Source: Blastocatellia bacterium (GTDB lineage Bacteria > Acidobacteriota > Blastocatellia > UBA7656). Taken from it: a stretch of 64,000 nt of DNA. The position numbers and the translations under genes were made by a program. This document shows, one piece after another, positions 1-64,000 of the stretch; the stretch's first letter is position 1; every line of letters starts with the position of its first letter. The notes below the pieces were generated by a model. The model saw nothing but the letters and a program-made list of their open reading frames with translations, was not told the origin of the DNA and searched no databases. Where the stretch lies: contig CAVXWP010000001.1 of the NCBI GenBank assembly GCA_963765495.1, positions 416,001 to 480,000 of the forward strand, read 5' to 3'.

Positions 1-1
1 T

Positions 2-802
2 TCCCGTGCGCATCAGGAAATCTCTGCCGAGTTCCGACATGCATCGCAAGCCTATGCCTTTGCCTCGCTCTGCGGGATTTACCCACACGCCTTCAAGATA
101 GACTACATCCGGCGTGTCGCTGACTATTTCGGCCTTGAACAAGAGCCTGCCATCCTCAACCCACACCCGGCTTTTGCCCGTCTCGATGCGGTGAGCGCAT
201 CGCCGCCGGAATCCTTCCGGGTCGGTTTCGAGCGGATCTATGCCGCTTTCTGCCAGCGCCGATTCGGCGTGCGCCGGGACGATGAGATCGAGATCGCTCA
301 TCGTCGCCACGCGCAAACCCGACATCTCTGTCTCTGTCTCAACGGGCCACCCCTGCTCAAATAAAAGCTCGCGGCAGTGGAGGCGGACTTCCTGCCCGCC
401 GTCGGAATAGTATTTCCAGAACGCCTGCGCCTTTTCCGGCTCGGCCAGTAACATAAACGCGCTTGGGCACTCCTTGGCCAGACGAGCGAAACCTTCGATG
501 GCCCGGTCACTCTGGGTCTCGAAAAGGATGAAGTGACCTATCAACGCTACGCCCTCGATCTCGCCTGTCATATCGCGGCAGGCATAGAAAGTGCCACGGT
601 TGTGAGGACTGACCATACCATTACTTCGAATGAATCCGGCCATTCCAAAAGTGTGAACCGGGCGTTCGGAAAGAAACGCCAGGACCTCGCCTTCTTCCTC
701 ACAGGTGAGCGCAGTGATTGATACAGGATTCTCTTGGCTCTTATTCATGCCTGGTACGGCTTCTATATTTTTTCTGTTTCTCGCCGTTGCATACATAATC
801 AT
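2..802 (-). CDS. GNAT-family N-acetyltransferase (3' end runs off window start)
   Basis: Not in the ORF track. My translation reads MIMYATARNRKNIEAVPGMNKSQE...LLFKAEIVSDTPDVVYLEGVWVNPAERGKGIG, ending in an acetyl-CoA-binding motif A (V.P..RGKG.G). GGAG precedes the ATG at 802, and the frame is open to the window edge. Confidence 0.8.
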   Translation of the reverse strand, partial: MIMYATARNRKNIEAVPGMNKSQENPVSITALTCEEEGEVLAFLSERPVHTFGMAGFIRSNGMVSPHNRGTFYACRDMTGEIEGVALIGHFILFETQSDRAIEGFARLAKECPSAFMLLAEPEKAQAFWKYYSDGGQEVRLHCRELLFEQGWPVETETEMSGLRVATMSDLDLIVPAHAESALAESGIDPLETDPEGFRRRCAHRIETGKSRVWVEDGRLLFKAEIVSDTPDVVYLEGVWVNPAERGKGIGLRCMSELGRDFLMRTG

Positions 803-883
803 TTCTCCCGATCTCAATTCAGTCAATCCTTTTCCGGCGCATGATGAACCATCAAAAGCCATGCGCCCTGTTTACTCTACGCT

Positions 884-2809
884 CTAGTTGTTCGGGTCTG
901 GATCGGGTTCGACGAGCATACTCGCCGTCTGCTCGCCACCAATCGCGGTCTGAGCAAGAGTCGATGCGGCCGTGGGCGATGTGGTAGACGCCAGATAACT
1001 GTCAGAGAGTATGGTCCCGCTGCCAAGCAAAGTTCCATCTGTGATCAGCACACCATTGCTGAGCAGCGTTCCTGCCGACAGCAGCGTTCCATTCGATAAG
1101 ATCGTACCGTTTGATAATATCACTCCTGCCGACAGCAACGTGCCCGTTGTAAGCAGCACACCGTTGCCAAGCAATACGCCATTGCTAAGCAATACGCCGT
1201 TGGTCAGCAGTGTCCCCGTACCGTAAATGCCCTGATACTTGAGTATCAGATCGTTGCCGTAGACGAAGTTCCATTTCTGAATCACTCCGCCGCCCCACGA
1301 GAAACTCTGTCCGCCTATCGTGGTCGATTGCGTTGGGGCCGCGCCGGTAAGCAGGCTTGCGCCCATGCTCAGCCCGGAAAGGTCCTGACGCACGAGCCCC
1401 GCAAGCCTCACCGCGCCTTCTACGTTTAACTCGCCTGCTCCCTGCTCGATGTTGGCAAACCCGGCAAGAGGCTGCGCCGTGTATTCGAGCATTGCTTTCA
1501 CCAGATTGGGCGTGAGGCTCGGATTTCTTTGCAGAATCAGCGCCGCCGCGCCGGCGACCGCCGGTGTGGCCATAGAGGTGCCGCTCATATACATCATGTC
1601 GTGCCCGGCAAACCAGCTTACGTTTGCGTCGAGCGAAGGAGTTTGCGCGACCAGCGCGTTGTTCGGAGATTTTGCTTCGATGATCTTGTTTCCCGGGGCA
1701 ACGAGGTCCGGCTTGATAAGGTTGTCGTAATTCTTCACGCCCAGCACGTTTGTCGTGTAACCACGTGTCGGCCCGCAAGAACTGTAGGTCGCAACCGTGT
1801 CGTCTGCGCGAGAGTTCGTCCCGTAAGTGTTCGTCGCCCCCACGGTGATGGCCGAAGGCTCGATGCCAGGCGAGTGTATCGCTCCATAGACCTTGGTTCC
1901 ATTGGCACTCTTGCCCAGGTTGCCTGCGGCCACACACACGACGATTCCGGCGTCGAAGGCCCTTCGAACCGCCTGGCACAGAGGATCGTTCGCATAAGAA
2001 TCGGTAGCCGTTGTGCCAAAGCTGAGATTGAGAACGCGGATGTTGTAAGCGACCCTGTTAGAGATACACCAGTCAATGCCCGCGATGGCGCTTGAGACCG
2101 AGCCCCGGCCCTGAGAATCGAGCACTCTGACATTGAGGATGCGGGCGGCGGGCGCGATACCGGTGTATGCCCCGTTGGCTACGTGAGAGCTCCCGGCTGC
2201 GACCGAGGCGACGTGTGTGCCGTGTCCATAAGGGTCGTCGGTTCTGCCTTCGCCTGTGAAATCCACATTGGCAGCTATCCTGCCTATGAAAGAGTGATGA
2301 TTGGCGTAGATGCCGGAGTCGAGGATGGCGATGCCTATGCCGGAGCCGTTTATCGTTCCAGTCGCGGTGGTGCCATAATTTCTGGCCATCGCCGCGCCGG
2401 TCGTGGTTTCAAGATGACCAGTCACCTGAGTGGGTCTGTCAAAAGAGATATAGCCCACGTCGGAGCGGCTGGTCAAAGCGGCTACCGCGGCAGGAGGCAG
2501 ATCAACGGCAACGAAATCCATATTGTTGTACATCTTGCGAAGGCTGCCGCCAAGCGCCCCCACCGATGTCAACAGCGCCCCGCGAGGCGAAGAATTGGTC
2601 TGAATGATGACGGGAATAAGCTTGTCGGTCTTTGATGCCATCTTCAATTGCAATTCGGGCGAAATCTTGTCGGATGATCCTTGCTTACTCTTCGAACCCG
2701 CCTGAACTACGCTGCCCGGTTCAAGCGACTGCCCAAAGGGGATGCCTACAAGGTAAGAAAGCATTATGACTGCCACAAGAATGCTCGATGGTTTCTTTGT
2801 TCTTTTCAT
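884..2809 (-). CDS. Secreted S8 subtilase (AprX-like) with C-terminal hexapeptide repeat tract
   Basis: Signal peptide, I9-like prodomain and catalytic motifs ILDSG, HGTHVA and SGTSMATP, followed by 12 x G[TV][LI][LI]xx repeats. Confidence 0.92.
   Translation of the reverse strand: MKRTKKPSSILVAVIMLSYLVGIPFGQSLEPGSVVQAGSKSKQGSSDKISPELQLKMASKTDKLIPVIIQTNSSPRGALLTSVGALGGSLRKMYNNMDFVAVDLPPAAVAALTSRSDVGYISFDRPTQVTGHLETTTGAAMARNYGTTATGTINGSGIGIAILDSGIYANHHSFIGRIAANVDFTGEGRTDDPYGHGTHVASVAAGSSHVANGAYTGIAPAARILNVRVLDSQGRGSVSSAIAGIDWCISNRVAYNIRVLNLSFGTTATDSYANDPLCQAVRRAFDAGIVVCVAAGNLGKSANGTKVYGAIHSPGIEPSAITVGATNTYGTNSRADDTVATYSSCGPTRGYTTNVLGVKNYDNLIKPDLVAPGNKIIEAKSPNNALVAQTPSLDANVSWFAGHDMMYMSGTSMATPAVAGAAALILQRNPSLTPNLVKAMLEYTAQPLAGFANIEQGAGELNVEGAVRLAGLVRQDLSGLSMGASLLTGAAPTQSTTIGGQSFSWGGGVIQKWNFVYGNDLILKYQGIYGTGTLLTNGVLLSNGVLLGNGVLLTTGTLLSAGVILSNGTILSNGTLLSAGTLLSNGVLITDGTLLGSGTILSDSYLASTTSPTAASTLAQTAIGGEQTASMLVEPDPDPNN
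1001..1216 (-). repeat. 12 tandem 18-bp (hexapeptide) repeats in the S8 C-terminus
   Basis: GTLLTN GVLLSN GVLLGN GVLLTT GTLLSA GVILSN GTILSN GTLLSA GTLLSN GVLITD GTLLGS GTILSD. Confidence 0.9.
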
Positions 2810-2963
2810 ATTTTTTCCTTTGATTTCCCGGTCTCAAATTGCAGCTTCCCTCTGGCCTGAGAAGAGAAATAATCCTGCCGACCGGCATCGGTAAGGCTCA
2901 TGATTTGTGTCTTAGCTTATCTCTTTCAACATTTATCCTGAGTTGACCCTTCGATAACTCTTC

Positions 2964-2979
2964 TTCAAGTTGTGTGCCA
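2964..2979 (-). promoter_or_regulatory. Putative sigma-54 (-24/-12) promoter of the S8/GNAT genes
   Basis: Minus strand reads TGGCAC-ACAAC-TTGAA versus consensus TGGCAC-N5-TTGCW (one mismatch), about 155 nt upstream of the S8 start. Confidence 0.55.
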
Positions 2980-3349
2980 TACCCGTCAGACAAATGACCG
3001 AAGCAAGGCAAGAGCTTTGCCCGAGAGCATTTTACCCAGAAGCTAAATCAACCGACATAAGCACTTAAGCGCCAGGTGGTCACAACCGGGCGGGGGTCGA
3101 AAAATCAAAATCATTTGATTGGAAACTCTGCAATAAAGATCGGAGCAGGTGTGCTCAGGCGAGGCGTTATTTCATTCAAATCGAGATGCATCAATCTGAA
3201 AAGTCATTTTGACCGATCCGCCCTACCCTTGCCGCCTCATATTCTGGTCGGACCATTCGGGCGAGCGACTGCCCCTAAATTGAAACTGGTCGCCGTGCAT
3301 GCTAATCTTTCTCCGACCGTTTCCTCTGACAAATCGGAGAGTACAATCG

Positions 3350-4330
3350 ATGTTGAAGGATCAAGTGCAACACCTTCTCAATTACAGGACCCCTCTCGCC
3401 GTGGGTTTGATGCTGATATTTTTCATACTTCCCACGGCGGCGCAACAGGGCGACAAGGCGATAAAGCTCGAATCCAATCTTGTCACGGTTGATGTGACGA
3501 TAACTGACAGAGACGGCAATTTCATCAGGAATTTGAAACCCGAGGACTTCACAATTTATCAGGATGACAGACCGCAGAAACTCGACTTCTTTGAGGCGAA
3601 CGAAGAAGCGACGCTGACGCGACCTATCGCTGCCGTCTTCGTGCTCGACATCTCAGGCAGCATCAAGCCCGAAGAGATAACCAGACAGCGCGAGGCGGCC
3701 GAATCCTTTATAAAGTTGCTCAATCCCGAATCAATGTTTGCGATCATCGCATTCAACCACGAAATAAAAGTCATTCAGGATTTTACAAACGACCCTCAAA
3801 AGATCAGCCGGGCGTTCCAGCACGTAGGCAAGGCGGAAGGCTCCACCAGATTATTCGGCTCGATAGACAAAGCCGTGGCGATGCTCAAGCGCGGGCCGCG
3901 CTTCCGCAAGGGCAGACGGTTGCGTCGCGTCGTCATCACGATAAGCGACGGCTACGATTCTGTGGACACCGTGGATCAGCGTGATTTGATACGCCGCGCA
4001 AACGACGCCGAGGTGACGGTCTATTCGATCACACTGCCTTCTTATACGCCGGGGCTCGGCAACAACCGGGCCATAACCCTGCTCGATGCCGCGCGTATCG
4101 TGCCGATGACGGGGGGGGCGGATTTCTCGGCCGACACAAACGATTTTACGCCCGTCTTCAAAGCGATTGCCGAAGAGATCAGGTCAAGCTACACGCTTGC
4201 CTATTATCCGAATGATGACGCGCGCGACGGGCGAACCCATAACATCCGGGTAGAAGTGAAACATAGCGGCGCGATTATTCGCACAAGCCGCAACAGCTAT
4301 CAATCTCAATCGCGAGGCGGCGAGCGGTAA
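3350..4330 (+). CDS. VWFA-related acidobacterial domain protein
   Basis: LVTVDVTITDRDG...L..EDF N-terminus, MIDAS-like DISGS, ISDGYD, TGG, and a YTLAYYP...R.IRVEV C-terminus. GGAG precedes ATG 3350. Confidence 0.88.
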   Translation: MLKDQVQHLLNYRTPLAVGLMLIFFILPTAAQQGDKAIKLESNLVTVDVTITDRDGNFIRNLKPEDFTIYQDDRPQKLDFFEANEEATLTRPIAAVFVLDISGSIKPEEITRQREAAESFIKLLNPESMFAIIAFNHEIKVIQDFTNDPQKISRAFQHVGKAEGSTRLFGSIDKAVAMLKRGPRFRKGRRLRRVVITISDGYDSVDTVDQRDLIRRANDAEVTVYSITLPSYTPGLGNNRAITLLDAARIVPMTGGADFSADTNDFTPVFKAIAEEIRSSYTLAYYPNDDARDGRTHNIRVEVKHSGAIIRTSRNSYQSQSRGGER

Positions 4331-4356
4331 TTCCTCGCCTCAGACCGTACCCGGCC

Positions 4357-4398
4357 TTGTTCGGGAACTTTTGTTCGGGAACTTTTGTTCGGGAGCTT
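4357..4398 (+). repeat. 14-bp tandem repeat x3 (TTGTTCGGGAACTT)
   Basis: Three adjacent copies, the third with one mismatch, upstream of the gene at 4451. Confidence 0.85.
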
Positions 4399-4450
4399 TT
4401 ATTCGAGAAAGATTCCAACTCATTACAAACATCGACAGGAGCGCGCAAAG

Positions 4451-5692
4451 ATGGCGATAAAACAATTCGAACCGCAATTCATGAAAATCGGCGTGTTGAC
4501 GGCGGCCTTGCAGGAGCTTACGCCGAGAGAGATACGCGACCCCGACCCCGACCGCGCAATAGAAGACTGGCTGGCTTTTGCCTCCGAGCTTGGCGTCGAT
4601 TACATACAGTTGTCGGCGGCGCTGCATCCTAGCGAATCCGACGTTCCCGCAGAAGCCATGCTCGACCCCGTGGCCAACACTCTCGACCTCCGCGAGCCTT
4701 TCAACGAGCGCCGCGCCGCCCGCGTGCTTGCCGCCATGAAAGAGCATCACATAGGGCTGTCCGACATCGGGTACTTCGACAACATGCTCCACAACGATCC
4801 GGCGATCAGGCAGAAAAAGCACGATTTCATGTTGAGGATTTTCGACACCGCGACCCTGCTCGGAGTAGACGCCGTCTGCGGATTCGTAGGCCGAAACCAG
4901 ACCTTGAGCATGGATCAAAACCTGATCGATTTCGCCGAGCATTTCATCCCTCTTCTAAAAGAGGCCAAAGCGCGCGGGCTGACCTACAGAGTCGAGCAAT
5001 GCCCGATGCCCGGATGGACCACGGGCGATAATTTTCATAACAACATCGCCTACACTCCGGGAACCTGGATAGCGCTTCATCAAATATGCGAGAAGGCGGG
5101 CGTTGGCGATCATTTCCGCATCCATTACGATCCCTCGCACGCGATACTGATGGGACAGGATACGCGCTCGATATTCCAGTATCTGAAAGACTCGGGCTAC
5201 GGCTTCCTGATAGGCGGCTTCCACGTCAAGGGGCAGGTCATTGACGCGAAAGGCGTGGCCGCCTGGGGATACGGGGGGCAGACGGTCCAGCGCGGCGACT
5301 GGGTAAACGGCAAGCCTTCTGAAAACCCCGCCGATCAGGCCAATGCGTGGCTGAAACAGACCGTGTTGTGCGAACACGAATTGCCGGGAACGGCCCGTCA
5401 CGACCCGCTCGCTTATTTGCAGAACCGCACGGTTGACTGGCTGGATCATCAGCTTGCGGCGCGTGAACTCCTCGACCTCGACGTGGCAAACACGCACCTC
5501 ATAGTCGAGCACGAATACCCGCCCGCGAGGATTCAGGACAAAGAGCGGCTCAAGCCAATCCTCAAAGGCTCAATCGCTTTCACACGCAAGATAGATGAAG
5601 CGGCAGCCTGCATGTACGCCTTGCAACACGATGTGCTGGCATCGCAGGACATCCCGGTTCAGGGCGTAGGCAGACAGGCGTACCGCTCTTGA
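4451..5692 (+). CDS. Sugar phosphate isomerase/epimerase-family TIM-barrel protein (AP_endonuc_2)
   Basis: [20 protein letters not shown] and VEHE metal-ligand motifs. AGGAG precedes ATG 4451. Confidence 0.8.
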
Positions 5693-5720
5693 GGGATGAG
5701 GGATGAGGGATGAGGGATGA
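5690..5720 (+). repeat. Heptamer tandem repeat (TGAGGGA)x4
   Basis: Begins at the stop codon of the upstream gene. Confidence 0.85.
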
Positions 5721-5779
5721 AAAGGAGATATGGTCAACCTGTTTCAATCTCGGGGGATTACGTTGGCCTGACTGGTTTT

Positions 5780-5830
5780 GATCAGATCCGCGAAAATCCG
5801 CCCGATCCGCGTCCGTCCCGGGCTATTTCT
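5780..5830. repeat. Partial copy of the nonamer-periodic CGGAT/ATCCG palindrome family (family B)
   Basis: AGATCCGCGAAAATCCG...ATCCGCGT matches the right arm of the element at 27662. Confidence 0.6.
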
Positions 5831-5982
5831 ATTTTACCGAACGAGAGTTTGCAAGAAACCGCGAGGTCGGATGGTAGAGTTTGCAATTCACCGGCTTGAC
5901 TTTTTGCGCTCGTGTAATAAAGTAAAGCCTGCATACGCAATCAGCTATCTGATCTCAAACGAAAATTTTATGGAGGCGCACG

Positions 5983-6600
5983 ATGTCAGAACAGCAAGAT
6001 AACATTACGCGGCGAGAGGCTCTCAAAAACATCTCGGTCGGCGTGGGAGTGATCGCCACTTTGCCCGTACTCAGCCAGTCAGCGCTCGGCGGGCAAGAGA
6101 TGGCGCACCAGCACATGCACACAGCGACGCAGACCGCGACCAGCGCGAAACCGCAGCCGCTCAAGTTTTTCACTCCTGCCGAAAACAAGACCGTCATCGA
6201 GATGTCTGAGCATATCATTCCGGCCGATGACTCTTCGCCGGGCGCAAAGGCCGCGCGCGTGAATGAATACATCGACCTGATCGTGAGCGAATCGGCCGAC
6301 AATACGAAAAAAGCGTGGCGCGACGGACTTGCCGCCGTCAATAAAATGAGTAAGGACAAGTACGGCAAAGAGTACGCCGAGGCGAGCGCCGACCAGCAGT
6401 TGGAATTGCTCAAAGAGATAAGCAAAAACGAGATGTCGCCAAAGACGCCGGAAGAGTATTTCTTCCGCACCATCAAGAGCATGACGATTGACGGCTATTA
6501 CACGTCTGAAATCGGCATACACACGGAGCTTAAATACAAGGGCAATTCGTACCTGAAAGAATTTCCCGGCTGCACGCACCCGGAGCATCAGAAGGGATGA
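5983..6600 (+). CDS. Gluconate 2-dehydrogenase subunit 3 family protein, Tat-exported
   Basis: Tat motif [23 protein letters not shown], and GYYTSEIG...Y.GN. Confidence 0.88.
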
Positions 6601-7373
6601 GAAGACTCTTACAATCACTGCCGGGCGTACTCCTGATTATTCTGCTCGCCTTTGCGGGATCAGGGCTTTCTACAGGGCGCGCTTTCGTCAGCCGCGCCAA
6701 ACATAAGGTGCTCTACCTGACTCACTCGGCCGGATTCAAGCACGATGTCCTTCCGCTTTCCGAGCAGATACTGGCGCAGATCGGCGAGCGAAGCGGCGAG
6801 TTTGAAGTGACGGCGACAGGGGATTGCTCGGTTTTGAGCCGCGAAGGGCTAAAGCCTTACGACGTGGTGGTCTTTTACACTACGGGCGAGTTGCCGATTT
6901 CCGATGAGCAGAAGGCGGCGTTTTTGAATTTTATAAAATCGGGCAAAGGCTTCATAGGCATTCACAGCGCCACCGATACGTTTTACAAGTGGCCCGAATA
7001 CGGTGAAATGATCGGCGGCTACTTTGACCAGCATCCCTGGCATCAGGAAGTCACCATCAAGGTCGAAGACAGAAAACATCCATCCACAAGCCATCTGGGC
7101 GAATCCTTCAAGATCACCGACGAGATTTATCAGTTTAAGGATTTTTCACGCTCTCGCGTGCACGTACTGCTCAGCCTCGACCCCGATTCAGTAGATCTGA
7201 ATGCGAAGAATGTTCACCGAACAGACAAAGATTTCGCCACCGCGTGGTGTCGCGATTACGGGCGGGGCCGCGTCTTTTACACCGCGCTCGGACACCGCCC
7301 GGAAGTCTGGCAGGATGAGCGATTTCAAAAGCATCTGCTCGGCGCATTGCGCTGGGTGACGGCAAAACATTGA
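6597..7373 (+). CDS. ThuA-domain protein
   Basis: [29 protein letters not shown] and [12 protein letters not shown] motifs, plus a signal peptide. Overlaps the upstream gene by ATGA. Confidence 0.9.
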
Positions 7374-7375
7374 AG

Positions 7376-8230
7376 TCAAAACTGCAACGTCTTCAGGTAA
7401 TCGTAGCTCGTTTTGATGCTGTCAAACGGAGACCCCGGGCACTGATCCTGCTCAACGAAATAATGCTTGACGCCCGCCTTCGCTGACTCGGCGAAGATCG
7501 CTTTGAAATCGATCTGCCCACGGCCCACTTCGGTGAAACCGCGCGCGGGCGTGCGGTCCATGTCCTTTACGTGAAAGAGCGGGAACCGGCCCGGATAAAG
7601 GGCGAAATATTTCGCAGGCTCCTGATCGGCCTTTCTCATCCAGTAAAGGTCCATCTCCAGTTTGACGAGCGAAGAATCCGTGCTTGTGAGCAGCACGTCA
7701 TAAGGAACCTCGTTGTCGAATTTCTGGAACTCAAAATCGTGATTGTGATAGGCAAACTGGATTCCCGCTTTCTTACATTTTTCTCCGGCCTTGTTAAATA
7801 GCTCGGCCAGTCGCTTGTAATCGTCAAGCGATTTCCGCTCTTCGGGAAACAGATAAGAGCAGACCAGATATTTATGGCCTATCGCGTGCGCCGCTTCGAT
7901 GTTTTTATCAAGCTCGTCGCGCACAACTTTCGCTATGATGTGAGCCGAAGGCGCGACCAGCTTGTTTTTGTCAAGCACCATCCTCACCTGCTTGGGCGTG
8001 CGGTCGTAGTAGCCCGCAAACTCGACTTCTCTGTAGCCGATTCCCGCCACACGGGCGAGCGTCCCTTCGAAATCATCCTTCATCTGATCTCTCACGGTGT
8101 AGAGTTGTACGCCTATCTTTTCTATTTTGTGACCGGCGTAATTACCCAGACCCGATTTGGCCGCCCACAACATAGGAACGCTCATCGCCGCGTATCCGAG
8201 AAAGCTTCTTCGATCAATTATTTTTGCCAT
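7376..8230 (-). CDS. Tat-exported sugar phosphate isomerase/epimerase (IolE/MocC-like TIM barrel)
   Basis: DRRSFL Tat motif, GVQLYTVR, YHNHDFEF, EMDLYW, HVKD, VEQD. Confidence 0.88.
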   Translation of the reverse strand: MAKIIDRRSFLGYAAMSVPMLWAAKSGLGNYAGHKIEKIGVQLYTVRDQMKDDFEGTLARVAGIGYREVEFAGYYDRTPKQVRMVLDKNKLVAPSAHIIAKVVRDELDKNIEAAHAIGHKYLVCSYLFPEERKSLDDYKRLAELFNKAGEKCKKAGIQFAYHNHDFEFQKFDNEVPYDVLLTSTDSSLVKLEMDLYWMRKADQEPAKYFALYPGRFPLFHVKDMDRTPARGFTEVGRGQIDFKAIFAESAKAGVKHYFVEQDQCPGSPFDSIKTSYDYLKTLQF

Positions 8231-8279
8231 TTTGAAGCACTCTTATGATCACTCGTTAGAATTTAAACCAAAACAGGGA

Positions 8280-9371
8280 TTACGGCCGGGCGACGCTGAA
8301 CTCGCTCGACAGCACCCCGTCTGAATTTTTCACCTGTATCAAGACAGATTCGCCTGCGGGCAGTTTCTTGATTTTCTTGCCCACTTTCTTGCCGACAAGC
8401 GTTGTCGGGGCTTGTCCGTCGTGGATGGTTTTTTGCTCTTTCCCGTTCATCAGGATTATCGCGCCGCCGTCGAAATTATGCCCTATCACTACCAGATTCT
8501 TTCCCGTGATTGTGGCGCTGTCGATGACGGGGTGATCGAAATCTGAGTTGGAGTCCTTATAGACTCGCACATAATCCACGGTCATGGTTTGCGGGAAGAT
8601 GGATGTTGAATCAGGGTTGCCCGGCCAGCCCCCGCCCACGGCCACGTTCAGCAGAATAAAGAATGGGTGGTCATAGACCCATCGCCCGCCCGAGGGGAGG
8701 TCTGCCGGAATCCTGGTCTCATAGAGTTTTCCGTCTACATAAAATCTGATGGCGGTCGGCTCCCATTCGATACCGAATACGTGAAAATCGTCTGAGAAAT
8801 GCTGGCCGTTTTCAAGCGAGATGGATGAGCCGATAGAGTTGCCGCCTGAATAGCCGGGGCCGTGAATGGTGCCGTACGCGGTGGACGGTTCGCGGCCTAT
8901 GTTTTCCATTATGTCTATCTCTCCGCAACCGGGCCAGCCGACCGCCCCAACGTCATTACCAAGCATCCAGAAGGCCGGCCATATCCCCTGACCAAACGGC
9001 ACCCGTATTCGCGCTTCGATGCGTCCATATCTCTGACTGAATTTCCCCTGCGTGAGCAGGCGAGCCGATGTGTAGCCGCGTTTTACACGATCAGCCCCCT
9101 TATAGTCTTCCTTGATGGCTTTTATGACGAGGTTCCCCTGTCCGTCAAGAAAAGCGTTTTCAGGACGATTCGTATAATATTCAAGCTCGTTATTGCCCCA
9201 TCCGTTTCCGCCTATGTCGTAATTCCATTTCGTAGGATCAGGAACCGAACCCGCCGGGCCGTCAAATTCGTCGGACCAGACGAGCGTCCAGTCCTGCGCC
9301 TTCGCAGTCCCGGCCTGCGCAATCATCCAGACAAAAAATGCGGCAACGATCAAATATTGCTTTCTATTCAT
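8280..9371 (-). CDS. GH16 beta-1,3-glucanase/laminarinase with C-terminal Ig-like domain
   Basis: WSDEFDG, GWGNNELEYY, WPAFWMLG, catalytic EIDIME and NVAVGGGWPG, with an extra ~85-aa C-terminal domain. Confidence 0.93.
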   Translation of the reverse strand: MNRKQYLIVAAFFVWMIAQAGTAKAQDWTLVWSDEFDGPAGSVPDPTKWNYDIGGNGWGNNELEYYTNRPENAFLDGQGNLVIKAIKEDYKGADRVKRGYTSARLLTQGKFSQRYGRIEARIRVPFGQGIWPAFWMLGNDVGAVGWPGCGEIDIMENIGREPSTAYGTIHGPGYSGGNSIGSSISLENGQHFSDDFHVFGIEWEPTAIRFYVDGKLYETRIPADLPSGGRWVYDHPFFILLNVAVGGGWPGNPDSTSIFPQTMTVDYVRVYKDSNSDFDHPVIDSATITGKNLVVIGHNFDGGAIILMNGKEQKTIHDGQAPTTLVGKKVGKKIKKLPAGESVLIQVKNSDGVLSSEFSVARP

Positions 9372-9382
9372 ACTCGCCCCAA

Positions 9383-9482
9383 TGATAAGTGATTCGTGAT
9401 GCGCGATTCGTGATAGTCAGGTACATGACTGTTAACAGTCAATTGAATATTTCACGAATCACGCGTCACGAATCACTTATCA
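9383..9482. repeat. Palindromic element with heptamer-repeat arms (family A)
   Basis: 31-bp inverted arms (2 mismatches) built of GTGATTC/GTGATGC heptamers, with internal palindrome TGACTGTTAACAGTCA. Confidence 0.8.
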
Positions 9483-9487
9483 GCCCT

Positions 9488-11356
9488 TTAGTAAGTCAAT
9501 CCGAACCCGTATTTGAAGAGAGGGTCATAGTTGGCGTCTCCGACATTGATCGGAATTTGAGCCATCGAGCGCGGCCAGGAAACCGAGAGCTTGCCCGTGG
9601 GCTTGTAATCGCCAAACAAAACATCCGTCACTCCTTCGCCTTCCGTACCGGGCAGCCACGCGGCTACGAAGCCGTCGCATTTGTCCCAGACCTGATCGAT
9701 GATCATGGGCCGTCCCGACAACAGCACTACCACTACAGGGATGCCCGCCTTCTTCATGTTTTCAATCGCGGCTACATCTTCCTTGTCGAGCGTTAAATCT
9801 TCTCGGTCGCCCATCATCTCGGCATAGGGCGTTTCGCCTACGACCACTATACCGATATTTGCGCCCTCGGCCCCCGATCCGTCCTTTGAAAAAGTGACCT
9901 TCGTATTCTTTGAGACCGATTTTTGAATGGCGCTCAGGATGGTCGTCCCACCCGTCGTCACATTCCCTGTTTCGCCCTGCCACGTTATAGTCCAGCCGCC
10001 GCACTGATTTCCAATATTATCGGCGCTCTTGCCCCCGACGTGTATTCGGGCGAGCTTTTTGGAAACGGGCAACGCTTTGTTTTCGTTCTTGAGCAGGACT
10101 AAGGATTGGCGCACACACTCGCGCGCCACCTGCCGGTGCGCGGCGGAGCCAAAGGATTTTTGCAACTTCCTGTCGGCCAGAAGCGATGCGCCTTTATCCA
10201 TCATTCCCATAGCGAATTTGACGCGCAATATGCGCCGCACGGCATCGTCAATCCGCGACATAGGAACTTTCCCTTCTTTGACAAGGTCTCTCAGAGTGTT
10301 AAAGAACTCCTCATATTTGCCGGGAACCATAACCATATCCATACCGGCGTTTATTGATTGCTCCACATCGCTTTTGTAATCTCCGGGCAACTGATCGATG
10401 GCCGCGTAATCAGAGATCAAAAAACCTTCAAAGCCCAGCTCCCCTTTCAGTATCTCGGTCAGCAATCTCTTGCTGCCCGAACATTTCTCTCCGTTCCAAC
10501 TGTTATACGAGGGCATGATCGAGCCTACACCGGCCTGTATCGCGGGGATATAGCCCTGCATATGAAGCTCTCTGAGTTCGACTTCGCTCAACCGCGTATC
10601 GCCCTGATCGAGCGGGAAGCGGTCGGAGGTTCCCTGTTTTGGCACCCCGGTTCCCCAGCTTGTGCCGCCGTCTCCGACAAAATGTTTCGCGCAGGCCAGA
10701 ACGCTCAGTCGCCCCCCGAGATCATCTCCCTGAAGCCCCTTCACGGCAGGGCCGCCGAGCATCTTTGCAAGCTCGGGAGTCTCGCCGTATCCTTCGTAAC
10801 TCCTGCCCCATCGTTCGTCACGGGGTACGGTCACACACGGAGCAAAGGCCCAGTTGATCCCGGTCGCTTTGACCTCTTCGGCGGTTACGCGAGAAGCCTT
10901 TTCGACCAGTTCGGGATTTCTCGTGCACCCGAGCCCGATGTTATGCGGGAAGACAACAGCGCCCAGCACGTTGTTGTGCCCGTGTACGGCATCCACGCCG
11001 TAGAGAATAGGTATTCCAAGACGGGTCTTCATCGCGTGAGTCTGATACTCGTCATACATATCGGTCCAGGCTTGCAGACTGTTTCCCGCCTTGGGGTCCG
11101 AATTTCCCCCGCTAAGTAGCGAGCCGAGAAAAAATTTCTGAATATCATTGACATCTTTGAGCGCGCTCTGTTCGGCCTGAGTCATCTGCCCGATCTTCTC
11201 TTCGAGCGTCATCTTTGATAATAGTTCGTTGACCTTCTCGTCATAGGAAGAGAGCGGTTTTGGACTCGTCGAGCGAACAGGTTTACGTTCTGCCGGCACT
11301 CTGGGGAAAGCGGCGCTCACGAGTACCAGGAGAATGATGGCGCTGAATATCTTCAT
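9488..11356 (-). CDS. GH3 beta-glucosidase/exo-beta-glucanase
   Basis: [35 protein letters not shown] and nucleophile ISDY, plus a signal peptide. AAGGAG precedes ATG 11356. Confidence 0.93.
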
Positions 11357-11552
11357 GTTATCTCTCCTTAGCAAGTATTTTTATGATTCTTCAAGTTATT
11401 GCTCAACAAGCTGTTTGCAAGTTTAGACAATAGCAAATATTCGCAAATTTTGCCCGTCTTTCAATTGAAAAAATTTGAGTGGTTGTGAATCGAGCGGCGA
11501 TTGATGCGGGCTTTCAAGTTTGCGCCGGGCCTTGAGGGAAGGTCCATAGCTC

Positions 11553-11606
11553 AAAATGAGGATGCGGCAAGCAGTTTCGATTGCGCGAAACCGGCACCGC
11601 ATCCTC
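11553..11606 (-). terminator. GC-rich hairpin, terminator-like on minus strand
   Basis: GAGGATGCGG...CCGCATCCTC stem with inner GTTTCG/CGAAAC, followed by ATTTT on the minus strand. Confidence 0.45.
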
Positions 11607-12038
11607 TTCAACCAGTGCCAGCAAGTTCTCACTGAAGCTGTAATCACTGGGCACCACGCTCACATCTGTATCCGGCCCGCCTACGCCGCTGCTATTTGCG
11701 TTTTCACCGTCCGCTCACGGGTGCGCGGCCATAAGCCTTTATCGTCTTCCCGGTCCTAAACTCTTTAAGGTCCGTGATTTTGATCAGGCTCATCCCCTGA
11801 AAGGCTTGATATGCCTTGAGCCTGCCCGGTCACGAATCTTTGGTTTCAGGAAAGACCCAGAAACCGCAGAGCCGAATCAATACCAGTCAAATAGTGTCAA
11901 AATATCGCAGGTCTCTTATCCTAAACCATTTTCGGGTCGTCGTGGTAGTTAATTGGAGTATCATGGTGTTACTTTCATTAACGCCAATAAAAGCAATCAA
12001 TTACGAACAAGATGTTACATCCTTCAGGCAACATGTTT

Positions 12039-12174
12039 CTGATGCGCGAAGTGTGATGCGCTCGCTGATAGGTGATGAGTGATGCGTGACTATCAGGTAG
12101 ACCACAGTATTAAGATTACCCGCAAGCCTGCTGAATCACTCATCACTCATCAGGCATCACTTTTCACGTATCAG
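12039..12174. repeat. Family A heptamer-arm element with conserved core
   Basis: GTGATGA/GTGATGC arms; the core is the reverse complement of the cores at 15569 and 23845. Confidence 0.8.
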
Positions 12175-12176
12175 CA

Positions 12177-12204
12177 TTGACGAATCAGGGGAAGTGGATA
12201 AAAT
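12177..12204 (+). promoter_or_regulatory. Putative sigma-70 promoter, possibly giving a leaderless mRNA
   Basis: TTGACG-N16-TAAAAT ends 8 nt before ATG 12213; no clear Shine-Dalgarno. Confidence 0.5.
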
Positions 12205-12212
12205 AGGGCGCT

Positions 12213-13970
12213 ATGAAAACGGCTCGCGTATTGATCTCGCTAATTCTTTCGCTTGTGGTTGTATTTTTGGCCTCCGCGCAGACACCAAAATATCCGGCCT
12301 CGCCCGACTCGAAGCCTCAAGACGGGGTGCCGAAAGGCGAAATCCTCAAATTCAGCTTTGACCATTCAAAGATTTTCCCGGGCACTTATCGCGATTACTG
12401 GGTATACGTGCCCGCCCAGTACACGCCCGATCACCCGGCCTGTCTTTATGTGAATCAGGACGGCATACAGTGGGAAGCGCCTACGGTCTTTGACAATCTC
12501 ATCTACAAAAAAGAGATGCCTGTGACCATAGGTGTCTTTGTGATGCACGGGCGAGTCAAGGCCCGTGACGACAACGCCGCGCTTGACAGGTTCAATCGCA
12601 GTTATGAATACGACGGCCTCGGAGACAATTACGTCAGGTTTCTGCTTGAAGAACTTCTTCCCGAAGTCGAGACGAAGAAGACATCTGACGGCAGAGCGAT
12701 CAGGCTTTCGCCGAGAGCCGAGGACCGCGCCATTGGAGGGTCGAGCAGCGGCGCAATCTGCGCCTTCACAGCCGCCTGGGAACGGCCCGACGCCTTTAGC
12801 CGTGTATTCAGCGCGATAGGCACTTACGTAGGGTTGCGCGGCGGCGACCGTTACCCCACACTCGTCCGAAAATACGAGCCAAAGCCGATTCGCGTCTTCT
12901 TGCAGGATGGTTCAGGCGATCTGAATATCTACGCGGGCGACTGGTGGATGGTGAATCAGACGATGGAGCGCGCGCTTAAATTTGCGGGCTACGAAGTCGA
13001 GCACGTCTGGGGCGAAGGCGGCCACAACGGGGAACACGGTACGTCGATCTTTCCCGATGCGATGCGATGGCTCTGGAAAGACTGGCCGCAACCCGTAAGA
13101 AACGGGCAGACAAATAACAACACTCTCAAAGAGATTCTGATTCCGGGCGAAGGGTGGCAGCTTGTGGGTGAAGGCTATACATCTGCCGCAGGCCCCGCGA
13201 CAAATGCGAGCGGAGAAGTATTCTTCACCGACGCAGCAAGCAACAAGTCTTACAGAATCGGGCTTGACGGCAAGGTGAGCCCGTTTAGTGCCGGTTCAAA
13301 GAAGAGCAGGGAACAGGCATTCGGCCCGGACAGGCGACTTTTCACAATCGCGGGTGACGGGAAAAAGATCATCGCCTATGATTCGGCGGGCAAGGCTTCG
13401 TCCGTCGCTGATGTCGCTGCTGCTCGCGACATAGTTGTAGCAAACAACGGAAATATTTATGTAACAGACGGGGGGCCAAACAGCGATGCGAGCAGGATAT
13501 GGCTCATCAAACCGAGCGGGGGAGGAAAGGTAGTAGACACAATATCCGGCTTTGCAAACGGCATCACGCTATCGCCCGACCAGACCTTGCTTTACGCAAA
13601 CGACAGCCGCGCCCACTGGGTTTACAGTTACCAGATACAGCCGGACGGATCATTAGAGTTCAAGCAGCGCTATTACTGGTTGCACGTACCCGACACGGCC
13701 GAAGACAGCGGGGCAGGCGGCATGTGCACGGATTACGACGGACGCCTTTACGTTGCGTCGCGGCTCGGCATACAGATTTGCGATCAGGCCGGGAGGGTCA
13801 ACTGCATCATCCCTACGCCAAACGGCAAAGTATCGAGCATATGTCTTGGAGGCGACAAATTCGACACGCTTTATGCGACCTGCGGCGAAAAGGTTTACCG
13901 CCGCAAGCTGAAAGTCAGAGGGGCACAGGCGTGGGACGCGCCGCACAAGCCCACCGCTCCCAGATTGTAA
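12213..13970 (+). CDS. Fusion of putative esterase (alpha/beta hydrolase) and SMP-30/gluconolactonase beta-propeller
   Basis: NRSYEYD and GSSSG nucleophile elbow with GGH; the second half has NGITLSPDQ and GRLYVA...GIQ. Signal peptide present. Confidence 0.85.
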   Translation: MKTARVLISLILSLVVVFLASAQTPKYPASPDSKPQDGVPKGEILKFSFDHSKIFPGTYRDYWVYVPAQYTPDHPACLYVNQDGIQWEAPTVFDNLIYKKEMPVTIGVFVMHGRVKARDDNAALDRFNRSYEYDGLGDNYVRFLLEELLPEVETKKTSDGRAIRLSPRAEDRAIGGSSSGAICAFTAAWERPDAFSRVFSAIGTYVGLRGGDRYPTLVRKYEPKPIRVFLQDGSGDLNIYAGDWWMVNQTMERALKFAGYEVEHVWGEGGHNGEHGTSIFPDAMRWLWKDWPQPVRNGQTNNNTLKEILIPGEGWQLVGEGYTSAAGPATNASGEVFFTDAASNKSYRIGLDGKVSPFSAGSKKSREQAFGPDRRLFTIAGDGKKIIAYDSAGKASSVADVAAARDIVVANNGNIYVTDGGPNSDASRIWLIKPSGGGKVVDTISGFANGITLSPDQTLLYANDSRAHWVYSYQIQPDGSLEFKQRYYWLHVPDTAEDSGAGGMCTDYDGRLYVASRLGIQICDQAGRVNCIIPTPNGKVSSICLGGDKFDTLYATCGEKVYRRKLKVRGAQAWDAPHKPTAPRL

Positions 13971-13974
13971 TCGA

Positions 13975-14037
13975 GCAGTAGGGGGTAGGCAGTGATTGCG
14001 CCCCGGAGGGGCGCAATCACTGCCTACCCCCTACTGC
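13975..14037. terminator. Perfect 30-bp hairpin between convergent genes
   Basis: GCAGTAGGGGGTAGGCAGTGATTGCGCCCC-GGA-exact reverse complement; the right arm includes the last codons and stop of the ABC ATPase. Confidence 0.8.
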
Positions 14038-15519
14038 GAGGCGCATAATGGCCTCTTCGCTGCACTCGCTGCGTTCGAGGATGCCTGTGATGTTTCCTTC
14101 GTGCATGACGGCTACACGGTCGCTCTCTCCGAGAACCTCTTCCATGTCGCTGCTGATCATAATTATCGCAACGCCGCCCTCGGCAAGCTTGCGCATCAGA
14201 TCATAGATTTCCGCCTTCGCGCCTACATCAATCCCCCGCGTAGGCTCGTCGAAAATCAGCACCTTGGGCGAAAGCGACAACCATTTGGCAAGCACGACTT
14301 TCTGCTGATTGCCGCCGCTCAGGTTTGCCGCCTTCACTTCGATAGAAGGCGTTTTGACATTCAGTTTCTTGCACATCTCGGAAGCCTTTTTTCGCTCCGC
14401 GTTTCGATCAATAAGCCCGCCCGAAGCAAAGCCGGATAGAGACGGCAGGGTTATGTTTTCACGGATAGCCATCTCTAAAACGAGGCCGTGTTTGCGCCTG
14501 TCTTCCGACACAAGATAAATTCCATGCGCAATGGCATCCTGAGCCGAAAAGATTTTGATCGGCTCACCGTCAAGCGACACCGTACCTTCAAGGGCGGGTT
14601 CTACTCCGAAAACCGCCTGCGCCACTTCCGATCTTCCCGCTCCGACAAGTCCGGCAAGCCCGAGTATCTCTCCCTGCCCGACATCGAGCGAGACTGCCTG
14701 CCCCGGGTAACGCTTTGTGCGCAGGTTGCGAATCTGAAAAAAATTGGGTTGTGCCGATGTCGTGGGATGGACGTAAAAATGATTCAAATCGCGCCCCACC
14801 ATCAGCCTCACGATGGAGTCGTGATTTATCTGGTCGCGCGCGAGCACCCCGGCGTTGCGCCCGTCGCGCAGGACGACTACGCGGTCGGCAAGATCGGTGA
14901 TTTCACCAAGCCTGTGCGAGATGTAAATTATGCTGACGCCCTGCTCTCTCAATTCCTTTGCGACCTCAAGCAGGCGGTCGGTTTCCGTAAGCGTGAGGCT
15001 CGACGTAGGCTCATCCATAATCAGGATGCGGGCGTTCAAGGAAAGCGCCTTGGCGATCTCGACCATCTGTTGCTGCGCGATTGACAGGCTCTTGAGCGGT
15101 CTGCGGCTCGACACATCGAGCCCAAGCCGTTTGAGGTAAACATCGGCCTCAGTATACATCTTCTGGCGGTCGACAAGTCTGAGCGGCCCTCCCCAAAAGG
15201 GCTCGCGACCGAGAAAGACATTCCCGGCAATATCCAGGTTATCGAGTACGTTCAATTCCTGATGTATAAAGCCGATGCCCCGGCTGATTGCATCCGAAAC
15301 CGAACGGATAGCTGTCTCTTCGCCGCCGATGCGAATCCGGCCTTTGTCGGGCTGGTGAACGCCTCCGAGGATTTTCATCAGCGTAGACTTGCCCGCGCCA
15401 TTCTCTCCGGCAAGGGCTACGATCTCGCCCGGATGGACTTCCATATCTACTTCATCAAGGGCGATGACGCCGGGGAACCTTTTACAGATTCCTTTCATTT
15501 CGAGAATAGGGTTGGTCAT
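14017..15519 (-). CDS. Monosaccharide ABC transporter ATPase (RbsA/MglA type)
   Basis: [24 protein letters not shown] and DEPTRGID. Start reassigned to MTNPILEM because the longer ORF reads through a repeat element. Confidence 0.93.
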   Translation of the reverse strand: MTNPILEMKGICKRFPGVIALDEVDMEVHPGEIVALAGENGAGKSTLMKILGGVHQPDKGRIRIGGEETAIRSVSDAISRGIGFIHQELNVLDNLDIAGNVFLGREPFWGGPLRLVDRQKMYTEADVYLKRLGLDVSSRRPLKSLSIAQQQMVEIAKALSLNARILIMDEPTSSLTLTETDRLLEVAKELREQGVSIIYISHRLGEITDLADRVVVLRDGRNAGVLARDQINHDSIVRLMVGRDLNHFYVHPTTSAQPNFFQIRNLRTKRYPGQAVSLDVGQGEILGLAGLVGAGRSEVAQAVFGVEPALEGTVSLDGEPIKIFSAQDAIAHGIYLVSEDRRKHGLVLEMAIRENITLPSLSGFASGGLIDRNAERKKASEMCKKLNVKTPSIEVKAANLSGGNQQKVVLAKWLSLSPKVLIFDEPTRGIDVGAKAEIYDLMRKLAEGGVAIIMISSDMEEVLGESDRVAVMHEGNITGILERSECSEEAIMRLAVGGRQ

Positions 15520-15568
15520 TACTTTGGTTTCTCTAGGCCGCAGGTGATGCGCTGGCTGATGCGCTGGT

Positions 15569-15664
15569 TGATGCGTGATTCGTGATCCGTGATTCAGCAG
15601 GCTTGAGAGTGATCTTAATACTTTGGCCCGCCTGACAGTCACGCATCACGCATCACGCATCATC
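15569..15664. repeat. Family A heptamer-arm element
   Basis: TGATGCGTGATTCGTGATCCGTGA-core-TCACGCATCACGCATCACGCATCA. Confidence 0.85.
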
Positions 15665-15670
15665 GCCGAT

Positions 15671-16663
15671 TTAGCTTCGACCGCGAAGCTGATTGATCTT
15701 GGCGCTGAATGCGTCAACATCGTCCTTCTTGATGACGAGCGTCGGAACAATCACCTGTTTGTTGGCCGGTATCACGGATTTGTCTCCGCTCAACACTTTC
15801 GCGAGCAACTGCACCGATTGATATCCGAACTCGAAAGGCTGTTGGACGACGGTGGCGTAAATAGAGCCTTCTTTTACTCCCGCGAGCGTTTCGGCTTCTT
15901 CATCGAAAGAGACGACCTTGATCTGACCCACCTTGCCCGCGTCCTTCAGCGCGCCCAGGATGGCCGGGCCGTTGTAGCTCCACAGCCCTACCAGACACAC
16001 GATATCGGGGTATTTGACCAGCGTGTCAGAGACATTCGCCTTGGCTCGCACCCGGTCGGCATCGTCCGTGCGTACGTCTATGATTTGAATATTCGACCCT
16101 TGAATCGCTTCCTTGATGCCCTGAAGACGCTCTTGAGCATTACGGGCATCGAGCTTGCCTACAAAGACCATGATCTTGCCTCCCTGAGGGAGGACTTCTT
16201 TGATCAACTGGCCCGCCTGTCGCCCGGCCGCCACGTTGTCTGTGCCCACGTAGCAGGCGCGGTCGCTTTGCGGCGCATCGCTGTCCTGGGTTACGACGAC
16301 GATCTGTTTGGATATATCGTTGATCATCTGGGTTTGGTTGTCTGGGTCAACGGGGCTTATGGCGATGCCGGAGACGCCTTTAGCCATAAGGTCGTCAATT
16401 ATGCGGCGCTGCTCGGCCGCCGTACCGTCGGACGGTATCTTAAATTCGACTTCTATATTGGCAAGCTCGGAGTCGGCCTTCTCGCACCCTTTGCGCGCAA
16501 TCGTCCAGAAATCGGAGGCGTTGTTGGTCACAAAGGCTACCTTGTAGTTACTTCCCGCGCCAGCCCCCCCGGAGGAAGGGCTTCCAGAAGGCGAGCAGGA
16601 AACAAACAGCATACAAACAAGCGCGCACAAAAAGGCGAGCGCTGAACGGGAAAATTTCATCAT
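15671..16663 (-). CDS. Sugar ABC substrate-binding lipoprotein (RbsB-like)
   Basis: Lipobox FVSC, NNASDFW, YVGTDN..AG, VVQQPFEFGY. Confidence 0.9.
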   Translation of the reverse strand: MMKFSRSALAFLCALVCMLFVSCSPSGSPSSGGAGAGSNYKVAFVTNNASDFWTIARKGCEKADSELANIEVEFKIPSDGTAAEQRRIIDDLMAKGVSGIAISPVDPDNQTQMINDISKQIVVVTQDSDAPQSDRACYVGTDNVAAGRQAGQLIKEVLPQGGKIMVFVGKLDARNAQERLQGIKEAIQGSNIQIIDVRTDDADRVRAKANVSDTLVKYPDIVCLVGLWSYNGPAILGALKDAGKVGQIKVVSFDEEAETLAGVKEGSIYATVVQQPFEFGYQSVQLLAKVLSGDKSVIPANKQVIVPTLVIKKDDVDAFSAKINQLRGRS

Positions 16664-16730
16664 ATCCTCCTATCAAATTCCATAACTGATCTTCTATGTT
16701 CGAATAATATTCCGGTCAAAGACGCGGCTC

Positions 16731-17714
16731 CTACGCGCTTGCAGGAGTGCTTGCCTGCGGCGCTACGTGTTTTGTCCTGGCCGCGCGCCGTTGAAGTATC
16801 TGATCGCCGATGACGCCAAGCAGAATCACGGCTCCCATCACGGCGAAATTGAGCGAAGACGGGACGCCCAGAAGGTTGACCAGATTTTGTAAGACCTGCA
16901 AAAGCGCCGTGCCTATCAGGACGCCGATGATCGAGCCTTCGCCGCCGCGCAGGCTGCAACCTCCAAGCACCGCCGCCGCTATGCCGTATAACTCAAAGAA
17001 ATTGCCGTGTGATGAGGGCGATACCGAGTTTGTGTAGAAGGCAAAGATGATGGCTGAAAACCCGGCCAGCAGGCCCAGAATCACATAGGCTCCGGTGATT
17101 ATTCTCTGCGCATTTATACCCGAATAACGCGCCGCCTCTTCGTTGCGCCCGACGGCAAAGAGATAGCGGCCATAAACCGACCGATGCAACACGACCCACA
17201 TGATCAGGCTGATTATTATCAGCAGCACAAAGGGCGTAGGAATTCCGAGAAAACTCCCGGTCGCAAGATTCTGCAAGCCCTCAAACCCCACGGCGTTGCC
17301 GAATCCCTTCGTTTCATCGTTTGCGATAAAGCGCGCCAGCCCGCGATAAAACAGCAATCCGCATAGCGTGACGATGAAAGGCTGCAACCCGAGCCGCGTA
17401 ATCAGCAGACCGTGTATGAGGCCAAGCCCCATAGCGATGCCGAGCACGGCCGTGACCGCAAGCGCAGCAGGCCATCCCCACTCCACAAGCATCATCGACA
17501 GCAATACGCCAAGAAGGGCGAAGACCGAGCCTACGGAAAGATCTATGCCGCCCGTGATGATCACTATTCCAAGTCCTATGCTGAATATGCCGTAAGCGCC
17601 TATGAGCCGCATCATATTTTGCAGATTTGGCCCGGAGAGAAAGCGCGGGTTGAGGACGGAAACGACTATGCACAGGATAACGAGCAGAAGAAACGTGCCG
17701 AGTTCTTTTTTCAT
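16731..17714 (-). CDS. Sugar ABC permease (RbsC-like)
   Basis: GGIDLSVGS, PFIVTL, G.NEEAARYSG, IAAAVLGG.SL.GG.G. Confidence 0.92.
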   Translation of the reverse strand: MKKELGTFLLLVILCIVVSVLNPRFLSGPNLQNMMRLIGAYGIFSIGLGIVIITGGIDLSVGSVFALLGVLLSMMLVEWGWPAALAVTAVLGIAMGLGLIHGLLITRLGLQPFIVTLCGLLFYRGLARFIANDETKGFGNAVGFEGLQNLATGSFLGIPTPFVLLIIISLIMWVVLHRSVYGRYLFAVGRNEEAARYSGINAQRIITGAYVILGLLAGFSAIIFAFYTNSVSPSSHGNFFELYGIAAAVLGGCSLRGGEGSIIGVLIGTALLQVLQNLVNLLGVPSSLNFAVMGAVILLGVIGDQILQRRAARTKHVAPQASTPASA

Positions 17715-17964
17715 AAACTCAAGTCCGAAATCTGGTTTTACAGCGAATAATTACAGGTGACAGGTCGAAAGGATACTTTATTTATCATTTCTAGCCAAGC
17801 CCTCAGAGCCATTTAATTTCCGGACGGACCTTTCGGAGTCACACGAGGCCATTGATTGCCTGATGAGAAACTTTGCGTTTCTTTGCGTACTTTGTGCCTT
17901 TGCGAGCAAATGAACCTCGCAAAGATACAAGGAATGATCTCTTTCTCACCCGTTCTTGACCGGC

Positions 17965-18120
17965 CAGGGCTATAACAAAGTGGCTCGACAGGTATTGTAG
18001 GGGCAGGGCTTGTCCCTGCCCGAATCGCGCGTTAGCGCGATGACTGTCATCGCCATTTGGGCGATCCGGGCAGGGACAAGCCCTGCCCCTACATCTTCAC
18101 CCGACTTTGTTACAGCCCTG
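17965..18120. mobile_element. 156-bp MITE with 17-bp TIRs and 10-bp target-site duplication, carrying an internal GTAG REP doublet
   Basis: Left TIR CAGGGCTATAACAAAGT, right TIR ACTTTGTTACAGCCCTG (1 mismatch). Direct repeat CTTGACCGGC at 17955-17964 and 18121-18130. Confidence 0.8.
17997..18092. repeat. GTAG-type REP doublet (REPIN-like, family C)
   Basis: GTAGGGGCAGGGCTTGTCCCTGCCC...GGGCAGGGACAAGCCCTGCCCCTAC. Confidence 0.85.
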
Positions 18121-18231
18121 CTTGACCGGCGGATGGAATTGACTCACGAATTTGCCTCCCATATACTCAAACTTTCATCAAAAGCTCTTGTGTTGTGGCC
18201 ATGTATGTTAGAGGTATTTAGAGGGGAGATT

Positions 18232-20739
18232 ATGTTGCGCGGGCTGATTTTATGCTTTCTGCTGATGCTCTTAGCCGTGCTCCCGCCTGCGCGCCACGCG
18301 CAAGACGAAAAAGCCGGCGATGAGTTCAATAAATCCGTTCAGCCGTTCTTCTCTAAAAATTGCTACCTCTGCCATAATTCGGAGCTCAAGTCGGGCAACC
18401 TCAATCTTGAAGCCTACAAAACCGCCGACGCAATCAAGCAGGACGGAAATAGACTGGATCGCGTACTTCAAAAACTCAGCGCGGGCGAGATGCCTCCGAA
18501 AGGGATGCCTCGCCCCGATGAGACTGAGCTCAAGACCATCATTCGATGGCTTGAGTCCGAAACCAAACGGGCAAACGCCCCGACCGCGCCCGACCCCGGG
18601 CGTGTTACGGCCCGGCGGCTGAACCGCACCGAATATAACAACACGGTGCGCGACCTGCTCGGCGTAGACCTGCGCCCGGCCGATGATTTCCCTCAGGACG
18701 ATTCCGGGTATGGTTTCGACAACATTGGCGATGTGCTTTCGCTTTCGCCTGCGCTGATGGAAAAATATATCGCTTCCGCAGAAAAGATAGCTCGCGCCGC
18801 CGTATTCGGCCCCGAACAGATGAAGCCTACGCTTGTGCGTCCGAAGGCCATCTGGCGGATGATAAAGCCAAGCCCCGTACCGCTCAAGGATTACGACCTT
18901 ACGGGGCTCAGCCTGCCAAATTCGACTCACGTGATATACAGATTCCCGACCGACGGAGAATACGTCATCCGAGCCATGATGGGCGGCGAACGCCCGAGAG
19001 CGAGCGAAGCCATTCAGGTCATCCTGTGGGTTGACGGGCACGAGGTTCAGACGCTCGATCTCGATATCGAAGGCGGGGGTTCTTTTTCCGACGACCGTCA
19101 GGAATTTTACGGCTGGACGCGGGAGTTCCGCGCAAAGCTCACGGCGGGCGAGCACTGGATCGCGGTTTCAATCCCTCGCCTGTACGAAGGATTGCCGCCG
19201 GAATACGGCGGGCCGAACCCATCCAAAAGGCCCAAGCCGCCGCCGCCGGTATTCAAACCGCCACGCGATGCCACGCCCGAGCGAATCGAAGAGTTGAGAA
19301 AGAAATTTGAGGAGCGGCTGGCAACACCCGCGCCCGCAAACGCCGTGCGAATCAACTCGCTCGAGATCGGCGGCCCGTATCAACAGGCGAAAACGCCTTC
19401 GGTCGAAAGCCTGAAACGCATCTATGTATGCGGTCATCTCGACGGACATCATCAACCCGGATGCGCTCGGAAGATAATAGCCAGCCTCGCGCACAGGGCA
19501 TACCGCCGCCCCGTGACCGAAGAAGAGATCGACCAGCTTGTCAAACTGTGCGCGCTTGCCCGCGAGCAGGGCGATTCATTTGAAGAAGGAATTTGCCTGT
19601 CGATACAGGCGATGCTCGTTTCGCCTCATTTTCTTTTCCGCATAGAAAGAGATCGCGGCGATCAAAAGCGGGGCGATCAAAAGCGGGGGGATCAAAAGGC
19701 ACAGGCGGCCGAACCCGTAAGCCAGCACGAACTGGCCTCGCGGCTCTCTTATTTTTTGTGGAGCACGATGCCCGACGACCAGTTGCTCGGGCTTGCAGAC
19801 CAGGGCACGCTCAGCAACCCCCGCGTGCTTGCCGCCGAGGTGCGCCGTATGCTCAAGGACCCGAAATCGCGTGCGCTGGTTGAAAACTTTGGCGGCCAGT
19901 GGCTGGAACTCAGAAAGCTGGAATCGGTCAAACCCGACAAAAACCGTTTCCCCGAATTTGATGAATACCTGCGAATATCGATGCGGCGCGAGACCGAATT
20001 GTTTTTTGACTACATCGTCCACGAAGATCGAAGCATACTCGATTTCATCGACGCAAACTACACCTTTATCAACGAGCCGCTGGCTGCGCTCTACAATATT
20101 CCAGACATCAAAGGGCCTGAGTTTCGCAAAGTCACGCTGGCCTCAGACACCGGGCGGGGCGGCATACTTACGCAACCCGCCATCCTGACCGTCTCTTCCT
20201 ACGCCACACGCACCTCGCCCGTGCTGCGCGGCAAATGGATTTTAGGAAACCTTTTGAACGCGCCTCCGCCGCCTCCGCCGCCCGATGTGCCTAACCTGAA
20301 CGAAGCAGCCGTAGGCTCATCGGCATCGCTCAGACAGCAACTCGAAGAGCACCGCAAGAATGCTACCTGCGCTTCCTGTCATTCGCGGATGGACCCGCTC
20401 GGGTTCGGTCTGGAAAACTTCAACGCCATCGGCGCGTGGAGGACTATGGACGGGAAATTCCCGATAGATTCATCGGGCGTGCTGCCCGACGGTAGAAAAT
20501 TTCAGGGGCCGCAGGAGTTGAAAGCTATTCTCAAGGCCGACCGCGACGGCTTCACCGAAGGGTTGACTGAAAAGCTGCTGACTTATGCTTTGGGCCGGGG
20601 GCTTGAACCCTATGATAAACCGGCTGTGAAAGAGATAGCCGGTCGCGTAGCCGCCGACGATTACCGCTTTTCAAGCCTCGTGCTTGAGATCGTCAAGAGC
20701 CTGCCGTTTCAAATGCGAAGAGGGAACCAATCGCCATGA
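18232..20739 (+). CDS. DUF1592/1588/1587/1585/1595 (PSD) protein with c-type heme motifs
   Basis: CYLCH...MPP, RRLNRTEYNNTVRDLLG, ELASRLSYFLWSTMPD, RTSPVLRGKW, CASCH and LLTYALGR. GGGGAG precedes ATG 18232. Confidence 0.9.
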   Translation: MLRGLILCFLLMLLAVLPPARHAQDEKAGDEFNKSVQPFFSKNCYLCHNSELKSGNLNLEAYKTADAIKQDGNRLDRVLQKLSAGEMPPKGMPRPDETELKTIIRWLESETKRANAPTAPDPGRVTARRLNRTEYNNTVRDLLGVDLRPADDFPQDDSGYGFDNIGDVLSLSPALMEKYIASAEKIARAAVFGPEQMKPTLVRPKAIWRMIKPSPVPLKDYDLTGLSLPNSTHVIYRFPTDGEYVIRAMMGGERPRASEAIQVILWVDGHEVQTLDLDIEGGGSFSDDRQEFYGWTREFRAKLTAGEHWIAVSIPRLYEGLPPEYGGPNPSKRPKPPPPVFKPPRDATPERIEELRKKFEERLATPAPANAVRINSLEIGGPYQQAKTPSVESLKRIYVCGHLDGHHQPGCARKIIASLAHRAYRRPVTEEEIDQLVKLCALAREQGDSFEEGICLSIQAMLVSPHFLFRIERDRGDQKRGDQKRGDQKAQAAEPVSQHELASRLSYFLWSTMPDDQLLGLADQGTLSNPRVLAAEVRRMLKDPKSRALVENFGGQWLELRKLESVKPDKNRFPEFDEYLRISMRRETELFFDYIVHEDRSILDFIDANYTFINEPLAALYNIPDIKGPEFRKVTLASDTGRGGILTQPAILTVSSYATRTSPVLRGKWILGNLLNAPPPPPPPDVPNLNEAAVGSSASLRQQLEEHRKNATCASCHSRMDPLGFGLENFNAIGAWRTMDGKFPIDSSGVLPDGRKFQGPQELKAILKADRDGFTEGLTEKLLTYALGRGLEPYDKPAVKEIAGRVAADDYRFSSLVLEIVKSLPFQMRRGNQSP

Positions 20740-22088
20740 TCATCACACGAAAGCAATTGCCAAGACGAACTTTTCTCAAAGGGATGGGAACGGCTGTCGC
20801 CCTGCCCCTGCTCGATTGCATGCGACCGGCTCTGGCGCAGGCAAACACGGTTGCGAAACCGCCCGTTCGCCTCGCCTTCGTTTACGTGCCGAATGGAATC
20901 GTCATGGAGGATTGGACGCCAAAAGCGACAGGCAGTGATTTTGAATTCACGCGCATACTCAAACCTCTGGAACCTTACCGCAAAGACCTGTTCGTGCTCT
21001 CGGGGCTTGCGGCTCATAACGGAAACGCGCTCGGCGACGGGCCGGGCGATCACGCGCGGGCGGGAGCCTCATTCCTGACCGGCGTCCATTGCAGAAAGAC
21101 CGCAGGCGTAGATATCCACAACGGCATCTCAGCCGATCAGATAGCGGCTCAACGGCTGGCTTCCGAAACGCGGCTCCCGTCCATAGAACTCGGCTGCGAA
21201 GATTCGCGCACAGTAGGCGAATGCGACTCGGGCTACAGTTGCGCCTATACCAACAGCATCTCGTGGCGCAGCCCGACCACGCCGATGCCGCCTGAGATCA
21301 ACCCCCGCTCGGCATTCGAGCGGTTGTTTGGAACAGCCGATCTGAGTCTGGACCCGAAGACTCGCGCCCGCCGCGCAATGTATCGCAAGAGCATTCTCGA
21401 TATGGTCCGCCAGGACACCGAAGGGCTCGTAAAGACGCTCGGGCAAACAGACCGCCGCAAGATGGATGAATACCTGACGGCGATTCGCGAAATAGAGACC
21501 CGAATCGAGAAGGCCGAACAGGAGAACTACGAGGCGGCACCGCCTATCGAAAAACCCGCCGGGATTCCATTCACCTTTTCCGATTACGTAAAGCTGATGT
21601 TCGATCTTCAGATAATAGCCTTCAAGGCCGATATAACTCGCGTGTCCACGTTGATGATCGCGCGTGAAGGCAGCGTGCGAAGCTACCCGGAAATAGATGT
21701 CCCCGACCCGCACCACCCGCTCACGCATCATCGCGGGAACGTCGAGTGGATAGCCAGAGTCAGCAAGATAAACTCTCTGCACGTAGAGTTGTTCTCTTAC
21801 TTTTTGAACCGGATGAAGACCACCGAAGACGGCGACGGGACCTTGCTCGATCATTCGATGATCGTTTACGGCAGCGGATTGAGCGACGGCAATCGCCACG
21901 AGCACGAAGACCTGCCCATCCTGCTTGCGGGACGCGGCGACGGCAGTCTCAAACCCGGGCGGCACATTCTTTATCCGCAGGAAACGCCCCTTACAAACCT
22001 CTATCTCGCGCTGCTGGATCGTTGCGGCGTGCGATCGGAAAGCATCGGCGACAGCAACGGCAAACTTGATCGCCTGACCGATCTCTGA
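20736..22088 (+). CDS. DUF1552 (HXXSHH-type) protein, Tat signal
   Basis: RRTFLKG, LPLLD.M, YVPNG, CDSGYSCAY, HHPLTHH and DGNRH. ATGA overlap with the DUF1592 gene. Confidence 0.9.
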   Translation: MIITRKQLPRRTFLKGMGTAVALPLLDCMRPALAQANTVAKPPVRLAFVYVPNGIVMEDWTPKATGSDFEFTRILKPLEPYRKDLFVLSGLAAHNGNALGDGPGDHARAGASFLTGVHCRKTAGVDIHNGISADQIAAQRLASETRLPSIELGCEDSRTVGECDSGYSCAYTNSISWRSPTTPMPPEINPRSAFERLFGTADLSLDPKTRARRAMYRKSILDMVRQDTEGLVKTLGQTDRRKMDEYLTAIREIETRIEKAEQENYEAAPPIEKPAGIPFTFSDYVKLMFDLQIIAFKADITRVSTLMIAREGSVRSYPEIDVPDPHHPLTHHRGNVEWIARVSKINSLHVELFSYFLNRMKTTEDGDGTLLDHSMIVYGSGLSDGNRHEHEDLPILLAGRGDGSLKPGRHILYPQETPLTNLYLALLDRCGVRSESIGDSNGKLDRLTDL

Positions 22089-22137
22089 AATCTCAGATCG
22101 GCAACGGCACGCGAGATTTCAGAAAGTCCGAATTGCC

Positions 22138-23835
22138 ATGAAAGCAATTATCCTCTTACTTCCCTATCTGTGGGCCATCGCCGCCGCCCCCACTCTGGAA
22201 ATCAAAGTAGATCAGGTCGGATACTTGCCCGACGCGCCAAAGCTCGCCCTTGTCGTTTCAAAGAATGCCGGGGATGACTTCACCGTGCGCCGCTCAGGTG
22301 ACGGCTCGGTAGTTTTTCGCGGCAAGCTCGCGGCAGAGGCAAAAGACGCGGATTCGGGCGACGATGTCCGCGTGGCCGATTTTACTGACCTCGGCAAGAG
22401 CGGAAAGTATTTTCTTGAAGTTTCCGGTGTAGGCAGAAGCTGGGATTTTCAGATCGCCGCAGATGTGTACTCGCGCGCCTACTATCTTGCGATGCGGTCG
22501 TTTTACGGGCAGCGATGCGGCACCGGGGTAGATTTGGGGCCGGAGTTTCCCGGCTACAAACACGAGGCGTGTCATTTGACGGGCGCCTACCACGAATCCT
22601 CCGGCAAGACTGGCCCGCGCAAATCGGCCGGAGGCTGGCACGACGCGGGCGATTACGGTCGCTACACGGTAAATTCTGGGCTTTCAACCGGCACATTGCT
22701 GTGGACGTGGGAAATGTTTGGAGACCGAATCAAAAAGATAAATCTCAACATCCCGGAATCCAATAATAAGACGCCCGATATTCTGGACGAGATAAGATGG
22801 AATCTCGACTGGATGCTCTCGATGCAGGACGCCGACGGCGGCGTGTGGCACAAGCAGACAAGCGAACAGTTTTGCGCTTTTGTCATGCCCGAAAAAGACA
22901 AATCGGTGAGCTATGTGATCGGGACGGGAAAAGAGCCCTACAAGAGCACATGCGCGACTGCCGATTTCGCTTCGGTGATGGCAATCGCCGCGCGTCTCTA
23001 CAGGACTTTCGATACCACCTATTCAAATGAATGCCTGAAGGCCGCCAGGCGCGCGTGGGTGTGGCTCGATAAATATCCACACGTGTGGTTTCGAAATCCC
23101 CCGGGCGTAGGCACCGGAGCTTACGGAGACGCCAACTGCGAAGACGAGCTATTGTGGGCTTCGGCCGAGTTATGGCGAACGACCGGAGAGGAGACCTATA
23201 ACCGCTACTTTCTTGAGCATTACGCCGAATACCGAAAAACGATTCGAGACACGGGGCCGCAAGGATGGCCAAACGTCGCGCCGATGGCTTTGTGGACTTA
23301 CGCGCTCGGAAAGGGAAAAGACCGGGAAGCCGTCGCCGCAATTCGTCAGGATACATTGAGCGCGGCCGATAAAATAGTCGAGCGGTCCAGCCAAAACGGA
23401 TACCGAATCAGCCTGACTTCGGCAGAATACGGATGGGGGTCAAACGGCGTCGTAGCAAATTACGGCATGGAGCTTCTTGTGGCAAACGCGCTGCAACCCG
23501 ACAGGCGTTACTATCAGGCGGCGCTCGATAACCTCCATTATCTGCTTGGTCGAAACACCTTTTCGCTTTCGTGGGTCACGCGAGTCGGGGAAAATCCTTA
23601 CAGGCATCCGCATCACCGTCCGAGCGGGGCCGACAACAATCAGGAGCCCTGGCCGGGACTGCTCTCGGGCGGCCCGAACCGGAGACGCCAGGATCAGGCA
23701 ATGAAGAAATTGCCCGACCTGCCCCCCGCCAAAATGTACCTTGATGAAGAAGAAGCCTACGCGGCAAATGAAGTGGCCATCAACTGGAATGCGCCTCTGG
23801 TCTTTTTGCTGGCTGGCACCCTGCCTGAAAAATGA
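22138..23835 (+). CDS. GH9 glycoside hydrolase with CelD-like N-terminal Ig domain
   Basis: VDQVGYLP, GGWHDAGDYGRY, HPHHR, NEVAINWNA. Confidence 0.93.
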   Translation: MKAIILLLPYLWAIAAAPTLEIKVDQVGYLPDAPKLALVVSKNAGDDFTVRRSGDGSVVFRGKLAAEAKDADSGDDVRVADFTDLGKSGKYFLEVSGVGRSWDFQIAADVYSRAYYLAMRSFYGQRCGTGVDLGPEFPGYKHEACHLTGAYHESSGKTGPRKSAGGWHDAGDYGRYTVNSGLSTGTLLWTWEMFGDRIKKINLNIPESNNKTPDILDEIRWNLDWMLSMQDADGGVWHKQTSEQFCAFVMPEKDKSVSYVIGTGKEPYKSTCATADFASVMAIAARLYRTFDTTYSNECLKAARRAWVWLDKYPHVWFRNPPGVGTGAYGDANCEDELLWASAELWRTTGEETYNRYFLEHYAEYRKTIRDTGPQGWPNVAPMALWTYALGKGKDREAVAAIRQDTLSAADKIVERSSQNGYRISLTSAEYGWGSNGVVANYGMELLVANALQPDRRYYQAALDNLHYLLGRNTFSLSWVTRVGENPYRHPHHRPSGADNNQEPWPGLLSGGPNRRRQDQAMKKLPDLPPAKMYLDEEEAYAANEVAINWNAPLVFLLAGTLPEK

Positions 23836-23844
23836 TGCGCTCAA

Positions 23845-23931
23845 TGATGCGTGATCCGTGATTCACCAGGCTTGCGAGTTGTCTTAATACTGCGGCCTGC
23901 CTGATAATCACGCATCACGGATCACGCATCA
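23845..23931. repeat. Family A heptamer-arm element between convergent genes
   Basis: TGATGCGTGATCCGTGA-core-TCACGCATCACGGATCACGCATCA. Confidence 0.85.
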
Positions 23932-23936
23932 CTTCT

Positions 23937-25079
23937 TTACTTAGCGGAGAATTTATAGATGGTCGTCGTTTTGTATTTCTGCCCCGGCTTCAGAGTCGTA
24001 GTCGGAAAGCTTGGATGATTGGGCGAATCCGGGTAATGCTGAGTCTCGAGACAGAAACCCGTTCGCCTGTTGTAGACCTGCCCTCCCTTGCCCGTGATGC
24101 TGCCGTCAAGGAAATTGCCCGTGTAAAACTGCATTCCCGGCTCCGTCGTGTAGACCTCCATCACGCGCCCCGTCTCGGGCTCGTAGACTCTTGCGGCAAG
24201 CGACATCTCGCTGTCTTTTTTGTTCAGCACCCAGTTGTGATCGTATCCTTTGCCGAGAACCATCTGCTCATAATCCTGGTCTATTCGCTCTCCGATGACC
24301 ATCGGTTTTGTGAAATCAAGCGGCGTTCCCTTTACGGCTCGAAGCTCGCCCGTAGGTATCAGCCCGCTATCGACGGGCGTAAATCTGTCGGCGTTGATCA
24401 TCAATTCGTGATTGAGTATCGTGCCCCCGCCCGCGAGGTTGAAATAGGAGTGATGCGTCAGGTTGACGACCGTCGCTTTATCGGTGGTCGCGGTGTAGTC
24501 GATCCTCAGTTCGTTTTTATTCGTCAGCGTGTAGACGACCGTGACCGACAGATTGCCTGGATAACCTTCCTCTCCATCCTTGCTCAGATAGCTGAGCGAC
24601 AGACCGACACCGTCTTTGCCTTTGACCTCTTTTGCCTTCCAAATCCTCTTGTTGAACCCCTTGACCCCACCGTGCAGATGGTTTTCGCCGTCATTTTTTG
24701 CGAGCGTGTAATCGTGCCCGTTTAACGAGAATTTGCCTTTGGCTATGCGATTGCCGTACCGCCCGACGATAGCGCCAAAGAAAGCCGTGTTCCCGACATA
24801 GCCTTCGAGATCGTCGTAACCGAGCACGACATCGGCGAGTTTGCCGTTGCGGTCGGGCACTTTCAGCGATGTCACGATGCCGCCGTAAGTCGTGATCTTT
24901 GCTTCGACCCCATTGGCATTGGTCAGTGTGTAAATCTCGGCCGCCTCCCCGTCGGGCGTTTTGCCGAATGCCTGTTTCGTGATTTGCGGTTTCGTTTCTG
25001 CGTTCATATATGAGGTTCCAATGGGGATGAAAAGAACTCCCAGCAAAAGTACGATTAAAGCTTTTTTCAAATTGCTCAC
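23937..25079 (-). CDS. galM: Aldose 1-epimerase (mutarotase), with signal peptide
   Basis: GRYGNRI, HLHGG, EEGYPG, NLTHHSYFNL and CLETQHYPD. GTG start with GGAGG. Confidence 0.93.
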   Translation of the reverse strand: MSNLKKALIVLLLGVLFIPIGTSYMNAETKPQITKQAFGKTPDGEAAEIYTLTNANGVEAKITTYGGIVTSLKVPDRNGKLADVVLGYDDLEGYVGNTAFFGAIVGRYGNRIAKGKFSLNGHDYTLAKNDGENHLHGGVKGFNKRIWKAKEVKGKDGVGLSLSYLSKDGEEGYPGNLSVTVVYTLTNKNELRIDYTATTDKATVVNLTHHSYFNLAGGGTILNHELMINADRFTPVDSGLIPTGELRAVKGTPLDFTKPMVIGERIDQDYEQMVLGKGYDHNWVLNKKDSEMSLAARVYEPETGRVMEVYTTEPGMQFYTGNFLDGSITGKGGQVYNRRTGFCLETQHYPDSPNHPSFPTTTLKPGQKYKTTTIYKFSAK

Positions 25080-25236
25080 CTTGACGTCCTCCAGATTCCC
25101 GGTTAGTTTGATCGCTGTCAGATTTCAGGCATAAGAACTAGGTACTTACCTTAGACCGCAAACCCAAGTCAAGCAGTTTTGTTCTTGAGGCGGGCGCTCG
25201 ATCACTTTAAACCGCGCCGCCGGAATTGGAAAAGGC

Positions 25237-27639
25237 ATGAATCTCGAAAAGAAAATCCCAACTGCAACCGTCAAGTACAGCGCCTGTATCCACCTCATCG
25301 TTTTTATCGCAATCGTCCTTGCAGGCGTTCCGTTTGCCGGACACCGATCAAAGGCGCAGTCGCAAGACGGGCAACCCGATTATCGGAATCCGAACCTGCC
25401 CGTCGAGCGGCGGGTTGCCGATCTGTTGAGCCGCATGACGATGGAGGAAAAGGTCGCGCAACTCGTTACGCTGTGGACTCGCAAGCCTCAACAAAAACCG
25501 CTCGACGGCGCGTTTTCCGACCGGGGCGATTTCTCGGTCGAAGCCGCGCGCGAAGTGCTCAAATACGGCATAGGCGAAATCTCTCGCCAGCGCGAAAGAA
25601 AAGGCCCTCGCGCCTCGGCCGTCTATGCCAATGCCGTGCAGAAATTCCTCGTCGAAAACACGCGGCTCGGAATACCGGCCATGTTTCACGACGAAGTCCT
25701 GCACGGCCACATGGCTCCGGGAGGCACATCTTATCCGCAACCGATAGCCCTGGCCGCGAGCTTCGACCCCGAGCTTGTGAGCAGAATCTTTACCGCCGCC
25801 GCGCTTGAAGTGAGAGCGCGTGGCGGGCATCACGTGCTCGGCCCAAACCTCGATCTGGGGCGCGACCCTCGCTGGGGCCGAACCGAAGAGACCTACGGCG
25901 AAGATCCTTACCTCGTCTCTCGAATGGGGGTCGCCTGCATAAAGGCGCTTCAGGGAATCGGCCCCGGTGTTGACGCGAGCCATGTCATCGCCACGGCCAA
26001 ACACTTCACCGCTCACGGCCAACCCGAAGCCGGAACCAATATCGGCCCGGCGAATTTTTCCGAACGCCTCCTGCGCGAGATGTTCCTTCCGTCATTTGAG
26101 GCGGCTGTGAAAGAGGCCGGTGTGATGAGCGTGATGGCTTCTTATAACGAGATTGACGGCGTTCCCTCTCACGCAAATAACTGGCTGCTCGACAGGGTTC
26201 TGCGACAGGAGTGGGGATTTACGGGGCTTGTGGCCGCCGATTATGACGGCATCGCGCAACTCGTAAGCCGCCATCACGTGGCCGCCGATAAAGCCGAAGC
26301 GGCGCGGCTTGCCATAGAGGCCGGCGTAGACATCGAACTCCCCGACCCGGATTGCTACCCTTCACTCCCTCAACTGGTGGCCGATGGAAAAGTATCCGAA
26401 GCCACCCTTGATCGAGCCGTCGCCAGAGTCCTGCGCGCCAAGTTCATGCTCGGACTCTTTGAAAACCCTTATGTTGATCCCGAACGAGCCGTACAGGTGA
26501 CAAACACCGAGGCCAATCACGCGCTTGCCGCCGAGGCCGCGCGCCGTTCGATTGTCTTGCTGAAGAATGCCGGGAATCTCCTGCCGCTCGATTCGACTCG
26601 ACTCAAATCGCTTGCGGTAATCGGCCCCAACGCCGACCGCGCGCACCTGGGCGGCTACAGCGACGACCCCGGTCGCGCGATCAGCATACTCGACGGCGTT
26701 CGCGCAAAAGTAGGCAATCGCGTAAAAATCAATTACGCGCTCGGGTGCCAGATCACAAAGGAAGGCGGCAACTGGTGGGCCGACACTTCGCATTTGAGCG
26801 ACCCGCAGGACGATGCAAAAAATATTGCCGAAGCCGTACGCGTGGCAAAAGAATCTGATGCCGTGGTGCTCGTAGTAGGCGGCAATGAAGACACCAATAA
26901 AGAAGGCTGGGCGGAAAATCATCTTGGCGACCGTGACAGCCTCGAACTCGTGGGCCGCCAAAACGATCTGGTCAAAGCCGTGCTTGAAACCGGCAAGCCT
27001 ACCATAGTCTTTCTGATCAACAGCAGCCCGCTCGCGATTAACTATATCGCCGAAAACGTACCGGCGATACTCGAAGGCTTTTATCTCGGGCAGGAGACGG
27101 GCACGGCGGCGGCAGATGTGCTGTTTGGCGATTACAACCCCGGCGGCAAACTGCCGATCAGTTTTCCGCGTTCGGTAGGCCAGTTGCCGATCTATTACAA
27201 TCAAAAACCGTCGGCCAAACGCGGCTACCTCTTCACAAGCAAAGAGCCACTCTTCCCGTTCGGCTACGGGTTGAGCTACACCACATTCGAATACTCGAAC
27301 CTGAATGTCGAGCCCAAAATCATAGGCCCCGCCGGACGTGCCAGGGTCAGCGTGACGGTGAAAAATACCGGCAAGGTCGCGGGCGATGAAATCGTTCAGA
27401 TGTACATAAGGGACGAAGTGAGTTCGGTGACGAGACCGATAAAAGAGCTAAAAGGTTTCGAGCGAGTGCACCTCGCGCCGGGCGAAAGCAAAACCGTGAG
27501 CTTTGACATCACGCCCGACAAGCTGTGGTTTTATGATCTAAATATGAGGCGAGTGGTAGAGCCGGGAATGTTTTCGATAATGGTCGGTCCCAGCTCAGCC
27601 ACATTCACAACCGTTCGTTTAGAGGTTGCAGACAGGTGA
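25237..27639 (+). CDS. GH3 beta-glucosidase/xylosidase with FN3 domain
   Basis: RLGIP..HDEVLHG, RDPRWGRTEETYGEDP, KHF, ADY, FPFGYGLSYT, RPIKELKGF. Confidence 0.93.
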   Translation: MNLEKKIPTATVKYSACIHLIVFIAIVLAGVPFAGHRSKAQSQDGQPDYRNPNLPVERRVADLLSRMTMEEKVAQLVTLWTRKPQQKPLDGAFSDRGDFSVEAAREVLKYGIGEISRQRERKGPRASAVYANAVQKFLVENTRLGIPAMFHDEVLHGHMAPGGTSYPQPIALAASFDPELVSRIFTAAALEVRARGGHHVLGPNLDLGRDPRWGRTEETYGEDPYLVSRMGVACIKALQGIGPGVDASHVIATAKHFTAHGQPEAGTNIGPANFSERLLREMFLPSFEAAVKEAGVMSVMASYNEIDGVPSHANNWLLDRVLRQEWGFTGLVAADYDGIAQLVSRHHVAADKAEAARLAIEAGVDIELPDPDCYPSLPQLVADGKVSEATLDRAVARVLRAKFMLGLFENPYVDPERAVQVTNTEANHALAAEAARRSIVLLKNAGNLLPLDSTRLKSLAVIGPNADRAHLGGYSDDPGRAISILDGVRAKVGNRVKINYALGCQITKEGGNWWADTSHLSDPQDDAKNIAEAVRVAKESDAVVLVVGGNEDTNKEGWAENHLGDRDSLELVGRQNDLVKAVLETGKPTIVFLINSSPLAINYIAENVPAILEGFYLGQETGTAAADVLFGDYNPGGKLPISFPRSVGQLPIYYNQKPSAKRGYLFTSKEPLFPFGYGLSYTTFEYSNLNVEPKIIGPAGRARVSVTVKNTGKVAGDEIVQMYIRDEVSSVTRPIKELKGFERVHLAPGESKTVSFDITPDKLWFYDLNMRRVVEPGMFSIMVGPSSATFTTVRLEVADR

Positions 27640-27661
27640 ATTGCCTGTTTAAGAAAGTGGG

Positions 27662-27765
27662 AATAGGCCAGGACGGACGCGGATGCGACGGATAAACACG
27701 GATTAGACCATGTCAGGTTCAGATCCGCGAAAATCCGTCGCATCCGCGTTTATCCGTGGCCCATT
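27662..27765. repeat. Nonamer-periodic palindromic element (family B)
   Basis: AATAGGCC..(CGGAT-N4)n..(ATCCG-N4)n..GGCCCATT, between convergent genes. Confidence 0.8.
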
Positions 27766-27793
27766 TCAAAATCCCCTGCTTTGGACATTCGAT

Positions 27794-28591
27794 CTAATCG
27801 GCGTTCTTTCGGCCGTAACCAATCTCGGCTCCGCCTGAAATTATGTGATCCACCCCGGTTGTAAACGTAGCCTCGGCCGCGATAAACAGACACAGCTGCC
27901 CCACTTCTTCAATGGTTCCCATCCGTCCTAAAACCTGCGCGGCTTCACCATCCGAACGGCACCTGTCGGGGTCGGGCGCGGCGTCAATCGCTTCCTGCCA
28001 TAGCGGGGTGTAGATATTGCCCGGAGAGACCGAGTTGACGCGGACGCCGTTTACCGCCTCATCAATCGCAAGCGCCTTTGTGAAAGCCGTGACCGCGCCC
28101 TTTGTCGCTACGTATGTCGTCGCGTGGTGTTGTCCCATCGCGCCCACAAGGCTCGCAATATTGATAATATTCCCTCCGGCCCGGCGCAGATGCGGCAGCG
28201 CAAACTTGCAGGCCGCAAAGACGCTGATGAGGTTCAGATTTATCAGGTCTTGAAAATCTTCGATGGAAAAATCATCAATCGCTTTGTGAGGCGGATGCCA
28301 CCCGGCATTGTTGATAAGGCAATCGAGTCGTCCGAAACGCCCGACGGCTGTCTCTATCAGATTCTCGATCTCTTCGGTGCGCCTGACATCGCAGAGGACA
28401 AAACTCACGTCATCCGATTGTCGGGCGAGCGCCTGTAACTCGCGGCAGGCGGCATCGCCTTCGTCTCTCTTTTCGGAGCAGATGACGACACGCGCTCCTG
28501 CCTTTATAAACTCCTGCGCGCAGCCCTTTCCTATCCCACGGCTGCCGCCCGTGATGACGACCGTTCTGTGTTCATATCGCAAATCAGGCAT
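27794..28591 (-). CDS. SDR oxidoreductase, HSD17B14-like (candidate L-fucose dehydrogenase)
   Basis: TGGSRGIG, NNAGWHPP, YVATKGAVTAFTKALAIDE, SPGNIYTPLW and GGAEIGYG. Divergent from the fuconate dehydratase gene. Confidence 0.8.
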   Translation of the reverse strand: MPDLRYEHRTVVITGGSRGIGKGCAQEFIKAGARVVICSEKRDEGDAACRELQALARQSDDVSFVLCDVRRTEEIENLIETAVGRFGRLDCLINNAGWHPPHKAIDDFSIEDFQDLINLNLISVFAACKFALPHLRRAGGNIINIASLVGAMGQHHATTYVATKGAVTAFTKALAIDEAVNGVRVNSVSPGNIYTPLWQEAIDAAPDPDRCRSDGEAAQVLGRMGTIEEVGQLCLFIAAEATFTTGVDHIISGGAEIGYGRKNAD

Positions 28592-28658
28592 AGCGACCTC
28601 CGATGGTTCGGCTCACTCCAGGCTGAGTAATTTGATACTGCCGGCAACCGGATGGTAT

Positions 28659-28687
28659 TTGTTGTCGGTAACACTTTCAAGTATAAT
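28659..28687 (+). promoter_or_regulatory. Sigma-70 promoter overlapped by a LacI-type operator-like palindrome
   Basis: TTGTTG-N17-TATAAT; TGTTGTCGGTAACA at 28660-28673 resembles TGTTANCGNTAACA. Confidence 0.5.
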
Positions 28688-28726
28688 GCCGCCCGCTTGA
28701 GCCGCTGCCGCTCGCTTTGAGGGAAT

Positions 28727-30046
28727 ATGGCCATCACTATCACAGAAATCGAACCGCTCGATATTCGCTTTCCGACCTCGCGCACGCTCGACGGCTCGGA
28801 CGCGATGAATACCGATCCCGACTATTCGGCGGCTTATGTGACCATCCGCACCGACAGCCCCGACCGTCTCGAAGGGCACGGTCTGACATTTACAACGGGT
28901 CGCGGCACGGAGCTTTGCTGCGCTGCGGTCGCGGCGCTCCGCCCTCTGCTTATCGGCAGAACGCTCGAATCATTGACCGCTGATATGGGAGCCTTCTGGA
29001 ATCTGATCACAGGCGACAGCCAGCTTCGATGGGTAGGCCCGGAAAAAGGGGTCATCCACCTGGCAACGGCAGCCGTTGTAAATGCCGTGTGGGATCTGTA
29101 CGCCAAAGTCGAAGGCAAACCGCTCTGGAAACTGCTCGTAGACATGACGCCCGAGCAACTGGTCGCCTGCGTCCCTTTCCGTTATATCACCGATGCGCTC
29201 ACGCCCGACGAGGCGCTTGAGATTTTAAACCGCCACAAATCCACCAGAGCCGAACGCGAAGCCGAGATGCTCGAAGGCGGCTATCCGGCTTATACGACCT
29301 CGGCCGCGTGGCTCGGATATTCGGATGAGAAGATTCGTCAACTGCTCCGTGAAGCGGTACGAGAAGGCTGGTCTTACTTCAAGATGAAAGTGGGCCGCAA
29401 CCTCGAAGAAGACGCGCGCCGGGCCGCGTTGATCCGCGAAGAGATAGGCTGGGACCGCACCCTGATGATGGACGCAAATCAGGTGTGGGACGTGGGGCAG
29501 GCCATCGAGTGGATGAAGGAACTCTCTAAATTCAAGCCGCTCTGGATCGAAGAACCTACAAGCCCCGATGATATTTTAGGTCACGCCCGGATTGCCCGCG
29601 CCGTCTCACCCGTAGGCGTGGCAACCGGCGAACACTGTCACAACCGCGTGATGTTCAAGCAGCTTCTTCAAGCCGATGCCATCAGCTTTTGCCAGATTGA
29701 TAGCTGTCGGCTCGGCGGCGTAAACGAAGTGATTGCCGTCCTGCTTATGGCCGCGAAATTCGGCGTGCCCGTATGCCCGCACGCGGGCGGCGTAGGGCTT
29801 TGCGAATACGTGCAGCATCTGGCCCTGTTTGATTACATCGCCGTGAGCGCATCGCTTGATCGTCGCCACCTCGAATTCGTAGACCACCTGCACGAGCATT
29901 TCCTGCACCCGGTGGTCATTCGCGGCGGGCGTTATATTCCGCCGATGGAAGCTGGGTACAGCATCACTATGAAAGCAGAATCGCTCAAGCGATACGAGTT
30001 CCCGGACGGCGAAGCGTGGACGGAGCAGGTTCCCAACCATTCATAA
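28727..30046 (+). CDS. fucD: L-fuconate dehydratase (enolase superfamily, ENOSF1/rTS-beta-like)
   Basis: DIRFPTS..LDGSDAMN.DPDYSAAY, GPEKGVIHLA, KMKVG, DANQ.W, EEPTSPDD, ATGEH, VCPHAGG, VDHLHEHF. Confidence 0.92.
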   Translation: MAITITEIEPLDIRFPTSRTLDGSDAMNTDPDYSAAYVTIRTDSPDRLEGHGLTFTTGRGTELCCAAVAALRPLLIGRTLESLTADMGAFWNLITGDSQLRWVGPEKGVIHLATAAVVNAVWDLYAKVEGKPLWKLLVDMTPEQLVACVPFRYITDALTPDEALEILNRHKSTRAEREAEMLEGGYPAYTTSAAWLGYSDEKIRQLLREAVREGWSYFKMKVGRNLEEDARRAALIREEIGWDRTLMMDANQVWDVGQAIEWMKELSKFKPLWIEEPTSPDDILGHARIARAVSPVGVATGEHCHNRVMFKQLLQADAISFCQIDSCRLGGVNEVIAVLLMAAKFGVPVCPHAGGVGLCEYVQHLALFDYIAVSASLDRRHLEFVDHLHEHFLHPVVIRGGRYIPPMEAGYSITMKAESLKRYEFPDGEAWTEQVPNHS

Positions 30047-30068
30047 GGATTAAAAGGGAGAAGCGCCG

Positions 30069-31223
30069 ATGAGTAATCAGTTACAGGTGGCTTTAATCAG
30101 CGGCCCGGCTTACGATCCGCTCTACTCGTGCCTGCCTCAGTTCACAGAGTCTACCGGGATCGAGGTCAACGTAGCGTTTCGCGGCGATCACCCGGCGCTC
30201 AATCATCACCTCGCCTCGCTCGATGAAGTCCCTTATGATCTGGTCTCCACGCATACGAAATACGCTCCTTCTCAGTTGAATTTCCTCGCGCCGCTCGATG
30301 ATATAGTCGATCCGTCGTTGCTCGGTGATTTCGTCCCGGTCATTGTGAACCTGGCGCGTGTTAAGGATTCGCTCTACGCGATACCTCGAAACATCGACGT
30401 GCGGTTGCTTCATTATCGCGCAGATTTGATTCAATCGCCGCCCGCTACCTGGGACGACTTGCTCGAACTGGCGCGAAGGCTAAATTCGCCGCCCGAATGT
30501 TACGGCTTTCTTTATCCGGGGCGCGAATCGGGTCTGTTCGGCACATTTTATGAACTGGCGGAGATGGCCGGGGCCGCGCTTTTTCCCGACAGCCTCATCC
30601 CCGACATCGAAAACGAAGCCGGAAGATGGGCGCTCGGGTTGCTGCGCGCGTTTTACGCCGAAGGGCTCGTGCCTGTGGAGCTTCCCGAATGGCATTACGA
30701 TAAAATCCACGAGTGCTTTCGTGCCGGACGCATTGCGATGATGGGAGACTGGCCCGGTTATTACAGCCTCTATCGCGACCCGAATCTGTCGCGGGTTTAT
30801 GATCGTCTGGGGCTGAGCCCTTATCCGACGGGACCGGCGGGTAAATCGCTCGCTTACGGCGGGGGCCATACTTTTGCCTTAACAAAACGAGGCGTGACGA
30901 AACCCGAAGCGCTGAAGCTGTTGCTTCATCTGACCGCAGGAGAGCAGCAGATGCTCGAAGCTCGAAACGGCTGCGTGCCTGTGCGCAACTCCGTCATGCG
31001 GCAGATGCAGACGGAAGCAGACCCGGAGAACCGTTCGCGCCTGGCTATGCTTGAAGATGTGATTGCCCATCACCTGCTGGTCCCGCCAAAGTTTGCGCGC
31101 TACCCGGAGGTTGAGGAAGTATTGTGGCGCACCGTACAGAAGGCGATCCTCGGAGAGGCACCAGTGGATGAGGCGCTCCGACACATGAGAGAGCAGATCG
31201 AGCGCATCGTGCAAGAAGATTGA
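30069..31223 (+). CDS. Family-1 solute-binding-fold protein lacking a signal peptide
   Basis: LYAIPRNIDVRLLHYR.DL, PATWDDL and F..GRIAM..DW. An in-frame TAA at 30051 rules out an N-terminal extension. Confidence 0.75.
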   Translation: MSNQLQVALISGPAYDPLYSCLPQFTESTGIEVNVAFRGDHPALNHHLASLDEVPYDLVSTHTKYAPSQLNFLAPLDDIVDPSLLGDFVPVIVNLARVKDSLYAIPRNIDVRLLHYRADLIQSPPATWDDLLELARRLNSPPECYGFLYPGRESGLFGTFYELAEMAGAALFPDSLIPDIENEAGRWALGLLRAFYAEGLVPVELPEWHYDKIHECFRAGRIAMMGDWPGYYSLYRDPNLSRVYDRLGLSPYPTGPAGKSLAYGGGHTFALTKRGVTKPEALKLLLHLTAGEQQMLEARNGCVPVRNSVMRQMQTEADPENRSRLAMLEDVIAHHLLVPPKFARYPEVEEVLWRTVQKAILGEAPVDEALRHMREQIERIVQED

Positions 31224-31239
31224 AAAAGAAAGGCAGGCA

Positions 31240-32253
31240 ATGACGACAGGCTCAACAGAACAAAATAACACCCCGGCGGATAAGAGTTTTCTCGTCACGG
31301 GCGCGCACGGATTTATAGGCGCGTGGGTAGTCAAGCGGCTGCTTGCACAGGGTGCCCGCGTCGTGATCTTTGATCGCAGCGCGGATGCGCACCGCCTGCG
31401 CCAGATAATGAATGATGAAGAGATCAGGCAAGCGCAACTGGTCACAGGCGACATCACCGAAGCGACGGCGCTCTGGCCCGTGATCGAGGAGTTCGCCGTC
31501 ACTCACATCATTCATCTCGCGGGCTTGCAGGTTCCCAGTTGCAAGGCCAACCCCCGGCTCGGCGCTATGGTCAACGTCATAGGCACGATAAACGTTTTTG
31601 AAGCCGCGCTTGCCGCGGCCCCTCAGATAAGCAAAATCGTCTATGCCAGTTCCGCCGCCGTCTTTGGACTGATCGATGAAGATCGGCCCGTGATCGAGCG
31701 CGACGCGACCAGTCCGGCTACGCTTTACGGGGGCTTCAAGCGGTGCAACGAGGATAACGCCCGCGTTTATCATCTGGATTACGGATTGTCGAGCATCGGG
31801 CTGCGCCCGCTCACGGTATACGGCGTAGGGCGCGATTTCGGGCTCACAAGCGACCCGACAAAGGCCATGAAAGCGGCAGTGGCGGGCCGCCCTTTCCACA
31901 TACGCTTCGGCGGGCGTACCGATTTTCAATATGTAGCCGATACGGCAGACGCATTTATTCGAGCGGCGATTTCCGATTTAAGCGGCGCGCATGTTTTCAA
32001 CCTCCACAGCGAGGCGGTCCGAATCTCTGACATCGTGGCGGAGATCGAGCGAGTGCGCCCCGATGCAATAGGGATGATCACTCACGATGAAGCGCCGCTA
32101 CAGATACCGGCTGAACTCGATGACAGAGCCATCCGCGCGGCGCTTGGTGAGATGAAGGTGACGCCGCTTGACGAAGGCGTGCGAGCCACGATGAATCGCT
32201 TCGCGGAACTTCAAAGCGAGGACCGCCTCGATCTGAGCGATCTTGATACTTAG
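31240..32253 (+). CDS. NAD-dependent epimerase/dehydratase (extended SDR)
   Basis: LVTGAHGFIG, HLAG, SSAAVFG, YGGFK, LRP.TVYG.GRD. Confidence 0.88.
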   Translation: MTTGSTEQNNTPADKSFLVTGAHGFIGAWVVKRLLAQGARVVIFDRSADAHRLRQIMNDEEIRQAQLVTGDITEATALWPVIEEFAVTHIIHLAGLQVPSCKANPRLGAMVNVIGTINVFEAALAAAPQISKIVYASSAAVFGLIDEDRPVIERDATSPATLYGGFKRCNEDNARVYHLDYGLSSIGLRPLTVYGVGRDFGLTSDPTKAMKAAVAGRPFHIRFGGRTDFQYVADTADAFIRAAISDLSGAHVFNLHSEAVRISDIVAEIERVRPDAIGMITHDEAPLQIPAELDDRAIRAALGEMKVTPLDEGVRATMNRFAELQSEDRLDLSDLDT

Positions 32254-32387
32254 GTACGAATAATAGTGATTGTTAATACATTGGAAATAAAGTTCGTTTT
32301 CTTCAAGGTAGCGTATCCCTGCGCCTTTTCAGGGCGCACATTGAATCTGGAAAAAACTGAAAACCCCCGTTAGCCGAAGGAGGAACT

Positions 32388-33347
32388 ATGTCGAGAATCA
32401 AGCTTGCCGCGTTGCTGGTTTTAGCAGTCGCGCTCGGTCTTTCCGGCCTCTCGTGCCGCCGCCAAAACGATGGCAAGAAACGCATCGCCGTGATTCCTAA
32501 AGGCGTTTCCCATTTCTTCTGGCAGAGCGTACACTCGGGAGCCGAAGCCGCCTCGAATGAACTGGGTGTCGAAATCATCTGGAAAGGCCCGGCTCAAGAG
32601 ACCGATTACACCGGCCAGATCAACATAGTCGAAGACGCGATAAACCAGCGCGTGGACGGGATAGTCATTGCGCCAAGCCATCGCGACGCGCTTGTGCCAA
32701 TCGTAGAGCGCGCCCAGCGCGAAGGCATACCCGTGACCATCTTTGATTCGGGCATCGGCACTGAACAGTATACGTCTTATGTTGCGACCGACAATCATCT
32801 GGGCGGGGTAGTAGCGGCAGAGCGATTAGCCGAAAAACTCGGCGGCAAAGGCAAGGTCGCAATACTCGGAGTCAAGGCAGGCTCGGTTTCTACCGATGAG
32901 CGCGAGCAGGGCTTTCAGGAAACGATGAAGCAGAAATTCCCCGGCATTCAAATAGTGGCTTTCCAGTACGGCGAGGCCAACATGGCTCTCTCTTTGGACC
33001 GCGCGAGCGACATCCTGACGGCAAACCCTGACGTCAACGGATTTTTCGCCTCAAACGAATCTTCGACCGTGGGCGTTGTGCAGGCGATCAAACAGAAAGG
33101 GCTTGCGGGCAAGGTCGTGCTTGTAGGCTTCGATTCAAGCCCAAACCTCATCGACGATCTGAAGGCCGGGGCGATTGATTCGCTTGTGTTGCAAAATCCC
33201 TACAAGATGGGTTACGAAGCCGTAAAGACGATGGTCGCAAAGCTCAACGGCCAGGAAGTGCCCCGGCAAATTGATACCGGCGTGAAGCTGTTGACCAGAG
33301 ACAATCTCAATACGCCGGAAATGCAGCAGTTGCTCACCGGGCCGTAG
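32388..33347 (+). CDS. Sugar ABC substrate-binding lipoprotein
   Basis: Lipobox [30 protein letters not shown]. Confidence 0.9.
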
Positions 33348-33405
33348 CGACACGTTTTATCGTTCCGGGTGCAAATATCAACCCCTGATCCTGAAAGGTA
33401 CAAGT

Positions 33406-34908
33406 ATGTCCTCCTCAGGGCCGTTACTTGAAATGCGCGGCATCACAAAAAGATTTGCGGGCAACCTTGTGCTCGACGGTGTAAATCTGTCGGCTCAGGC
33501 GGGCGAAGTTCATGCCCTCGTGGGCGAAAACGGCGCGGGCAAGTCTACGCTGATGAAAATACTGGCGGGCGTCTACCCGGCTGACGCGGGCGAGATTTTT
33601 ATCAGCGGCCAGAGCACGCGCTTTCACACACCCGCCGATTCGCTCGCTCGCGGAATTGCGATGATCTATCAGGAGTTGTCGCTTGCGCCGCATCTGTCTG
33701 TAGCCGAAAACATATTCCTCGGACGCGAGCCGTTAAGTTTCTCGCCGCTTGGTATCATCAACCAGCGAGAACTCAACGAACGCGTCTCGCATCTTTTAAC
33801 CGAACGCGGATTCAAGCTCGACCCGCGCGCGCGGGTCGAGCGTCTCGGCGCTGCCGACCGCCAGCTGGTAGAGATCACACGCGCGACTCTCGAAGCCCGC
33901 CGCGTCATCGTGATGGACGAGCCCACATCTTCACTTACTACACGCGAAGTCGAAGAACTCTTCCGCTTGATCGGGGATATGAAAGATCGGGGGCTTGCGA
34001 TAATTTACATCTCGCACCGGCTTGAAGAACTCGATATGATTGCCGACCGCCTGACGATTCTTCGCGACGGTCGCGTAGTCTATACGGGCGAGTGGGGCGA
34101 AATTTCGACCGGCGAGATGATCCGTCACATGGCCGGGCGAGAGTTGACAGAGATATTCCCGCCGCGCCGCGCCACGCTCGGGGGGGCGCTTCTGCGCGTA
34201 GAGCGCCTGACACGCGCAGGGAGGTTTAGGGTTGTCAGTTTCGAAGCGCGAGCAGGCGAAATCTTAGGGATTGCGGGTCTCGGGGGCGCGGGGCGCAGCG
34301 ATCTTGTAGAAGCGATCTTTGGTGCTCAAGAGGCCGATAGCGGCGAAATCGAGATCGAAGGCGCAAGGCTCGATGCCTCGCTTCCAAAGCGTGCGGTTGA
34401 GCGCGGTCTCGCCCTGCTTACGGCAGATCGAAAGCGGACGGGTTTATGCCTAAATCTGCCGGTTGCCCGCAACCTCACGCTGGCAAACCTGCGGGCGCTT
34501 GTAAAAGGGTTGTGGGTAAATCGCAGACGCGAAATCGGCGCGGCTCGCCAGTACATAGAAAAGCTCCACATACGCCCCCCTGACCCTTTGAAAACAATCG
34601 GGCGAATGAGCGGGGGCAATCAGCAAAAGGTGCTGCTCGCGCGATGGCTTTTTGCCGACTCAAAAGTTTTTCTCCTTGACGAGCCTACGCGTGGCGTAGA
34701 CGTGGCGGCTCGGGCCGAAATCTATCGCGCCATAAACGGCCTCGCGGAAGCGGGCGCTGCCATCGTTCTGGTCTCATCGGATTTGCCGGAGTTGCTCGGC
34801 ATGGCAGACCGCATACTCGTGATGCGGCGTGGTTGCATGGTCGCCGAACTTGACGCGCGCGCAACCTCTCAGGAAGAGATTCTGAGACACGCCGCCTTGG
34901 AAACCTGA
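33406..34908 (+). CDS. Monosaccharide ABC transporter ATPase
   Basis: [31 protein letters not shown]. Confidence 0.93.
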
Positions 34909-35066
34909 CAAACAGGGGCCGGGGGCCAGGGGCCGGTAATCACTGGTTAGATATGCACTTTCTCTTACTCATCTGAAATCTGATATCTCAAATCTCAGAT
35001 AAAGGGTTGGTAAGAGATCAACCAACTTACTTTACATGTTCTCAATCACCGGCCCCCGGAGAGACA

Positions 35067-36011
35067 ATGTCGGAACGAATCAAACGCTTTCTCCCCTTCG
35101 CCAGCCTGATCGCGCTGTGCGGATTGATAGCCGTGCTTGAGCCGCGCTTTCTTTCGGGCGCGAACCTCGCGGGCGTAGCGCGCCAGACCGCCGTGATAAC
35201 GATTATGGCGATGGGCATGACGGTCGTGATGGTGTCGGGCGGGATAGACCTGTCGGTAGGCTCGGGGATGGCTCTTGCTATGGTCGCGGGCGCATTTGCT
35301 ATGGTCGCGGGCGCGCCCGTGCTCGCAGGCATCTTTGTCTGCGTGGCGGTTGGGACCGTCTGCGGTCTGCTCAACGGAATGGCCGTCGCCGCGCTCAAGA
35401 TACCGCCTTTTATTGTCACGCTCGGCGCGATGGGCATCTTTCGCGGACTGGCCCTGCTTGTAACCGACGGCACGGCGGTCGTAGGCTTGCCCTCAAGATT
35501 CGGCTATCTTGCCGAAGGTAATCTGCTCGGCCTCATTCCCGTACCGCTTGTGCTCGTCTTTTTTGTCGCCCTGGCTACGCACTTTTTGCTTGCCGGAACG
35601 CGGGCGGGCCGTTACTGCTACGCGATAGGCAGCAACATCGAAGCCGCGCGCTACGCGGGGGTGGCCGTGTCTCGCTATCAGGTTCTTTTTTATGCGATTC
35701 TTGGGATGCTGACCGGGCTTGGAGGCGCTATCGAATCGGCGCGACTGGTCACAGGACAGCCTACGGCAGGCGAAGGCTACGAATTGCGGGTGATAGCGGC
35801 TGTGGTCATCGGAGGCGGTTCTTTGAGCGGCGGTCAGGGCACGGTCACAGGCACTATCATCGGCTCGCTGATTATGGGCGTGCTCGCCAACGGAGCAAAC
35901 CTGCTTGGTATATCTTCTTTCGCGCAGCAGGTAGTCATCGGTGCAGTAATCGTGTTAGCCGTGACCTTTGATGAATTCCAGCGCCGCCGCCTGGAAACCG
36001 CCGCCCAGTGA
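35067..36011 (+). CDS. Sugar ABC permease
   Basis: GGIDLSVGS, PPFIVTLG and YELRVIAAVVIGGGSLSGG. GGAG precedes ATG 35067. Confidence 0.92.
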   Translation: MSERIKRFLPFASLIALCGLIAVLEPRFLSGANLAGVARQTAVITIMAMGMTVVMVSGGIDLSVGSGMALAMVAGAFAMVAGAPVLAGIFVCVAVGTVCGLLNGMAVAALKIPPFIVTLGAMGIFRGLALLVTDGTAVVGLPSRFGYLAEGNLLGLIPVPLVLVFFVALATHFLLAGTRAGRYCYAIGSNIEAARYAGVAVSRYQVLFYAILGMLTGLGGAIESARLVTGQPTAGEGYELRVIAAVVIGGGSLSGGQGTVTGTIIGSLIMGVLANGANLLGISSFAQQVVIGAVIVLAVTFDEFQRRRLETAAQ

Positions 36012-36045
36012 TTTAGACCAATTTCCAGTCGCATATACGGCAAAT

Positions 36046-36154
36046 GTAGGGGCAGCCCGAATGAGTACATTTATTGTGGCTGCCCGAATCCGTCGTTAGC
36101 GATGATGGTCATCGCCCTTCGGGCGATCCGGGCAAGGACAAGCCTTGCCCCTAC
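36046..36154. repeat. GTAG-type REP doublet (family C)
   Basis: GTAGGGGCAGCC...CTTGCCCCTAC, nearly identical to 52098-52208. Confidence 0.85.
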
Positions 36155-36195
36155 ACTCATTCGGGAATTGATATAAGATTTCGACTGGTCGCCGT

Positions 36196-36906
36196 TTATT
36201 TGTGGAAGACCACGTTATCAATGACGACCGTGCCGTTTAGCGGCGTGCACTGATTGCAAGACACCGTGAAGGTCACCGAAGTCAGGTTCTTCAAAATGTC
36301 TTTCGCCGAGACTCTGTGCTCTACCCAGGAAGGCTGCCCCAGGGATTTGAACGGCACTTTATAGGTGTTGAACCCCTGCTGAACCTTGAAACTCATCTGC
36401 GGGCTGCCGCTCTGTATTTCTATGCCGTGCCCCTTGCTGATAAGTTCAACCACTATTGATTCGATGCCCGTCACATAAAGCTGGACCGTAAGATAGCTGT
36501 AATCGCTCAGGTCTTCGGCTCCGGGAACTCCGTCTTCCCACGGCTTCGCCTGAATTTCAACCCCGACCCCGGCATAATCATTCGGCGCTGATAGATGATA
36601 CTCGAAGGCGATAGCTCTGTTCGGGTCGTCTTTCTTTATGTGGACAAGCTCAGGAACGTTCGTTCCTTCCATTCCTTTGTAGGTGCATGGATTCGCGGGG
36701 TTCGCGCTGTAGGTCATCAATTGCACTGCCCCTCCCTGATTGCTCAAAGGGTGATTGTCCTTGACCGTCTCAAAGTCGGCATAAACGAATTCTTTAGAAT
36801 CCGATGCCGCTTTTTCAGGCGCGGAGCCGGTCGGCGCTGCTGCGCCTGCAAACGTGATCGAAAGAGCAATATAACAAAGGGGAAGTAAGAGCTTTGTGAG
36901 TTTCAT
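36196..36906 (-). CDS. Secreted protein, probable carbohydrate-binding beta-sandwich (CIA30/CBM11-like)
   Basis: Signal peptide; YADFE...YAGVG...DLSDYSYL...YKVPFKSL.QPSW...G.VVIDNV.F pattern. Lies downstream of the GH67 gene. Confidence 0.55.
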   Translation of the reverse strand: MKLTKLLLPLCYIALSITFAGAAAPTGSAPEKAASDSKEFVYADFETVKDNHPLSNQGGAVQLMTYSANPANPCTYKGMEGTNVPELVHIKKDDPNRAIAFEYHLSAPNDYAGVGVEIQAKPWEDGVPGAEDLSDYSYLTVQLYVTGIESIVVELISKGHGIEIQSGSPQMSFKVQQGFNTYKVPFKSLGQPSWVEHRVSAKDILKNLTSVTFTVSCNQCTPLNGTVVIDNVVFHK

Positions 36907-37049
36907 AGGGGTTCCTCCTTCTTTGGGCGTTACACCTTAGTTGTATAAAAATCTGCGTTTTGAGATTTGAATTTCAAATCTCAAGCATTCTGGCGCTGAT
37001 CAAAGAAAACCAGATGGTAAGAAATCAGCGAACCTTCTTTCCCACCCTT

Positions 37050-39623
37050 TCATTTGCCAGGGCTATCGTGAGCAGGCTCGATTTCAAGATAATCGACCGA
37101 AGCCGCTTCATCACCTTCGGCTGTCGCCTCTATGCGTATCTCGTCGCCGGGCCGCAGGGCGATCCCGCAAATCCTTCGCCGTATCGAGGAGTGAGAATCG
37201 GGCAGTTTCGTAGGCAGATGAGCGTCGGCAATCCAACTGTCGACAAGCTGGCCCGCGACATAAAGCTTGAAGGTTGACTGGCCGTCGTTTTCATCGAAAT
37301 ACTCTACGCCCAGATCGAACCAGCCCGCCTTCCCTTCGTAGCGTGAGCTTGCACGGCAGGGGCCGTCCGTGCGAGCGCACCTGATGGCCTTTGCGCCCGA
37401 CGCTGCCTCCCACGGCGTTATCTCTTCGCTTTCGTACCCGTCAAGACGCATGTTTTCGGCCTCGATTCGATTGGGAAATTTCCCGGCCCGGCCCCGGAGG
37501 TCGGCGATGCCTGATTTGCGCAGAAACCAGTTGCAGACCGAATCGCGCCACACGCGGGCGTGACCCGCCTGATACTCAAGGCGATCTAAAACCTCATAAT
37601 AACGCAATTCATCAATTCGGCCCTTGAGCGTCTTCCACTCCTCGACCAGCCCTTCGGCCTCCGATGCGCCTTCATAATGCGAATCGTAAATGTGCTGGAT
37701 CACGGTCTTGCCCGAATGCAGAACATGCGTATAAGGCACGTGATGCATAAAAAGCAACAACTCATCGGGGCAGGTCTCAAGCGATTCAAACACGCGGGCC
37801 ACGGGCGGGCGATACTGGCCTATGAAGCCGGTTCCCGTAGCCACGGTGCGGTCCATCCCTATGCCTTTTTCATCGGCGCGATGCCACTGTCCCCAGCCGT
37901 TGTATTCCGACGATTCGATTGCCGGGCCGTAATGGATGTTGATGATGTCGGTCAGCGTGCCTGCGCCGAGCGGCCCCGTGTATTTCTCGTATATCGACCA
38001 CGACCTGACGAGCATATCGCTGATGGTCTTCACAACCTGCGCGTCATCGTTGAAAGTTTGACGGGTCCATTCCCTTGCTATCTGCTCGCTCGAAAGATCT
38101 GGATTCCATGCCAGCCGCCCGAATCCGTAAAGATTTGCCACCGCCAGATGGTGCCCGAGCCAGTTGCGATCAAGCCCCACGTTTGAGACGGCTACAAAGC
38201 CCCCCACGGGGCGATTGAATGTCTTGCCCGCTACCAGTTGCTTTACAGGTGTGCCCGCGCCTTTTGCGTGCATGTCAAAGTCGAGCACCTCTTTCCACAT
38301 AGGTATGAGAAAACAGAGATGGCGTTGCTGGCCCGTGTATTCCTGAGTGATCTGGAGTTCGACCACCTGATTGGTATGCTCAAGCGCGCCAAAGAGCGGC
38401 GAGGCCGGTTCGCGGACCTGAAAATCTATCGGCCCGTGTTTGATCTGAAGTATTACATTGTCGTCAAACTCGCCGTCGAGTTTTTTGAAGTTGTCGTAAG
38501 CGGCGGCGGCGCGGTCGTTTTTCAGATTGCGCCAGTCCATGTGATGGTCATAGACAAAGCCGCGATAAAAGATAAGCCCGCCGTGAGGCTTGAGCGCGCG
38601 GGCGATCACATTGGCCGCGTCGGCGTGCGTGCGATTGTAAGCCGAAGGTCCCAACCGCCCTTCCGAATCGGCCTTCAGGACAAAGCCTCCGAAATCGGGG
38701 ATCGCGCTGTAGATTCCATCAACCGTCTTCTTCCAGAAATCGGCCACGCGGCGGTCTAGAGGGTCGAATGTATCGAGGCCGCCTATCTTTTGCGGGCTGC
38801 TGAAATCCACCGAGACGAAAAGCCGCACGCCCCACGGGCGAAAGACCTCAGCTATGCGCGCAATCTGCGGCAGGAATTCCGCCGTGATGACGCGGGGATT
38901 TGCGTTGACGTTGTTGATTGAGCAGCCGTTGATCCCCGTTGATGCCATCAGGCGGGCGTAATCGCGTACGCGGCTGAGATCAGCGACTACGTTGTTGTTC
39001 TCAAAAAAAATGGACCGCCCGGCATACCCGCGCTCAATCGTGCCGTCGAGGTTGTCCCAGTGATTGAGCATCCTGACGGGCGCGTAAGGGTTCTCTCTAT
39101 AGTCAAGCGCATCAACAGGCTCACCGAGATTGATCTTTCGGAGCAAGGCAAAAGCCGCATAGAGCGCGCCGCGATCATTTGCGCCTGAAACGATCAGGTA
39201 AGAGTGCCCGCCGAGTTTTACGGTCTTTAACAGAAAGCCGTCATCTTGTAATCCGTCATCTTGTAAGCCGGGCGCGGCGGCGAAGGAGGGAATCGCCTTT
39301 TTGATCTCGCCGGTTGTGCCGATCAGAATCGCGTCTTCTGAGGGGAGTTTTGTCTCGGCTCTGAGCGTTCTGCCGAGCAGGCCGCGCACCCCCGCGATCA
39401 TCTCTCCCTGCGCGGCCTTGATTACGATTGAATCCGACAGCGCGACTACCACGGCAGGCAAACGATCATATCGTTGCCGCGCGGTTTCATCCTCGATTGC
39501 CCGGTAGCCAAGCCATGCGTCGTAGCCGGTATCGAGCTTGCGACCGGCCGCCTCTGTTAGTATGCACAGGGACAGGCAGACCAGGACAGAAATCTGTAGT
39601 CTTGGAAGAGTGGTTTTTAGCAT
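37050..39623 (-). CDS. aguA: GH67 alpha-glucuronidase with C-terminal CBM-like domain
   Basis: RMLNHWDNLDGTIERGYAG, INNVNA, KADSEG, DFQVREP, ELQITQEYTGQQ, PDELLLFMHHVPY. Confidence 0.94.
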   Translation of the reverse strand: MLKTTLPRLQISVLVCLSLCILTEAAGRKLDTGYDAWLGYRAIEDETARQRYDRLPAVVVALSDSIVIKAAQGEMIAGVRGLLGRTLRAETKLPSEDAILIGTTGEIKKAIPSFAAAPGLQDDGLQDDGFLLKTVKLGGHSYLIVSGANDRGALYAAFALLRKINLGEPVDALDYRENPYAPVRMLNHWDNLDGTIERGYAGRSIFFENNNVVADLSRVRDYARLMASTGINGCSINNVNANPRVITAEFLPQIARIAEVFRPWGVRLFVSVDFSSPQKIGGLDTFDPLDRRVADFWKKTVDGIYSAIPDFGGFVLKADSEGRLGPSAYNRTHADAANVIARALKPHGGLIFYRGFVYDHHMDWRNLKNDRAAAAYDNFKKLDGEFDDNVILQIKHGPIDFQVREPASPLFGALEHTNQVVELQITQEYTGQQRHLCFLIPMWKEVLDFDMHAKGAGTPVKQLVAGKTFNRPVGGFVAVSNVGLDRNWLGHHLAVANLYGFGRLAWNPDLSSEQIAREWTRQTFNDDAQVVKTISDMLVRSWSIYEKYTGPLGAGTLTDIINIHYGPAIESSEYNGWGQWHRADEKGIGMDRTVATGTGFIGQYRPPVARVFESLETCPDELLLFMHHVPYTHVLHSGKTVIQHIYDSHYEGASEAEGLVEEWKTLKGRIDELRYYEVLDRLEYQAGHARVWRDSVCNWFLRKSGIADLRGRAGKFPNRIEAENMRLDGYESEEITPWEAASGAKAIRCARTDGPCRASSRYEGKAGWFDLGVEYFDENDGQSTFKLYVAGQLVDSWIADAHLPTKLPDSHSSIRRRICGIALRPGDEIRIEATAEGDEAASVDYLEIEPAHDSPGK

Positions 39624-39720
39624 TTTTATTTGTGCCCTCGCGCCGGATTATCTTAATCCATCATCGCGTCACAGAAAAGTTACATGATTAGTTTTCCCAA
39701 TATAGCAGGTCAGAATAGCA

Positions 39721-39826
39721 GCAATAGGCCGCGGATGACGCGGATGCGGCGGATTTTCGCGGATTAGATTATAAAGAGTCAGATCCGCGTAGACCCGCCG
39801 CATCCGCGTCATCCGTGGCCTATTGC
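39721..39826. repeat. Nonamer-periodic palindromic element (family B)
   Basis: GCAATAGGCCGCGGATGACGCGGATGCGGCGG...CCGCCGCATCCGCGTCATCCGTGGCCTATTGC. Confidence 0.85.
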
Positions 39827-40010
39827 TAATTCCCTGATTTACATTTTGGGGATGCCGGGGTGTTATCCTGGCGCTGGCTGGTCTTAGCTTTTGCCGTTTG
39901 ATACAATCCGCGCTGCACTATACAATCGCTTGAAAACGCACAGGGAACAAGCAAACGGACTGATGGTCTCTTTTGATTCCCGCAATCACATAAAGCAAAT
40001 GGAGGCTGCC

Positions 40011-41657
40011 ATGCAGGTAATAAAACAGTCGAAAGTTTATGATGTCGTAGTCATCGGCTCGGGGGCTTCGGGCGGAATGGCCGCGTGGAACCTGACCCGA
40101 CAGGGCGTAAACGTATTGATGCTCGACGCGGGGCAGAAGTTCGACCGAAACAGTTTCTGGACACACGTCTTCCCCTACGAAAGGCGCGAACGCTACGCGC
40201 GAGGCGAGCGACCGCCACAATTCTTTCTCGATCAAAAAGAGCAGCCTTATATCACTCCCGAAGGCCATCCTTTCACCTTGATACGAGTGTGGGGCAGAGG
40301 CGGGAAGACAAACGTCTGGGGCAGGGTCAGCCTTCGCTATTCCGATCTCGATTTCAAGGCCGCCGAGCGCGACGGATGGGAGATACCCTGGCCCATCAGC
40401 TATAGCGACATCGCGCCCTACTATGACAAAGTGGATCAACTCATAGGCGTGTGCGGAGGCGATGACGATTCAGATTCGCTGCCGGGTAGCCGTTATCATC
40501 TGCCTCCGCCAAACCTGCGCTGCTGCGAGGTGCTGCTCAAGAAGGCAGGCGGACGGTTGGGAATCCCGGTCGTCAATATTCGGCGGGCCGTGCTGACGGA
40601 AAATCACGGCGGCTTTCCGAAATGCCACTTCTGCGGAAGATGCGGAGACGGATGCGATACATCGTCATTTTTTAACGCGAGCGATTATCTCGTCACACCC
40701 GCGCTCAAGACGGGCAAACTCGAAGTGAAAAACAATGCCGTCGTAGCTCGCATACTCACGGACAAAAAAGGCAGGGCGAGCGGCGTGCAATACTTCGACC
40801 GCAACAGCAAACAGGAGTATCAGGTGCGCGCCCGCGTGGTCGTCTTGGGCGCTTCCTGCATAGACTCGACCCGCATACTTCTCAACTCGAAATCGGATGC
40901 CTACCCGAACGGCATAGGCAACTCTTCCGACGTTATAGGCAAGTATCTGTGCGAGCAGGTGCGGATTCACGTCAAGGCTTTCCTGCCCGAACTTTTCGGC
41001 AGAGAGACCACAAACGAGGACGGCATAGGCGGAGCGCACATGTACATGCCGCGCTTCAATCATCGCGGCAAGAAACGCGATTACCTGCGCGGCTTCGGCA
41101 TGCAGTTCTGGGGGTCGGGCTGTCAGTTGTCGGCCAATAACTTCGCGCAGAAGTTCCCCGGCTTCGGTTCCGATTTCAAGACAGAGGTGCGCCGCCACTA
41201 CCCTGCATGGGTCGAGCTTCATCCGTTTGGAGAGACCCTGCCGCGAGCCGAAAACCGCGTGACGGTCGAAGGCACTCCGGTTGACAAGTACGGTATTCCG
41301 CTTCCGAAGATCACCTATTCGACAAGCGATAACGAACGAAAGATGGTCGAAGAGATGTACGACACCTGTGAGATGATGCTGCACGAAACAAAGGCGGAGG
41401 TCTTTGAATTCGAGCGCGGAAAGACAGACTCGAACGGCTCGGCCATCCACGAACACGGCACGTGCCGAATGGGAGATGACCCGAAGCGGTCGGCGCTCGA
41501 CAAATTCAACCGCATGCACGATGTTGAAAATCTGTTCGTAGTGGACGGCAGCGCGTTCCCTTCGGCATCCGAGAAAAACCCTACGCTGACGATCCTGGCG
41601 ATGTCGTGGCGGGCTACGGATTATCTGGCCGACGAGATGAAGAAAGGAAACCTGTAA
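40011..41657 (+). CDS. GMC-family FAD oxidoreductase (glycoside 3-dehydrogenase/gluconate-DH flavoprotein-like)
   Basis: [16 protein letters not shown], Fe-S motif [20 protein letters not shown] and NPTLTI. GGAGG precedes ATG 40011. Confidence 0.9.
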
Positions 41658-44885
<3,228 letters not shown>

Positions 44886-44896
44886 CTCGATTTTTT

Positions 44897-44960
44897 AGAC
44901 AGGATAAACAAGATTTACAGGGGTTTCGATCCTTTTCCTGAAATCTTGTTTATCCTGTCT
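44897..44960. terminator. 20-bp inverted repeat (nonamer ACAGGAT/ACAAGAT family D), probable terminator
   Basis: AGACAGGATAAACAAGATTT...AAATCTTGTTTATCCTGTCT just after the GH2 stop; a related copy lies at ~55412-55480. Confidence 0.7.
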
Positions 44961-45033
44961 GAGTCGCTTTTCACGCCCCGTCAGCCCTGATTTTTATCCA
45001 AATCTCCTCTAAATCGCTCATTCTGTAAAATTC

Positions 45034-45087
45034 TTAATGATTTTTTAACAAGCGTGTTACACGTCTGTAACACGCTATTTTTATACT
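45034..45087 (+). promoter_or_regulatory. Putative Pho boxes plus -10 element upstream of pstS
   Basis: 11-bp-periodic hexamers TTAATG, TTAACA, GTTACA and GTAACA (45034, 45045, 45056, 45067), followed by TATACT at 45082. Confidence 0.7.
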
Positions 45088-45133
45088 CCCAATTTGGAAT
45101 ACCAACAAAAAAACGAGAGGACCTACCCTTACA

Positions 45134-46225
45134 ATGATTAAACGCACATTAGCATCGAGACTGGCGATTGCGCTACTTGCGGTATCGCTCTCTGCCTTGA
45201 CTTTCGTTGGTTGCTCCGGCACAGCAGGAGGCCCTGATGCGGGTGGTGAAATCAGGCTGACGGGCGCGGGCGCGACCTTTCCAAACCCCATCTATCAGAA
45301 GTGGTTTAGCGAATACAACAAGATGCATCCGAATCTGAAGTTTGACTATCAATCCATCGGATCGGGTGGAGGCATCAAGCAGATCAGCGAGCAGACGGTT
45401 GATTTCGGCGGCTCGGATGCGCCGATGACCGACGATGCTTTGCAAAAAGCGCCGGGCGAGCTTCTGCACATTCCTACGGTTCTTGGCGCGGTCGTAATAA
45501 CCTACAACCTGCCGAGCGTCACAACCGACCTCAAGCTGACGCCCGAGGCAATCGCGGGAATATTCCTGGGCAAGATAACTAAGTGGAATGACCCGGCCAT
45601 AACAGCCACAAACCCGGATGCGAAACTCCCCGGCGATACCATTACGTCGGTGCATCGTTCGGATGGAAGCGGCACATCTTTTGTGTTCACCGATTATCTT
45701 TCAAAGGTGAGCCCCGAGTGGAAGGCCGGACCCGGCGCAGGCGTATCGGTCGCCTGGATAGGCGGTGTCGGAGCCAAGGGCAACGAAGGCGTCACGGGAC
45801 AGGTAAAGCAAACCCCGAATTCCATCGGCTATGTCGAACTGGTTTACGCCGAGCAGAACAAGCTGCCCGTGGCCGAGATAAAAAACTCATCGGGTGATTT
45901 CATCAAGCCCACGCTTGAATCAATAACGGCGGCGGCGGCTGGCGCGGCTGGCCAGATGCCCGAAGACCTGCGAGTCTCGATCACAAACGCGCCTGGGCAG
46001 GCGGCCTATCCAATCTCTTCGTTCACCTATATACTGGTCTACAAAGATCAAAAGGATCAGGCTAAAGGCAAGGCTGTTGCAGATTTCCTCTGGTGGGCGA
46101 TTCACGACGGCGAAGGCATGGCAAAGGACCTGACGTACGCGCCTCTGCCTACAGAAGTCGTGAAGAAGGCCGAGCAGAAGATCAACTCGATCACCTTTCA
46201 GGGCAAACCGCTTCACACAAGCTAA
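45134..46225 (+). CDS. pstS: Phosphate ABC substrate-binding lipoprotein
   Basis: GAGATFP, YQSIGSGGG, DFGGSD, HRSDGSGT, GNEGV, YPISSFTY. Confidence 0.96.
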   Translation: MIKRTLASRLAIALLAVSLSALTFVGCSGTAGGPDAGGEIRLTGAGATFPNPIYQKWFSEYNKMHPNLKFDYQSIGSGGGIKQISEQTVDFGGSDAPMTDDALQKAPGELLHIPTVLGAVVITYNLPSVTTDLKLTPEAIAGIFLGKITKWNDPAITATNPDAKLPGDTITSVHRSDGSGTSFVFTDYLSKVSPEWKAGPGAGVSVAWIGGVGAKGNEGVTGQVKQTPNSIGYVELVYAEQNKLPVAEIKNSSGDFIKPTLESITAAAAGAAGQMPEDLRVSITNAPGQAAYPISSFTYILVYKDQKDQAKGKAVADFLWWAIHDGEGMAKDLTYAPLPTEVVKKAEQKINSITFQGKPLHTS

Positions 46226-46252
46226 GCGTGAATCAGGGCATGGGTAAACGCT

Positions 46253-47248
46253 ATGACTACCAATAGAGAGCCTTCTTCGGCGGAGGCTCTCCGATTTTTT
46301 TCAATCCCTCTACAGTGGCTGCGAGGCTCCGAACGCATTGGCGACCGAGTGTTCCGCTTTGTGACCATGGCGTTTGCGCTCCTGATTGCGGGGCTCACCG
46401 TCCTGATAATAATCGAGATGGCGCGCAATTCGACGCTTTCGTTTTCAAAGTTCGGACTGAGCTTTATCTGGCGCGAGATCTGGGATCCGGTGCGCGAAGA
46501 ATTCGGCGCGTTACCGTTTATTTACGGCTCGGCAGTGACTTCGATAATAGGGTTGCTGATCGCCGTCCCTGTAAGCATAGGCGTAGCGGTATTTCTGACC
46601 GAGCACGCGCCTCGCTCGCTTGCGACCCCGATCTCGTTCATAGTGCAGTTGCTTGCGGCCATACCGTCTGTGGTTTATGGACTTTGGGGCATATTCGTGC
46701 TGGCTCCGCTTTTGAGAGAACACATCTATCCGGCGCTTCAGTCGACGCTCGGTTTTCTGCCGATTTTTCAGGGAAACTTAAACGGGCTCGGGCTGATGAC
46801 GGCGGGGATAATCCTTTCGATCATGGTCGTGCCAATTATCACATCGGTCACAACCGACGTGCTTGGGGCCGTGTCGAGTTCGCAAAGAGAAGCCTCGCTC
46901 GCGCTGGGCGCTACCAGATGGGAGGCGACACTTGTCGTCTTGCAGAACGCGAAATCGGGAATCACAGGGGCGATTATACTCGGGCTTGGGCGCGCTGTCG
47001 GAGAGACTATGGCCGTAACGATGGTCATCGGCAATCGCCCTGAGATATCGGCTTCGCTTTTCGATCCCTCGTATACGATTGCCTCGGCCATCGCAAACGA
47101 ATTCACCGAGGCAACGACAGAGACGTATCGCCACGCGCTTGTCGAGCTTGGATTGATACTCTTTATCATCACCTTCATCATCAACGCGACTGCAAGGCTG
47201 CTGGTGTGGGGAGTGACCAGAGGCCAGGGGAGAGCGGCTCATGCGTAG
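46253..47248 (+). CDS. pstC: Phosphate ABC permease
   Basis: LAAIPSVVYGLWG, ALGATRWE, RAVGETMAV, IANEF.EA. Confidence 0.96.
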   Translation: MTTNREPSSAEALRFFSIPLQWLRGSERIGDRVFRFVTMAFALLIAGLTVLIIIEMARNSTLSFSKFGLSFIWREIWDPVREEFGALPFIYGSAVTSIIGLLIAVPVSIGVAVFLTEHAPRSLATPISFIVQLLAAIPSVVYGLWGIFVLAPLLREHIYPALQSTLGFLPIFQGNLNGLGLMTAGIILSIMVVPIITSVTTDVLGAVSSSQREASLALGATRWEATLVVLQNAKSGITGAIILGLGRAVGETMAVTMVIGNRPEISASLFDPSYTIASAIANEFTEATTETYRHALVELGLILFIITFIINATARLLVWGVTRGQGRAAHA

Positions 47249-48080
47249 TCTCGGGCGTAGAAAGCTGTTGAGCCACACTATGACCGCGCTAATGACCGGG
47301 GCGGCGGTTATGGTGATCGGCGCGCTCGTGGTCATACTCGGCTATATCGCCGTGACAGGCGTGCGCGAGTTGACTATCGGGTTCCTCATCAATGAACCAA
47401 AGCCCGTGGGCGAGCCGGGCAGCGGGATAGCCAACGCCATAGTCGGCACTCTGATCCTGATCGGGATCGCTTCCGTAATCGGGTTGCCCGTAGGCATACT
47501 GGGCGGGCTTTATCTGGCGGAGTTCAGTTCGAATCGTTTCGGTCAGGTCCTGCGATTTTTGATAGACACGCTCACAGGGGTTCCATCCATAGTCGTCGGC
47601 GTATTCGCCTGGACTGTGATCGTCAGGCCGATGGGCCATTTTTCGGCGCTCGCGGGCGGAATGTCGCTTTCGATTTTGATGATGCCGATAGTGGCGCGCA
47701 CGACCGAAGAGATGATTCGGCTCGTGCCGCACAGTATGCGCGAAGGGGCGCTGGCGCTTGGCGCACCCGTCTGGCGGGTCAGTCTTGGCGTCGTCTTGCG
47801 CGCGGCAGCAGGCGGCGTGGCGACAGGTGCGATGCTTGCAATCGCTCGCATCGCGGGCGAGACCGCGCCTCTGCTCTTTACAGCGCTCAGCTACAATTAC
47901 ATGAGCACGAACATCTATCAGCCCATGGCCTCGCTCACCTATCAGATATACTATTACGCAGGGTCGCCTTACGAGCAGTGGCATTCGATGGCCTGGGCGG
48001 CGACCCTCGTGCTGGTCGGGATGATTCTGGCTATCAACATAGTGGTGAGAGTGCTTACGAGAAACCGTCATCATGCGTGA
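47241..48080 (+). CDS. pstA: Phosphate ABC permease
   Basis: GIANAIVGT, GVPSIVVG, REGALALG, ARIAGETAPLLFT. Confidence 0.96.
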   Translation: MRSLGRRKLLSHTMTALMTGAAVMVIGALVVILGYIAVTGVRELTIGFLINEPKPVGEPGSGIANAIVGTLILIGIASVIGLPVGILGGLYLAEFSSNRFGQVLRFLIDTLTGVPSIVVGVFAWTVIVRPMGHFSALAGGMSLSILMMPIVARTTEEMIRLVPHSMREGALALGAPVWRVSLGVVLRAAAGGVATGAMLAIARIAGETAPLLFTALSYNYMSTNIYQPMASLTYQIYYYAGSPYEQWHSMAWAATLVLVGMILAINIVVRVLTRNRHHA

Positions 48081-48172
48081 TCCGTGAAGATTGATGCGTG
48101 AGACTTGCCGTTAGCCTTAAACAGGCTATCCGACTGAAAGTCACGAATCACGAATCACGAATCGCGAATCAC
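48074..48172. repeat. Family A-like heptamer-arm element inside the pst operon
   Basis: TGCGTGATCCGTGA...TCACGAATCACGAATCACGAATCGCGAATCACG. Confidence 0.7.
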
Positions 48173-48181
48173 GGAATACTT

Positions 48182-49066
48182 ATGAATGAACAGCAAGAGC
48201 TGAAAAAGACGAGAGAAGATATGCAGAGCACCAAGGTAGTTCCAGACGTAGCCGCGCCGGTTCCAAGAACCGAAGTCCCGCCGCGCTCGGAGGCGGAAAA
48301 GAGACCGGCGGAAAAAAAGATCTGTGTCGAGAATCTGAATTTTTATTACGGGCGCACGCGGGCGCTCAGGGACATCTCGCTGACCATTCCTGAAAAACAG
48401 GTGACGGCCTTTATCGGCCCGTCGGGCTGCGGCAAATCTACGCTGCTGCGCACGCTCAATCGCATGAACGATGTCATACCGGGGACGCGCATCGAAGGCA
48501 AGATCACGCTCGACAGTCAGGATATTTATGGTTCCGCGACCGATGTCGTATCGCTTCGGCGCAAGGTCGGCATGGTCTTTCAAAAATCGAACCCGTTTCC
48601 CCGCTCGATATTTGATAACGTGGCATACGGGCTTAAAATCAATAAGATGACCGACTCGAAGGCAGAGATGGCCGAGCGGGTCGAGGCGAGCCTTCGCGGG
48701 GCGGCATTGTGGGACGAAGTAAAGAATCGTTTAAAAGAATCCGCCTTTGGGCTTTCGGGCGGCCAGCAGCAGCGCCTCTGCATAGCGCGGGCGCTTGCCG
48801 TCGAGCCGGATGTGCTTTTGATGGATGAGCCCTGTTCGGCGCTCGACCCTATCGCCACGCAGAAGATCGAAGAGTTGATCGTTGATCTCAAGACGAAATA
48901 CACGATAGTCATCGTGACGCACAACATGCAGCAGGCCGCCCGCGTGTCGGATTTGACGGCCTTCTTCTGGCTCGGAGAGATGATAGAATTCAATACGACC
49001 GAAAAGATGTTTACAAAGCCGGATAATAAGATGACGGAAGATTACATCACCGGCCGATTTGGATGA
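48182..49066 (+). CDS. pstB: Phosphate ABC ATPase
   Basis: [39 protein letters not shown]. Confidence 0.96.
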
Positions 49067-49082
49067 TTTTGGTGGGTGACAG

Positions 49083-49171
49083 GTGATGCGTGATGCGTAA
49101 TTGACCAGGCTTGCAATTTGTCTTTTACCGGCAGGCTCCCTACAGGTCACGTATCACGAATGACGCATCAC
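49083..49171. repeat. Family A heptamer-arm element (diverged core)
   Basis: GTGATGCGTGATGCG-TTGACCAGGCTTGCAA...-TCACGTATCACGAATGACGCATCAC. Confidence 0.75.
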
Positions 49172-49189
49172 TATTCAGGATTTAAACAA

Positions 49190-49849
49190 ATGCATAACCG
49201 ATTACTTGAACAGGACTTGAACCGGCTCAGAGACAGATTTCTCGTAATGGGCGGCGCAGCCGAGCGGGCTATTGCCGGGGCTACGCGCGCGCTCATTGAG
49301 CGCGACTCGGACCTTGCCGAGCGCATCATTCACGAAGACGACGCGATAGATCAGATGGAGCTTGAACTTGACTCGATATGTGTTGATATTCTCGTGCTCA
49401 AGCAACCCGCGGCATCCGATCTGCGCTTCGTGATTTCGGCTGCGCGCACCGCTCCGGTCGTCGAGCGCATGGCCGATCACGCTGTCAACATCGCCAAGCA
49501 CGCGCTTGAGCTAAACAACGAGCCGCAACTTGACATGCACATAGATGTGGAACGCATGGCTATTGTTGTGCAAGAGATGCTGATAGATGGGCTTGATGCA
49601 TTCACCTCGGGCGATCCGGAACGGGCGCGCATTACGATTGCCCGCGACGATGAGGTGGATTCGCTTTATGATCATCTTTACAGCCAGGTCATCGACGTAA
49701 TGATGCGCGATGCGAGTGCGGTCGCGCGAGGAGCGCAGTGGCTATTTGTGCTGAAACATCTTGAGCGCATAGCCGACTACGTGACGAATATATGCGAACA
49801 GATAGTCTATATGGCGAGAGGCCAGGTGATAAAACATACAGTATGGTAG
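49190..49849 (+). CDS. phoU: Phosphate signalling protein PhoU
   Basis: QPAASDLR, ERMADHAVNI, DDEVD.LY, LERIADY..NI.E. Confidence 0.95.
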   Translation: MHNRLLEQDLNRLRDRFLVMGGAAERAIAGATRALIERDSDLAERIIHEDDAIDQMELELDSICVDILVLKQPAASDLRFVISAARTAPVVERMADHAVNIAKHALELNNEPQLDMHIDVERMAIVVQEMLIDGLDAFTSGDPERARITIARDDEVDSLYDHLYSQVIDVMMRDASAVARGAQWLFVLKHLERIADYVTNICEQIVYMARGQVIKHTVW

Positions 49850-50577
49850 CAAGCGGCGACGAATCACGCTTACGCAAGGTTGTAATCGTCGAGGACGACG
49901 AAGACATCGGAGACTCGATACGCTACAACCTTGAGCGGGAAGGCTTTCGAGTGAGGGTGGCAACGACGGGTGAAGATGCTTTGAATCTGATACTCGATTC
50001 GCCGCCCAACCTTATATTGCTCGATTTGAACCTGCCCCATATGAGCGGATTCGAGATGTGCCGCCGGCTGCGGGCTGAATCTACTACGGCGCGAGTGCCG
50101 ATCCTGATACTTACGGCGCGGACGGATGAATCGGATAAAGTGCTGGGATTGAATCTCGGAGCTGACGATTACATCACAAAGCCATTCAGCATGCGCGAGC
50201 TTGTGGCGCGTGTAAACGCCGTGTTGCGCCGCTCAGACGGAAGCGACATCGAGCGCCCAATCTATGACAACGGCGTGCTGATGATTGACCCGTCGACCTT
50301 CAACGTGCGCTGCGAAGGCAAGGATGTGCGTCTTACGCGAAAAGAGTTCGCGCTGCTTTCAGAGCTTGCGCGCAATCAGGGCCGGGTGATGACGCGCGAA
50401 GTCCTGCTCGACCGTGTGTGGGGACTCACCTATTACGGCGATTCGCGCACGCTCGACGTGCACATAAGACGGCTGCGGCAAAAGCTCGGCAATCCCTCGC
50501 TGATAGAGACGGTCACGGGCGTAGGTTATCGTCTGCACGACCCTCGGAAACAGACCGCGTCCGATGCATTTGAATAG
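49843..50577 (+). CDS. phoB: OmpR-family response regulator (PhoB)
   Basis: VEDDED, LLDLNLP, GADDYITKPF and winged-helix RTLDVHIRRLRQKL...TV.GVGY; lies in the pst operon. Confidence 0.88.
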   Translation: MVASGDESRLRKVVIVEDDEDIGDSIRYNLEREGFRVRVATTGEDALNLILDSPPNLILLDLNLPHMSGFEMCRRLRAESTTARVPILILTARTDESDKVLGLNLGADDYITKPFSMRELVARVNAVLRRSDGSDIERPIYDNGVLMIDPSTFNVRCEGKDVRLTRKEFALLSELARNQGRVMTREVLLDRVWGLTYYGDSRTLDVHIRRLRQKLGNPSLIETVTGVGYRLHDPRKQTASDAFE

Positions 50578-50616
50578 CTGGTTTCCTTCAGTCCGAGCCT
50601 TTATTTTGAGTGATAG

Positions 50617-52035
50617 ATGAAAGACCTTGCGCGACGAGTCCGAATGGTGACGGCGGCGGCGGTGGGAAGTTTTGCCCTCTACGAGCTGGTAAAGACGCTG
50701 CTTTATCCGGGCATGTCAGTCGTCGCTTCCCACATAATAACGGTATTTGTCGTAGGGACTATAACGTTCTTTGTCTCGCGGTATGCGCTGACCCGCTACA
50801 GCGCGGCGCTAAAGGAAATCGAGCGACAGACTGAAATGACGGAGGAGACCAATCGTTTGCTATCGGCTGTGCTTGCCACTATGCGCGAGGGGGTGGTGAT
50901 CGTAAATTCGCAGATGCATGTCGTGCTCTATAACAACGCGGCTGCGCGAATAGTGAAACTTCCTGACCCGACTGCCGACCCGGCTACGATCAGGGAGGAT
51001 GATAAAACAAATGGTCGGGCGGGGAACGGTCGAGCGGGAAACGGACGAGCCGACAACGGCGACGCCACGCCTCTTCCATCGGTGCCGGGGTTCTTCAATT
51101 CGCATCTGGATGCGACACAACATTACAGACTGGTGGATGCCACACGCGATCCCGCGATAAACGACGCTTTTCGCCGCTCTCTGGAAGAGCGAAAACAGGT
51201 TGAGACCAGAATAGAGATGACAGGGATAGAGTCTCGCTCGTTTCAACTCAATGTCGCGCCGCTTGGACGCGAGCTTGCCGTAGGCGTCTTTTTCGACATA
51301 ACGCAACTGGAACGGCTCGAACGCGTACGTCGAGAATTTTTTGCCAACCTCTCGCACGAACTGCGCACGCCGCTTACGGCCATACTCGCATACGCCGAGA
51401 CGCTTTTGACCGGGGCGATAGATGACCCGGAAAACAACTCCCGGTTTGTCAAAAAGCTGTACAAACACGCGGCGCGGATGAGCGAGTTGATTTCGGATAT
51501 ATCGGATTTATCGGCCATCGAATCGGGGCAGGTGAAGCTTTCGCTCGGACCCGTCCGATTGCGCAGCGTCGTAACGGATGTCATTGCGCTTGCCGAGGCT
51601 CGCCGAGGCGATTGCGATGCCAGGTTTGAGGTAGATGTTCCCGATGATTTACTGGTGGAAGCCGACCGCACACGAACAGAGCAGATACTTTATAACCTTA
51701 TAGACAACGCGGTGAAGTTCAACCGTCCGGGCGGAACGGTCAGAGTTGAAGCGAAGGCGGGCGCGGGATTTGCCGTTATACACATCACAGACACAGGCGT
51801 GGGGATAGCCGCCGCCGACCTGCCGCGCGTCTTCGAGCGATTGTATCGCGCGGATAAATCGCGCTCGCGCAAGATCGAAGGGACGGGGCTGGGACTGGCT
51901 ATCGTAAAGCACCTTGTGCAGGCGCACGGCGGCGAGGTCTTTGCAACGAGCGAGGTGGGACGCGGCTCTCAGTTCGGTTTCACATTGCCATTGCCTGTCG
52001 CGCCGGAATTGACCTCCACGCAGTCTCATCTCTAA
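50617..52035 (+). CDS. phoR: Sensor histidine kinase (PhoR-like)
   Basis: Two TM helices, PAS-like region, SHELRTPL, NLIDNAVKF, DTGVGI, GTGLGL. Confidence 0.88.
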   Translation: MKDLARRVRMVTAAAVGSFALYELVKTLLYPGMSVVASHIITVFVVGTITFFVSRYALTRYSAALKEIERQTEMTEETNRLLSAVLATMREGVVIVNSQMHVVLYNNAAARIVKLPDPTADPATIREDDKTNGRAGNGRAGNGRADNGDATPLPSVPGFFNSHLDATQHYRLVDATRDPAINDAFRRSLEERKQVETRIEMTGIESRSFQLNVAPLGRELAVGVFFDITQLERLERVRREFFANLSHELRTPLTAILAYAETLLTGAIDDPENNSRFVKKLYKHAARMSELISDISDLSAIESGQVKLSLGPVRLRSVVTDVIALAEARRGDCDARFEVDVPDDLLVEADRTRTEQILYNLIDNAVKFNRPGGTVRVEAKAGAGFAVIHITDTGVGIAAADLPRVFERLYRADKSRSRKIEGTGLGLAIVKHLVQAHGGEVFATSEVGRGSQFGFTLPLPVAPELTSTQSHL

Positions 52036-52059
52036 ACCCTCCAGTGTTTTTGCGAATTT

Positions 52060-52239
52060 CAGGGCCATTTATAGCGGTCTTCACATGAAGGTAGCCTGTA
52101 GGGGCAGCCCGAATGAGTACATTTATTGTGGCTGCCCGAATCCGTCGTAAGCGCGATGACAGTCATCGCCCTTCGGGCGATTCGGGCAGGGACAAGCCCT
52201 GCCCCTACATTTATGCGGAAATTTGTATAAATGGCTCTG
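52060..52239. mobile_element. MITE-like element (14-bp TIR) enclosing a GTAG REP doublet at 52098-52208
   Basis: CAGGGCCATTTATA...TATAAATGGCTCTG (1 mismatch); no clean target-site duplication. Confidence 0.6.
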
Positions 52240-52342
52240 GGCAAAATCTTTCTTTGCGGGCAGTCTCTCGGTTTTCGCCTTGACATCACCTGTCAAAAGA
52301 ATAACCTTGCTTGAAAGGATTTTTTCTTAATGGCAGCCGATT

Positions 52343-54364
52343 ATGAGCAAGACACTTTCACACTATAATCTGGAAGAAGAGTTGGGTCGCGGCGGGATGG
52401 GGCGCGTCTATAAAGCCTATGACACGACGCTCAACCGCATGGTGGTTCTCAAACTTCTTGCGCCCGATCTTCTGACCGATGCGGACTCGCGCAAGCGGTT
52501 TCTCAGAGAGGCGCGTCTCGCCTCGGCGCTTGATCATCCGAACATCTGCACTATATACGAGATCGCCGAAGCCGATAATCAGTACTTCATAACCATGCAG
52601 TACGTGCCGGGCAAGACGCTCAAGAAAGTGATAGGCACAAAGCCGCTTCCGCTCGACAGCCTGCTATCGATCTCGCTGCAAGTGGCCGACGGGCTGGCCG
52701 CGGCCCACGCAAAAGGAATAGTTCACCGCGATATAAAATCGAGCAATATCATAATTACCCCTCGAGGTCAGGCCAAAGTGCTCGATTTCGGTCTGGCCAA
52801 GCTGCTTTCCGATAAAGGGCGAGCGGCGGAAGCAAGAGAGCAGGTGGAGGAGTTGACAAGGCTTGGCGCGCCGCTCGGCACGCCTTCATACATGTCGCCC
52901 GAACAGGCGCGCGGCGACAGGTCGGATCATCGCAGCGACATCTATTCGCTCGGCGTGGTGATATACGAGATGGCGGGCGGGCGACTGCCTTTCAAAAGAG
53001 AATCCAATGTCGAAACCATGCACGCCGTTATGCACGAAGCCTACAAGCCGCTTCTCGAGATCAACGACAAACTGCCGCCGGACCTGGCCAGGATCGTAGA
53101 CCACGCGATGGCCAAAAAGCCCGGCGACCGCTATCAGGCAATGCAGAAGATGCTCGGAGACCTGCAGGACGTGAATCGCGCGGTACGGCTTGGGGCCAGT
53201 GGAGTGCCTGACGGAATAACGGTTCCCTTCGTTTCTCCGAAGCGGCAGACTTTTTTCGGCTCGCTTAAACAGTTCATCGGTCGCCTCTTTTCCGGCAAGC
53301 CTGCGACAGAAATGAGCCCCTCGCAGATGCCGTCTCCCAGGCGACCGTCGAGCGCCGCGCAGGAATTCTCTATAGTCAGCGGCACGCAAAAAGCGCTGGC
53401 CGTGCTGCCTTTTCGCAATCTGAGTGGCGACCCGCAGGCCGATTTTTACGGGCTTACGCTGGCCGATGGCCTTATCACTGAGCTTGCAAGAGCGAGGGCC
53501 GTCACCGTCATGCCTTTGAGTTACGTTACAAAATATCAGAACCAGTCCATTGATCCCGCGCAGGTGCGTACGGAGATGAACGTGGATGTGATTCTGATGG
53601 GAAATTTCCTGAAGGCGGGCGAACGACTTCGCGTGACCGCTCAACTGATAGATGCATCGGGCGGCGGTATCATCTGGAGCGAAAAGATAGACGCCGACGC
53701 CGAAGATGTGCTCGCGATTCAAGATCGCATATCACAGCAGATTATGAAGGGTCTGTCTGGCGGGCAGGTAGCCGTAGACCCAACCATTTTGCTTAAGGAC
53801 GAGAATGAAGAAGTCCGTCTGGATGCGATTCGCACGCTGAAGTTTTCGCACGACCCGCGCGCGCTTTCCGTCCTTGTCGAAGCTCTCAGGGACGCGAGCC
53901 TGAAGGTCAAAGCCGAAGCCGTACAGGCCATAGTCAAACTGGGAGAGCAGGCAACAGGCCCCGTCATCGGCATGCTCAACGATTCCATGGATGAAGGCGA
54001 TTATCTGACCGCGCGTTTTGCCGCCAAGGCGCTCGGCCTTATCGGCGATAAAAGCATATCGGCGGTGCTCGTTGAATTGCTCAGGGGAGATGATAAATTT
54101 GTGGCCTGCGAGGCAGCGCTCGCGCTCGGAAGACTTGAAGAGACTAAAGCGGTTTCCGATCTGATCGAGTTGTTGGATGACGAAAATGGGAATATGCGTT
54201 TTGCGGCGGCCGAAGCCCTGGGCCAGATATGCGACCCGGCTGCGCGCAGTGCGCTGCAAAAGCGACTGGGCGACGAAGACGAGGGCGTTCGGGCCAAAGC
54301 TCGATGGGCACTGAGCCGGTTGAAAAAAGCCAGGGTTCAGGCCCTCGCCGGGTCCGCCCTTTAA
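52343..54364 (+). CDS. Hanks-type Ser/Thr kinase with TolB-like domain and HEAT repeats
   Basis: GRGGMG, HRDIKSSN, DFGLAK, GTPSYMSPEQ; LAVLPFRNLS...; C-terminal HEAT repeats VRLDAI/AALALG/AAEALG/VRAKARWAL. Confidence 0.92.
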   Translation: MSKTLSHYNLEEELGRGGMGRVYKAYDTTLNRMVVLKLLAPDLLTDADSRKRFLREARLASALDHPNICTIYEIAEADNQYFITMQYVPGKTLKKVIGTKPLPLDSLLSISLQVADGLAAAHAKGIVHRDIKSSNIIITPRGQAKVLDFGLAKLLSDKGRAAEAREQVEELTRLGAPLGTPSYMSPEQARGDRSDHRSDIYSLGVVIYEMAGGRLPFKRESNVETMHAVMHEAYKPLLEINDKLPPDLARIVDHAMAKKPGDRYQAMQKMLGDLQDVNRAVRLGASGVPDGITVPFVSPKRQTFFGSLKQFIGRLFSGKPATEMSPSQMPSPRRPSSAAQEFSIVSGTQKALAVLPFRNLSGDPQADFYGLTLADGLITELARARAVTVMPLSYVTKYQNQSIDPAQVRTEMNVDVILMGNFLKAGERLRVTAQLIDASGGGIIWSEKIDADAEDVLAIQDRISQQIMKGLSGGQVAVDPTILLKDENEEVRLDAIRTLKFSHDPRALSVLVEALRDASLKVKAEAVQAIVKLGEQATGPVIGMLNDSMDEGDYLTARFAAKALGLIGDKSISAVLVELLRGDDKFVACEAALALGRLEETKAVSDLIELLDDENGNMRFAAAEALGQICDPAARSALQKRLGDEDEGVRAKARWALSRLKKARVQALAGSAL

Positions 54365-54409
54365 CCTGAAACCATTAAGCATTCCAGGCCGAAGCAGGAG
54401 AGAGTCAGG

Positions 54410-55375
54410 ATGCCGGATCTAAAAAAGCTATATGTTGGGCTGGATGTTGGGCGCACCATCCGAGGGGCGCTTGTCGATGAAGAGGGTCACATACTAAAAC
54501 GATGTCAAATAGTAACCGAGGTGAGCAACCCGCAGGTTTTTATTGATCAGCTTGTAGATGTTATCAACGGGCTGCGCGCCTCTGTAGAAACCGAAGGCAA
54601 GGTCTCTGCCGTGGGCATAGGATGGGCGGGCATGGTGAACCAGAAAGCTCAACGAGTCGAGGTTATGCCGAACCTTGTGGATATGTCGTCTTTTGCTCTA
54701 CACGAGGAACTAGAAAAGGCCACAAAACTGCCTGTCGTATTCGATAATGATGCCAACGTAGCTGCCTACGGCGAATGGCGATGTGGCGCGGCCCGAGGGT
54801 CGAGCGATGTCTTTTATGTCACTATGGGCACAGGCATAGGCGCGGCCTTGATTCTGGGGGGGCAACTCCAGAGAGGCACGCGCGGTTTTGCGGGCGAATT
54901 CGGACACTTCAAAATAGAGATGGATGGATTGGAATGCGCCTGCGGCTCAACGGGCTGTCTTGAGACGCTGGCCTCCGGCCCCAACATCGTACGGAGGGTG
55001 CGGGAACAGCTCTTCAGCGATCCTTCATATTCGATCTCGCATCTTGCTAAAGACATGGAAGGCACGCTGGTATGCGAACGGGTTTTTCAGGCCGCGAGCG
55101 AAGAAGATGAACTTGCGCGGTTAGTCCTCGAAGAGACCGGAAAGATACTGGGCACCGCTATAGCGAGCGTGATCAATCTGTTGAATGTGGAAGCAGTGGT
55201 TCTGGGCGGCGGCGTGATGGCCGAGGGAAAGTTGTTGCTTGAGCCTGTCAGAGAAGAGACTAAGAAACGTACCATGGCCCCCGCCTTTGAAAGCTGTCGT
55301 ATAATTGCTGCCGAACTGGGACAGGACGCGGGAATAATCGGCGCTGCGCTGCTGGCTTGTGATCTGCTGCAATGA
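54410..55375 (+). CDS. ROK family sugar kinase
   Basis: DNDAN.AA.GE, GTGIG, GEFGH, CACGSTGCLE, AGIIGAA; no N-terminal HTH. Confidence 0.9.
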   Translation: MPDLKKLYVGLDVGRTIRGALVDEEGHILKRCQIVTEVSNPQVFIDQLVDVINGLRASVETEGKVSAVGIGWAGMVNQKAQRVEVMPNLVDMSSFALHEELEKATKLPVVFDNDANVAAYGEWRCGAARGSSDVFYVTMGTGIGAALILGGQLQRGTRGFAGEFGHFKIEMDGLECACGSTGCLETLASGPNIVRRVREQLFSDPSYSISHLAKDMEGTLVCERVFQAASEEDELARLVLEETGKILGTAIASVINLLNVEAVVLGGGVMAEGKLLLEPVREETKKRTMAPAFESCRIIAAELGQDAGIIGAALLACDLLQ

Positions 55376-55497
55376 TGCGCGATCCGTGATCCGTGACCGG
55401 AGAATCGGGTTTTTGGCAGGATTTACAAGATTTACAATACTTGGGACATAGAGTTAAAGAATCCCGTTAATCCGGTTAAAGATTTTTTCACGGATCA
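55373..55497. repeat. Nested repeat: family A heptamer arms enclosing a family D nonamer element
   Basis: TGATGCGCGATCCGTGATCCGTGA...[CAGGATTTACAAGATTTAC...AATCCCGTTAATCCGGTT]...TCACGGATCA. Confidence 0.55.
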
Positions 55498-55512
55498 ACT
55501 TCATTCGTTGTT

Positions 55513-55941
55513 TTATTCTTTTCGCCTTATCTCCCTCAGACTGGCCTTATATTGATTGAAGGCGAACAGGTATTTATAAGTCCAGCTAAAGGCAATTTCG
55601 ACGGCGCGACGTGCTGTCTGGTTGGCCGCTATTATTCCTGCCGGCCCTTGCCGGAGAGCAGTCAGGATCGATCCCATTATTGATTGATAGCGTTTGTTGC
55701 TGCTCTCTTTTGCCACCTTCTCAATCAATTGCAAATCCGACTCGTTAAGTTCGCCTCCAATTGGCGAGCCGGTTACATCGCTTACAACCTGCATCCTTCC
55801 CGCCATTACATTTATCTGGTTGACAGGCAATTTTTCAATGAATTTACGGATTTCGGTTTCAGGGACCAGATAACCCTCGGAATAAGTAACAAATTCGGAT
55901 TTTGTTTTTGTGCCAGTATCCCTTTTTTCTGGTATACTCAT
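55513..55941 (-). CDS. Hypothetical 142-aa protein downstream of the TPR-RAPP gene
   Basis: Open frame MSIPEKRDTG...EIRRKE with GGAG 7 nt before ATG 55941; no family recognised. Confidence 0.6.
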   Translation of the reverse strand: MSIPEKRDTGTKTKSEFVTYSEGYLVPETEIRKFIEKLPVNQINVMAGRMQVVSDVTGSPIGGELNESDLQLIEKVAKESSNKRYQSIMGSILTALRQGPAGIIAANQTARRAVEIAFSWTYKYLFAFNQYKASLREIRRKE

Positions 55942-56005
55942 AGCCGTTCTCCGGTATGCAAGCGTGTTTTTGGACAAACCAATCCCTTTACACGGCTGTG
56001 TGCAG

Positions 56006-56047
56006 TTGAGCCCGGGTGGGTCATCGGGCAACGATGGCCCACCTCAA
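56006..56047 (-). promoter_or_regulatory. Stem-loop in the leader between the TPR gene and the downstream ORF
   Basis: mRNA GGUGGGCCAUCG-UUGCC-CGAUGACCCACC (11 of 12 pairs). Its 5' arm is also complementary to the RAPP codons. Confidence 0.55.
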
Positions 56048-56065
56048 GATATAGGTTTTGAAGGT

Positions 56066-57118
56066 TTACCGGTTTTTAATCCAAAGACATGAAGGTGGGG
56101 CGCGAGGTTGGATACTCTGACGCATCATTTCAAGAATGCGCCGGTTTACCTGATCGTCGGCGATTGCCACACACGGGGCAATCGTAAAAACTGATATTTG
56201 AAGATTAAATTTATCGCAGGCAGGCCAGGCAAAAACCAGGACCCTCACCGGCTTCAGGCTGGGCAGAGTTTGAGGCTGTGGCGAGGGAGCGATTTCAGGC
56301 GCGCGATTGAGAGCGATAAAGGAAGAAGAAGCGGCTTGCTGTTTAGCTGAGATCTCCTCACGAGTTTCAGCCCATTCGGGATAAGCAGCGGCAAAGGGAG
56401 ACCGCAGAGCGATTTCGCTAGCGGCCTGCGCTTCTGTGATGCGGCCGACTTCTGCAAGATCGACCGCAATCGCGTTATGGTAAACATAGAAATATAAAGG
56501 ATGCTGCTTGCTGACCAGCTGCATAAGAGGCGAAAGGTTTTCGAGATAGGCTATTGCTCCAAGATGATCGCCCTCTATGCTCTGGTGAAGCACTATATCC
56601 AAATGGGCCATCAGTATAGGAAGCCAATTTTGCCCATTTTTGGTTGATGCGATCTTTAGTGCTTCGAGATAACACCGCGATGACTCATCTACCTGACCTT
56701 GTTCGTAGTGTATTACTCCCAGCGATTGAATCGCTCGCGCCCTGTAGGCCAACGGCCCATTCTCTGCAACTTTTTCAAGCAGGAGTCGCGCTTCGCTTCT
56801 TTGCCCGCTCCGCTTGACGGCAAGAGCGTGATAGTACAAACCCGTCTGCCGCGCCGCTTCAATCGGCAGATTCATCAGCACCTGGCTTGCATTTTCAAGC
56901 GTTTCTAAATCACGCAGGCTGTAAGCATGTTCAGCGAATCGGGTAAATTTATCAGCAGTTTCATTGAATAATTGATGTGAGTTAAAAGTGTGAGCCAGTC
57001 GGCTCAAAATGGCGTGTTGAAACAATCCACCCCGGCCAGCCAAGCTTTCCAGGCCGGCAAATCCCAATTTGGAGGAAGTATTCGTGAGAAAACGACTTGT
57101 ATTTGCGGTTTTTTGCAT
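56066..57118 (-). CDS. TPR-repeat protein with Pro-rich linker and C-terminal RAPP motif
   Basis: TPR-like helices (YYHALAVKRSG..SEARLLLE; RAIQSLGVIHYEQGQVDES..CYLEAL; NAIAVDLAEVGRITEA), linker APEIAPSPQPQTLP, and end IQPRAPPSCLWIKNR. The exact start codon is uncertain. Confidence 0.75.
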   Translation of the reverse strand: MQKTANTSRFLTNTSSKLGFAGLESLAGRGGLFQHAILSRLAHTFNSHQLFNETADKFTRFAEHAYSLRDLETLENASQVLMNLPIEAARQTGLYYHALAVKRSGQRSEARLLLEKVAENGPLAYRARAIQSLGVIHYEQGQVDESSRCYLEALKIASTKNGQNWLPILMAHLDIVLHQSIEGDHLGAIAYLENLSPLMQLVSKQHPLYFYVYHNAIAVDLAEVGRITEAQAASEIALRSPFAAAYPEWAETREEISAKQQAASSSFIALNRAPEIAPSPQPQTLPSLKPVRVLVFAWPACDKFNLQISVFTIAPCVAIADDQVNRRILEMMRQSIQPRAPPSCLWIKNR

Positions 57119-57413
57119 CCTTGCTCTTCCGCTTCTGTTTTCGCCTTCTCAATTCGATAAACAGAACATCTCGACTCCATTCACCACTGTTGCATTAGCA
57201 GGCCACACCCTTGTTGGCGGCTACTGCGACTGTGGAACTATCGGTTGCATTTGTGGTCCAGGTGAAAATTCTACAAACATCAAAACGACTGATCTTTCCG
57301 ACACAAATTCGGATGCGAGGTCCAGCAATCAAACCAACACCGCTGGGGCCGATCTGGCATCAGGGATGCTGGCATTTGCTTCCGCTCTTCTCCTGTGGTT
57401 TAGAATGCGATAA
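57084..57413 (+). CDS. Small secreted Cys-rich protein with C-terminal membrane anchor
   Basis: GGAGG 8 nt before GTG 57084. Contains MRKR plus a hydrophobic stretch, VALA/GH, CDCGTIGCIC, an S/T/N-rich linker, then a TM helix and WFRMR tail. Confidence 0.75.
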   Translation: MRKRLVFAVFCILALPLLFSPSQFDKQNISTPFTTVALAGHTLVGGYCDCGTIGCICGPGENSTNIKTTDLSDTNSDARSSNQTNTAGADLASGMLAFASALLLWFRMR

Positions 57414-57850
57414 AACTCTCAGCATCTCAAGTCCGAATTGAATCAACACCGTTAGATTCGCCGCCCCGACAACTTTGGCGGCTTAGGATGAGTGTGGCCT
57501 CGTGACCTGCGCATTGTATCATAAAAATTCCAGGATGAAACGAATAATCTAGCTTACATATACAAAATATTGAAGACATTTGAATGAATGAATTGCATCG
57601 TAAATATTCGGTCATATTGCCATTTGCCGGACAGATTGGATGCCGAAATGGAGACTTTTGGGCACTCCACCTGACTGCGCGGCAAATCCAGGGACAAGGC
57701 ATATTCTTGCCTGAATCAAGACGGTCGTCCGGGGGGCAATTCGGTGAGCCACTATAAAATGGATTCATTGCGACTGCCCCTATACTCTTGAAAAAGCTCT
57801 GCATTTGCGGTATAAGCAGTGGTTGCAAATCCCAGATCAAGTTCAGTTAT

Positions 57851-59668
57851 ATGCTTATGCGCAAAATTCAGCTTTTAATCATTACCCTCGCAATTTGCCT
57901 ACCCTCCCTCACAATGCAAATACCCGTCTCTGCTTCAAAGCATAAGCGAAACCCTTCCGCTTATGCTCCCGGAGAAGTAATAGTCAAGCTCAAGCAAGGA
58001 ATCGATTCCTTCACCTTGGCCGATAAGGAGCGGCACAATCGAGCGCTCGCCCGCTCGATTGGAGAGACAAACGGGAGGCTGCGGGATGAAGATATTGTGC
58101 CGATGGCCGTCCGTCCGAATCAAGATGCGAATCGAGATGCGAATCGAGATGCGAATCTTGATCGGATAGACGAGATCATATCGCGGCGCGGGCTGGATCG
58201 CACCTTTGTACTGCATTTTGATCGGAACGCCGATATTGATTCAATAATCGAGCGGCTTCGCGCCGATGACCGCGTAGAGTACGCAACGCCGAATTACCGT
58301 GTAACTCCGGGCTCGCTGCGACCGGATGACCCCGCCTTTATAAGGCAATGGGCGCTTTTGAACCTCGGTGCATTCGATAATCGAATCACAAAGGCTCAGG
58401 CTGATATCAAGGCGCTTGAGGCGTGGGACATAACTACGGGTAACCCCGATCTTATAGTGGCCATTAGCGACTCGGGCGTCGACATAGATCATCCTGATCT
58501 CGCGCCGAACATTTATACCAATCCCAAAGAAATCCCCGGCAACGGAATAGATGACGACAATAATGGATATATTGATGACGTGCATGGCGCAAATGTGGTG
58601 ACTCGCGACGGCGATGTCAGGGATGTATATGGCCACGGGACGTTCATGGCCGGCATAATTGCCGCGCGTATGAATAATAATGTCGGCATAAGCGGCGTTG
58701 CGCAGATAAAGATATTGCCGGTCAATTTTTTCACTACAGAGGATGACGGATTCCCTGTGGCGACTATGGCTGATGCGGCGCGCTCGCTGCTCTATTCGAT
58801 AGCCGCCGGAGCCTCGATCATCAATGCAAGCTGGAGCTCGGAACTCTACACGGCAGGCGAAGAAGCGGTGCCGCCGGAAGACGCTCAGGCGCTAAAGGAT
58901 GCGGTCCTTGCAACCAATGATGCGGGAGTGCTGCTTGTGTGCATAGCAGGCAATAAAGGTTACGATAACGACAAGAGCCTGCTTTACCCGGGCGCTTACA
59001 AGCTGCCTAATCAAATAGTTGTGGCCGCCACAGACTACAACGACAAGATATGGGCAGACTACTTCGGAAACTTCCTTATAACAGGCTTCGGCCAGACGAG
59101 CGTGCATCTGGCTGCGCCCGGTGTTTCGATACTCACAACCTCGGCACGCGGATCGTGTCTGCTCTGTTCGCTTTCGGATGACCCTGACGACTGGTACGCG
59201 CTCGTAGACGGAACATCTGCCTCCGCCGCATTCGTAACGGGTGTCGCGGCGCTGGTAAAATCGAAGTACCCCGAAGACCTCGCACCCGTCATAAAGAGCC
59301 GGATACTCGGCGGTGTTGATCAACTCGACACTCTCTATGACCGCGAAGGACACCCCTACGTAGCAACCGCAGGCCGTCTGAACGCATTCGGCGCGCTGAT
59401 GTTTCAGCCCGCAATAACGCCGCCCGTGCTTACCCGCGTGAAGTACAAAAAGGGATCAGGAAAGCTGCTCTTATATGGAGAGGCTCTACAGGAAGGCGTC
59501 GTTGCCGTTGTAGGAAACATCGTCTATCCGATAAAGCCTAAGAGCCCTGACCTGTCGGTCGTGCTGGCTCGCGTGCCAAACGATAAATTTCCTGTGGGGG
59601 TCCCGGTTTCGATCACTCTGCGCAATCCTGACGGCGGAATCAGCCAGATCGTGACCTTTACGCGCTGA
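57851..59668 (+). CDS. Secreted S8 subtilase with C-terminal Ig-like domain
   Basis: Signal peptide, PGEVIVK prodomain, SDSGVD..HPDL, GIDDDNNGYIDD, GHGT, AGN and DGTSASA. Confidence 0.9.
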   Translation: MLMRKIQLLIITLAICLPSLTMQIPVSASKHKRNPSAYAPGEVIVKLKQGIDSFTLADKERHNRALARSIGETNGRLRDEDIVPMAVRPNQDANRDANRDANLDRIDEIISRRGLDRTFVLHFDRNADIDSIIERLRADDRVEYATPNYRVTPGSLRPDDPAFIRQWALLNLGAFDNRITKAQADIKALEAWDITTGNPDLIVAISDSGVDIDHPDLAPNIYTNPKEIPGNGIDDDNNGYIDDVHGANVVTRDGDVRDVYGHGTFMAGIIAARMNNNVGISGVAQIKILPVNFFTTEDDGFPVATMADAARSLLYSIAAGASIINASWSSELYTAGEEAVPPEDAQALKDAVLATNDAGVLLVCIAGNKGYDNDKSLLYPGAYKLPNQIVVAATDYNDKIWADYFGNFLITGFGQTSVHLAAPGVSILTTSARGSCLLCSLSDDPDDWYALVDGTSASAAFVTGVAALVKSKYPEDLAPVIKSRILGGVDQLDTLYDREGHPYVATAGRLNAFGALMFQPAITPPVLTRVKYKKGSGKLLLYGEALQEGVVAVVGNIVYPIKPKSPDLSVVLARVPNDKFPVGVPVSITLRNPDGGISQIVTFTR

Positions 59669-59785
59669 GTCGCTTGCGGGCCGGTTCTTATTGGGAGATA
59701 ATGACCCGATTCGGGAGCGTCCGCTGTTTTTGTTGGCTCGTCATAACCCGATACTTGTTCATTTCTGGAATATTTTCAACCGAGG

Positions 59786-61861
59786 ATGACCGATATCAGA
59801 CAGACACTTTCACTGGAGCGTAAGCTGAGAATGTACGAGGCTCGTGAGGCGATTTTGAGCCGCGTCGGGTCGGAAACTTATTCCGTTATTGATCTGGACC
59901 ACTTCCTGCAAGGGACCGTAACCGAAGTCGGAAAGATGATGGAGGTGGACCGCTGCAACGTCATGACGCTTACGGCCGAAGGCCGCCTTCGCATTACCCA
60001 CGAATATCGCGCGGAGGCCGACGATATTCCTCTGCCTTCCTCAATCGATCTTGAAGTGCCGTTTGATTTGAACCGCCTGCAGGAAAACATGGACATCTAT
60101 AATCCGCAGGTGGTCGAAGACACCTCTTCGGGCGAATTGCCTCACGTAATACATATGCTGGCCGAGCAACTCGGAAGCAAGTCAATACTGATCGTGCCGA
60201 TCATGTCAAACTGGGAGTTGCTCGGCATGATAGGTCTGCATCACTGCCGCCGCAATTATCACTGGAACGAAGACGAAATAGACTTTACGCGCAGTCTGGC
60301 GCAGCAGGTAGCCATAGGCTATCGCTACACTCATATCTACAGCGAAAAGGAGAAAGAGGCGCGGATAAACAAGGCGCTTCTCGAAATCGCAAACGACATA
60401 AATACGGGGTCGGATTCTTCCGAGCTTACGGCGCGCATTCTCGACCGCTCTCTGGATTTGCTCCGGCTCCAGGCGGCCTGTCTTGCCATACTCGACGCAA
60501 ACAGCAGCGACATACACTTCACAAACCTGCGTACGGCCCCGGGCGTCAGCACCCAGATACTCAAGCAGCCGTCGCTTAAGATTCCCATCCAGGTGATGCT
60601 GCCAAAGACCATCGAGCACGGGCAGATGCTCAGGATACTCAGCCCGGACCAGAACGATTACACGCGGGTCTTTTTGACGGAGGTCGTCGCTTCGGGCGCG
60701 GCCATAATCGCCCCGATAATAATAGACGACCGTGTTTTCGGCGCGCTCATACTGCTTTGGGAACAGCCCAAAACCCATTTCACACGCGACGAAACGGCGC
60801 TCGCCCTGGGGATAGCCGACCAGCTTGCCATAGCGCTTTCAAAGGCCAGTCTGTCTGCCGAGGTTCTGAGGCTGCGGCGCGAGCTTGAACACGTCCACAC
60901 AGGCCACGATGCCGGTTTTATCGGCAAAAGCGATAACGTAGTCCGATGCGTGGAGATGGCGCTTTACGTGGCCGATAGTTCGACAACCGTCCTGCTTCAG
61001 GGTGAGTCGGGAACCGGCAAAGAATTGCTGGCCGATTTTATTCAGTCGCGCTCCTCGCGCGCCGATAAGCCTTACATACGAATCAACTGCGGGGCCATCC
61101 CTGAAAACCTGCTGGAAAGCGAACTGTTCGGACACGAGAAGGGCGCCTTCACCGATGCGCGCAATCGTAGGATAGGCAAGTTCGAAGAGGCAAACAACGG
61201 CACCCTCTTTCTAGATGAAGTCGGAGAGATGACATTGTCGGCGCAGGTCCGGCTGCTTCGCGTGCTGCAAAACGGAGAGATAGCCCGCGTGGGCGGCAAC
61301 GAGATTATTAAAACCGATGTTCGCGTGATAGCCGCTTCCAATATCAACCTCGAACGCGCGGTCAGCGAAGGCCGCTTCCGCCGCGATCTCTTCTATCGCC
61401 TCAACGTCTACCCGATTTCGCTTCCGCCGCTCAGGGAGCGGCGCGAAGATATACCGCTACTTGCGCTTCATTTTCTTGAAATCTATAAGAAACGCTCCAA
61501 CAAAAACATCACCGGCCTCACTGAAAAAGTGCTCGCCCGATTGCGCCGCTATGATTGGCCCGGCAATGTGCGCGAACTTGAGAACGCCATCGAGCGCGCC
61601 GTGATAATCGCTCAGGGGCAGCTTATTACCGTAGACGATCTGCCCGATGCAGTGCGCGGTGCCGAGAGCGAAGCCGACGCCCCTCGCACGCTCGAAGTGG
61701 AGATCGGAAACTCGATAAGCGAGATTGAAAAGCGCGTGATAATGGAGACACTCAGTCACACTCGCGGCGACAAATCGCGCGCCGCTCAGATACTGGGCAT
61801 AGGACGAAAAACGCTCTATCGCAAACTTCAACAATACGATCAGGACACCAATCGAAAATAA
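59786..61861 (+). CDS. Sigma-54-dependent enhancer-binding protein (2xGAF-AAA+-Fis HTH)
   Basis: GESGTGKE, ESELFGHEKGAFTDA, LFLDEVGE, FRRDLFYRLNV, WPGNVRELEN, AAQILGIGRKTLYRKL. Confidence 0.94.
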   Translation: MTDIRQTLSLERKLRMYEAREAILSRVGSETYSVIDLDHFLQGTVTEVGKMMEVDRCNVMTLTAEGRLRITHEYRAEADDIPLPSSIDLEVPFDLNRLQENMDIYNPQVVEDTSSGELPHVIHMLAEQLGSKSILIVPIMSNWELLGMIGLHHCRRNYHWNEDEIDFTRSLAQQVAIGYRYTHIYSEKEKEARINKALLEIANDINTGSDSSELTARILDRSLDLLRLQAACLAILDANSSDIHFTNLRTAPGVSTQILKQPSLKIPIQVMLPKTIEHGQMLRILSPDQNDYTRVFLTEVVASGAAIIAPIIIDDRVFGALILLWEQPKTHFTRDETALALGIADQLAIALSKASLSAEVLRLRRELEHVHTGHDAGFIGKSDNVVRCVEMALYVADSSTTVLLQGESGTGKELLADFIQSRSSRADKPYIRINCGAIPENLLESELFGHEKGAFTDARNRRIGKFEEANNGTLFLDEVGEMTLSAQVRLLRVLQNGEIARVGGNEIIKTDVRVIAASNINLERAVSEGRFRRDLFYRLNVYPISLPPLRERREDIPLLALHFLEIYKKRSNKNITGLTEKVLARLRRYDWPGNVRELENAIERAVIIAQGQLITVDDLPDAVRGAESEADAPRTLEVEIGNSISEIEKRVIMETLSHTRGDKSRAAQILGIGRKTLYRKLQQYDQDTNRK

Positions 61862-61884
61862 CTTTCTAAAGCGAGGTATACCCG

Positions 61885-62628
61885 ATGAAAAGAGTCTCGA
61901 ATTTCAGTATGGTTTTAATTCTCTTTGTTGCTGCTCTCTCTTTTGGGCTCGATACGGTAAAAGCGCAGGAGGGGGCAAAGATCGCTGGCAGCTGGGATTT
62001 CACAGTGGAATCACCGCAGGGCACTTTTCCCTCGCTGCTAGTAATAACGCAGGAAGGCGATAAGCTCACGGGCGCGATGAAAAGCACGCGCGGCGAGCGC
62101 GCCCTCGACAAAGTCGCTATAAACGGCGACGATGTAACTCTTGCAATCACGATCCAGTTTCAGGGATCGGATATGGTAATCACATACACGGGCAAGCTGG
62201 ACGGCGATTCGATGAAGGGCGAAGCCGATTTCGGCGGGCTCGCAACGGGCGACTGGTCGGCCGTGCGCCACAAGGGAGATATGGCCGCCTCCGCTTCTGC
62301 GCCTGCTACAGGCGCGACCAGCGCCGCTGCCAATATCAGCGGCGTGTGGGCCTTTACCGTCCAGACTCAGATGGGAACCGGCACGCCTACCTTCACCTTC
62401 GAGCAGAAAGGCGAAGAGTTGACCGGCAAATACAGCGGCCAGTTGGGAGAAGCCCCGCTCAAGGGAATGATAAAGGGGACGGACGTAAACTTTTCAATCA
62501 AGGTAAATGTTCAGGGTGAAAACCTTGAAGTTACCTACACTGGAAAGGTCGAAGGCTCGGATCAGATGAAGGGGACCGCCAAATTTGGTGGGCTCGGAGA
62601 AGGCACCTGGACGGCTAAAAGAAAATAA
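61885..62628 (+). CDS. Secreted protein with two repeated ~95-aa beta-rich domains
   Basis: Signal peptide; IAGSWDFTV..TYTGKLDGDSMKG..DFGGL..GDWSA and ISGVWAFTV..TYTGKVEG.DQMKG..KFGGL.EGTWTA. Confidence 0.75.
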   Translation: MKRVSNFSMVLILFVAALSFGLDTVKAQEGAKIAGSWDFTVESPQGTFPSLLVITQEGDKLTGAMKSTRGERALDKVAINGDDVTLAITIQFQGSDMVITYTGKLDGDSMKGEADFGGLATGDWSAVRHKGDMAASASAPATGATSAAANISGVWAFTVQTQMGTGTPTFTFEQKGEELTGKYSGQLGEAPLKGMIKGTDVNFSIKVNVQGENLEVTYTGKVEGSDQMKGTAKFGGLGEGTWTAKRK

Positions 62629-62947
62629 TAGGTTTTGCCCCATCCGCCTCAGATAGTTATTTGCGATTGGCATCAGGCCGAATCATATTTGTTCAGAAAT
62701 GAAATATACATGCCACAGAGAGACAAAGGCGCAGAGTTTTTATAAGACGGTTTCTATGCCTGCCGCGCCTCTGTGGTCGTTCTGAACTCATAGGCCGAAT
62801 TTTCTATTTACTCAGGCTATTCACCGATATTTGCGGAAGCGGCCCTTTCCGTAAACCGGCGGGATAGCTTCTTTCATAATCAGGCCGAAACCGGCTATCT
62901 TCCAGCCCGCTGCCGCGCATCTTGCGGGTTGCCTGTAGAGGTGTCAC

Positions 62948-64000
62948 ATGAAACCTGAACAATACTCCTCGAATGGAAACTCGTCTCAATCTGAGAAACA
63001 GACGGCTATCCATCCAGAAGCGAGCACTGTTTCGCCTCCCGACGGCGGTAAATTGATCGTTTTGACTGCGCCGCTTACCGAGACCATCGATCACGCGGGC
63101 TATTTTATCCAGATGGGTATGGCAAGCATGCCTATCTGGATGGAGGGCGTCATTGATCGCAAGTATCCGCGCTGGCGCGAAGTCGAATATAACGAAGACG
63201 GCTCGGCGCGTTATATGCCCGCAGGCGTGCGGCTCGTGGAAAAATCCCTGCTGCGCGAATACGACCCGCAAGACATAGCCGCCTGCTACCCGGATGACCT
63301 CGAAAAGTTCGTAGGCCCGAATACCCGCGTAGTAGCCGTTTCGACTCACAATCCGCTAGGTGTAACCTTTGCCGCAGGCGTCTATACCTCGATCTTCGGC
63401 ACCTCAAAGATGCCGATCAACTCGCATTATTCGCGCCTGATGTTTGAGAAGATCAAGACTAATCCCTTCCGCAATAACTTCAAGGTGATAGTGGGAGGAT
63501 CGGGGGGATGGCAGATCACACAGACCGATACCTTCGAAGAACTGGGCGTGGATTGCGTGGTCGAAGGCCGTAGCGAATCGAGCGAAACTATGGACCTGTT
63601 TCGCCGGGCCATCGAGGGGGATGACCTCCCCAGACAGGTGGATGTGAAGCACCCTAATTCGCGTGATCAGATATTGTTCCCCGATAAGCGGACTACCTTT
63701 GGCGTGGTAGAGATGACGACCGGATGCGGGAGGCGCTGCCAGTTCTGTGTGCCCGATTTGAATCCGCAGATAGACCTGCCAAAAGACAAGATCATGAACG
63801 CGGTTCGCGCCAACGTCCGCGAGGGCAACAAGCAGATATCGCTCGCCACCGAGGACATGTTTATCTGGGGACAGGTGCACACCGACACACCTTTTTATTT
63901 CCCGAACCGCGAGGCGCTCCTTGACCTCTACTCCGAAATCGTAAACACCCCCGGCGTCGAACAGCACGTCCTGAGCCATTGCACCATTGCGCCGGCGGTC
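62948..64000 (+). CDS. Radical SAM protein with N-terminal B12-binding-like domain (runs off window end)
   Basis: Not in the ORF track. My translation reads MKPEQYSS...VAVSTHNPLG...KVIVGGSGGWQ...VEMTTGCGRRCQFC (CxxxCxxC). GAGGT precedes ATG 62948. Confidence 0.85.
   Translation, partial: MKPEQYSSNGNSSQSEKQTAIHPEASTVSPPDGGKLIVLTAPLTETIDHAGYFIQMGMASMPIWMEGVIDRKYPRWREVEYNEDGSARYMPAGVRLVEKSLLREYDPQDIAACYPDDLEKFVGPNTRVVAVSTHNPLGVTFAAGVYTSIFGTSKMPINSHYSRLMFEKIKTNPFRNNFKVIVGGSGGWQITQTDTFEELGVDCVVEGRSESSETMDLFRRAIEGDDLPRQVDVKHPNSRDQILFPDKRTTFGVVEMTTGCGRRCQFCVPDLNPQIDLPKDKIMNAVRANVREGNKQISLATEDMFIWGQVHTDTPFYFPNREALLDLYSEIVNTPGVEQHVLSHCTIAPAV

Follow-up and report, generated by a model that had tools for sequence, protein, structure and literature searches.

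The window, a stretch of 64,000 nt of Blastocatellia DNA, holds a cassette of three genes between a ROK gene on one side (PF00480, 244.9 bits) and a subtilase S8 gene on the other (PF00082, 147.7 bits). GC content is 0.44–0.50 across about 55300–57700 as against 0.54–0.60 in the flanks, and the description of an AT-richer islet of three genes given in a first-pass annotation is confirmed by the ORFs, the base composition and the Pfam assignments of the neighbours, with each ORF at the place indicated. A gene on the minus strand (56066..57118) encodes a tetratricopeptide repeat (TPR) protein of 350 aa whose C-terminus reads QPRAPPSCLWIKNR before the stop. A gene for a Cys-rich exported peptide of 109 aa lies on the plus strand (57084..57413). 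These two genes are divergent, as first described, but they do more than face each other head-to-head, as their coding sequences overlap by 35 nt (57084..57118). The third gene, on the minus strand downstream of the TPR gene (55513..55941), encodes 142 aa and starts with an ATG 124 nt past the TPR stop; its position was correctly given, but the label ‘orphan’ does not hold, since paralogues and homologues exist. A search of the cassette on the minus strand between the TPR and downstream genes yields neither a sigma-70-like consensus promoter nor an intrinsic terminator. No mobile-element terminal repeats flank the cassette, and PADLOC gives no match for any of the three proteins.

The TPR protein has a single Pfam match, to TPR_2, exactly at the cut-off (27 bits, aa 128–157). 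Its AlphaFold model consists of a disordered N-terminus (aa 2–28), a confident alpha-solenoid of ∼230 aa (about aa 35–265), a disordered Pro/Ala-rich linker (about 270–321) and a short helix (323–335), followed by RAPP at 339–342. Neither a signal peptide nor a transmembrane (TM)-like segment is seen in the family: over 112 homologues the Kyte–Doolittle 19-residue maximum has a median of 1.26, and in the first 60 aa a median of 0.76 with a maximum of 1.48. Fold matches include phage phi3T Rap structures (TM-score 0.42–0.43, E about 1e-3), a match to Rap no better than that to generic TPR proteins. No helix–turn–helix (HTH) is found in the TPR protein by Pfam or in the structure model, and HTH proteins of the cassettes are encoded by separate genes.

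The RAPP codons CGC GCC CCA CCT (56093..56104, minus strand) specify residues 339–342 and constitute the candidate arrest site; the sequence confirms that they end eight codons before the TPR stop. The motif is a property of the family and not of this copy alone, as had been asked of homologues. R(A/G/S)PP occurs within the last 30 residues of 102 of the 112 TPR homologues (RAPP 89, RGPP 7, RSPP 6, none in 10), and in 76 of the 102 exactly three residues separate it from the stop. Position 2 of the motif is thus restricted to Ala, Gly or Ser. When 50 of these homologues are aligned, R339 is invariant and P341 and P342 are at least 90% conserved. Among 40 unique RxPP loci the Arg is kept in all 40 although four different codons serve for it, and each of the four Pro codons occurs at the first Pro; therefore, the constraint acts on amino acids. 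A synonymous bias is superimposed (CGC 34/40 against 29% background, GCG 20/33 against 25%, CCT 20/40 against 22%). According to the parts of PMC12992588 that treat ApdA/ApdP mutagenesis, Arg is irreplaceable, Ala→Gly fully permissive and Ala→Ser partly so; at the sequence level, the substitutions tolerated in the TPR family match this arrest-compatible set. The same source describes RAPP/RGPP as strongly avoided in bacterial proteomes, and its Discussion states that the RAPP motif alone is insufficient for arrest and needs a suitable upstream context. In a crude ORF set of the source genome, four of the eight RAPP motifs located at most 25 aa from a C-terminus belong to the cassette family.

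Between the RAPP codons and the downstream gene lies a structured leader RNA (55933..56049, minus strand) made of two hairpins, P1 and P2, and ending in the Shine–Dalgarno (SD) sequence and the invariant start of the downstream gene, AUGAGUAUA. In the window copy the SD is GGAGA (55948–55952, minus strand), 6 nt upstream of the ATG, and the spacer separating RAPP from the leader (56050..56092, minus strand) comprises the last eight TPR codons and the stop (56066–56068). RNAalifold alone recovers only P1 and a short local hairpin (17 of 21 sequences), and P2 was defined by hand and then tested. In a MAFFT alignment of 29 loci, 84.9% of the cells pair, as against 32–44% when the partners are slid; 19 of the 24 pairs change on both sides, and none of 500 shuffles reaches the observed values. 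The P2 loop carries a conserved AGGAUUKGUGUG motif, and AUGARUAUA at the downstream start is invariant, its rare ATA codon included. The covariance model R1 matches the window leader with 78.8 bits (E 1.2e-15). It matches all searched RxPP loci but L006, and a single one of 48 non-RxPP loci; nearly all matches start 52–58 nt, typically about 54 nt, after the Arg codon. Likewise, 159–170 nt separate the Arg codon from the downstream AUG in most loci, irrespective of the stop, which comes between 3 and 12 codons past RAPP. The spacer is fixed in length and poorly conserved in sequence, with a composition from R+24 to R+56 of A 40, T 25, C 24 and G 11% (40 loci). Three leader copies occur without an upstream RxPP (L049:4394, L086:4880 and L046:791), and therefore the RNA can stand without the arrest motif. 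Rfam gives no match for the leader, the only result at E≤1 in 55300–57700 being a chance-level PAGEV elsewhere (15.4 bits against a gathering score of 61.1), and the leader RNA is a new object in itself. By eye, an alternative hairpin pairing GUGUG of the P2 loop with CACGC is lost in L046 and L088, and complementarity for a pseudoknot between spacer and P2 loop is not consistent.

The downstream gene begins with M-(S/T/N)-I at the fixed distance in 30 of 40 RxPP loci and in none of 48 non-RxPP loci. Whether this gene varies had been raised by the first-pass annotation: its start and leader are kept, and the body of its product changes from one cassette to another, being a helical protein of no known family, an AraC HTH_18 or an HTH_17 protein. 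A disordered N-terminal tail is conserved and common to all body types. In the window the 142-aa protein is modelled as a disordered basic tail beginning MSIPEKRDTGTKTK, followed by a confident six-helix bundle. Foldseek returns no match for this model at E≤0.001 and the ESM Atlas no usable one; a weak likeness to Csm2 helical bundles (E 0.1–0.6, TM-score 0.42–0.48) is taken as non-specific. The gene may be considered to encode a small putative regulator.

The peptide gene starts most plausibly at GTG 57084, because GGAGGAA (57071..57077, plus strand) precedes it by 6 nt and a start codon with an SD-like motif occupies the same position of the 35-nt overlap in 52 of 62 related loci; a longer version from a TTG (57069..57413, plus strand) would give 114 aa. 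This SD lies inside TPR codons 14–16 on the opposite strand, and its complement, TTCCTCC, shows a conservation of at least 80% over 59 aligned loci. The ribosome-binding sites of the peptide and TPR genes are each antisense to the 5′ coding sequence of the other, a head-to-head overlap that is also a new object in itself. The peptide has a signal-peptide-like N-terminus (RKR, about 15 hydrophobic residues and SPS-Q), a conserved core PF.TVALAGHT..G.YCDCGT.GCICGPGE (CDCGTIGCIC in the window copy), a low-complexity linker and a hydrophobic C-terminal stretch ending in RMR; the family consensus for this end is DFGSGALMLALAFFLWTRLRA before the stop. Among 62 related ORFs, CxC..CxC is present in 46, AG[HR] in 60 and a basic-x-basic tail in 54. 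Judged from these features, the peptide looks exported and membrane-anchored. It shares the motif–TM–basic layout of PEP-CTERM, GlyGly-CTERM and MYXO-CTERM-type sorting signals and matches no such model: a search of 47 peptides with the curated CTERM models at E≤10 gives nothing significant (JDVT-CTERM for 2, best E 0.012; PFE-CTERM for 1; MYXO-CTERM for 1). Pfam and NCBIfam contain no family for it.

In a 401-genome sample of the phylum, the cassette family is confined to a single family of the Blastocatellia, where 52 of 53 genomes have it; no prior description of it was found in the literature searched. It is a multi-copy family, with five places in the source genome and up to 24 matches in a single genome. 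The co-occurrence of TPR and peptide genes anticipated by the first-pass annotation is found in 32 of 34 loci by tblastn, and 62 of 67 unique loci have a divergent ORF with a hydrophobic N-terminus. In the non-RAPP subtype an XRE-type HTH gene is convergent with the TPR gene and close to it. A view of the long non-RAPP subtype as a TPR protein fused to the downstream protein is rejected (BLASTP E 0.68, hhalign probability 6.7%). In the TPR-domain tree one change suffices between RxPP and non-RxPP types (support 92/74); consequently, the association of RxPP with the RNA and the downstream gene goes back to one evolutionary event, and the loci counted are not independent of each other. As read from the tree, the weight of this evidence is in the retention of the three elements inside a deep clade.

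How a ribosome paused at RAPP might act on the SD can be judged from predicted pairing. The region of the RAPP footprint pairs with the SD/AUG region at −16.0 kcal/mol on average, as against −11.8 for upstream coding sequence, it being understood that Pro-Pro codons are inherently complementary to any SD; the gain of cognate over non-cognate pairing is marginal (−16.0 versus −15.3, permutation p about 0.06). In the minimum-energy folds of L028, L016, L048 and L036, RAPP or post-RAPP codons are paired with the SD. In 13 of 30 loci, masking the footprint of the stalled ribosome lowers the SD opening energy by at least 2 kcal/mol; the effect is smaller in the other 17, and a control mask shifted by 32 nt reaches this level in 2 of 30. 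With the footprint masked the SD stretch is still sequestered, by 9.3 kcal/mol on average. The window copy responds little to masking (from 7.9 to 6.7 kcal/mol), and its duplex reaches only −9.8. SD unmasking is thus a predicted mechanism for part of the family only, and a weak one in the window copy.

Motif conservation, RNA structure, spacing and gene order are established features of these loci. On this sequence evidence, we read the cassette as a new architecture of RAPP-type arrest control, in which a large cytosolic TPR domain would replace the secretion signal. With moderate confidence, RAPP-type arrest at the end of the TPR protein is proposed to control translation of the putative downstream regulator through the leader RNA. 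By analogy with ApdA/ApdP/CruR, translation would pause with the P site on the first Pro codon of RAPP and the A site on the second, a geometry given in sections 7 and 14 of PMC12992588. The pause would act, through the conserved leader, on translation of the co-directional downstream gene, and the most likely route would be similar to that of SecM, MifM and CutF: RAPP and the codons that follow would pair with the downstream SD/AUG region when uncovered, and the stalled ribosome would cover RAPP and the next few codons. During the stall the TPR domain would be fully out of the ribosome, in the cytosol, on a flexible linker of about 50 residues, and would be the candidate sensor that sets stall duration. 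As neither a signal peptide nor a TM segment is present in the TPR protein, the usual source of pulling force for arrest release is missing. We infer, in sum, a stall, its effect on the downstream gene and a sensing role of the TPR domain, with the divergent overlapping gene for the exported Cys-rich protein as a probable part of the same module.

Other explanations share parts of this evidence. The leader RNA itself could regulate the MSI-type gene by binding a protein, an RNA or a ligand, with the RAPP pause being secondary; for example, the pause could keep the finished TPR domain beside the emerging N-terminal tail of the downstream protein for co-translational assembly. P1, P2 and the P2-loop motif are indeed conserved far beyond the needs of SD masking, AUGARUAUA is invariant down to its rare ATA codon, the downstream tail persists whatever the body, three leaders do without RxPP, and the SD stays sequestered in silico under the masked footprint. 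However, no Rfam family is matched, and the fixed 52–58 nt to the Arg codon together with the near-perfect association of RNA and RxPP argue for joint action; a leader acting on its own account is unlikely. It is likewise unlikely that PRAPP is a motif of the finished protein, such as a docking site, a proline-recognition ligand or a degradation tag, with the downstream gene a mere operon partner. The extreme C-terminus behind a disordered linker is a frequent place for short linear motifs, and the residue before the Arg is conserved too (of 102, 80 have Pro and 17 Ser), but the allowed substitutions coincide with the arrest-permissive set from mutagenesis, a docking motif of a sequence reportedly avoided in proteomes would be costly, the nucleotide-level spacing to the RNA is fixed regardless of the position of the stop, and a synonymous codon bias is unexpected for a purely protein-level motif.

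Arrest could instead act on transcription, for which tnaC is the precedent: a stalled ribosome would block Rho loading on the G-poor spacer directly behind RAPP and avert premature termination ahead of the downstream gene. The fixed length and poorly conserved, G-poor sequence of the spacer and the weakness of SD unmasking in more than half of the loci would fit, but the G-poor stretch measures only about 35–45 nt and is A-rich, not C-rich; this explanation appears improbable. A further elaboration of arrest control, doubtful but worth stating, is a cytosolic receptor-gated arrest peptide, whose TPR domain would bind a partner during the stall and thereby set stall length and regulator output. 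Candidate partners are the cytoplasmic C-terminal tail of the exported protein (...W-T-R-L-R-A-COOH) or a processed fragment of it, and the conserved N-terminal tail of the downstream regulator. If true, this would be the first arrest peptide to sense through a folded ligand-binding domain outside the tunnel, where others rely on a secretion signal or on a small molecule inside the tunnel. It would also be an acidobacterial peptide-signalling family whose paralogues number up to two dozen in one genome, and the ribosome-binding sites of the peptide and TPR genes, antisense to each other, would provide an additional built-in toggle.

The literature on RAPP/RGPP arrest peptides includes Sakiyama 2021, Morici 2024 and Fujiwara 2024 and 2025. 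ApdA, ApdP, ApcA and seven Streptomyces lividans proteins likewise carry R-(A/G/S)-P-P a few residues from the C-terminus, with an invariant Arg and the same substitutions, and such peptides also have a co-directional downstream gene and, immediately ahead of the motif, a short conserved stretch prone to form a helix. Downstream genes of the S. lividans set extend beyond protein localization, ECF sigma factor genes being among them (PMC12992588, sections 14 and 15). The 2025 survey covered only proteins annotated as hypothetical, of <300 aa and with annotated downstream genes; because of these limits, it leaves out a ‘TPR protein’ of 340 aa whose downstream neighbour is hypothetical. The known peptides are small and all but one of the seven have a signal peptide or TM segment, whereas the TPR family is soluble and has no export signal; it differs further by its covarying two-hairpin leader at a fixed distance and its overlapping divergent gene for an exported peptide.

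The logic proposed for the cassette is that of SecM–secA, MifM–yidC2 and VemP–secDF2, where ribosome stalling unfolds the mRNA structure in which the downstream SD is hidden, as outlined in parts of PMC10987492. In the cassette, unlike in these systems, SD masking is predicted for part of the family only. The monitoring substrates SecM, MifM, VemP, ApdA and ApdP possess an N-terminal targeting signal for the pulling force, which the TPR protein lacks, and control a Sec or YidC component, whereas the downstream product of the cassette is helical, AraC HTH_18 or HTH_17. With CutF/CruR (DUF2946), the cassette shares Cys motifs in the system and a C-terminal proline-rich/RAPP stall, the latter as a candidate. 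In CutF, the stall melts a stem–loop that shields the downstream ribosome-binding site (as presented in parts of bioRxiv 10.1101/2025.02.05.636593); arrest of CruR is covered in section 14 of PMC12992588. There, Cys and stall motifs reside in one exported protein, but in the cassette the Cys motif belongs to a separate divergent protein and the putative stalling protein is cytosolic. DUF2946 is not matched by either: the Pfam matches of the TPR protein are all to TPR families, and the peptide has none.

The regulatory cassette proposed by the first-pass annotation leaned on RAPP and on RRNPP signalling; RAPP conservation and gene co-occurrence uphold it in part, but no result supports a likeness to RRNPP beyond gene layout, and its peptide- or metal-binding TPR domain and the relief of the stall by ligand binding or folding are conjectural. 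The resemblance to Rap is that of TPR superhelices in general, and the peptide looks exported whereas the TPR protein has no export signal. RRNPP receptors bind the re-imported mature peptide of a neighbouring gene and, except for Rap, have an N-terminal HTH fused to the TPR domain. Common to the cassette and to Rap/Phr, Rgg/SHP and PlcR/PapR are a cytosolic TPR gene adjoining a gene for a small exported protein, many paralogues per genome and a nearby DNA-binding partner, here an XRE-type HTH in the non-RAPP subtype and an AraC, HTH_17 or novel helical protein in the RAPP subtype. The cassette differs in that its peptide, 109 aa long, has a Cys-rich core and ends in an anchor or sorting-like signal where RRNPP systems have a short linear pro-peptide, in that no HTH is fused to the TPR protein, and in its acidobacterial host; in the literature searched, no paper contains both ‘RRNPP’ and ‘Acidobacteri’.

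The RAPP-type arrest peptides known so far are small and either secreted or membrane proteins, and their stall is released when export pulls on them or when they bind metal in the course of export. What releasing force acts in systems unrelated to protein localization is a question raised in the Discussion of PMC12992588. The present family is a sharply defined test case, with a ∼230-residue TPR domain, a flexible linker, a 20-residue arrest module, a covarying leader and a regulator gene. If the stall is real, arrest-based control would extend to cytosolic receptor-like proteins and transcription regulators, and Acidobacteria, whose regulation is almost unstudied, would gain a candidate signalling family. 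Finally, locus L118 has the leader RNA without RxPP, and its TPR protein ends in HGPPFRT; HGPP is part of arrest sequences obtained by random-library screening, as mentioned in the Discussion of PMC12992588.

The first-pass annotation described a TPR gene with a C-terminal RAPP motif, a divergent Cys-rich peptide gene and a downstream gene as a candidate arrest-controlled regulatory system. Genes and motif are present as described, and the three ORFs are real and correctly placed. The TPR gene (56066..57118, reverse strand) encodes 350 aa ending in QPRAPPSCLWIKNR before the stop codon, with RAPP at residues 339-342. The peptide gene (forward strand) ends at 57413, and the downstream gene (55513..55941, reverse strand; 142 aa) starts 124 nt past the TPR stop. 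The cassette has a GC content of 0.44-0.50, versus 0.54-0.60 in both flanks, and has a ROK gene on one side and an S8 subtilase gene on the other; the propeptide region of the latter contains three 12-nt tandem units encoding DANR-DANR-DANL (58116-58162). Further out lie genes for a Ser/Thr protein kinase that has HEAT repeats at its C-terminus (52343-54364) and a GAF-GAF sigma-54 activator (59786-61861); since the neighbourhoods of related cassettes are unrelated, no link is seen between them and the cassette.

Among RAPP-type arrest regulators, a known class, the locus is read here as having a new architecture. A cytosolic TPR domain stands where other members carry a secretion signal, the leader is structured and conserved, and the putative controlled gene encodes a small regulator. 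Pfam detects a single TPR repeat, scoring exactly at the cut-off, in the TPR protein and no family in the peptide or the 142-aa protein; an NCBIfam scan of the three proteins gave nothing further. An AlphaFold model of the TPR protein, from an alignment of 50 of its 112 homologues (mean pLDDT 78.8), shows a disordered N-terminus, a very confident helical solenoid (~35-265), a disordered linker (~270-321) and a short low-confidence helix (323-335) directly before RAPP. The proposed analogy with RRNPP signalling is confined to gene layout. The solenoid resembles TPR superhelices generally (OGT, consensus TPRs, kinesin light chain and phage phi3T Rap; Foldseek E ~1e-3 to 1e-4). The TPR domain is a candidate sensor.

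The expected conservation of RAPP was borne out: RxPP occurs within the last 30 residues of 102 of the 112 homologues (RAPP 89, RGPP 7, RSPP 6), and the 10 without it include two RAPT and one LAPP, decay-like in appearance. In 76 of the 102 the protein ends exactly three residues past the motif. In the homologue alignment the Arg is invariant and both Pro are at least 90% conserved. Arg is encoded at all 40 unique RxPP loci, via CGC, CGA, CGG or AGA; the first Pro uses all four codons, and Ala, Gly and Ser are the only residues at position 2. Since Arg and Pro are kept through varied codons, selection on RxPP acts on the peptide. According to PMC12992588, mutagenesis of ApdA/ApdP found Arg irreplaceable, Ala to Gly fully permissive or stronger and Ala to Ser partly permissive; these arrest-permissive substitutions agree with the natural variation in the TPR family. 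The same paper places the third motif codon of stalled ApdA/ApdP in the P site and the fourth in the A site. By analogy, the ribosome would stall at RAPP in the TPR gene. RAPP and RGPP are listed there among the most avoided four-residue words of bacterial proteomes, with occurrences clustering near the C-termini of small proteins. The survey covered only proteins of <300 aa annotated as hypothetical and having an annotated downstream gene, and the TPR family falls outside all three filters.

The 112 homologues came from a protein search, and the named ones all belong to Acidobacteriota or Blastocatellia metagenome bins. TPR matches occur in 52 of the 53 genomes of the window's GTDB family, and a single genome can have as many as 24; across 401 genomes sampled evenly from the phylum, with five candidates scored in each, two match, the window's own and a second from that family. 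In total, 114 loci were assembled, 94 of them unique and 88 of these with a complete TPR ORF. Of the 88, 40 end in RxPP (33 RAPP, 4 RSPP, 3 RGPP); the 48 non-RxPP loci encode longer proteins, of about 370-410 aa, with an acidic helical tail such as DETDDETIDRILEAVEEI. In a TPR-domain tree of 57 of the 88 loci (matches starting past residue 12 or without the YPEW motif were dropped), one branch divides the two types by one change (support 92/74). The RxPP type is thus one deep subfamily, and all its associated features arose once. A convergent XRE-type HTH gene (HTH_3, 24.6 bits) lies beside 25 non-RxPP loci among 60 examined, and also at one RxPP locus; XRE-bearing non-RAPP loci lack both the leader RNA and the MSI-type gene described below. 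The non-RAPP copy L004, on contig C16 of the window's genome, has such a convergent gene, as do 25 others among L044-L123. The peptide gene is found with RxPP and non-RxPP types alike, which makes the peptide-TPR pair the family's core and marks the arrest module as an addition to a single branch.

The anticipated co-occurrence of the TPR and peptide genes was found: a divergent ORF that begins like a signal peptide is present at 62 of 67 unique loci with the TPR start on the contig, two of the 62 (L002 and L027) being decayed or spurious. The peptide consensus is MRKRL, a hydrophobic stretch, then PFATVALAGHT..G.WC.CG.PGCICDPGE and, at the end, DFGSGALMLALAFFLWTRLRA. The CxC..CxC motif occurs in 46 of the 62 and a terminal basic-x-basic tail in 54. 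In its motif-helix-basic layout the end resembles sortase-type C-terminal signals; curated models of C-terminal signals gave no match to it. The genes share a 35-nt head-to-head overlap (57084-57118), present at the same length in 52 of the 62 loci, with the peptide's SD and start codon within TPR codons 12-16 and the TPR start within the peptide's C-I-L codons. Each mRNA's ribosome-binding site is thus antisense to the other mRNA, which suggests that the two genes exert mutual antisense control.

In most loci, 159-170 nt separate the motif's Arg codon from the downstream AUG, a spacing that hardly changes whether the stop falls 3, 6, 8 or 12 codons past RAPP. This near-constancy suggested a fixed RNA element, and the aligned intergenic region contains two hairpins. 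In a plain MAFFT alignment of 29 loci, leaving out the distant, unalignable L006, 84.9% of cells pair versus 32-44% with partners slid, 19 of 24 pairs changed on both sides, and 0 of 500 shuffles attain the observed values. A covariance model derived from these 29 aligned loci places the leader at 55933-56049, with one other match in the genome, at the C8 cassette. It matches every RxPP locus searched bar L006, and the leader is found in 30 of the 53 family genomes among the matches listed (83). Nearly all matches start 52-58 nt past the Arg codon. An Rfam search with the leader returned no similar family. Among the 48 non-RxPP loci the model matches L118 only (3844-3962). The TPR protein of L118 ends in HGPPFRT; HGPP is another motif reported within arrest sequences in PMC12992588. 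Extra leader copies without RxPP codons upstream lie at L049:4394-4512, L086:4880-4997 and L046:791-906, that of L086 preceding a second MSI-type gene, itself behind an AraC-type gene.

The next gene begins M-(S/T/N)-I plus a basic tail (MSI-type) at 30 of 40 RxPP versus 0 of 48 non-RxPP loci. Most loci have a body of the window's helical family; L016, L023 and L036 (77-97 bits) and, by eye, L061 and L088 have an AraC-type HTH_18 domain instead, and L017 has an HTH_17 domain (32.3 bits). The 142-aa protein is predicted as a confident six-helix bundle (pLDDT 86.4) after a disordered tail of ~25 residues; its homologues are all annotated 'hypothetical', and a structure search with the model found no convincing relative. 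The start AUG-ARU-AUA is invariant in nucleotides in the window (55933-55941) and all 29 aligned loci, rare ATA codon included, whatever protein follows; no pairing partner for it was found. The RxPP loci L070/L032, L015, L063, L045/L018, L051/L020, L027 and L096 retain the leader with a decayed downstream gene, as a short ORF or with ATG changed to GAG or AAG, suggesting cassette turnover.

In known systems, a stalled ribosome melts a stem hiding the downstream SD (PMC10987492; CutF preprint, bioRxiv 10.1101/2025.02.05.636593). Here, a ribosome stalled at RAPP would likewise open a helix over the SD and so control translation of the downstream gene. In minimum-energy folds of L028, L016, L048 and L036, a long-range helix closes the whole leader, pairing the RAPP codons, or the next three, with the SD/AUG. 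Over 30 loci, pairing between the RAPP and SD/AUG regions averages -16.0 kcal/mol versus -11.8 for a control coding stretch, and blocking the footprint of a ribosome whose P site holds Pro341 makes the SD cheaper to open by at least 2 kcal/mol at 13 of 30, versus 2 of 30 for a control footprint 32 nt further on. The strong synonymous bias to CGC-GCG-CCU at RAPP fits an RNA-level role. Cognate RAPP/SD pairs are only marginally better than shuffled ones (p about 0.06), the computed SD is still buried on average with the footprint blocked, and the window copy, its SD within a small local hairpin, shows little unmasking (7.9 to 6.7 kcal/mol). These points, together with the few leader copies that lack an upstream RxPP, leave the case for SD unmasking by the stall incomplete, and a Rho-type mechanism keeps some probability because the spacer after RAPP is G-poor (11% G). 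The stall would probably control the downstream gene.

The window's genome has the TPR gene at five places, three with a clear copy of the peptide gene and three with the downstream gene. The distant fifth copy, L006 (C9:649538-653218), has a TPR protein ending in RPARAPPLF, a divergent small exported protein without the Cys motif and a downstream 152-aa protein starting MSIVDK; the leader model gives no match there. At L002 (C9:144135-148166) the peptide gene is decayed (71 aa, without the Cys motif), the leader carries an insertion of ~80 nt (model match over 199 nt, 42.3 bits) and the downstream gene starts MSM. At L003 (C8:214119-217835) the TPR gene is split between two frames that overlap, and an in-frame TAA is present; the leader RNA (104.4 bits) is intact, as is the downstream gene.
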